This document shows positions 1 to 64,000 of a DNA stretch of 64,000 bases, one piece after another. The translations under genes and the position numbers were made by a program. Numbering within the stretch: position 1 is the stretch's first letter; each line of letters starts with the position of its first letter. This stretch comes from Microbotryum violaceum (Eukaryota). The stretch spans positions 2,480,001 to 2,544,000 of the forward strand of contig CDLV01000007.1 in NCBI GenBank assembly GCA_001244265.2. Direction: 5' to 3'. Under the pieces are notes generated by a model. It was not told the origin of the DNA. It saw nothing but the letters and a program-made list of their open reading frames with translations, and did no database searches.

Positions 1-174
1 ATCGAACTGTAGCAGCGAACGTTCTCAGGGAGGATTTATCTCGTCAAGGGCCGTTTCTGTGCTACAAGTCTTGTGCATTCACGTCCGAGGTCTCTTGGCA
101 CGACCCTTAAACATCTAAGTCAAGAAGGACCCCCCCCCCCCACCCCACTAGAACCTGTTCCCTTTCACTCATGG

Positions 175-2926
175 TCAATCATCAAGCACCAACACCTCCT
201 CCACGGCCTCACCACCCTCGACCACTTTCTGCACCTTACTCTGTGTCTTCTGATCCCCCTTCAAATCCGCTTCCACCGCCGTCCGTTTGATACCCTTCTT
301 CGGCTCTTTCGTCGTCGACATCGACGTCGTAGCATCCAACTCGGTGATGATGAACCCGTCATCTTCGTCGTCGTCGTCGTTTGTTTGTGCATCGTCCTCC
401 TCTTCTTTGACAATAGGTTTCGGCGCCTTCCTCGGGATGGGGGAAGGGATTTCCCCGTCCACTTTGAACGTCTCCGAAACTTCATCGGATAAGCTCGATC
501 TGTGGGGTTCCATCGACTCGCGTGTACCAATCAGAAAAACCGAATCCGACAAGGGGTCCTCACGACACCCCCCCCCCCCCCTCGCGCAAAAACCGATCGA
601 GAGTCAGGGGGAAGACTCACCCTAACGAAAACACCACCGGCCAAGGTTGAGGTTCTTCCTCGTCCTCCATAACGGTAAGGAAACTTCCCTCTCCTACCCC
701 CAATTCAACCAAAGTTTTATCCTCGTTATCTTCAAAATCTTCACGTTCGTACAAGATTTTTGAACCTTGCGCGATGGAGATGAACCCTTTCCAACCTAAT
801 TCTTTTTCGACGATCTGCGTGACAAAGTCACCCAAGGTCGCAGAAGTTTTGGCGTGAATGGGAACGTACACGGTCCTACAGATCGAGCATTGTTCATTCG
901 GGACGAGCAATTCCATAGGGTTGAAGACTCTGCCTGAATTACGGGAAAGGTAGACCATCTTGGCTGTGACCCAATCGTTACGAAGGACGTTGAGAGCTTG
1001 AAGGACTAAAACGCCAGCGATGATGGCGTTCGTCGTCGCGATAGCGGGGATGATGTTTCCCGCGTATTCTTTGACTTGAAAACGGGTCTGTGACTCGATG
1101 TTGAAGCAGGATGCGCGAAGATTCGCACAGGCGACGACAAAGTCGAGGGTGTCGTCGTCATCTTTGTCGAAGGAGAGGGGGGAGGTCGGGGAGATACGCG
1201 AGGAGAGACGCTCGATTGATGAGATGAAAAGATTGAACGAGTCGCGTAGGGTTAAGGTGCGTTGATCTTTGATCAGACCTCTGGTCGAACCGTTCGTCTT
1301 TGTTGGGTTCGCAGTCGACTCGGTCGCCGCGTCCGCGCTCGTCGAGGACGAGGTCGAGGTCGAGGACGAGGTCGAGGTCGAGGCCGAGAGTTCGTCCCAT
1401 GACAAAGGGTGAGGCGGTTTGCGGTGCTTCCACATGTCCTCCATCTTGAGCAGTCGATTGATGTCTTGCGAGTAAACCTGTTGAGCGTCTAACCAGATTA
1501 AACCCCTTTGACCTTGTGCCCAAACGAGGCTCTTCGAACGTTGTCGGGCGGGCGGACCCACCTTGTCAAACACCCTCTTGGCAGCGCCAGCTTCAGCCAG
1601 CGATCCACGCAATTGTTTGATCGCAGCTGCTTCTTTGCGAAGTTCTTGAATTTCCTCAGCTGTGGAAGCGGTCGCTCGAGGGTCAGTTCGGTCCCAACCA
1701 CAAGGGATGCAGGAGCAACCAGGGCACACACCATTCTCGCCGTTCTTCTCGGCATCGTCCAATTCTTGCCCTTCGGCCTCATCATCGGCGCCGTACAGTT
1801 GGCTGAGAGGTACAATTCGATAATAAGTAGTGTACATAAACAAGTTTATAGATATCGCGCTCACGGGAAAAGGTAGCTCTTGGCCCAAGCGATGCAATGA
1901 TGGGCCGTGGAGGGCGTACTGCGGATCGTGCAGACGGCGAACGTCTTGGGAACGGGTTTGGCTGAAGGGAGAGTCCAAGAAGAGGTGATCAGCAGTGAAA
2001 CTAGTCTTTCGTGCACCTGGGATATCATATCGCGATCATGCACCTGTACAGTCGTAGCATTCGGTCTGGTCCTTTTTGATGGGTTGGACTTGGCCCGTGT
2101 AGCCGGACGTGCCAGATTCGATCAAGGGGACGTCGGCGGCCAAGCACATCTTGTTGACGTGCCTCCGAGCGTCTGCACACAAAAGAGAGGTTCGGATTAG
2201 CATGATGTGACAGAGGTGTTGCGTCGATATGATGGAATCCTGACCCAGGTTGTCGAGGGCGTTCATGACGAAATCGAACGATTTGAAATAGTCGACATTG
2301 TACTCTGCGTCCTGTAGATCACTGATCTATCTCAATAGGCTGATCCAAGGTGCCACGGAGCGGTTCGCGCACCTTGATGTTTCTGTGCAAAGCCTCGATG
2401 TGGACGTTGGGGTTGAACTTGAGCGCGGTCTCGCGGGCGACCTGGTCGTAACCATCAGAAGGTGAGCGCTCAGTTCGAATCTTGATCCTCGCCGTTCGTA
2501 GCTTGGGCACTGACCACAGCCTTGGGTCGCTTGACGTGTTGTTTCTGGAACAGGAACTGGCGGTTGAGGTTGGAGAGGTCGATGGTGTCGAGATCGAGCA
2601 CTTGGATCAGCGCGTTTGAGCCGCCTCCGAAGCCGGTCATGACTGCAGGTATAGGGGGTTCAGCGTTGGCTACTCATCAATAGTGCCTGGAATGCTCACC
2701 CATGTTTTTGATCAATTCGCAACCGATTCCACCCGCGCTGCAGCGGCCATGATCGCGTCGTAGCTAAAGTCAACTCGGGCACAAAACCTCACCAGGTGCA
2801 GCTGCGACCTGACCGGGACGATCGTACTCACCCTACGACCAGGACACGACTGTTGTGCACCTTGGCAAACAGCTCATCGCCCAGGATCGCTCGTGAATGG
2901 GCGTACCGGTTCGTAGGTGGGGCCAT
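175..2926 (-). CDS. UBA2: SUMO-activating enzyme E1 catalytic subunit (Uba2/SAE2), multi-exon
   Basis: Spliced minus-strand exons give [38 protein letters not shown], the catalytic [35 protein letters not shown] and a C-terminal CxxC (CSIC). ATG at 2926, stop at 175. Confidence 0.95.
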
Positions 2927-3269
2927 GAGAGCTGTGACGACGCGTATGCGGGTGAGTACGGGTGAGAACGGGTGAGTGCACGAGCTCAAACTAATGAACT
3001 AATAGCGACGGCCGACCCAAGGCAGCGGTCAAAGCGCGCTTGGATTCGCCCCAGGAGACGGGCTACACGGGTTAGTTTTAAGTTTTAAGTCATAAATTCC
3101 AGCTAGTAATCGCGTCGTCGGGCTTCGGTCGCGCTCCTAATAGAAAGAACGTAACCTAATCCGGCTGCATCTGACATCGCGCTGCAATAGCAACCTCACC
3201 CCGCGACCGCCTCTTACCTCCTGCCGCTTTCCTACTCGACCTGCTCACCTTCCCTTCCCTCTCCCACTC

Positions 3270-5652
3270 ATGGCTGCACAGGATGTGCTCCCCCCACCTG
3301 TGCAGGATTCGGTCGACATCAGCCATACACCTCTCATCCCTTCCACCTCCGCTTCGACCTCCACCTCGAGCGCACGACCCGATGCGCATACCCAACGCTA
3401 TGACCGTCAATTGAGGTCAGTCGTCTGACGCGAGCTGAGAGCTGCGAGCTGAGAGCTAGGGGATTGCCGCTGAGCTGATTCTGGGCGGGCGGCGGCGGCG
3501 TGCATCACAGGTTGTGGGCCAAGTCGGGTCAATCCGCTTTGGAGAATGCCGATATCCTCGTCGTGAATGCGACCGCTACGGCTGCACAGACGCTCAAGAA
3601 CCTCGTTCTTCCCGGTCCGTCACTTTTTCCCTCCTCGACTCATGTGGGGTTCGAGCTCCACCTCGGCTTTGGAACGGCCAACTGACCTGACCGGACTCTC
3701 ATCGACGCTCGCCAGGTATTGGCAAATTCACCCTCCTCGATCCGACCAAGGTTCAAGGCTCTAGCATTGGCAACAATTTCTTCCTCGACCCGACCAGCCT
3801 CGGTAAGAACAAGGCCGAGCAAGTGACCCAGTTCTTGCTCGAGATGAACAACGACGTCAAAGGGGAGGCCATAGTACAGGTGTGTTCGCGCCACCATACC
3901 GCTCTCCAACAACGGAGCTGATCTCTTGCGGCCATAAACGACAACCAGGACCTCTCCTCGGTGCTTTCGACCTCACCCGAAGCGCTCGAAAAGTACTCGC
4001 TCATTATCGCCGTCGACGTCAACCCGACCGATCTGCTCCAGCTCTCAGACCTCGCATGGAAGTACCACATCCCCCTTATCAAAGTACGATCCTGTGGTTT
4101 TTACGGGTCTTTGACGACTCAAATCAACGAATTGCCTAGCAAGTCCCTTGAAACCTTTCCTCAAGATGGAAAGCGATCCTAGCTCATCCCGAGACTTTTT
4201 CGTCCCACAGTCGTCGAGACCCACCCCGAGAGCCTGATTGACCTCCGAGTGCATCACCCGTTCCCCGAACTGATCGAGTACGCCAACACGTTCAACTACG
4301 ATCGCATGGACAGCGCCGAGTTTGGCCACGTCCCCGCCGTCGTCATCCTCGTCAAGGCGTTGCAGGAATGGCGAGAAAGCGTGAGCATGAGCTTTACGCT
4401 CAGTATAAAGACCCTGTATTCGCACTGAAAAAATCTCTTCCTACGTTTCTCACTCAGCACGAAGGGAAAGGACCCAGTACGACAACCGAACGCAAGCAAT
4501 TCGCCGACTCGGTCCTGGCCAAGAAGCGCCAGCACGACGACGAGAACTTTGACGAGGCCGTGACCTTGTTCAGGAGAGCGGGAACAAAAACGGGAGTGCG
4601 TCGCCCCCCACCTGGATCATCCCAAGTCGACTCATTTTGAAGAAAGATTCTGACTCTCGAATTGCCGTGCACAGATCCCGAGTGAAGTGCAGGCGTTGTT
4701 CGACGATCCGTCGTGTGAGGACGTCTCTGCCTCTGTGCGTCGTTGAGCCGCGTCGAGATCCCTGAGCGAGCCTAGCTGATTAGAATTGGAATAACTGTGC
4801 ACAGTCCGCCAACTTTTGGCTTCTCCTGCATGCCGTTCGTCTCTTCACCCTTCACGCGTCGAACCCTTCCGGTCTGTTACCCCTCTCCGGAGCTCTCCCC
4901 GACATGAAGGCGCATTCGTCCGTCTACGTCGGTCTACAAAATGTCTATCGCACCCAAGCCCAACAAGATCTCAAACTCACCACTTCCTTACTCTTCCAAC
5001 TCCTTCAATCGCTCGGTCTCGATTGCTCCAGAATCGAAGTAGAAGAGATAGAGACTTTCGTCAAACATTCGGCTTACCTCAAAGTCGTACGAGGGAGGTC
5101 CCTGAGGATGGAGATTGAGGATTCCTTGTTGAGTGAAGAGGGCAAGTTGAAGGAAGCGATCGAGGCATCAAAATGGGACGTTGTGCCTACGCGAGCTGTG
5201 GAGATTTATTTGACGTTGAGGGGGGCTGAAGTGTTTTATGAGAGGAGGGGGAGGGAACCGGGGACTGGGGAAGGGGATGAGGAGGGTACGGCGGATAGGG
5301 AAGACTTGGTGGGAATCGTCAAGGAGGTTGTGGAAGGTCTGGGAGGGGGATTGGACGAAGAGGCGTGGGAGGAGATTGAAAAAACGTGTTGGGAAGTGTG
5401 AGTTACCAATCGAAGTGGCTTTTTCGTCAGCTTTTGCGGGTGATTTCAAGCGAATATTTGAAAGCTGAAGCTGTTTGTTGGACCTGGAACAGCTGTCGAG
5501 CAGGCGCGTCGGATCTGCCTCAGATTGCTGCTTTGTTGGGGGGGATGGTCGCGCAGGAGGCGATCAAGATCGTGACTAAGCAGTATGGTCCGCTCAATGG
5601 GACGTGCGTGTTGAATGGCATTGCCTCGGCGACAGGGGTCGTCAAAGCTTGA
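3270..5652 (+). CDS. ULA1: NEDD8-activating enzyme E1 regulatory subunit (APP-BP1/Ula1/NAE1), multi-exon
   Basis: Spliced translation gives RYDRQLR|LWAKSGQSALE, TLKNLVLPG|IGKFTLLD, VETHP, DDENFDEA, LSGALPDMKA and IAALLGGMVAQEAIKIVTKQY, all typical of APP-BP1. Introns are GT-AG. Confidence 0.92.
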
Positions 5653-6173
5653 TTGAGCGTAGGGGAAAGGGCCGGGAAATTGGGAGAGAGGGTAGGTAGA
5701 GTGGAGAGAGCATGGCGAAACTTGAAACGTCTTTTGAGCATTGATCATACTGGCATTGCAAAAAACATTCGGCACGCAGGAAAGAGGGCAATATGCACCT
5801 GACCCTGTCTACTAGTGTCCCGAATTATAACTCGAAGAGAACGCTGACAGCGATCGATTCCCAAGCAACACACGGTACCTGTCCTACACTGTCCTAGCAC
5901 TTTTCACCCACGTCCGGAGATTTGACCGTCCGCCAATCAGAACGGCTTCTTTGCGACTGAGCCTTTTTGAGAGGCGCGAGCGAAGGCAGGCACGGCAGGC
6001 TCGGGGACGCGCGCCTATTGAAGTCGACTGGACGGAGAGCCGTGGTGGGCCGAGCGCCTGAACACCGAGACGGAGCTCGGGAGTTTCACTCTTTCTTTCA
6101 CCTTCTCCCCACCACATCCTCTCTCCACGTTCCCTCTTCCTCAAACACATATCCAATCAACAACTTTCTGAAC

Positions 6174-7777
6174 ATGTCTGTGAGCCATGCATGGATTGTC
6201 CCATCCCCTCCTGGGTTGCTCCGTATTGCTGACCCGTCGTTGCCCGTTCCGGTTCGACCAGGACAACTCCACGTGAGTGAGCGAGCACTTTATCGAGGCG
6301 CGCCGCCGGCCTCCCCGCACGGCACACGGCGGTCGATGTGGCGGTGGGATTCCTTCGCCGCCTGCCTACTCGTCACTTCTCATTCATGAGCCTCACCAAT
6401 TGCTTCTGAATGCCTGCCACCCACAGCCCGGCCAAGTGCCCCAAAGGAGGCGACTGCACCTGCGGGCAAGCTGACAAGGTAAGCCTCGTCATTGAGTTGG
6501 CGACGACGACTCGCGCTTGGCGCTCCATTTGCGACGGCGTTGGACGAGGCGTACGTCAGCTGACTCCCCCACCCGTCGGTTGTTCGTTGCATACAGTGCG
6601 GATCGAGCTGCTCATGCTCGACCACCCAAGCTTGTGCCTGCAAAGCCGCTGAAGGGTCAGTCATCTCAACGGTCTCATTGCCCTTCTCGATGGGGTCGCG
6701 AATAAAGCGCTCTCTCCTGACTCAACGTCCTCCTCGCCACTATTCCGCGCGCCACAGAACCTCGACCTGCTCGTGCGCCGAGGGTCAATGCGCCTGCGCC
6801 CAAAAGAAGGCTGAAGAGCCTGCCAAGTCGTAAGTCTTTGTTACATGTGATAGAATACAATTAGAAATCATCATGCTCATGCTGACTCGATGGATCCTCT
6901 GTTTCTCCACTTGCGGCCCGGCCTCCTGTCTTCCCACCATCCCCACAGTGGCTGCTGCAAGTCCAAGATCTCCGAATCCACCCCCGCCGTCGTGACGGCC
7001 GAATCATGCGGCTGTGCCTCCTTCTCCTGCAACTGCGGGGACAATTGCACCTGCTCGTCCTGCGACCGCGGCGCCTCGACCAAGTCGTGCGGCGGCACGG
7101 GTCCCCAAGCGTGCTGCAAGCCTGGAACGCCAGCCGGTTCGTGCGGTTGCGCATCGACGTCTTGCACGTGTGGTGAGGACTGCCAGTGCTCTTCGTGCAC
7201 TCGTTCGAAGGCCAAGAAGTCATCCAACACCTCAGCTTGCGGTTCGTCGTCCAAGTCGTGCTGCTCCAAGAACGATAAGTCGACTGGACCTCAAGACTGC
7301 TGCAAGCCCGGCTCGTCCGCTGGAACGTGCGGTTGCGATTCCTCCTCGTGCAACTGCGATGATAAGTGCACTTGCTCTTCCTGCCCCAAGGGGAAGGGAA
7401 AAGCCACTGGTCCTCAAGAATGCTGCAAGCCCGGCTCGACCGCTGGAACTTGCGGCTGCGACTCATCGTCGTGCAACTGCGGTGACAAGTGCACTTGCTC
7501 GTCCTGCCCGAAGAACAAGGGCAAGTCGACCGGCCCTCAAAGCTGCTGCAAGCCCGGCTCGACTGCTGGAACGTGCGGTTGTGATTCATCGTCGTGCAAC
7601 TGCGGCGACAACTGCACTTGTTCGTCGTGCCCCAAGAATAAGGGCAAGTCAGCCGGACCTCAAGAATGCTGCAAGCCCGGCTCGACCGCTGGAACGTGCG
7701 GCTGCGACTCGTCGTCGTGCAACTGCGGTGACAAGTGCACCTGCTCGTCCTGCCCGAAGGCCAAGACCTCCGCTTGA
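6174..7777 (+). CDS. Long modular Cys-rich metallothionein (probable Cu-thionein), ~342 aa, ~70 Cys
   Basis: Predicted exons 6174-6179, 6262-6272, 6427-6478, 6597-6655, 6758-6829 and 6949-7777 join in frame (1029 nt). The protein has six CxC-x4-CxC-x3-CxC-x2-C units resembling fungal Cu-MT boxes, plus CC doublets, and almost no aromatic residues. Confidence 0.88.
7283..7760 (+). repeat. Four tandem 123-bp coding repeats (41-aa MT module)
   Basis: tgctgcaagcccggctcg recurs at 7298, 7421, 7544 and 7667. Confidence 0.95.
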
Positions 7778-8600
7778 GCAGTAGTCTCAACATCCCACAC
7801 CACGTCAAGAGCAACCCGACGTCTTATTCAACCCCAGAACCCGGTGGAAGTGTTTTTCTCGGAAGGTGCAACGATTTTAGACTGGCATTGTAAGCTATCG
7901 TTAGTCGTGCTGCGGTTTCGGGTCTGCATGGAATGATTATCCGAGCTTCTTTTTATTCTTGCTTAAACATTTGGACGTTCTGGTATGAACATGTGCCTTT
8001 CGTTTCCGAGAGAGTGGATATGAGGCTCGAGTGTTCTTTTCGCCTGCGTGACCCTGCGAGCAGTATGCTTGCCGCTAGTCATCCGACTCCTGAGCCGAAT
8101 ACGCTGAGCCGAATACCGGCTCTTATAGTCGCTGTGAGGGACGAGACGAGCGAGCACCCATGCGCATCTGGATTGGGCCCGTACGACCATTCAATGAGGT
8201 CGTTCGTCAAACTAGGCCGCGCCGCTGGCTTCGGGTTCGGTCCGGTCACGCGCTAAGCCCTGATCGGGAAGGCGGCTTGCTCATTTCGCCACGACGACGA
8301 CCGACACAACCACGATCGCTCTCCTCCTGGAACTCCACTTCAAAGCCCCGGCAGTGGCGATTCTCAGGGACTCGAAACCATCACTCTTTAACATCAAACA
8401 CGTTTTGGCCCTCTGGACCCTCAACCCGTTTTCCAAGGTACAAGGAGGCTCGTCATCGTTGCGCACAGTCTGGATTATAAGAGAGCCCAAACGAGTCGTG
8501 ATCTCGACGCCGAAGTCGGAGTCCGGTGAGCCCGACTTGAGCCGCAGGGAGGAACCGCGACACTCTATCGCTCGAACGGCCCACACCAAGTTCAAGAACA

Positions 8601-11600
8601 ATGGCCCCCATGCGGATGTACTCCCTCGGACGCCTCCTCGTCGTGCTCTTCTGCCTCATCTTCGTCCTGCGCCTCTTCAGTCCACCGGCACCAACCGACC
8701 AAACCTTGGACGACGGCGACGAGCGAGAAGCAGGGTGGTCCGAACGTTTGGGTCTGGATCGTTATGCCGATTGGGAAGCTGGGGTGACGAACAAGTGGGG
8801 GAGTGGGTTGGATGTGGTCAAGCAGGGGATTAAGGGGAGTTTGGGATGGGGATCGCAAGGGACTCGATTGGGGAGCTTGTACGAGGTGAGTGCTCGCGAT
8901 AGACTGGAGTGGAGGACTTCGCATGATGAGATAGAGCCGAGTGGGGTGCACCTACTCGAGTTACCCCGCACCCGGGGTGTGAATTCCGGGTTGTAATAAA
9001 CTCAAAAGAACGCCTTCGCATGTCTTGCGCGTCACCCAATTCCAGTAAAGGCCCAACGCTGACCCCTAAATGCCGCCTTCGCTCTCAACCCCCACACAGC
9101 TCGTCGCTTCGTCAGATCCATCACCAAGACCAGCATACTTCGATGCTCGGACATCATTCGATCGTATACGGCTCACCTCAGCTCGGTATCTTGGCCAGGG
9201 GCCGAATGACGACGAGCCTACGACCGAATCTTCGGCTGCAGAAGCTGAGGACAATATCGCCTCTTTGACACGGCGGCATATTCTCGTGACGGGAGGGTTT
9301 GGGTCGCTAGGGAGATATGCCGTTCGCGACCTTCTATTGGGACACTCTTCGGGCGCCTTTAAAGCAAAGACGTCGAAAGATCCTGACGAATGGGTAGCCG
9401 TACCGGGTCAAGCACCCCCGATCGACCCAAGTCGCGAAGATTTGCTGATCACCATCGTCGACGTCGAGGACCGATCCGCCGAGCTCGACTTTCTCTTGCA
9501 CAACGCCCCGATCGACGAAAAACCTAAAGTCAAGGGGACTGATCCTCGAGCATCGGCTTTTGCTTCGAGTGAACGGAGTATCGACAGTTTCAAGAGGCAG
9601 GGGAAGCTGAGGATCGTGATAGGGGATGTGCGCGATAAGGACCTGATGAAGAAGCTGTTCTCACCTGATGGGATGGTTGTGACCGAGTTGGCGACGCAAC
9701 AATCTCGTGCGGTAGGAGAAGTCAAACCCATCGTGGCAGGGGGTCATCTTACGACGACGGTTAGAATCCCTCCGGTTTCGGGCATTATACACCTTGCAGC
9801 CTACAACCCCTCAGCATGCCGACTGAATCCGCGGGATTGCGAAAATGTAGAATCGGAAGGGATGGACGTCATGTTGGAGCAGCTCGAACGACCCGGTCTC
9901 GAAAAACCACCCTCGTCGAAGTCGAACGCCGTCTTCGCGAACCGACCTTGGATCGTAGTACCCAGACGAAGAAATTCTTGGAATGATGTCCCCGAAGCGT
10001 ACAATCGCAACGCATCGGAGCTATCGACGGAAGGGGCCATCGAGGCGCTCAAAACATTCACCCTTCATCACCCTCTGCATTCGCTCTTGCTGCGCCTTCC
10101 TCCTCTCGACTCGATTGTTGGTGATCCTTACGCCTCTCGCTCGGAGATGATCCCTCATCTCATCGAGTCTGCATTGGGACACATGCCCTTGAATATTTAC
10201 ACCTCTCCCGATAATTACGAGCCATTCCTCGCCGCCAACGATGCTTCGCTGTCGATCATTCAGAGTGCTCGCATGCTCGAACTCGCCTCGCGGAAGAAGT
10301 TTCTGCGTGCACTTGGATTTGTCGCCGAGGTCGACGTGGTCGGTGCCGAACGGAGAACGAAGGGCCCGAGCACGCTTCCGATTGTCGACATGGTCAAGAC
10401 CATCATCCAATTAACGTCGAGCCAGTCGCCCTTCCTCGAGATCAAGCAACTCAATGCTACCTCGTCGCCGAGCGGCTTGAATGCCGATCAACTGAAGGAG
10501 CAGCAAGCGTCATTCCGCAAAAGGGCAGACAAGATCATTGGGTTCAGACCCTCGACCACTCTGCGCGTCGAGCTCAAGCGCTATATTGCCGGCGTCTTGA
10601 AGCGGCACATGTCATATTTGAGCAGCAAGATCAACGTCGCTTGCGCTTCGCCACCGTCGACCTCGGTACTCGAGAGCGGGATCCTGGCGTTGAACGGGTG
10701 CAGTGCGCAGCTATTGACGATCGTCGAAGGGAGCTATTGGATGTTGGGCTGCTCCGAGGGTGTCGAAGGACCTCATTTGGAACCATTGGCGATCCTCCCC
10801 GCGGTTCCGTTCAAGGAGGGCGTGCGCGCAGTTGAGATTGTTGCCGAACAAGGTCACGATGGTAAACCCGACCTGCAGCTACGGTGTCCGCGCTGGAAGG
10901 ATGGCGAACTGACGGGCGAGAGCGAGGTCATTATCTGGGCCGAGACGCGCGACGGAGGTGAATTTGCGTTCGCTTCCAAGCCGGGCGTGCACAAGATCGC
11001 GGATTGGTTCCCTGTCGAATTTGTCAAGCGCGATTCGAGGGCCTTCTCCCTTTCACTTCCGCCGACACAGGGCAAGGCCGAGGGCGAAGAGAAGAAACGG
11101 CACTTGATCATTCCGGAACCGACGTCAACGCTGAAGAAGATCATGTTCAAGACCGATGTGGACAACTTTAGGATCGCGCATTTCAAAATCAACCCTATTT
11201 GCTGTCCCAATAAAGACGTCAGCAAGGAAGGATGGGACTTTTTCAAAGAAGATCGTGAGTTATTCATTGGGCCGTGTTGGTGGTCGTCGTGAAGGGTGAC
11301 TAACCTACGTTGCACGCGCCACCCTTCAGCCCTGCTCGCCTCTCAAGTGATGTTCCCCGTCCAGGAGGGACACGTGTCTTTGATCGCCTCGACAACGAGT
11401 GTTCAAAGGTGTCGAGAGCTGCACGCCGAATCCGAACGCATCCGCAAGCTCCAAAGCGCCTTAGAACCCAAGGCTGCGGAGCCCGTATGCAACCCCAAAC
11501 GCGGCGACGTCTCTGGGTGGTCGGCAAAGTCTCTTCCCATCTGCCCTATCGACTGTGATGCACCACTCAAGTGCATCGCCACAGAAAAGTGCATGTGCAC

Positions 11601-12873
11601 GCGCGATCGATGCGGCATCTCCGGAAGAAATGGTCCCTTCCCCAGTGTTGCCGGGAGTGATCGAATCTCGTTCAGCAAAACCGTGGTCCCCGTCGCCAAG
11701 TTGACCTTGCAGCAGCGCGTCGATGCGATTCCATGGGAGCGCGTCCTCTTGCCCGGAGCACAACACGCGTTCGCGACGCCGCTCAACGATCTACCATTCG
11801 CCCACGTCATCGCGTTGCCCAAGTCCGTCGACAACCATCTCACTTCGCCCGCGTGCTGGAACATCGACAAGTCCCCTCTACCTTTCCTCGGGGACCATAT
11901 CCTGATCGAAGCGCTGAAGGAGAGGAGCGTCCCACTAGCGGAAGCCGACTTTGTCATGGTTCCATACTACCAGGGGTGCTACTACAACTACCTCCAAGAG
12001 AACACCTTCAAGAAACTCGCCGACACGATTGGGTTCACCGAGTCGCGCACAGCTTCGGTGCCTCACCTCAAGGCATCCAAGATCGTCGTACCCTTTACGC
12101 ACGACTTTGGCTCCTGCACCGGATGGTGGCCCAAACTCGGGGACGTCCTGGGCCGGACGCCGCCGGTGCCGATGGATCAGGCTCTGGCGTGGCAGGTTAA
12201 CGGCGACTACAACACCAAGTGCGTCAAACCTGACCGCGACGTCATAATCCCTGCCGTGACGAAGCATACTAAGGCGTTGCTCGAGACGCACAAGACGGCC
12301 AACGACATCGTCCCCGTTCAGGATCGAAAGTTTCTTGCTTTCTTTGCCGGTGGCGTCCGTGGCTTTGGCGCGATCGTCAGGACCAAGCTTGGCTGTGGCC
12401 GTTCGGGTGGTGAACATGGTTCAGGAAAGATTCTTTACCAGCAGTATGCGCCAGGTCAACGGTACCTCGGGACGCTCTCGATGGCTCGATTCTGCCTGCT
12501 GCCCCGTGGGATCCCAGCGTGGACGACTCGGACCTTCGAAGCGATCTATGCGGGCTGCATCCCTGCTTTTATTGTCGATCGCAACTTATTCCCTTTTCAA
12601 GACATCCTCGACTATTCCCTGTTCTCCGTCTCGATTCCCGAATCCGAAGCGCACCGCGTCGAAGAGATCCTCGAATCCTACCCGGAACAACAGCTGATCG
12701 AAATGCAAGCCGTTTTGGTCAAGGTGCGCGATGCGTTCGTCTTTGACCACGGGCATGAATGGGAAAGGAAGGGCCCGCTGTTTTTTGCTTTGGTGTCGAT
12801 GATGATGAGATTGGATTTGGGATATCCTCAAGTCGGGAGTTGTGGGACGGTGGTCAAGGATACGACGCAGTGA
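8601..12873 (+). CDS. Type II membrane exostosin-family (GT47) glycosyltransferase with an N-terminal NAD-binding SDR/epimerase-like domain, ~1327 aa
   Basis: Exons 8601-8885, 9100-11254 and 11330-12873 join in frame. Features: signal anchor LLVVLFCLIFVL, Rossmann motif ILVTGGFGSLG, a Cys-rich linker, and exostosin motifs ADFVMVPYY and FCLLPRG..WTTRTFEAIYAGCIP. Confidence 0.85.
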
Positions 12874-13216
12874 TCTCGTTCTCTCGCCTTTCCGGAGGCC
12901 TTGACATGCCGCGAATAGGAATTTCTTGGAGGTTCGGAGTTTCTCCGGTCGCTTTGAACAAACAAATGTCGTTAATCGCAGTCTTTTTGTGATATTATAC
13001 TTTCAATTACCCTTCTGTCAACCTATTCACTCTTCTTCGCTTGATACCTATGCGGCAAGCTTTGCGTGGTCTGCTTCTAACCGGGATTCGCGGCCGGTTC
13101 GATGACACTCCGGCGTCAGCCCGAGGGCCTGATAATTAACGCACCCCGCTCCGGCGAAGGTCTTCCTGCCACTAATCGGTGTTGAAGGTGTTAGTAGACG
13201 TTGCACTGATATCAGG

Positions 13217-13288
13217 GGCCGGATAGCTTAGTGGTCAAAGCTTTTCCGATTAATGGAAGCAACCCTGGTCCGACTCCTGGTCCAGCCG
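13217..13288 (+). pseudogene. Degenerate tRNA-like sequence (pseudo-tRNA or tRNA-derived SINE head)
   Basis: 72-nt cloverleaf: acceptor GGCCGGA/TCCAGCC (1 mismatch), A-box TAGCTTAGTGG, D stem GCTT/AAGC, anticodon stem TTTCC/GGAAG, B-box-like GGTCCGACTCC. The anticodon loop (GATTAAT) and T arm are non-canonical. Confidence 0.65.
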
Positions 13289-14674
13289 TTCTTATTCTTT
13301 TGTTGATCATTTTCGGGATCATCGTTGATTCCAACAATCGGCAGGGGTTTCGGGAGCCGGGAGTGAGGCATTTCTCGATTTGATGATGCTTCCCTTTGCC
13401 ACTCGGCGACCCTGGTGACTGACATTGCCACATGTTCGATGCTAGGGACTAAAAAGAGCTGAACGAGTCAGCTCCCAGCGAGAACGGTCACGGCCCGAGC
13501 TCCCTGTCGAACTTTGGGGATCTGGACGTGGTCCGGGGGAAGAAGTGTGAGTGATATCGACCTCGAAAAGCCTTCCACTGCAAGCCTTGGCTGACACCCA
13601 CTATGCGCTCTCGGCCTTGTGTTTAGGGTTGGAAGAGGGAACTATGGGCTTTATGACTCTGGTGGAGAAGTCACAAGGGTAGCATCTTCTGCTGGTGAGG
13701 CTCACATGATGTGGAAGTAGTATGGTGAGTCAGGTTGTGCGTCGCACAGGGGGGTTTTGAAGTCCACTGCACTTGAGACTCGACCTCGAGGCTCGATCAT
13801 CATTATCATCATCCTCATTCACGAACATCGTCATCGTAATCCATCATCATCGTCGATATGCATCATAGTGATGGCTATCGCATACTTTGCTGTTGTACAT
13901 CAGGTCATCTCTCAACCTTCATTGAATACTCAGGCTGGTGGACCATGTGCCAGACATTCGATCTTGCAAGCGGAGACGAATCCGTTGGCTCACGCGCGCA
14001 CACGCGCGCCTAGGGGGATTTTATGGTTTTTATCTGCGCTTGTCTCTCTTTTGTCCACGATTTGTCGTAGACTTTTGACGGCCCCACCCTGCTCCAACCA
14101 GCCAGGGCTGAGCGGCTCGCCGTACGGATTGCAAGTTACCCGTTTCCCAGCTTCCCACCCACGTTGCGTCGAGGAAGCGAGTCCCTTCCCCCTTCTTGTA
14201 CATCCCTCCCTCAACCCCGTTCGCGTGCTACTCGACTCGACGTGGTGCACGGGACCAGAGTTAGGACGCTTTCGATCTTCGCTTGATTGTATCGCTTCCC
14301 CGCCCCGCTCGCGCCGTGGTGACGATTCGGACTTTGTGCCGTCGTGTGGTGATCACGACGACGACGACGGGCTAGTGTGTGCACGAGTGTGTGAGGAGTC
14401 AGGAGACGGTCTACTCGAACAGAGATTCAGACGACGAACCATCACGACCCAAGTGACGTCTCGAAAACCCGAGACGACGACGACGGCAGCTGCTACGACG
14501 ACGACGACGACGGTGCCCGCATCCCCTGTCCCCGCCTCGCGCCGACTGCCACCACTCATCCAACTCAGGGACAAGAACAAGGCCCAATTTACGACCGGCT
14601 CCTCCTCACGCCCCCACACGCCCAAGTCGCACACCCCGACGCAGAACATCAACGCCTACGCGGTACCGCCGGCC

Positions 14675-17100
14675 ATGTCGACCCAACACATCGTCTCGAG
14701 TTCGAGCGCGAGTTCACACCAACACCGTGGCACTGACGGCGGCGTCGTCGGCGTGCACTACCGCGTCCTGCGCAAGATCGGAGAGGGTAGTTTCGGTGTC
14801 ATCTTTGAAGGTTAGTCAGCGGGTTGCGATCGCTGCTGGGATGCCCCGAGGGGAGGTAGGCTTGGTCTAGATGGGTCTGGCTCTGGCGTGCTGGCTTGTC
14901 TGGCATGGCTGTTGGCGGACTAGCGGACTCGCTGCTGGCTTGGGCTCTCCACTCACGCCCATACTCGACTCGGCGGGTCGTTCCCTTGTCCGCACGCCTG
15001 CGCACGCGCATCCACCCACCCACCCACTACGCCCGTCGCCCGTCGCCCGTCGCCCGTAACCCGTAACCCGTAACCCGTAACCCGTCGCCCGCGCTTGCCT
15101 CGCCCGCCGACCAGATGTTGGTCGATCGCCCGCTCGCAACGTTGAATCTGACACCCCCGCGTTACTACTCGCACATTGCACAGGCACGAACCTGCTCAAC
15201 TCGCAGACCGTAGCTATCAAATTCGTGAGTCATTGCAACAGCTCTTGGCGGGATCTTTGTGCTTCGAATGCGATCGACAGCAGCAACGGCGGCATGCTCG
15301 TAGTGTGGCACCCCGCGGCATCAGGGCGGCATAGAGGCGCCGCGAGGAGGCGCGCGCCCAGCCAGGGTCGACGTCGGATCAGCAGCAGCTCGAGCTCGAC
15401 CGACGTGGAACCCCTCCGCCAAGACTGGGCCGACCAATTTGTCGATCCTTACGAATCAATCAGACTGACCTACCTTGTCACTCTGTGTGCATGTGGTCCG
15501 ACAGGAACCAAGAAAGAGTGATGCGCCGCAGTTGAGAGATGAATACAGGACATACAAGATCCTCGCCGGCTCGCGTGCGTATTCCCCCTCGTCTCGTCGA
15601 TCTCGAATGGTCAAACCTCGGACTAGAGAAACTGACACGTGTGATCGTTCCCATGTATCTTCTACCCCACAACAATCGACTACGGCCTGCACCTCCACCG
15701 CGCGCCATGTTCGCCCTGCGTCGACGTTTCCTGCACAGCCGGAGTCCCCCAGGTGTACTATTTTGGCCAAGAAGGCCTGCACAACATCCTCGTCATCGAT
15801 CTGCTCGGCCCTTCGCTCGAGGACCTGTTCGACATGTGCGGGCGCAAGTTCTCGATCAAGACGGTGGTGATGACGGCGAAGCAGATGCTCACGCGCGTGC
15901 AGACGATCCACGAGAAGAACCTCATCTACCGCGACATTAAGCCCGACAACTTCTTGATCGGTCGCCCCGGAACGAAGACGGCCAATACGGTCCATGTCGT
16001 TGATTTCGGAATGGCGAAGCAGTACCGCGATCCGAAAACGAAGCAGCATATCCCTTATAGGGAGAGGAAGAGTCTGTCCGGTACGGCCAGGTACATGTCG
16101 ATCAATACTCATCTGGGACGAGGTGAGTTGTATAAAACTGTGCCGGAGCAGTTGGTGGTGAGGAAGGTGAGCTGATTCGGATGCACACCCCGCAGAGCAA
16201 TCTCGCCGAGACGACCTCGAGGCTCTGGGGCACGTGTTCATGTACTTCTTGCGGGGCGGTTTGCCGTGGCAGGGGCTCAAGGCGGCGACGAACAAGCAAA
16301 AGTACGAAAAGATTGGCGAGAAGAAGCAGTCGACGCCGATCAAGGAGCTCGCCGACGGGTTCCCCGAAGAGTTCGCCATCTACCTCAACTACGTGCGCAA
16401 GCTCGGTTTCGAGGAGACGCCCGATTACGACTTTTTGCGAGAGTTGTTTACCAAGGTGTTGAAGAACTCGGGCGAGGCCGAGGATGGGATGTACGATTGG
16501 ATGATGCTCAACAATGGCAAAGGGTGGGAAGCCGGGCAGACCTCGTCGTCTTTGCTCGCACAGGCCGGAAACAACGCTGCCTACGACAACCGCCACCACC
16601 GACAGCCGCGAGATCGCGAGAGGGAGCGCGAGCGAGCCGAACGACATGCCCAACGAGCCGCCGCTGCCGCTGCTGCTGCGGCGGGGACATCAGGGAATAT
16701 TGCGAATTCGCCTGCGTTGGCGGCGAAGCGACAAAATTCGGGCTCGGCGACGCCGGTACCAAACTCCTCGGCCATGGCCGTCAAGGGTGTGCCTTCCCCG
16801 GCTGGAGCGGCGACGACCGACCGTGGGGATCGACAGGCCAAGCGGAGCTCGGCAGGGGCGGCGCAGACGCACCCTTATGCGTCGCATAACCAAGCTGCTG
16901 GAGGGTACGAGCGCAACGATTCGGATTACGAGGCGAGAGGGTATCGGTCCGGCCAACAGACGCCGGCGAACCAAGGGATGTCGTCGCAGAACATTGGGGG
17001 AGCGACGGGCAACGCCAACACTGCCGCTTACGACGACGAGGATCGTCTTGACAAAGGGGGCTTTTCGATCATGAAGCTCTTGACATGCCGGTGTGCTTGA
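14675..17100 (+). CDS. YCK2: Casein kinase I, membrane-anchored Yck/Cki type, 5 exons
   Basis: Motifs [62 protein letters not shown] and LPWQGLKA. The C-terminal LLTCRCA Cys motif fits lipidation. The start may lie further upstream. Confidence 0.93.
15031..15090 (+). repeat. Heptamer tandem repeat (CCCGTCG)/(CCCGTAA) in CK1 intron 1
   Basis: Directly visible: three GCCCGTC-type units, then (CCCGTAA)x4, then CCCGTCG. Confidence 0.85.
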
Positions 17101-18085
17101 AAGGGCTAGGCTAAGGACCGACTTTTCTACCACCCCTCCCTAATCATATTCGTCATCATTCTTTACGGCTCGTCGTTTTATCTATATCCTCCCCGACCCC
17201 GACCTGTACAGAACCCCGCCGAATGCATTTTTGCACTTTTCTCGTCTTCGCTTATTTTGTGCGAACCTCGACCTACCTCGGCGTTCTGCTTCCCTCTCTT
17301 CGTCAGCAACCATGCGAGCTTCATCGACGTCTTAAGAATCACCATCTCTAATCCGTTCCCGTCCCGTTCCGCAAGATACCCCAAACCCGCACGATCGCGT
17401 GACTTGACCCTCTCCGCCCATTTAAAGCTTTTACTCTCTTCCTCCGCGGTCTTTGTTCTGCGTCAATGCAGTTTTTTTTTCTCTACCACCTCGTGTTTCT
17501 GCTCCCCCCCTCGCCCTTCATGAGCCGTAAATGCGCGAACTCTCCCCCTCCTCCCCCCCCCCCCCCCCTCTCACGTCTTTCTGTTTCCCCTGCTCGAACT
17601 CGTACGCTTCCATCTTCTCCCGTCCCCTCCCCCCTCCCTTTCTTCTCTCTGGTGCAATCGAAACCCCCACCCTACGCTATAGTTTACACTCTTTGTTTTT
17701 TAAAAAAAAACCTCTCAATCTTGGGGGCGTGAGGGCGTGCTACAGTCGGCTTTTAGCTGGTTTCTTTTGAATTGCAGAGGGACGAAGAAGGAAGGAAGTG
17801 GCAGTGTGCGCAACCGGTTACACGAGAAAAGAAAACGAGAAAACGAGAACGAGTTAAGAAGGAAGGAGTATAAGGAGAAAGTTACAGAGAAAGTAGGACA
17901 GTGAGAGTAGTATCTAGATGGGTGTAGTAGGTAGTAGGAACAATCATGTTGATGTAGGATCCCGGAGTAAGGGGGTCGATAGTAGGTACATGGGTCGGGT
18001 TGGGGAGTGTAGTGTCCTTGGGTGCGTGTGTGTGCGCGATAATGCAGCAATTTTTTTTAATATCTAAGCGGTGTTGGCTTCGACA

Positions 18086-18479
18086 TCAGGTTAAGCTGCG
18101 TCGTGTGTTCGTCTCGATATCCGGTTGAGTATCCTCGCTGATAACGCTCCTCTTCCTGTTCGCCTCCACGTCCAGTTTCAACCGAGTATCCTCGCTGATA
18201 AAGCTCCTCTTGTTGTTCGACCGGCCGAGTTCGGACAAGAGGCCCGAGATGTCCTGAATTTGTTTTTTTTTGGGGGGGGGGGGGGGGGGGGGGTGTGACA
18301 CGAATATCAAGGGATGTGACTCAGTATGCAGGTTCGTCAGAAAAAGGAGTATGGGGTGAAAGCAGCTTACGGATTGTGAGAGAGGGCACGCGAGGGAGGT
18401 AGAGGAGGAGAACCTACGAGCAAATAAAGCACATATCGAATCAGTCTCCCTCCCCCCATCGCGAAGACAAGACACACAA

Positions 18480-18517
<38 letters not shown>

Positions 18518-19877
18518 AGACCTACGAAGGACTGATCTTGATCCCCACCACTTTGAAGGTCAGTCGAATCTTATAATTGACCGTGATTTCCGTATTTGAA
18601 ACCGAAGACGAGGTGTTGTAGAACCCACATCTCGTGGCGATATCGCGCAGGACGACGAGGTCCAAATCGTACGCGGTCGTATAGTTGACGTCAAAGGGGA
18701 AGCGGATGGTGGTGCTATTTTCGGAGGGAGGGAAGGAGGGTGATTTAGTTTTTGAAAGGGTTTGCGGGGGTGGTTAAATGGGGTGTAGGGTCTTACTTGG
18801 AGTCTTTTTTAATCTCGACGCCGTCGAGCGTTCCTCCGCCGAACGCGGTGGAGGGCTTGAGAGGGTGGTAGGCATCGGCTTGAATGCGGTCAAAGGTCAC
18901 TCCAAAAACTGAGTATGAACAAACTCCATCGGGGTGTCAGTATACGTCCATTCTCGGTCGAACTTTGTGAAGCAGGTCACTCACAGTTGGGGTTGAGCAC
19001 ACCGATCTTACGTGTACATCAGGGGCCATGAAAGCGTTCAGCTGGGTGCCTATTCCAAACTCAGTGCAGAGCCACTCGAGTTCAAACACTAACTTTGAGC
19101 TTGAAATTGATCAAGAACCCATCGCCGGTGACGGTGACTTCTTGGCCGTTCGAGGGGAGTTCGATTCCATTGAAGGAGACCGCAGGTGGTCGAGTCCATA
19201 CTGCGCATGGGAATCCGAATCCGAATCGGGGGATTTGAATAAGCTCGGCGCTTCTCAAAAACACATGAAGACGGTCCGAATGAGACCCCAGCCCACGCAA
19301 GCAGGCAAACAAATACGTACATAGGAACGAGGTGACCACTCCAACGAGGATGATAATGAACATGAGGACGATACAGCACACGACGCGGCAACAGGCTCGC
19401 CCCTTTCCACCGCGGGTGAAGGTCCCCTTGTGTTCGTCCGTTCGCCACTGTCGCAGCCCTTCCTTTTTGGGGATCTGCCCTTCGGCTGCCATCTGTGGTG
19501 GCAGGAAGTTGATATTAAAAGTCCGAGACTAAATTCGAAAGCTGGTGTCTCCCAGTGTGACTGACCTGAGCGGCAATGGACCCCCTCGTAACGGTATTGA
19601 ACCCCTTTTCGTACTCGAACGCGTCGCCCCCTGCGGTCGCGGTTGTCGCACCCTGCGCCGGCGCACGAGGAGGGTACGTCGTCGTCGCATCATGCTGATT
19701 CCTCCCTCCGGAAATGGGGTGATCGCGCCCTACGAAAGAGGCATCGGAGAAGGTCGAGTCGGCGTGTTGGTGGTGGACTTGGGCTGGAGGGTGGGTCGCG
19801 TAAGGGTTGTGGTAGGCTTGTGGGGCGTAGTACGGGTCTGAAGGGGCGTGAGGGTCGTAGTGGTTGAGGTAGGACAT
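18086..19877 (-). CDS. Single-pass membrane protein, LEA_2/NDR1-HIN1-like, multi-exon
   Basis: Pro/Tyr/His-rich N-terminus, then FTRGGKGRACCRVVCC, a TM segment, WTRPPAVSFNG, V.NPNFF.VTFD.I.A and F.FDVNY. GT-AG introns join the ORF fragments. Confidence 0.65.
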
Positions 19878-20662
19878 GGTGGGATGCTGAAAGAGTGAGT
19901 GGGGGAGTTTCCTGAGGCGAGCACCGGAGTTGGGTGTCGAGTGGAGCGGAGGCGATGCAGATCAGCGCTGAGCGATAACCGACCGCCAACGCCGATCGAT
20001 GGGTTGGGAGGGAGCAGCCCAGCTAGCTGATCCTAATATTTGTCCACTGACGAGTTCGTGTGTGGTGGTGGTGGTGGTGTAGGATCAGGTTGCGCAGAGA
20101 GCGAGAGCGCAGTCGAGCAAGCATCGATAATATCGATAATATTAGACCCCAGCTGCGTAACGCGCTGTCCAATTTGAGCTTGGACCACCACCACCTCCCA
20201 AGCGTGCCTGAGCGAGTGAGCGATTAGAGATCGCGCTAATGCCATCTCTAATTGCCTTTTGACGGCTGAGGAGGCCTCGAGGCGCGCGCCTGCCACAGCC
20301 TGAGGCTTCAGCACGGCTTCTGTGCTCGCGGCTGGCTCGACTCGATCGATTGCGCTCCCAACATTTTGAGGTGACATTTTGACCATTTTGAGCTTGCACT
20401 GACTGTACTGCCCACGTCTGCCACGTCTGCACTAGTACATCACGCCCACACTCAACTGAGGCGCACATCGCCGCACACGATCCAGTACCACTCGTGACTG
20501 TTGGCTGTTGCCCACCACCGTGCATCTGAATCCATCTGTTGACCAGTCACGATCTCGAGCACACAACCGCGACCACGACACGTCAACGCCTCGCCTCGCC
20601 TCGCTCGGGTACTCACTCCGAGCCCACCCACCCGCTCACCTGCTAGCTAGAGCAATCGCAAC

Positions 20663-22185
20663 AGTAAGCCATGCTCACCGTCTCCATCTTTTTCTCGCCA
20701 TCAGTCCTGACTGGCCCTTCACCGCCTTGCCACAGTGTACGGCTCGGGCTCAGGCGCGCGTTCCCCGCCGCCGTTGCAGCATCCACGCCCCAAGCACCCG
20801 CCTTCCCAGATCCCGTCGACCTCACCACCCCCACCCGACTTTCTCCCCAACGACTCGCGCTCCTACCAACGCTTCTCCTCTCCTCCCATTCATCACCAAC
20901 TCGCGCCGCCGCCGCCACAACAGCAGCAGCAACAGCAAGGAGGTGGGCCCGCATACTACGCCGCAGGAGGCGGAGCTTCCGGTTCTTCAAGGAATATCCC
21001 ACACCAAGGAGGAGGAGCACACTATGGCCACCCACTGCAACAACAGTGGTCACCTCAACAATCCCACGCACAGGGCTACCCCGACGCCTACATCCCTTCA
21101 GGTCACCAAGGACCGACCACGAGCCACTCGGCTTACTCGGCCCATTCCCAAACCCCACCATCACAGCAGCAACAGCAACAACCACCTCCATTCGCAGCCG
21201 CTGGTCGAGCAGAAGGCGGTGGCGGTGGTGGTAATTGGCTCTCGGGTGGGATCGGTCAAGCTGTCGGTGCGGGTGGGCAGGGAGGTATGCCTTCCTGGCC
21301 CGGGATGAACGACGCCACCACCGCGATGGGCGTCCAGTTCGGTAAACACGCTTTCGGTGCTGGTCAAGCCTACCTCGACAAGAATTTTACCCGTCTCTTA
21401 CCGTTGGCGCATCTCAAGCACTCGTTCAACGTATCCAACAGCTACGTCCTGCAAAAACTACGTCTCGTCCTGTGGCCATGGCGACATCGTCCTTGGTCGC
21501 GTTCGCTCAAGCGCTCCGAAAGTTCCGGCGTCGCCGAGGGTTGGAAACCCCCTCGCGACGACATCAACTGCCCCGATCTTTACATCCCCGTCATGAGCGT
21601 CGTGACCTACATCCTCCTCTCCGCCATCATCGCCGGAAAGCAAGGGCAATTCGATCCGCGGATCGTCGGACAAACCGCCTCGAAATCGTTCGGAATCCTC
21701 GTGCTCGAATTCATTTGCATCAAATTGGGGTGTTACCTTTTGGGAATAGGGGAGGAGGGTACGGTCGTGGATATGCTTTCGTACGAAGGGTACAAGTTCG
21801 TCGGGGTTATTGTCACGCTTTTGGCGGGCTTGGTCGGGTTGAAGGGGTGGTCGTATTGGAGCGTGTTTGGCTATGTGTTTTTGGCCAACTTTTTCTTCCA
21901 GGTTAGTGATCACCCCGCCCCATAACCCTCCCCAGCGATCTAAAGCTAACGATTCTAGTTTCTGCCATCCAGCTCCGTTCCCTGCGGCACATCGTCCTGC
22001 CCGACCCGAACAACATGACCACGCCGATGGATTTTGTGGACCAATCCACTTCGTCGTCGAATCATTCGATGGGGATGGGCACCTCCACCGGCGTTTCGCA
22101 CGGTCAGAGGTCGAGGAGGATTCAGTTCCTTTTTGTGGTCGCGGCTTTACAGGGAGTTTCGATGGTTGTTTTGGTGCATTTCTGA
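20663..22185 (+). CDS. YIF1: YIF1/Hrf1 family ER-Golgi transport protein
   Basis: Motifs LKHSFNVSNSYVLQKLRLVLWPW, PPRDDINCPDLYIPVMSVVTYIL, GYKFVG and LRSLRHIVLP. The start ATG appears split by an intron at 20664-20735. Confidence 0.93.
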
Positions 22186-22770
22186 ATGGGGGGTTGTTGG
22201 GGGAAGTTTGGTGGAGGGGAAGGAGGATACGGTTAGAAGGAGGGATTTGAGACGAGTGGCGCGCGAGGAGGCCGAGAGACCAGGATAGGGAGGTGGTTGT
22301 GGACGAGGGTTGCGTGAGGAATGAAATGATATTGATTATATTACCGCCAACAAATTCAAAGAACGTATCTCGAGGTTTTTTGTTTCCTGCGTCAGTCCCA
22401 CCCCGAAACAAAGTGTTGAGCGCTGGCTCGGCCTCCCAAAGAAAAGCAGATTATCACGCTCAAAGCTAGCGAAAAGCGCAGGCCGGAATCACCCAGCCGA
22501 ATCATCCGAGCTGACGTGGCTTCTTTTCTCTAGCGAAATCTGGAGATTTTATATAAAGAAGAGGGTTCGTAAACACTGATGAACAAGGATAATCCTAGTC
22601 GGGACCCTAATCTGATGGGTTAAGGAAAATTGATGAACCCCGGACAGAAGTGCAAGTCGTCGCCCCTTCCCCCCCCCCCCCCCCCCCACCGGCAACGCTT
22701 GTCGTTTCGATCTCTTACTCCACAAGAACTCGATTCGATCACGTCCGACACTTCTCGCTCCGACACTTTG

Positions 22771-23655
22771 ATGGCTAAATCGAAGGGAAAGGGGACGCGG
22801 GCCAAGTCTGAACCAACACCAACACCAACATCACCACCACCCAACAAGCTACACACACCAACAGCAGCAGCAGTAGCAGCAGCGCCGCGCGAAGACGCTG
22901 AACGCGTTGGGGGCGACGACGGCAACATGCCAACGTCAACGCCAACGCCTCGGCCCACGATCGGCGACGCGCGAGTTTCGGCCGTGGTCGATGCCGTGCC
23001 TACGTTGGAAGCGACGAACAGCGCGGCGTCGCAGGTCGAAAAGAATGCGATGAGGGGATTTAAAGTGCCGAGTGGGATGACAGTGCCTCTGGATCGCGAG
23101 CAGGAGCAGGAAAAGGAGCAGGAACAGGCCTCGGTGGTGGAGGATGAGCCGAGTGCTGCTGAGTTGGACCCGACAACGACGTCGACAACGAGCTCGAGCT
23201 CGAGCGCGACAGAGTTGGCCGCCGCGCCACCCCACGCCGACGTGGAGCCTGAGCCGAGCGCCGTCACAGCAACCCCAGTCGCGGCGGCGCCCTCGACGAC
23301 GACGACGACGACTCCGACTCCGACTCCGACCTCGTTCTCGTCTTCGCCCTCGACGACCCGCACGCTCAAACACCTCACCTTTGACGACAGTGTGACCTTT
23401 GCACCGGCTTCGAGACAGTTACCGACTTCGAGTTCGAACCTTTCGACCAGCCCTGAACGCACGAGTCGATCGGCGGCCCGAAGAGGCTCCTCCTCCCTGT
23501 CGTCGCCGTCCAAGACGAACCATCCCGTCGCCTCGACCTCGCCGGCGCCGCACCCCAACACCTCCGCTTCCACTTCGACCTCGACCTCCCCGCGTCGCTC
23601 CTCCTCCTCTTCTCCACCACCCCTACCTCACCCAATAAGAAACGAGCCTCGTTGA
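22771..23655 (+). CDS. Ser/Thr/Pro-rich ORF overlapping the GPAT reading frame; probable frameshifted N-terminal extension of GPAT
   Basis: ATG-initiated 294-aa low-complexity ORF (MAKSKGKG...). It stops inside a -1 frame that is already open and leads into GPAT. Confidence 0.45.
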   Translation: MAKSKGKGTRAKSEPTPTPTSPPPNKLHTPTAAAVAAAPREDAERVGGDDGNMPTSTPTPRPTIGDARVSAVVDAVPTLEATNSAASQVEKNAMRGFKVPSGMTVPLDREQEQEKEQEQASVVEDEPSAAELDPTTTSTTSSSSSATELAAAPPHADVEPEPSAVTATPVAAAPSTTTTTTPTPTPTSFSSSPSTTRTLKHLTFDDSVTFAPASRQLPTSSSNLSTSPERTSRSAARRGSSSLSSPSKTNHPVASTSPAPHPNTSASTSTSTSPRRSSSSSPPPLPHPIRNEPR

Positions 23656-23792
23656 CGCACACCCGCCAGGACCTGCGCCAAGTGCTCAAGGTGCTGATCG
23701 TCGTCGTCCCTTCCTCGCTCCGTCGACTACTGCGCTTATTGGTCCCCCCACCTCTGCGCCGCTTCGCCTCGTTCCTCCTCTCGCGTATCGCC

Positions 23793-26321
23793 ATGGTTCT
23801 CCATCGTCGGGGCGCCTTGGCCTCGTCCATGTTTTATGATCTGATGGTCCTGTTTTGGAAGACGTTGATCAACATCTTTTTCAGGGAGATTCGGTCCAGG
23901 GGCGCTTGGAAGGTGCCTAAGGCTGGGGAAGGCGCCGTCATTTTTGTTGTGGGGCCACATCATAATCAGGTCGGTCACGGTGTACTCTGTACTCAGGGGG
24001 TTCATGCTCGCGATAAGAGCTGACGCGGAAGCTGATCTATTTTTGTAATTCGATCTTGGCGGACAGTTCTTGGATCCGTTGTTGTTGATGTCGGAAGTGA
24101 GGAGGGAAGCCGGTCGACGGATCTCGTTCCTCGTCGCGGCCAAATCGATGGACCGCAAATTCATTGGTCAAGTCGCGCGCTTGATGCAGAGCAGTGAGCA
24201 CATCGTTACGTTCTCAGAACTCGCACTTCTCTATCGAGACTTACGTAGAACTTTCCCAAACCTTGCTACAGTTCCCGTCGCGCGAGCTCAAGACCTTGCT
24301 ACCCCGGGCAAAGGCACCATCACGCTCTCCCCCGACGACCCGACCGTCGTCATCGGCCACGGCGCGACCGAGTTCATGAAATCGTTCGCGCAGGCGAGAA
24401 GCCAGATCATGTTGCCGAGGAGCTTGGGGAGCGTTTCGGTAGAGATTGCCGAGGTGATGGATGATCACAAGCTAAGGCTCAAGAAGGAGTTCAATAAGAA
24501 GGTGCGGGACGGGTGGATGGATAAAGGTGCAGAGGGGGTTGCGTACAAGGTCGGTCTAGTCATGTCGGTGGGCTGTTGGGGGGAAGGGATACTTATTGCC
24601 ACGCTCTTTCGGTTCGCAGGTGCTCCCCTACGTTGATCAATCCAAAATGTACAGCTCGGTATACCAGAAGTTGACCGAGGGTGGGTGCATCGGTATCTTC
24701 CCCGAAGGCGGATCGCACGACCGAACCGACCTCTTGCCTCTCAAAGCTGGTGTCTCGATTATGGCCCTCGGAGCGCTCTCGGCCGACCCCAACCTGCGAC
24801 TTCAGATCGTTCCTGTCGGGTTGTCCTACTTCCACCCGCACAAGTTCCGCTCGCGTGCCGTCGTCGAGTTTGGTACGCCGATCGATATCCCTTCTGACTC
24901 GGTACGCGCGTTCGAACGTGGGGGAGACGACAAGAAGAAGGCAATCGGCGACGTTATGGACCTCGTCGTCGATGGGCTCAAAAGCGTTACTGTCCGAGCA
25001 CCGGACTTTGAGACGTTGATGTTGATCCAAGCGACAAGGAGACTGTACCGACCGCCGGGCCAACACTTGACCTTGGGGCAGATCGTCGAACTCAACAAGC
25101 GCTTCATTGCTGGGTACGAGGCCTACCGTGACGATCCTCGGTTGAAACAGTTGATGATACGCGTCAAGGAGTACAACACCTTGTTGAGGTACATGGGCTT
25201 GAAAGACCATCAGATCGAACGTGTTGTTCGGCCATTCTGGAGATCGTTAGTGCTGCTCTGCTATCGATTGGGTTTGTTCGGCGCGTGGTCGATCCTCGCG
25301 TTGCCTGGTGTGATCCTCAATGCCCCCATCTTTATCGCGGCCAAGATCATCAGTCACAGGAAGGCCAAGGAAGCGTTGGCCGCGTCGACGGTCAAGATCA
25401 AGGGCAAGGACGTGCTCGCGACGTGGAAGGTCCTCGTTGCGCTCACCGGTGCACCGACCCTGTACACCTTCTACGCGATCGGCGCCGCTGTCCTCGCGCG
25501 TCGTCTGAACCTCGGGTACAAGTACCAGTTCTACGCACCCCTCGCGACGCTCGTTGGCTTGCCCTTGATTGGTATCTCGGCGCTCAAGTTTGGCGAAGTC
25601 GGTATGGACGTCTACAAGTCTATTCGACCTTTATTGCTCTCCGTCTTGCCGGGAAATCACAAGCAACTCGACAAGTTGCGCGCGATGCGTTCCTCGCTCC
25701 AAATTGAGATTAACCAACTTGTCGAAGAGTTGGCGCCCAAGATATTCGAGGACTTTCAAACGAACCGGGTCGTGCAACCGAGTGCGAAACCGGCGCCTGT
25801 TTCGGAACATGCGACGAAGCGCAGGTCGAGTTATGGACCGCAGGGGCAGGGGACGTTCTTGACCCATCCTTTGTCGTGGGTCGATGAGTACCTCTTTGGG
25901 TGGTCTGCGGGCGGGAGAGGTGGGGAAGGGAGGGATATGGGTCATGAGTCGGACGAAGGGGCCAAGAGTGGGAATGAGGATGAGGGGGGACGGAGGTCGG
26001 GCTATGCAAGTGGGTATGCGAGTGGCTATACGACTGAAGACCCGGATTATGATGAGGTCAGTTGATTTTATTCGTTTCCTCGCCGCCTCATGAGCAAATG
26101 AAGCTGACTCAACTCTGTTGTTCTCGCCATAACAGGTCATCAACATCCTCTCCCGAGAACAAGGCCACGTCTCCACAGTCGACGGCGCCGCTTCCGACGC
26201 CGGCACGGCCATCTCCGCTTCGAGCGGGATGCGCAAACGCCGCGGATCGAGGAGCCGTTCGAGGTCGCAGTTGGACCTGACGGCGTTGGATAAAATTGAG
26301 GAGAGGGGTAAACACGACTGA
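23793..26321 (+). CDS. SCT1: Glycerol-3-phosphate/DHAP O-acyltransferase (Sct1/Gpt2 family), multi-exon
   Basis: Motifs IFFREIRSRG, GPHHNQ|FLDP (HxxxxD), PVARAQD, GIFPEGGSHDR, IVPVGLSYFHPHKFRSR and DVLATWK. Confidence 0.93.
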
Positions 26322-26591
26322 AGGAATGCGGGACATCTCTGGGCGCTACGGGTTTTGGATTGCTTTCTTTCGGTCTAACGTGTTATATAAGTTTTGGGAG
26401 CCTGACGAATAATTCTGTAGTGGCGCGCATGCGCCGTAATTCGGGTAAGTCGACTTCAGTAACATTCGTCGGGTTTACTGTATCTATCTGTGCACGTATT
26501 TGGCGCTTTGAGTGAAACACGACATAATTTCTTCACGATCCGATTCGAAAGTGGTGCAAACAGCGACATGGATTGTACTGACAACTACTTT

Positions 26592-26806
26592 GAACGGACT
26601 GACGATTAATTTAAACGGAATACAGAACACCTAGCGGTGGACCTGACATAGAAAGCACAGAAACCTCAGAGAGACGGAACGGAATCGGGAGCGTTCGAGA
26701 GAACGGACTGACGATTAATTTAAACGGAATACAGAACAACTAGCGGTGTACCTGACATAGAAAGCACAGAAACCTCAGAGAGACGGAACGGAACCGGGAG
26801 CGCTCG
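26592..26806. repeat. Two near-identical direct repeats, period 109 bp
   Basis: gaacggactgacgattaatttaaacggaatacagaac...gggagcg starts at 26592 and again at 26701, with only a few substitutions. Confidence 0.95.
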
Positions 26807-26908
26807 GGACATTAGGAGGACTTGATGCGGACTTGAGAAGGATGAACGACGAATGCTGGGGATTCGTCTCGGGCGCGCGAAGAGAAATTGGCTGGGTGCA
26901 CAGCAGCT

Positions 26909-29655
26909 TTACTCCTCTGGAGCACGGTCGACACTTAGCGACTCGGAATCTCCCAACGAGAGTAAATCGGTTGGCTTTGTGAGCAGATCCCGTGGATGGG
27001 ATCTCCCAACGTCGTTTCGTTTCCGCTTCGTGTGGAAGCACATTTCAGGGCCGATATTCATCTTCCACGCCCAAAGTGGTGTCGATATACCGAAGCTCGG
27101 CAATTTCGAATCGTTGAAGCCGCCTCCGAATGGATTGGGGTCAGGCACGTGCTCGTTCCCGGACTGGTCCGGTTTTTCGTACCAGGTCTCGTGGGGAGGA
27201 TGAATGTTGAAGGTAGTCGAGCCGTTGTTAATGGGGTTGCGGGGATTGGAGTCAGGCACGTGCTCGTTCCCGGACTGGTCCGGTTTTTCGTACCAGGTCT
27301 CGTGGGGAGGATGAATGTTGAAGGTAGTCGAGCCGTTGTTAATGGGGTTGCGGGGATTGGAGTCAGGCACGTGCTCGTTCTCGGAGTGGTCCGGTTTTTT
27401 GAACCAGGTGTCGTGGGTAGAATGACTGTTGAAGGTAGTCGAGCCGTTGTCTATGGAGTTGTCGAAATTCTCTTCGAGCGATCTCTTGCCGATCGAGATA
27501 CCAGCACCCCACGGATTGGCGCCTAACGATGACCCGACAGTAAGCGCAACTCCGATCATGGGTTGGGCAAAGAGCGTGTGGCCTGTTGAAAGAGAGAAGT
27601 TCGATTTGATTGAGCAGCAATAAAAGCAAAGCACAAGGCTGATGACCGTGCGATCGGTGTGGGCCTGTAGGGTCACAGGTGACACTTACCGCCCGTTCGC
27701 GTTACAGCCGAGCAAGGGCCCGCGCCTGGGCCTGCAACTCCGATATCTGGGTAGTGGAAGTGGTTGGTAGGCGACCATTCGTCAGTATCACAATATAATG
27801 ATCGACGAGTCGTTCTTTGCAAAGCACGCTTACTAATTGACGGGCCACCACCGATTGAGACTGACGCTGGGGAAAAAGCTGCCATGCCCGCGACACGCGA
27901 ACACAGCAAGCGAATGCCGTCACACATGAACCGAACAAATCAGCGACATTAGGTTGTAGAAAAGAGAGGTGAAAAGCTCAACTTACCCAACACTTTATGG
28001 AGCTTGATCTGGAGACTTATTGACAGACTCACACTAGCGGAAAGTGTGGCCGAACCCATGCCGGTGATGCTGAGTGGTGTGGAACTGTGAGTGATTCCCC
28101 AATTCCCCTGGGGGACAGGGATGCCGGGCGCAATAAGACGCAACCCCATACCGTCTTTGAGCCCGAGGTAGACGGTCTTATCGAATTGCAAATGCCCCGT
28201 CACTTTTGAGATGCTGTAGCCCCATCCGACGGAGATGTACACGCCCATGTCGACAACGTTCGGAATGGAGTACGATAATCGAGGCAGTCCAGCTTTGAAG
28301 AGCGTGCCGCCCCAGCCGAATGACCCTGGGATGGTAGCCTAGAGTCCGTCGATAGGGTCCTGTCAGTGATCAGATGTTCGGTCGGGCGACGGGCACTGCA
28401 GCGGAATCGGGGCACAGCGACTTGACAAATGAGTTGGCGTGAGAGCACGAGCACGACTGACCTTTGCATCGACGTGCAAATGAGCCCTCACGCCGACATT
28501 GTGCGTTATGGTGTAAATGGAGTATGAGACTGGGGCCCCCCCGAAGGTGGTGATCACCAGTGCAAGACTGATCGATCCGTACGATCCGCAGTCGTCGCAA
28601 CGCGTTGTTGACTGGAGGCACTTCGGATCTGGGGAATTATACGTTTGCGTGCCGTAGGCTCTATGGTTGAGGTCGATGGTGAAACTCGCCACCGGGACGT
28701 CGTGGAAGACTTTCTGCTCCACCTTGTGAACGACCTTGTGAACGGCCTTTCTGATCGCATGCCAGACCTTTCCGATCTTATGCCAGAACGATCGCTTCGA
28801 TTTGTGCGGCTCCTCCATCAAGTCGTCGGCGGTCTTCCCCGGCGGCAGGCCGATCGCGAGTCGCGAAGTATGCGTCGCAATCTTCCAGTTTGTCTCGACG
28901 CCGTAAAAGGTAATCTCGAGGCGCGCAGGATCGAAAGACATATCGTGAAAGTGGAAAGGCTTGAGCGTGTCTTCGGTGAGCATACACCCTGCCCAGTTGG
29001 CGAAGAGCACGATGAGGTGATCGGGTTCCGCTTGGACCCACGACGACCACGCTTGGACCGCGTAATGAAAGGCTGGTTGGGACTGAAAGACGATGGTGGT
29101 TTGCGATGTACCACACATGACGCCGGCGAGCAGTTTGGAAAAGCTTTGCATGTTGATGATCTGCAACATCGGATACGCAAGAGGTCAGACACGTTAGAGC
29201 AATGGCTCGTAGCAGCGGGCCCCGGAAGGGAGGCGAATGTGCAGGAGAGGTGAGAGAACTGGCCTTTTCATGCTTGTACGTCTCCACCTCCATCGTAGCG
29301 AGGTTTACGTGGCCAGTGTCATCTGCGAGGTAGAAGAGGTACAGAAGAAGACGTCAACAAATTAGTCTGAATAATGGAAAGTTTCCAGGCTCTTCCGTGC
29401 GCACAGGCCTCGTCCCAAACGACGCGCACCTTTTTCTCCGACCCAGGAAAAAACCTCGTCATCCTGTAGGTCGAGCGCCGCTGACAGGTCTACGCTCTCG
29501 AGACTTTTCCGATCCTCGAACCATCCCGGATGGACCAGCCCTTTGGTTGCGTACTCGCTGCCTTCGGGGTGAAACGTCTTGAGCACCACCTTCGTGTCGC
29601 CACGAACGAGCAATGCCAAGGAAAGGAGCGTAGCCCACTGACTCAGGGGACGCAT
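26909..29655 (-). CDS. Secreted beta-rich fungal protein (DUF7029/DUF7223-like) with internal 37-aa repeats, multi-exon
   Basis: Signal peptide MRPLSQWATLLSLALLVRG; AWSSWV..HLIVLFANWAGC; C..CGSYG; several KR sites. The exons link by canonical splice signals plus one GC-AG intron. The family name is from recall only. Confidence 0.65.
27141..27452 (-). repeat. About three tandem 111-bp coding repeats (NGSTTFNIHPPHETWYEKPDQSGNEHVPDSNPRNPIN)
   Basis: tcaggcacgtgctcgttc occurs at 27141, 27252 and 27363. Confidence 0.95.
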
Positions 29656-31121
29656 CGCGCACGCGAAAGGGAGCGGGGAGCGAGGGGGCAGGAGATGGGC
29701 GTCGAATCAGATGCGAGGACACAAGGAGCACTGGGTCGAGGGCGAAGTAGTGAAGTAGTAAGATGAGAAAGATGATGGTAGGGGGTGAAGAGGCGGACGC
29801 TCGACGTGATCTGTAGTCATGGTGCGAGGAGGGTCAGACGCAAGATGCCAAAAAGGCTCATTGGTGACTAAGATTAGTCGTGGACATAGACAATCGGTCC
29901 CTGCGGCCCGTCGGGTTGACAGTGGTAACAGCAGCCCTATGTCCAAACACGTGCTTATCTGCGTCGGATGGGCAGATTTTCCTGCTGGGCAGAGCCTGAG
30001 GTTTCAGAATGTCGCCATCCAGTCGCCCCTATCAGTAGTTACCGTAACCGCATTGGTGCCCCACTCAGGTTTCACTGATTAGGTGAAACATTCATCTTGA
30101 ACCCATGACCATTTGCCAGTTGCCGGCAGTACCAAACCTGGTTATAGGAGACTACGCCAAGGGGGCGCTCGCTCTCGGTGTTAGTCAGCGCGCGACCCTG
30201 TCGATCAAGCTCGATCAAGCGCCGGCTAGCGCCTGTGGCACCGCGCCGGCCTTTCCGCACGTGTTGCTGGACTCGCGAAAGGCGCACACATGGGCAAGGG
30301 TTTTCAGCAGCGGCGACGCATCCCAGGCGGACCAGGGCGCAGGGGCTCGCAAGCCCTGGCAGCGGCGCACGTTCGACTTGCCTTTTAAAGAAGCTCTTTT
30401 GGCGGGTCTGATCGAAATGCACCTAAAAGATCATATCGGAAGGTCGGGACGGAAACCTGTTGCATCTGTTTCCTGATTGTGACCTCTCGTGGCTCGTAAC
30501 TGGTTCTGCCCTGCACCCCTCTGTAAAGTGCCGAAATCATGGAGCACATAATTCCTGTAGAAGATCGATCCAGCCCATTGGTCCGCCGAGCATAGCCCAG
30601 ATTGGCTCCTCAGTCGGATCGATTCCGCTGCATATCGATCGATCTTTAGTCACCAGAGATTAGCCGTATAGCCAGTTCCGGGTACCTAGGTACTTGATCT
30701 CTTCACTGTGATAACGACTTCAGAACAACGCAGACAGAGAACGGAAAACGTGGGGGTTTACCTGCTTTTTTTCGGACCTTGCCGGCTTGGTAGCTCCGCG
30801 GAACAATTTGTGTCACGTGCAGCCGCCCTTGCGCGAGGATATTCGGGCCGCGTACAGTTCGCACCTACTTTGGCCCATGGAATATGGGGGCTTGTATGTG
30901 CCCTGCAGATGAACAAGGTGAGGCGTTTACGGCGGACTCTGTCGGGGAGCTGACAGCTGAGCAACTAGGACTGAGCGTGGAGGCTGGGAAGACGAGAAGC
31001 TTGGCTTTTCGGCTTGGATCTGGCCGGCTACAGGCGCGGCGGCAGGGCTCGACTTGAGCTCGGATCGAGCGCCTCAGCGCACACGCGACGACCACCTCTG
31101 CGGTGTCCACACCGCTCAACG

Positions 31122-33596
31122 ATGGCGGGATTCCCGACAGCAGGATCGACTTCCACCCCAGTCGCTTCATCACATGCCCATGCCGAAGAGGACCCCGAGC
31201 ACATTCAACAGTTCGGTCCCGTGCGAGGAGGGATCGTCTTCCTCGAGAGTGGTACATCTGCGATCAGCCGACGCTCGACGAGGAGCGGCAACAGCTTCAA
31301 GGATGGCAAGAGTGGCACCTGCGATTTGAGCGATGATCATGATGTACGTCATGCCGAGGTTGCCCCGCCGCGGCTGGACCGCCCGAGGGAAGGTGGTGTG
31401 TGGTGTGGGGTGTGGGGACTCGTCGACTCGGGCATCGGGAGCAGTCGCCCTCGCGCTGGGCCTGCCGGAACCTCGCCGGACCGACACTGGGCTCAACGCT
31501 GAATGTCCCAAGAAATTGTTGACACTCTGGAGACACTTGCGTATGCCAACAGCTCATGTGTCTAAACGACGTGTTCAAACCTCCTGTGGTCCGACAATGG
31601 CTGTCGAACGGAAGGCTTTTCCGGGAGCGAGACGAACGAGTGCCCTCCTGCTTCGAGCTCATCTTTGACTTGATCCTGGTTGGTGAGTGGGTTTCAAACC
31701 TTCAAAGGCACATGGGGCACGAGCTCGTTGCTGATAGCAAGGTCGCGCTGTCCAAATCAGGCATCGTGCACCAACTCGCGGATGCCGCTTCGGAGCACGT
31801 CTCGGGACTTTCACTCGCCAAGGTCATCTTAACTTTTTACCCCGCGTGGAGCATTTGGAGTGACTACAGGAACTGGCAGAACGTCTCAGGCGTAGAGTGA
31901 GCTTTGATTTCCCGTGGTCTCGATTTGGGAGATCATATTTCTTGCGCTGATGCACACTTCAAACTTTTCTCGGAACCCACAGTGACGTCTCGCAGCGCAT
32001 TCAGACGCTTGCTATCCTCAGCTGTCTGGTCGGATACAGCTCGAACGCGTCGGCCATTGAATTGCACGTTGCTGAAGAAGGCCAGGCCGCGTTGGAGGTG
32101 GCTCGTAGGCTGTTACGACGATCAGCGGCGGCGCTCACGAGTGGCGAAACAGCCACTGCTTCCGAGATCATCGGCCACGGTGGTCAGCAGCACGCCATCG
32201 TGGCTGCCACCATTTTCTTCCTCGTCGCCAAGCTCATTCGAAGTATTGCGTGTTCCCACCGAGTCTGTCTCGCCTGCTGGATCCTGCCCTCCTATCGACG
32301 CTGACCTTCTCGCACAATTGTCACCATTTTCTAACGCAGTCCTGACTTTTGTCGGCTACGCGTGGGAGATGACTGATTTCCGCTCCGCATTTCTTGCCCG
32401 AGCTGCAGCCCTCACTATCGTTTCGCTCATTTTCATGGGATGCATCTGGGCGCCTTCGCTCCGAGCGACGGCGATCCTTGCCGCGGTTGGTGCGGCCGTC
32501 GAAATCGGGTCGCGCTTCTCAGTCGGCGTCATCGTCTCGGTCACGAGGCGGCAATGGATGCACAAGGCCAAGCAACGAGCGGAGGACGGCGAAATTGCGG
32601 ATGCCAGCCAAGTGCCCATCGGAGTAGGGATAAAAATGATTCCTGCCGTCAATCTGGAGCACAGTTAGTCTCCTCGTGACAGCGCCTTGGGGCACACCTT
32701 GGCGACGTCCTGCTAATACACGATGCGATTCTCCGCTTTGCTCACAGTGGTCGAGAGGACAGCAGCTTTCGTCACGATCGTCCTCGGCGAGTCGGTCATC
32801 TCGGTTTTGTTCGTGGCCAAGCCAGGGACCTATGGCCTGTCGTACCAATTTGCAAAAGCGGTCTTCGGGCTCACCGTCGCGTTTATCGTCAACGCCGTCT
32901 ACTTTGATGCAGCGCTGTCCAAGAAGTTTTTACACGCGATTCGAAGGCACTGGTTCACAAACGTCTTTTGGGACATTACCCACTGGCCTCTGTGCACGGG
33001 GTTGATCCTAGCGAGTGCGGCCCTGGCAAAGTTGGTACAAAACGAAGAGGTGAGAACGCATCAATGCATACTATGGATCCACTTCCGTGAGTTGAGCTAA
33101 TATTCGCGTGCTGCCATCGCTGCTTGTAGGTTTCGCAAGGTATCCGCTGGCAGTATGGCGGTGGAATGGGCGTGGCACTGCTTTGCATCACCGTGCTCGG
33201 CATCCTCCACCAATCTTTGGATCCGGCTGGGTCATCTCGCGTCAACGCTGTGAGTTCCCCCCACCATATGGACTCAGATTGCAGATTGCTGACTATGTTT
33301 TCTTTCATCATCATCATCATCATCAACGACAGGCGTTCCGTGCCTCGGTCCGTCTCGTCGTCGCAATCATTTTTGCTCTGCTTCCTATGATCAAGTCGAT
33401 TAAGGACCTCGCGTTCCTCGGCATCTACGTCGGCATCGCGAGTGCGATGGTCATCTTCGAGGTCTGGGCCAAGCTCGGAGTCGAGATCGTCGAGAACGAG
33501 GATCATCGCCCCGTCGAGGATGAGGAGGATGCAAGTATCGACAAGGGAGCCGAGGATGGTAGAGGCAGCGAGTCGATGCAGGCTCCTCACTGGTGA
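31122..33596 (+). CDS. Low temperature requirement A (LtrA)-family multi-pass membrane protein, multi-exon
   Basis: Motifs FELIFDLILVG and LEH..ERTAAFVTIVLGESV, H.PL..GL, and multiple TM segments. Confidence 0.8.
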
Positions 33597-34196
33597 GCTG
33601 CGCAACCCAATCCCCGTGCGATTATGCGCAGGCGGATGTATGTATCTGCTTTGTATACTATACAATATGCTCGTGGGCGGTTAATCAACTTGACTGCTTG
33701 TTCCGCAAATTTGAAGCTGCTGTAGCTTTTCTATATGGGTTTTGGGGTCGTAATAAGAGACGATTGCTTCCGTGTACCCGATGGCCTTCTTGCGCCTGGG
33801 CTGATATTGTTCCTACTCGATGCTTTGACGAACGAGCAAGTGTTTGTCATCTATGTCCATCCTTCCTGAAACGATCGGTTGGAATGTATGCTTTGCTCGT
33901 CACGGGTACACTACGGCAATTCAGCTTGCGTCTCAGATCGCGCTCACTGCAGTACAAGTCCCTAGTTGGAACTATGTGAGCGAGATGTCAAATGGGGCCG
34001 GCCGAATTTGCGCGGCCGAAAACGATCGGCGCGTGACTGGCGCGCGTCAACGCGTTATCAGTCAAGTCGCGTCCCACCCCAAGTCGAGCCAAGTCGCAGC
34101 CCATCGCACTCTGTCCTGCCATTTGTCCTGCCACTTTTCTCGCCCGTCTCGCTCATCACAAGCGCACCCACACCCAGCCTCACACACAAAGCAAAG

Positions 34197-35657
34197 ATGG
34201 ATCACAGTATGTCGCACAGTCATCTCACTTTGTCAGCTGGCATTGACGAGGTATGCGCTACCACTGCACAGGTTACGGCGCCGGCGGTGGATTCATGCGC
34301 GGCTCGCAAGGAGGCGCCGCGAGCAGTCCAGGAGACGGTGGATCAAAGGTGTGTTTTCGGTGGGATGTAACAGTGCGTCGATGCGCGAGTGCTCATACTG
34401 GTGCTGTTGGGGTTGCTCGTGCAGCGCAACGGCCCTTCGTCGCTGCGACCGGTGACGATCCACCAGATCCTCAACGCTTCCCAGGCCCACCCGGACGCGG
34501 ACTTGTTCATCGACGAGAAGGAGGCAAAAGATGTGAGTCCGGTGCCATGGCAAGCTCGTGTGCTATCAAGGCCCAGTGGTCGACAGTGGATGTCAACGCT
34601 GGGCTTGGCGCGCCGACGCGAGCGAGGTCGAGGCTCAGCGCCGTGTTGGACGGTGCTAGCATCAACCGCCTGTCCGTACCAAACAGAAGCTTATTACGCT
34701 CAAACTCTTAGATCACATTCGTCGCCTGCGTTCGCAATGTCAACAGCTCAGCGACTCATCTCGGTTACCTTGTTGAGGACGGGACAGGTGCGTACAACAA
34801 CCCTGTCGAGCGAACACCACGCGTATGTGGATTCTCAGCTCACACTTTTGACGTACTGATTTCAGGCCAGATCGATGTGCGAAGATGGATCGATGGCGAC
34901 GTGGAAGCGGCGGCGAATGAATTCGAGTCAGTCGTTGAAAATTTTCGCGCGACCGAACCGTTGGCCTGTACGCTGACATACCTTCTTCTTCATCCAACGC
35001 GAATCCTACACTCCAGGATCAACACATACGTTCGTATTCTCGGCACGATCAAGGTCTTCCACAATAAGCGGTCGATCCACTGTACACGAATGCGCCTCGT
35101 TGAGGACAAGAACGAAGTTTTGTACCACGCGATCGAATGCGTCCACGCCAGTCTGTTCCTCACCCGAGGGCCCGTAAGTGGCAGAGCATCAGTCGTTGGG
35201 GCATTTTTCGACTCTGTTACTCATTAATTTCGGATTGGTAACGATAGCCGGGGAAGGCGAATGGCGCAGCCGGCTACGTGATCCCCAACCAAGCCGGTGG
35301 CCAGTACGACGCCAGCAACCCCTACGAGGGGGCCGCCAACGGTGTTGGAGCCGGAGGCGACCCTTTTGCCGACTTCCCGCCCGTCCAGCGCAAGCTCATG
35401 CAGTTCATCAGGGACACCATTCCACAAGCGCCAGAAGGCGTCAACATCCAACACATCGCCAGGTCCGCCGGCGTGCCGTACGACCAGGCGATTCAACAAC
35501 TCGGTTTGCTACAGGAGGAAGGTCACCTCTATTCGACCTTTGATGATAATCAGTCAGTTTTCAAGCTGAGCGAGGTTGCCGCGAAGAGCAGCGATAAGCG
35601 TGTTTGCTAATTTGGGTCCCTCTCCAATCGAAAAGCGTGTTGATGACCTCGGGCTAG
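34197..35657 (+). CDS. RFA2: Replication protein A 32-kDa subunit (RPA2/Ssb2), multi-exon
   Basis: GGGFM..SQ N-terminus, SLRPVTIHQI, OB-fold YLVEDGTG|QIDVRRW, YVRILG, NEVLYH and a winged-helix EEGHLYSTFDD. Confidence 0.92.
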
Positions 35658-37577
35658 GACAGGCTTTTTCGTTGGAGCGCGCCCCTTTTCTTTTTCGCTT
35701 GTTTTTCCTCCTCTCTCTCTATTGGACGGATGCGATGTACTTCTTTTTTTTTGTCCCCCCTCCTTACTCATCGAATTTGCAATCTCGAGGATCGTCGAAC
35801 AGCGTACTGACTGCGAGAGCGGTACGGAACAATAAACGATACTGGATTTCATTCGAGCGAGGACAACAACTACGGGCAAGCCAAGAAAAAATGCTTGTTC
35901 CAGGAGTAATTGGGAAGACGTACGAAGCATGAGAATAGAGGGCTCGCAAGTACATGATAGTAGGAGCGAAAGTGCGCCCAAAGTGATATCACCGAGCGGG
36001 GGGGCTCGCTCATGCTCAGAGCTAAAAAGTAGGACTCGATCACTTTCCTTTTTGGTTCAACGAGTGTTGGCAGCGAGTCAGCATGGACGACCGACGATCG
36101 TGAGGCTGCGAAGGGACTGTAGGATGAACAGGTATGTGCCCAATGCGCCATGCGATAGGACAAAGTGCTCTGGGTGGGTGGGGTATCGTGGAACAAGTTT
36201 AGGAATTAAGGAGTCATTCTGAGTGCGGCCTCGAAGATGCCGAGGTAGATGTCCGAGACGGTGAAAAGGCGAACGGAGAAGAACCAATTAACGTGCGAAA
36301 AAGTCCGAGAGCTTATCGTCTGGGCCGTCTGGGCATCACGGAGAAATTGCCCCACCCGCTGTGGGGAAAAAGCACCGCGTGGGGCCCATGTCTTGGTTCG
36401 GTGATTGAGGTGATAGATCCAGATCCTTATCCGTGACGCCGGGGTCTCATTACTGTCTCGGTCTTTTTTTTTGCGGGGATCATGTGCTTCACAAGCGACG
36501 CAATCATGTCATCTATCGGATATTGGGATGTGGAGGTGAGTGCGTTTCCCGAGGCCAGTTCCGTTACAAACCCACCGAGCCAATTGCCCTCTGGCTAGGG
36601 TTTTCGTCAGCGTTAGTCAAGTGGCCGATCATCACTACTAGACATGAGTCACGTTCTCGGGCTATCCCACTGAGTTTCATACCACCTGTTTTTAAATCCT
36701 TGAATTCAGCGACGGGGATGTGGTACGTCACGCGAGCACTGAGGCTGCAGTCGACATTATCTGCCGCTGTCGCGCTGCCGTCAGTGACAGTCTCAAGAAT
36801 CCCCCTGCGGAGGTTTCGGTGTCTCAGTACGCATTATAGGCGTGACGATTATTTCGCCTTCTCAATTCGTTTAGAATCATTGTCCTTGAAAAACTTGTCT
36901 CAATTCGTCTTGAGTCATCTTCCATGAAAAACTTGTCTTTCAACGAAGATTTGATAGGATGAGATGGGCTCATCATGAGCTAGGGGTACAAGTCCGCCTC
37001 GTGCGAGGAAAGGAGTGTAAGGCATGCGCCTCTGATGTGCATAAAATACAATCTGACGTTCTTGACCATTAGACTAAAAGCAAGTCGTAACTAGAACTCA
37101 GCAGTTCTAGCTACTCAAAGGCTACTTATAGGGCTGTTCTGTAGGGCATCCCCTTACAAGGAGCCTGAATTCCGGCCTTTAAGAAGAGAAAGCTCAAACC
37201 GCGTGGAGCTTGAGATAACGGTGAGACAGACCCCTTTCGAAGGGGTATGGAACGGAGATTTCCACCCGCCAGTACATGTGAGACAGCGATATGTATCAAA
37301 GGATCGTTTCAGGTCTCGGTTTTCAAGTTTCAGGTATCTGGTGTTGTCCGGAGTGACTTTGGGCCGAGAAAGAGAGGACTCTTTGGTCGTCCGTTTTGAT
37401 CCCAAGTGCTCGCTTCAGAAGCTTTTAAGCGACACTGTGGCGGCTAACGTGCCGACTTGTGTGCAATGTGGGAATATAACGGATACAACATAATTTTGGA
37501 GCAATTCAACAGCGATACAAAGCAACTAGAACCGCGGTACCGTCCCCTCCCCCACCCCCCGCATCGCCCATTCTCTC

Positions 37578-40500
37578 CTAATCCTCATCGGCCACATTCC
37601 GATTCACGAACTTCCATAACGTCCGACCTGCTTCGACCCCAATCAATTCCTGCATCTGTGCCAAATCCAACTCGCACAAACTCTCGACCGAATCGACCCT
37701 ATTCATAACGTAGCGATAATTCTTGGTCGTTACGCCGGGTAGGGAACGGAGAATCTCTTGGGGCGAGATGGAGAAACCTGAACCTTCGATCGAGAGGGAT
37801 GAAGTCGAGTCGTCGGCTCCTATTAGGAGAGCTTGGGTAGGGTCAGGTTCGGGTCGGTTTTCTTTGAGCTCGCGAAATATTTCGACGGTTTGGTAGGGGG
37901 AAGAGGACCAGATCGTTTTGAGGCGGGGAAAGGCGATGGTCAAGAGAACGAGTTTGGAGCGTAGGTCAAAGTCGAAGGATTCGCCTTTGGGGCGTAGTTC
38001 GACGTAGGTCTGTGAGAGCAATTCGATCATCGGCCTCATTTAGCATTGGGTACTTGGGGTACAAAAACCAGTCCTCTTTCAAAGAGTCCTTACCTCGAGA
38101 TTGAATGACTTTTTCTCATCGAATTCGATCAACAGAATGGGGGTCTTGTAATGCGCGCTCATGATCTCGCACTGTTGGTACAACCTCCCGGAATTGAACG
38201 AGCCAATCAAATCCGGAATACTCTTCCTTTCCACACACATCTCGGGCGAGAGGACGTAGTCCCCTATAGAGATGGTCAAGGGTTCGATATCGAAACCTCC
38301 TTCGTGCAAGAGGGAGGGGAGGGAAGAGCGGAATTCGCGCACGTCGATGATCACTTTCGGCGGGGTCACTTCGGCGTTTCGAGATCCGCCTTTACGGGTG
38401 GAGGTGGTGCGCAGGAGGGTGGATTGGTATTCCTCGTCGTTGGGTCGGTATTCCGCTTCGTGGGGAATCGCCATGGAACCTCGTTCTCTGATCAGACGCT
38501 CAAAAGCATCTTTTTCCTTGCGGATACTGCTGAGGTAGCGTTGTTCCTCGACCGAATCCTTGTAAGTCAAGAAATAGACGCGCAGAGCCAAGCCTTGATG
38601 TAGAGCCCGATAGGTTTCGAGACGCCGTACGAACGCTGGGTCGGGGTCAAAGAGGACGACGTATTTAGGGCGCAGTTCCTCAAGTACTTTGTCGTCATCA
38701 TCGTCGGAGTAAGGTCGGATGAGGACGAGATCCTCGTTGTCTAAGAGACCGAATGTCTCGTCGAACCGATGAAGATCAAACTCCGAAGTGAGAGGTAGAT
38801 CACCTCCTCCATGGGTGGTGGACAGCATGAACGCCGGTGTGGTGCCTCCTTCTTCAATTTTAGCGAACGCCTGACTCGCATCGAGTAGTTGGGCCACTTC
38901 GTTCGCTTCCACTTCCAACGCCTCGGGATTCGCACCCGTCAGCATGACCGAGCTAGCTCGATCAGCAACGTTGATGGAGCCTCCTCCGCGCACGCGTCGA
39001 CGTTTTTGATTGGGCACTTGACCGCGTTGCATCTCCATCTTGCGCTTCAAAGCCTGACTAATCGGTCCCGCATACGGTATCGGATTTGATCCACCTCCAC
39101 CACCAGTCGAATTGAATGACCCAACCGCCGAAGGTTTTTGCGGCGACCTATCCTTCTTGATCGTTTGATTCATTTTACCCATAGCTCCTTTCCAGAAAAA
39201 ATAGGCGTTCAATTTGTTCAACAACATATCCTTGCTCCTTCCCGCGTCCTCAGCTCGTGCTTCAAGGTAGTCGCCGAGCGTTTGACATGTTTCGGACGAA
39301 TTGCACATGATGAGGATCGTATCGGAGGAATAACCAACTGCGCGAAAGGGTGTTGACAGCCGAGTGAGCCACGAGAGGGATCGTTTCAGGTGAGTAGGCT
39401 AACTCACATGGATCGGCAGGTATCCTCTCAATATCGGTTTCGATCTCCTCCAACACCTGCGCCAACAAGTACCACTTGGGTTGTTCCTCCAGCACGGGTT
39501 CGATATTAGGCGGTAACCAACTCGTATTCGGGATAGGGCGAGGTTCAGCTGGAAGAGGCACCTCTTCATCATTCTCCCTGACCGGATTCTCGGATTTCTT
39601 TCCGGGTGTCGTTGGCGCTTCTCGAGTCGGTGAAGGTAACTTGGTAACGTCGACCCCACTCTCGATAGAACGAAGCATCTCCTCCTCTTCCTCCGTAGGC
39701 TCATCGAAACCCCATTCATCTTCCCCCAAATCATCAGGGATCAGCTCTCCCTCAACACTAACACTTTCCTCCCTCCTCTTGTTCTCCACCTTTGGTTTTT
39801 TAAGGTAAACGCGTTTTTGGGCGACGGTGAATATGGTGTCAGCTGCGGTGGTGTATAACCATGGTGATCGGTCCTTCTTGTCGAGTGCTGTGACGTTGCC
39901 GTTCTTCGTGGTGAGGGAGGAGGAGGAGGCTTGGGAAGTAAGAATCGTCTCGAGGAATCGATTGAAGGAGACGCAGTCAAGGGCGAGGAGGTAACTATGA
40001 GAACCGTACACGATGAGCTTCTCTAGATAAAGATTGGCGGTGCGATCGAAGGAAGCGTGGGGAAAAGAAGCACTCACGCCTGCAACTTTCTCAACATGGT
40101 CAAATCCTGCACGAGCAGTTTGGTCCTGCTACCAACTTTGTGCCAAACGGGATCCAACCTCGAACGTACTAAACCGTCGAAAGAGCGAAAGAGCGCATTC
40201 TCGACCGTCAAATCTTCCACCTCGAGCTGTGAAAAAGGGCCACGGCCAAAAACAGTTTGAATTCGCCTATGCCTATTCGCGGATAGATTCAACGTCAACT
40301 GACATAGGTATTACTCCTCTTGATTTCTGAAAGGGTCGCTTCCATGCATTCGATGATGGCGCCTTGTATATCCAACATCTTATCCGTCAAAGGCTGATAC
40401 AATTCAACGACATCGGCTTTGCGCTTTTGGAGGTCCCGATCGACGTCGGTGTGGAAACGAGGGCAAATGATGACTTCGCGTAGTTGGAGTTGTTGGAGAA

Positions 40501-41455
40501 CGGTTTGAAGAGGGGAGAGGCCAAAGGTGAATTGTTCGGGTTGGTCCGAGAAGGCTTTGAGAAAGCCGATCTGGTCGGCGAGAGAGAAGGGTTAGGCACC
40601 CGATCCTGTTTTCTGGAATTAGACTGGGGGACTGACCCGATTTTGTCGTCGGTATATCCTGACAATAAAAGCCTCAAGGGACGTCGGCGTGACACTGCGT
40701 TAGAGGGTGCAGCCGTTCTCAAACGGTCAGATCTCAGCGTTCAAGAGCGAACGACGGCAAATGAAAAGCTGGAGGCGTACGTTTCGGCATGGAGTACGAT
40801 GATGCCCGTGATGAGGGCGACGGGAATCTTGTTGTTGAGCATGTCGACGACCAAGATACGGGACGTGACGGAGAATAGACCTCCTTGCTTGTACATCTTT
40901 TCCCTGTGGGCGCGGGGGGGTGGTGTGGCCAGTCTGGGTCTGGGTCAGGACTGGACTTAGGGGGGAGACTTGACGTCACAAAAAAGGGGGCAGTGGGTGA
41001 GCCGACCTCGTCTCTGCGGCGACTTCGAACCCGACCGATTTGAGGTGGATGCCCGTCTCTTGAGCTAGACCTCGTTCTTCATCCGGTGTCGCGTTGACGA
41101 CGAGCAGGAGATGGTTCGAGGTGTCGTAGATGCGTAGCTGCAAGGAAAGGGAAAGGGGTGGGATGGGAATTGGGATGATCGAGCCAGCGGAGGTCAGCTC
41201 GGGCGAGGTGGTAGCGGTCAGTAAGACTCTCAAGTGATTGCTTACCATTGTAGCGACAATGGTCCTCATCCCTAACCCCCTCGCGATCAACAACAGTGCA
41301 TCTCCCCTCTCGGCACTGGTCGTCGCAGCAGCTGGCTCCGATCCCGATCCCGAGTCGGACGTGTTTTCGCGCGGTAACATCCGCTGCAACAACGAGCGTT
41401 GGAAGGGGAGCAGCGGGAGCGCATCCTCTTCTGTGGGGAGAGCGGTGGATGGCAT
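37578..41455 (-). CDS. RAD1: XPF/Rad1 structure-specific DNA repair endonuclease, multi-exon
   Basis: Motifs LLLIARGLG, SVTSRILVVDML, LWPRFH, LEEQPKW, ERCC4 nuclease IDVREFRSSLP...GDYVL...VERKS and a C-terminal HhH LRSLPGV. Confidence 0.95.
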
Positions 41456-42063
41456 TTCGGAGTGCGGTGGGTGGGGCTGATCCGGCCTGGAGAGGTCAGC
41501 CTCGACAAGGTCAGTCTCAACTCGCTCAGTCTCAACTCGCTCAACTGACGAGTCGGATCGCGCCGAGCCGAGCCGATGCGGGCGATCGATGACGCGCGCC
41601 GGAAACAATTGCGCTTTACGACGCCAAATCGCCCGAGTCTAACTCCATTATCGAGTGGCTTATCGTCGTCACCCCGCGCAGGGTGGTCTCGTCCGCCTCG
41701 TCGTCCGCCTTCCGCTCTTGGCGCAACTTGACCTTTCCCAACTCTCATACCCCCACTCGCCGTATTCCACCCCACCCCCCAACGTACGTTTACGCCAACC
41801 TGAGCAGATCCCGAAGCACGGGCGTACGGCATAGCGAGATGGAGCGCCCGCCCGCCCGTCGGAGGATCCGCCTCTTGCTCGAGAGACTGGGCGCTGTAGG
41901 GCCCCCAACCCAACCCATGACGAACTTTGTCGGCGCAGTCTACACGACCTACACCGTCACCGAACTGCCATTCAAGTACCGGCCAGAGAAACGCACTGAC
42001 CCTTTTTAGCTCATGCTCCACCTCCCCCCCAAACCCCCATCAAATCTCGTGTTCGCCAACTAG

Positions 42064-43306
42064 ATGCCAGGCCTTACCGACGATGAAGTCGTTTCCGAAT
42101 TGCGCAAGATGGTTTGTCCCGCCTGATCGGGTACTTGCCTCGATCGTTTTCGAGCTGCTAATCCTCGTCTCGTCTTACCGGCTGGGCTATCGCTTAGACC
42201 GCTTTCATTAAACAAGAAGCGCTCGAAAAGGCACGAGAGATCAAAGTCAAGGCCGACGAGGAATTCTCCATCGAAAAGGTAAGTTTATCAAACAGCGGGC
42301 CGGCTACGCGGCGTAAGGGAACCGCGTTCTTGCTACTGACCCGCAGCGGTCCGCTCTCACGTACATCCACGCGCAGGCCAAGATCGTGCGACAGGAATCG
42401 ATCAATATCGATGCGACGTTGGAGAGAAAGAAGAAGCAAGTCGAGATCGAAAAGAAGATGTGCGTGCTCCTTGCCCTCGTCTCCTGTTTTTTCTTCTTTT
42501 CCTTAAAGCTGATCCCGTCCCCCTACGTTGTCGTTGTGGCTCTCACAGCGCCATCTCGAACCAGAACAATAAATCGCGCCTGCAACTGTTGGAGAAGCGC
42601 GAAGAGTTGTTGGAGAAGGTGTTTGATGACGCGAGGGATAGGATTGGGCAAGCGACCAAGGACGAGAAGAAGTATGCCGAATTGTTAAAGCGCTTGGTCT
42701 TGCAGGTACGCTTGCTTCCAAGCGGCCGCCGTCGATCTTGACGTTCGATAAAATACAAGACCTGATCTCGTCGGGTCGTGCGTACAGGCCATCTTCACCA
42801 TCATGGAGAAGGACGTCAAGGTTTCGGGACGACAGAGGGATGAAAAGTTGTTGAAGAAGGCGGCCAAGGAGGCCGTCGAGGAGTTTGAGAAGCAGACGGG
42901 GTGGGCACCCAAGTTCGCCATCGAGACGGATTTGAATGACAAGTCGTGAGTTGAAAGTCCAGGGAAGGAAAGGGAGGCGACTGATCCGGGTCGGGCATTC
43001 TTAGTGCCGGCGGTGTGATCATCAAGGGATACGGCTCGAGGATCACGGTCAACAACACCCTCGACGAGCGATTGAGGCTCTTGGAGGAAAAGGTGCGTGA
43101 CGGCGCTTGAGCGATCCCATCAACTCTGGCTCAGAGCATTAGACTGATGGATCACAACCTTCTTCGCACAGATGTTGCCGGAGTTGAGGGAGTCGTTGTT
43201 CGGCAAGAATGAGAATCGACGAGTGAGTACAGTACACCTTTCGAATCTCATAGCCGCTAGATGGGTATTGACACCTCGATTTACTCCACCACAGTTCTAT
43301 TCGTAA
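42064..43306 (+). CDS. VMA4: V-type H+-ATPase subunit E, multi-exon
   Basis: MPGLTDDEVVSELRKM|TAFIKQEALEKAREIKVKADEEFSIEK, GGVII...RITVNNTLDERL, and MLPELRESLFGKNENRRFYS. Confidence 0.95.
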
Positions 43307-44065
43307 TCGACTCCTTCTCGTACATGCTATCGTATAGACAACTTCACGGCAATACGGAGCCGATCCAACCCCGTGTTAACCTCGACGTATCTCTCTTCGG
43401 ATCGACCTCACCTTGTTCCCTGCTGTGCTAGCGTTTTCTTTTCTTTTCTTTCTTTCGATGCTTCTTGAAATTACCATATGTGCAACATGTGCCCTATCTT
43501 CCAATACGGACTCAGTTACGAAGAGTGCAGCGGGAAGAACGATGAATTAGATCGGAGGCCGCACGTGATCTGAGCCAGTCGGGCGACATGAGACATGGTC
43601 GGGCACAGTTTAACGGGAAGAGTCGCTCGAAGATGTGAATGAGGTCCGGTAGGTAGTATCCTTTCTTCGGGAAGGGCCAGGCTTTCCAAAATGTTCTGTA
43701 GTGAAAGTAGAATTCTACACATGAGTCGTGTGGACGCTCCTTATGATGACCCCGCTTGAGCATTTCAGCGGTACGACTGCCGCGCTTGGCGGAACAGGGC
43801 GCACCGGCTATCGTGCTTTCGCATTTGCCGGAGGCTTTATCAGCTCGATCGTAAAGCCCAACAACAGCTGAGCCTCCACCTCTTTTCTGATCCCGGGGCC
43901 TCGACTTGACAAAGGAGGGACCGGTTGCTTCCTTTTGTTTTATGGATGCACCGCAAACTGTTTTCGACGTCCTCCTACCCACGTTGTCATCGACTTGCAC
44001 CTCTGCTCAGTTCATCCTCTCGCCTTCAAGTTACCGTGCTCACGCAAAGACTGACGATCAGGATA

Positions 44066-47000
44066 ATGTCGAAACCGCACCAAAGGCTCAATCACCTCCT
44101 CTCGTCTACGGGAAGTGGCTCACCTTCCTTAGCCGAGAAGAGGGGAGAACTCCTTGGAACTCTCAAGATTGGTGATCTCAGTGTACCTGTCTACGAGGCG
44201 ATGGATAAGGAACGTTGTGTTCGTGAGGAAGGGGGCAACGTGCTCGATTTCGAAGCGAGTGGGTTGGAAGGCGCTGGTACGTTGGGTGATGATCGCTTGG
44301 GAGAGGATTTGGTGTGGATGTGCAAAAAGCATTTATTGGGTACGTTCAAGCAAAGCTTCCCATGAGGTAAGAGGACGCTCAGTACCGCACGGTAGATTGA
44401 TTGAACCCCCTTCCCTACCTCTTCGTTCACGTCGAACAGGCCAGGATATGTTCCTCTATTCCCCACCGGGTCCTTACGCACGTCGATTGGCCCTCACTTT
44501 CGCTCATCTCCTCAACCGACCTTTCGAGATCGTATCCTTGCATCGCGATGTCGGAGAATCCGAGTTGAAGCAGGGGAGGGAAATCAGAGGCAAAGGACAG
44601 TTGGTTTACACCGACTCTTCGGCGGTCAGGGCGGCCAAGTTGGGCAGTTTGTTGATCTTGGATGGGATCGAGAGGGTCAGTAAAGATCGGACTCAGTTTT
44701 TTAGAGCTCGGATACACAATAGAGCTAATCTGGGGCTTTCTGAAATAGTGCGAACGAGGTGTCTTGCCCACGCTTAACAATTTGCTCGAGAACCGAGAAA
44801 TCGTCAGTTTACATTTTGTCGGAGGCATGAAGGCTCTCTTATGCCGTATACTGATCCCACTTGACGTGTTTGAACAATGTAGAACCTCGAAGATGGAACA
44901 CACATCGTCTCGGCCGATCGCTACGACCTCATGGTCAAGAATGGCGAGGACACGGCTTTGTTCATCCCCGCTCATCGCGATTTCAGGGTCATCGCAATCG
45001 GAACCCCCGTTCGTGAGTCGTACAACTTCGACTCGTACATACCCCGGAGAAGACCAAGCACAGCAAGCTAATGCTCGATATTTTTTTCGCTCCCTCAGCT
45101 CCATTCCCGGGATACCCACTCGACCCACCTTTCCGTTCGCGCTTTCAAGCGCGCTACCTCGACCCCTTGGCGACCTGCAAAACGCTCGCCGCGCCTCAAC
45201 TTCCGCTGCACGAACCATCGCGCTCATTCGTGTCCAAGTGCTCGGACGCGATCACGACCTTGCAAATCACCAAAGAAATGCGAGCCAAGATGGCCTCGGG
45301 CGTGATCGATTCGAACGACTTGCCTTCCTTCCCTCAAACGGCACTGTGGAAGCTCGCGCGCTTGCTAGATCGATTCCCACCTCCCGTTGATGCGTCTTTG
45401 ACGAACCCGGCGCAAGTCGCGAGCGTGTTGATGGCCGTTCATCCTGCGCTCGCGTTTGTCAACAAGGCGCATTGGAGATCGGTTGAGGAGGCTTTCGTCG
45501 CTGCTGGGTTGGGCGATTGGGTCACTGGTTTGGACGAGGTCGATCCTGCTTCGGTCGGGATGGAAAAAGGTGGCTTTTGGGGATGGGAGTTGGACGAGAT
45601 CGAAAGGGTCTCGTCAGGCTTGGCCAAAGTCAGTTTCGTCAGGGGTGGCGGCGTTGAAAAGATTGTGCTCGAGGATGTGGCGATCGGTCCGAGGTCTTTG
45701 ACGAACTTGGAGGAGGTACTCAAAGGGACTCAAGATGGTCGCGTCATCGCTACTTCGAGGTTCGTGCATCTCTTGACGACGTTGGTCCAGCTGCACGCGT
45801 TGGGATCCTTCGACCTAGCCGTCACGCCTCCTTCCTCGTCGTTGCAATCCTCTTCATCATCGACTAATCTCCTCATCGATACCTTTGCCGGATTGTTGGG
45901 TTACGAATTGGAGACGCTGCATCTTTACAAGGAGCTCTCTGGTCGAGAGATTTGGATGCGTCGAGTTGTCAGTCGAGGAGCGTCCGACGAGGCATCGACT
46001 TCGACCGAATCAGGCGTGGCGGGGACGACGACGTGGGAACCAAGTTTGTTGACCCAGGGTGCGTGGGAGGGCAAGTTGGTGCATCTCGAAGGTATCGATA
46101 CGATCGGATCGACGGTAGGAAGTCTCGGTAGGCTGTTGATGGATCGTGAGGCCGAACTTTGGGAAGGTCAGAGGATGCTCGGGCCCAAACCCGAGGGAGA
46201 AGAAGGGGCCGACAAGGATGGGACCATCATTTCGAGAATTCATCCGTCGTTCAGGATCATTGCGACATCATCAAAATCTTCGCCACCGAAGGAATGGCTG
46301 ACCGAGGAACTGTCCGCTAACTTTATCGGCTTACCTTCGATCGCGATGTCTTTGGAAGAGGAGAAAGCTATTCTTCTCGCGACGGGGTGCACGCCGACTA
46401 TTGTCGATCGATTGGAAGTCTTTGCTCGCGCTTATCGACGCGCCAATGCCGCTCCGGGAAGCAAGAGTCGTCGATTGGGCACGGCGAGCTTGGTCCGTAT
46501 CGCGACGAGGTTGAGCAAATTCCCCGGCGAAGGTTTGTTTGGTCTGTTGAATCGAACGTTGTTGAGCGAGTTCTTACCGAACACCGCCAAGGAGGAGTTG
46601 TGGACCTTGTTCAAGGATACGGAAATCGCTCCGGATCCGGAATGGGTGAGTGGTCGAGTCATTGCTGTCGAGTCAACCTTTGAGCCATGACTGATCAAAA
46701 GTTCGATTTCGCCAGTGGAACCCACCTCCCGAAGTCAAAGCCGGCAACCTCGTGTTTCCCGCCGCCAGCGATCCTGCCGGCGTAGCCAAGGCTTACGAAG
46801 TGCGCCTCTTCGACCTCAAGACCCACGACGCCCTCGGCTCGTCCTACATCCCTTACATGAACAACTTTCTCGACAACTCGCAACAGACGGCTCTCATACG
46901 GGATATTGCCGTCGATCTCGAGCTGCTCGGCGAGCACGTCCTTCTGCTGGGCAACCAAGGTGTGGGGAAGAACAAGATCGTCGATCGCATGCTGCAGTTG

Positions 47001-49256
47001 CTCAATCGACCTCGCGAGTTCGTGCAACTTCATCGTGATACGACGACGCAATCTCTTCAATTCAAGACGTCATTGGAAGGTGGTGTGATTCGATACGTAG
47101 ATTCACCCCTCCTCCGAGCTGTCGCATTGGGTCGAGTGATCGTCATCGATGAAGTTGACAAGGCGGCTGCACCCGTCGTCGCTTCGTTGGCATCGTTGGC
47201 CGCGAGGGGAGAAATGACTCTTGCCGATGGGAGAAAGATCAGACCTGCTGGATCGGTTGGATCGGATAAGGATATCATCGTTCATCCCAATTTCAGGATC
47301 GTGCTATTGGCAAACCGACCGGGTACTCCGTTCTTGGGTAATCGTGAGTTGCTCGGAGGTAGCGCAACAAAAAAAACTGAGCTCAACTTTACCCACACTG
47401 ATTGACGCCTCGAGCATGTGCTTCACAGCATTCCTTCGTGTGCTCGGAGATACGTTCAGCACCTACGCGGTCACGAACCCCGATATCGACTCTGAGCAAC
47501 GCGTCCTGGCGCAGCTCGCCCCAGAACTCGACGAGCAGCTATTGAGGTCGCTCGTACAAGCTTTCGGTGATCTACGCAAGGCCTTCGATGTGAGTCAAAA
47601 TTTTAGGGAAGGGGAATGAGAGGAAATGTATACCAGTAGCTTACTTGGATATCTTCTCCATCGTTCCCAATGCAGAGCGGTGCCTTATCGTACCCGTTCT
47701 CCCTGCGCGAACTTCTCGCCATCGTCCGTCACCTCAAGCGCTACCCGGATGACACGCTCGAAGAAGTGCTCCGTAACGTCTTTGATTTCGATACGCATCG
47801 ACCCGAGACGATCGACAAGCTCTACTCGGTTTTGAGAAAGTACAAGTTGGGCGTCACGAGGGTCGGACTGGACGCCGTTCGTGGACCGACGGGGCTCGAT
47901 GGCGAGAAAAAAATCAAAAAGACCAAAGTTATTGAGTTCCAACCCAAAGGTGCGACAGACCTTTCTGAACCCAAGTTTGGGAAGGGGCCCGACGGAAAAT
48001 TGCATGTGAGTCGACCGTATGCGATTCTGCTTCGATTTAGTTGGGCGATTATACTGAGGTGGTCCTCGAGTTTGAACGCCAAGGTTGGCGGCAACAAGTG
48101 GGCTGGCGGCACGGGAGGTCGATCGACGGCTGGATTGGGTGGTCGAGTGAGTAACATCTGTTTCGTTCACGAACGAGAGGAAAGTTTGTAATGCTGAATC
48201 TGGCTCACTTTTTCGCGAATATAGGGTGGTGCGCAGCGACTTGCCGTCAAGGGCCAGGACATCCACCAAATCCCCGATTCGCTCAAAGCCGACGTCCCCG
48301 ACCACATCAAGCAGCAAGCGCGTGACATGGCTCGCAAGGAACTCGCAAAACGTCTTGCCGACATCGATCTCACCTCGTCGCAGGCATCGCAGTACTCGGG
48401 CTACCACGACGCCGTCCAGAGTCACGTGCAGCAGCTCGTCTCCTTCCTCGACAACCTCGAAGCGAACGAAGAGGAGCGTGTGTGGCTCAAGCGACAAACC
48501 GATGGAGAGCTAGACGAATCGCGCCTTAGTGAAGCGTTGACGCAAGAGTCGACGGTTTACAAGCGTCGAGGCATGGAGAAGCCCGAGTTGGGACGTCCGC
48601 AGCTCAAGCCGAAGCGTATCCGTTTCGTCTTCGACTGCAGTGCGTCGATGTACCGCAATCAGTACACGGGCGGGTTGACGCGATCGCTCGAGACGGCGGT
48701 GATGGTCATGGAGGCGTTTGCGCGCATCTCGCACAAGGAGAAGTACCGTATCGACTTGATCGGCCATAGTGGTGAGGAGGTGTCGATCCCTCTTGTGCCA
48801 ATTGATACTTTCCCCGCCCATGCGGGTGAGCGCTACAAGGTCATTCAGAAGATGGCTTTGATTCCTCAATTGTGAGTTCAGCGAAGTTTTACGTGAAGGA
48901 TTTGCGCCGACTCGATTTGCCCACTTTTCCTTGGCAGCTGCTGGGCCGGCGACAACACGGTGCCGTGCATCGAAGAAAGCGTGCAAGCCGTCGCTGAATC
49001 CGACTCGGACGACTACTTTTGTATCGTCATCACCGACGCCAACCTCCCTCGGTATGGTATTACTCCCGAGGACCTGAAGCGTGCGATGACGTCCAACTCT
49101 AAGGTCAAGGTTTCGTTGGTTGCGATCGGCGAAGGTGCCGAGAGCGAGTGGTTGCCCAGAGTCTTGCCGGGGAGGTGCCATGCGGTCAAGGAGACGGCTG
49201 ATATTGCGACGACATTAAGGTCCATCTTGGGGTCGATGTTGACGGGCGAGCTGTAG
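44066..49256 (+). CDS. VWA8: VWA8-like AAA+ ATPase with C-terminal von Willebrand A domain, multi-exon
   Basis: QDMFLYSPPGP, LNNLLENRE, GYPLDPPFRSRFQ, Walker A LLGNQGVGKNK, IDEVDKA, HVGGNKWAGGTGGRSTAGLGG, MIDAS DCSAS, GHSGE and ITDANL, all characteristic of VWA8. Confidence 0.88.
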
Positions 49257-49921
49257 AAGTTGCGATAATTTTAGTACGAAATAAATTTTATCTTGGTGTT
49301 GAGCAAATTCGTGACTGGTAAATATGAAATCATCTAGAGCGCTCAGTCGGGTTTTGCTCTTTCCTACTGGTCCGAGCGGAGAACGTATTACCCTGCGAGG
49401 CGCAAAAATGACATTACATCAATATCGATTGTTACCAAATCATGCAATGTTGCATATTCCCACGCGGCTGTTGTACTTGATTCCAAGCGATGCTCGCTTC
49501 GGTTGCGCTGCCTCGGACAGTTGGGTTCAGATTTCAGATTACGTCCGGGGAAGAGAGGAGAGGGGTCCGACCGTTACCCCGCGCAATTGTGGAACCGCGG
49601 CGGCCGAGGCTGACGAAGAGAGCTTGAAGTTCTCGTGCAACCCACCTGGTTCAGTCCGCGTCCATCGTACACCAGATATTCGGACTTGACATTCTCTTTT
49701 GTTTCGTGCCTACTCTTTGCTCTTCCATTACTTCGATCATCGGTGTCGCCACTGGTGAACTCGAACCGCAGCGGCGTCGCGGACTCCAGCGCGATCTCTT
49801 CACGGGGTGTGGAGGCTCCCCCGTCACCACCCCCTCTCCTCTCCTCTCCTCTCCTCTCGCCATCTCGGGGACGACCTCACTCGCCGCCACTCGCGCGTGG
49901 TGCTGATCGAGGGGGGAAGTC

Positions 49922-64000: not shown

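Follow-up and report, generated by a model that had tools for sequence, protein, structure and literature searches.

A spliced Microbotryum violaceum gene encoding a 342-residue probable metallothionein with six tandem seven-cysteine boxes

Long modular metallothioneins (MTs) are already known in fungi, snails, and tunicates, and the gene described here does not represent a new kind of system. The tested fungal proteins composed of seven-Cys modules, CnMT1 (122 aa), CnMT2 (183 aa), and TmMT (257 aa with 57 Cys), are Cu-thioneins in which Cu5 clusters add up. In 2016, TmMT was named the longest MT (PMC4755600). It holds 41–42 Cu, forms heterogeneous species with Zn and Cd, and complements MT-null yeast (PMC4755600). 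Longer MTs occur in animals, with multi-domain snail proteins of up to 319 aa and proteins of 365 aa in Botryllus and 399 aa in Oikopleura; the latter two rule out the present protein as the longest MT overall. A 2025 paper mentions that certain mollusk and fungal MTs exceed 300 aa, but the only fungal examples it cites, CnMT and TmMT, are both shorter. A preliminary description of the present locus, made from the DNA letters, had judged the protein longer than characterised fungal MTs, and the comparison of 342 aa and 70 Cys with TmMT agrees with that judgement. Our literature search, with most subscription journals outside its coverage, found no fungal MT longer than 342 aa and no MT described from Pucciniomycotina. 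The protein is likely to hold the record length among the fungal MTs that we found in print.

The analysed window is a stretch of 64,000 nucleotides of the M. violaceum contig CDLV01000007.1, and the MT gene lies near its beginning (Table 1). Exons of 6, 11, 52, 59, 72, and 829 nt join into a frame of 1029 nt, which has one terminal stop and encodes 342 aa. The claim that five short exons add a 12-Cys N-terminal domain to the protein is borne out by this frame, in which 12 Cys fall within the first 56 residues, encoded by exons 3–5. All five introns are of the GT..AG type, with lengths of 82–154 nt. A branch-like CTGAC site is present in four of them, and intron 2 has only CTCAT/CTCAC.

Table 1. 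Positions of the features of the MT gene in the window
Feature	Position	Strand	Remarks
Promoter and 5' UTR region, 521 nt	5653..6173	+	From the stop of the upstream ULA1-like gene to the MT start codon
Exon 1, coding part	6174..6179	+	Start codon and one codon; X14 contig reaches 6180, then jumps
Exon 2, 11-nt micro-exon	6262..6272	+	Letters between the joint sides in X14
Exon 3, 52 nt	6427..6478	+	3 Cys of the N-terminal domain
Exon 4, 59 nt	6597..6655	+	5 Cys of the N-terminal domain
Exon 5, 72 nt	6758..6829	+	4 Cys of the N-terminal domain
Exon 6, 829 nt (coding part)	6949..7777	+	58 Cys, all six boxes, stop
First CC doublet (aa 69–70)	6953..6958	+	16 residues before box 1; coordinates by hand
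7-Cys box 1 (aa 87–105)	7007..7063	+	Pattern search
CC-x8-box unit 2 (box 7142–7198)	7112..7198	+	Pattern search
Orphan CC doublet (aa 171–172)	7259..7264	+	Ser/Lys-rich linker, no box of its own; coordinates by hand
Tandem array	7286..7759	+	Period 123 nt (41 aa), 3.9 copies, 84% matches
CC-x8-box unit 3	7298..7384	+	Pattern search
CC-x8-box unit 4	7421..7507	+	Pattern search
CC-x8-box unit 5	7544..7630	+	Pattern search
CC-x8-box unit 6	7667..7753	+	Pattern search
Probable 3' UTR	7778..7967	+	X14 and X2 contigs both end at 7967

The preliminary description had proposed looking for the predicted junctions in transcripts. All five, the 11-nt exon included, were found in a single spliced contig of run X14, one of four runs examined out of 15 listed. 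The joints at introns 3, 4, and 5 were read directly. At the joint from 6180 to 6427, 10 letters lie between the two sides, corresponding to exon 2 minus its first G. In addition, 193 letters lie between record positions 2215 and 2409 of X14, and exons 2–5 minus the shared G give the same number by a hand check. The kind of X14 is unrecorded, and none of the 15 runs is recorded as RNA. Unlike X12, X14 passes over GT..AG introns of two genes: the contig that skips all five introns of the MT gene also skips three introns of its upstream neighbour. X14 provided 10 contigs, each at least 99% alike to the window. Run X1 reads through the introns unspliced and behaves as DNA, and X2 provided three small pieces, none of which crosses a junction. 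The MT gene is expressed, intact, and spliced, with its junctions resting on one run, X14. The DNA run X12 continues beyond position 7967, where the X14 and X2 contigs stop, giving a weak hint that the transcript ends there.

The upstream neighbour is a ThiF-family gene (Pfam ThiF, E 7e-6, below the cut-off), which we take to be ULA1-like, that is, NEDD8-activating, and the downstream neighbour is a large gene with a GT47 domain; both are unrelated to metal. An X14 contig of 2901 nt (window 4458–7441) spans the ULA1-like gene and the entire 5653–6173 gap and runs into the MT mRNA. It may reflect overlapping UTRs or read-through, and a two-gene contig does not prove one transcript. Its mean depth is 562 versus about 2100 for the MT-only contigs (hand arithmetic; contig depth cannot rank genes), as might be expected if a strong MT transcript had been assembled together with that of a weak neighbour. 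At 617–5652, a presumed UBA2-like SUMO-activating subunit gene (minus strand; UAE_UbL, SCCH) apparently stands head to head with the ULA1-like gene (plus strand). Adjacent frames of 740 and 526 aa at 9070–12873, the first beginning with a weakly epimerase-like stretch (E 0.03) and the second containing exostosin GT47, are probably one large glycosyltransferase gene. Elsewhere in the window, repeats were recognised by eye at two places on the minus strand: near-identical repeats of about 38 aa behind a signal-like hydrophobic start at 26909–27685, possibly a secreted repeat protein, and His/Gly-rich repeats at 53833–54768, possibly a secreted or metal-binding protein.

Cys accounts for 70 of the 342 residues (20.5%), and the content given for metallothioneins is 13–35 mol% (PMC12508003). 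The Cys are arranged in CxC and CC motifs and aromatic residues are nearly absent, as in metallothioneins; the remaining residues are mostly Ser, Gly, Lys, Thr, and Ala, with a single Phe, while His, Trp, Tyr, and Leu are absent. Such a composition fits a metallothionein and little else. It is very improbable that the product is instead a secreted or structural Cys-rich protein held together by disulfides, or that the open reading frame derives from repeats and has no function. Many Cys-rich secreted proteins have been described in this organism group (PMC4469406), and no significant family or homologue match was obtained, both of which would suit such a product. However, the CxC-rich pattern with hardly any hydrophobic residues speaks against it, as does the lack of a signal-like leader in a crude hydropathy test, where the seven-residue maximum over the first 30 aa was 0.67. 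The exact splicing into one frame also counts against it, and so do the codon-position bias and the retention of every Cys in divergent contigs, both described below.

Six CxC-x4-CxC-x3-CxC-x2-C boxes had been claimed, each preceded by a CC doublet. All six boxes are present, and the x4/x3/x2 spacing is the same in 6/6. The second part of the claim holds for boxes 2–6, which have a doublet 8 residues upstream, but the distance is 16 residues for box 1, and the seventh doublet has no box. Besides the boxes and the seven doublets, there are two lone Cys (aa 114 and 164), and linkers of 12 residues lead from a box to the next doublet. The CC-x8-box pattern at the DNA level has five matches in the window versus none in 100 shuffles. 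In units 3–6, Pro follows the last Cys, and a Pro doublet after the second CxC was found in none of the boxes. An AlphaFold model of one unit had a pLDDT of 58, too low to inform on the fold.

All six boxes are encoded by one exon, exon 6, and the tandem array consists of units 3–6. The depth of the DNA run X12 is 245 over 7412–7687 versus 227 in the flanks; because this depth is nearly flat, the array is probably assembled correctly. A collapse of the repeat is argued against on the same ground, although no single contig spans the array. The repeats are under coding constraint: 55 of the 67 pairwise differences among units 3–6 (pairs not independent) lie at third codon positions. Units 4 and 6 encode the same protein sequence, with a DNA identity of 97% across the CC-box stretch; units 1 and 2 have diverged further, suggesting that the amplification occurred in several steps. 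Three low-depth contigs of X1 (window 7480–7755) show 21 silent and 9 changing codons with no Cys lost, the differences being assigned to contigs by their depth values. These contigs differ from each unit of the gene at several places, and they may stem from another strain or a related species, from a divergent allele, or from additional units, or may be misplaced pieces. In the genome, the unit query matched only the six units and the 5' DNA of the gene matched only itself; a second match (E 0.5) was considered as a paralogue and judged unrelated. The gene is single-copy as far as searched, although a small intron-split MT could escape such a search.

No homologue was found in the databases. 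With the exon 6 product (275 aa) as the query, one search gave 4441 candidates, none at E<=0.001; another against 1.84 billion representatives gave 0 matches, no PDB chain was hit at E<=10, and no Pfam family was assigned. The unit profile gave 245 candidates among longer proteins, none at E<=10. These blanks are weak, because the searches are insensitive to a Cys-rich query: the exon 6 product misses the MTs in the PDB, whereas the unit profile finds two of them. The best is the Littorina littorea MT (5ML1), at E 0.2; the other is the Neurospora MT (1T2Y), to which the profile (A1) aligns at E 5.7 with similarity also at non-Cys positions. Both are below significance. One of the six units matches Pfam Metallothio_Euk (PF12749; E 0.006), and a genome search with PF12749 gave no match. 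A metagenome scan with the CC-x8-box pattern found no unit-like locus among at least 120 loci, the best having 3/20 non-Cys residues identical; the scan was flooded by TGC/TGT microsatellites, and its output excluded frames whose motif contained a stop. A literature search on the Heliscus Cd-thionein found no paper.

The host was placed by other sequences of the window. For a neighbouring acyltransferase, the best named relatives (the best 3 of 120 listed) are from Sporobolomyces, Leucosporidium, and Rhodotorula, which we take to be Microbotryomycetes. The GC content of the window, 55.4%, equals the published value for Microbotryum lychnidis-dioicae (PMC4469406). Microbotryomycetes belong to Pucciniomycotina (PMC4410428). 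Judging from these data, the host is a Microbotryomycete, probably a Microbotryum, and not a Tremellales yeast, and belongs to a subphylum other than that of Cryptococcus and Tremella. Since the box spacing differs, the Pro doublet is lacking, the repeats lie in a single exon, and the host is in another subphylum, the tandem amplification looks like one separate from that in Tremellales.

Our preferred reading, to which we assign a probability of about 0.6, is that such a separate amplification gave rise to a high-capacity Cu(I)-thionein of the cytosol. The points counted in its favour are the 20.5% Cys in CxC/CC motifs, the missing hydrophobic leader, the Neurospora-like box, the Metallothio_Euk match of one unit, the Cu-thionein character of the fungal modular proteins tested, the Pro behind the last Cys of units 3–6, the third-position bias, and the presence in the genome of a copper-fist regulator. 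This regulator, encoded by an intron-split gene (L129, G000:C11:495943-498984), is a copper-fist transcription factor that has additional Cys-rich motifs, and it is a candidate for regulating the MT gene. Counted against the reading are the lack of a metal-response motif upstream, the lack of a homologue, database matches below significance, the rank of the Cd-specific 5ML1 ahead of the Neurospora MT in the profile search, and a K/N ratio of 35/12. We infer metal binding, a preference for Cu, and a cytosolic location. Each seven-Cys box would fold around a small Cu(I)-thiolate cluster, the boxes loading additively while Lys/Ser/Gly linkers keep the modules independent, and additional ligands or capture sites would come from the CC doublets and from the N-terminal part with its 12 Cys. 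Capacity would have been gained by tandem duplication of the 123-nt unit within one exon, separately from Tremellales. It may range from about 30 Cu, if only the boxes count with 5 each, to about 50 Cu, the latter scaled to 70 Cys by hand arithmetic from 41–42 Cu per 57 Cys in TmMT. The protein may also be of use for metal capture. In Saccharomyces cerevisiae Cup1, the terminal CC is not known to be needed for the Cu cluster, and the doublets here may equally be auxiliary sites like that tail.

The CC doublets allow another reading. A doublet and a seven-Cys box could form a nine-Cys domain for three divalent ions, in convergence with the beta3 domain of gastropods, and the protein would then be a modular MT preferring Cd/Zn; by hand arithmetic, its 70 Cys would hold about 23 ions. 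We regard this as unlikely. The unit has the beta3 order C-C-[CxC]3-C (PMC7826182), the CC-x8 spacing is retained in 5/6 units, and the top PDB match, the Littorina Cd9-MT, binds 3 Cd per nine-Cys domain; yet this match is below significance, the beta3 spacing is Cx3Cx4 instead of CC-x8, box 1 has its CC at a distance of 16 residues, and one CC stands without a box. The K/N ratio of about 2.9 would in snails point to Cd, although the wider validity of this rule is unclear. Phytochelatin synthase, reported for the subphylum (PMC4410428), had no match over the cut-off in the genome, but this blank is weak, no control genome having been positive. Furthermore, copper is what fungal MTs mainly sequester (PMC5812535). 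It is similarly doubtful that the protein is the first fungal multi-domain MT of nine-Cys Zn/Cd modules, formed when a Neurospora-type copper box acquired a CC and was amplified, in convergence with snails. If the divalent reading were true, a divalent domain would have developed from a copper box in a lineage for which phytochelatin synthase had no match here, weak as that blank is. The near-identical 41-aa units and a naturally occurring box without a CC close by offer a clean test of whether two extra Cys switch the preference from Cu to Zn/Cd, a question that bears on how metal preference is set.

A third reading, which we consider rather improbable, is a non-specific, constitutive thiol/metal buffer, such as a Zn/Cu store or antioxidant, in place of an inducible detoxifier. 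The region 5653–6173 contains no Ace1/Cuf1-type or MRE motif, but the motifs sought are those of yeast and animals and may not hold for this host. The MT transcript is present in X14, for which conditions are unrecorded and no metal treatment is known. TmMT is also apparently constitutive, with no visible Cu induction (PMC4755600). Cu/Zn SOD gave no match in the genome, with 5/14 controls positive, and Microbotryomycetes are likewise reported to lack this enzyme (PMC4469406); an exon-wise search could, however, miss an intron-rich SOD gene. The lack of a match is shared by this reading and by the Cu(I)-thionein, as cytosolic copper may then be without that sink. On the other hand, the exact conservation of the Cys spacing suits defined clusters better than a non-specific buffer.

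Among the described systems, the likeness to TmMT is extensive: both are long fungal proteins from a single locus with six seven-Cys boxes and a differently patterned N-terminal part, in both cases short exons invite mis-annotation, and Pro follows the last Cys in most TmMT boxes, as in CnMT and in units 3–6 here. The Microbotryum protein differs in being 85 aa longer with 13 more Cys, in its x4/x3 box spacing (x3/x4 in TmMT), in its regular CC doublets and lack of a Pro doublet, in encoding all boxes in one 829-nt exon (10 exons of 63–105 bp in TmMT), and in its host in Pucciniomycotina. CnMT1 and CnMT2 (PMC4755600) share the tandem seven-Cys boxes with spacers between them, but have three and five boxes rather than six. 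Of the tests for long Cu-thioneins of Tremellales, the tandem modules are found here and the Pro doublet and the Tremellales host are not. The Neurospora crassa MT (family 8, 26 aa, 7 Cys) agrees in its [CxC]3-C order and has comparable small residues, but a first spacer of x5, one box instead of six, and neither the extra CC nor an N-terminal domain. The boxes had been called Neurospora-type and tandem, and the seven-Cys pattern bears this out except for the first spacer. All six boxes have the three CxC and one C of family 8, with x4/x3/x2 instead of the exact x5/x3/x2 spacing, from which TmMT deviates too (PMC4755600). Gastropod beta3 shares nine Cys, their order (5/6 units here), and the tandem arrangement, but has Cx3Cx4-5 before the first CxC and linkers of 2–6 instead of 12 residues; the likeness, if real, would be convergence, as the kingdom is unrelated. 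In Cup1, a tail CC in a Lys/Ser-rich stretch much resembles the orphan CC linker (PMC4755600), but Cup1 has no repeats and a different cluster motif. By its sequence features, the protein is placed neither in the Tremellales group nor in family 8 in the strict sense. It probably works like a modular fungal Cu-thionein. Its length and its host in Pucciniomycotina suggest that a gain of capacity by tandem modules has also arisen, separately, outside Tremellales.
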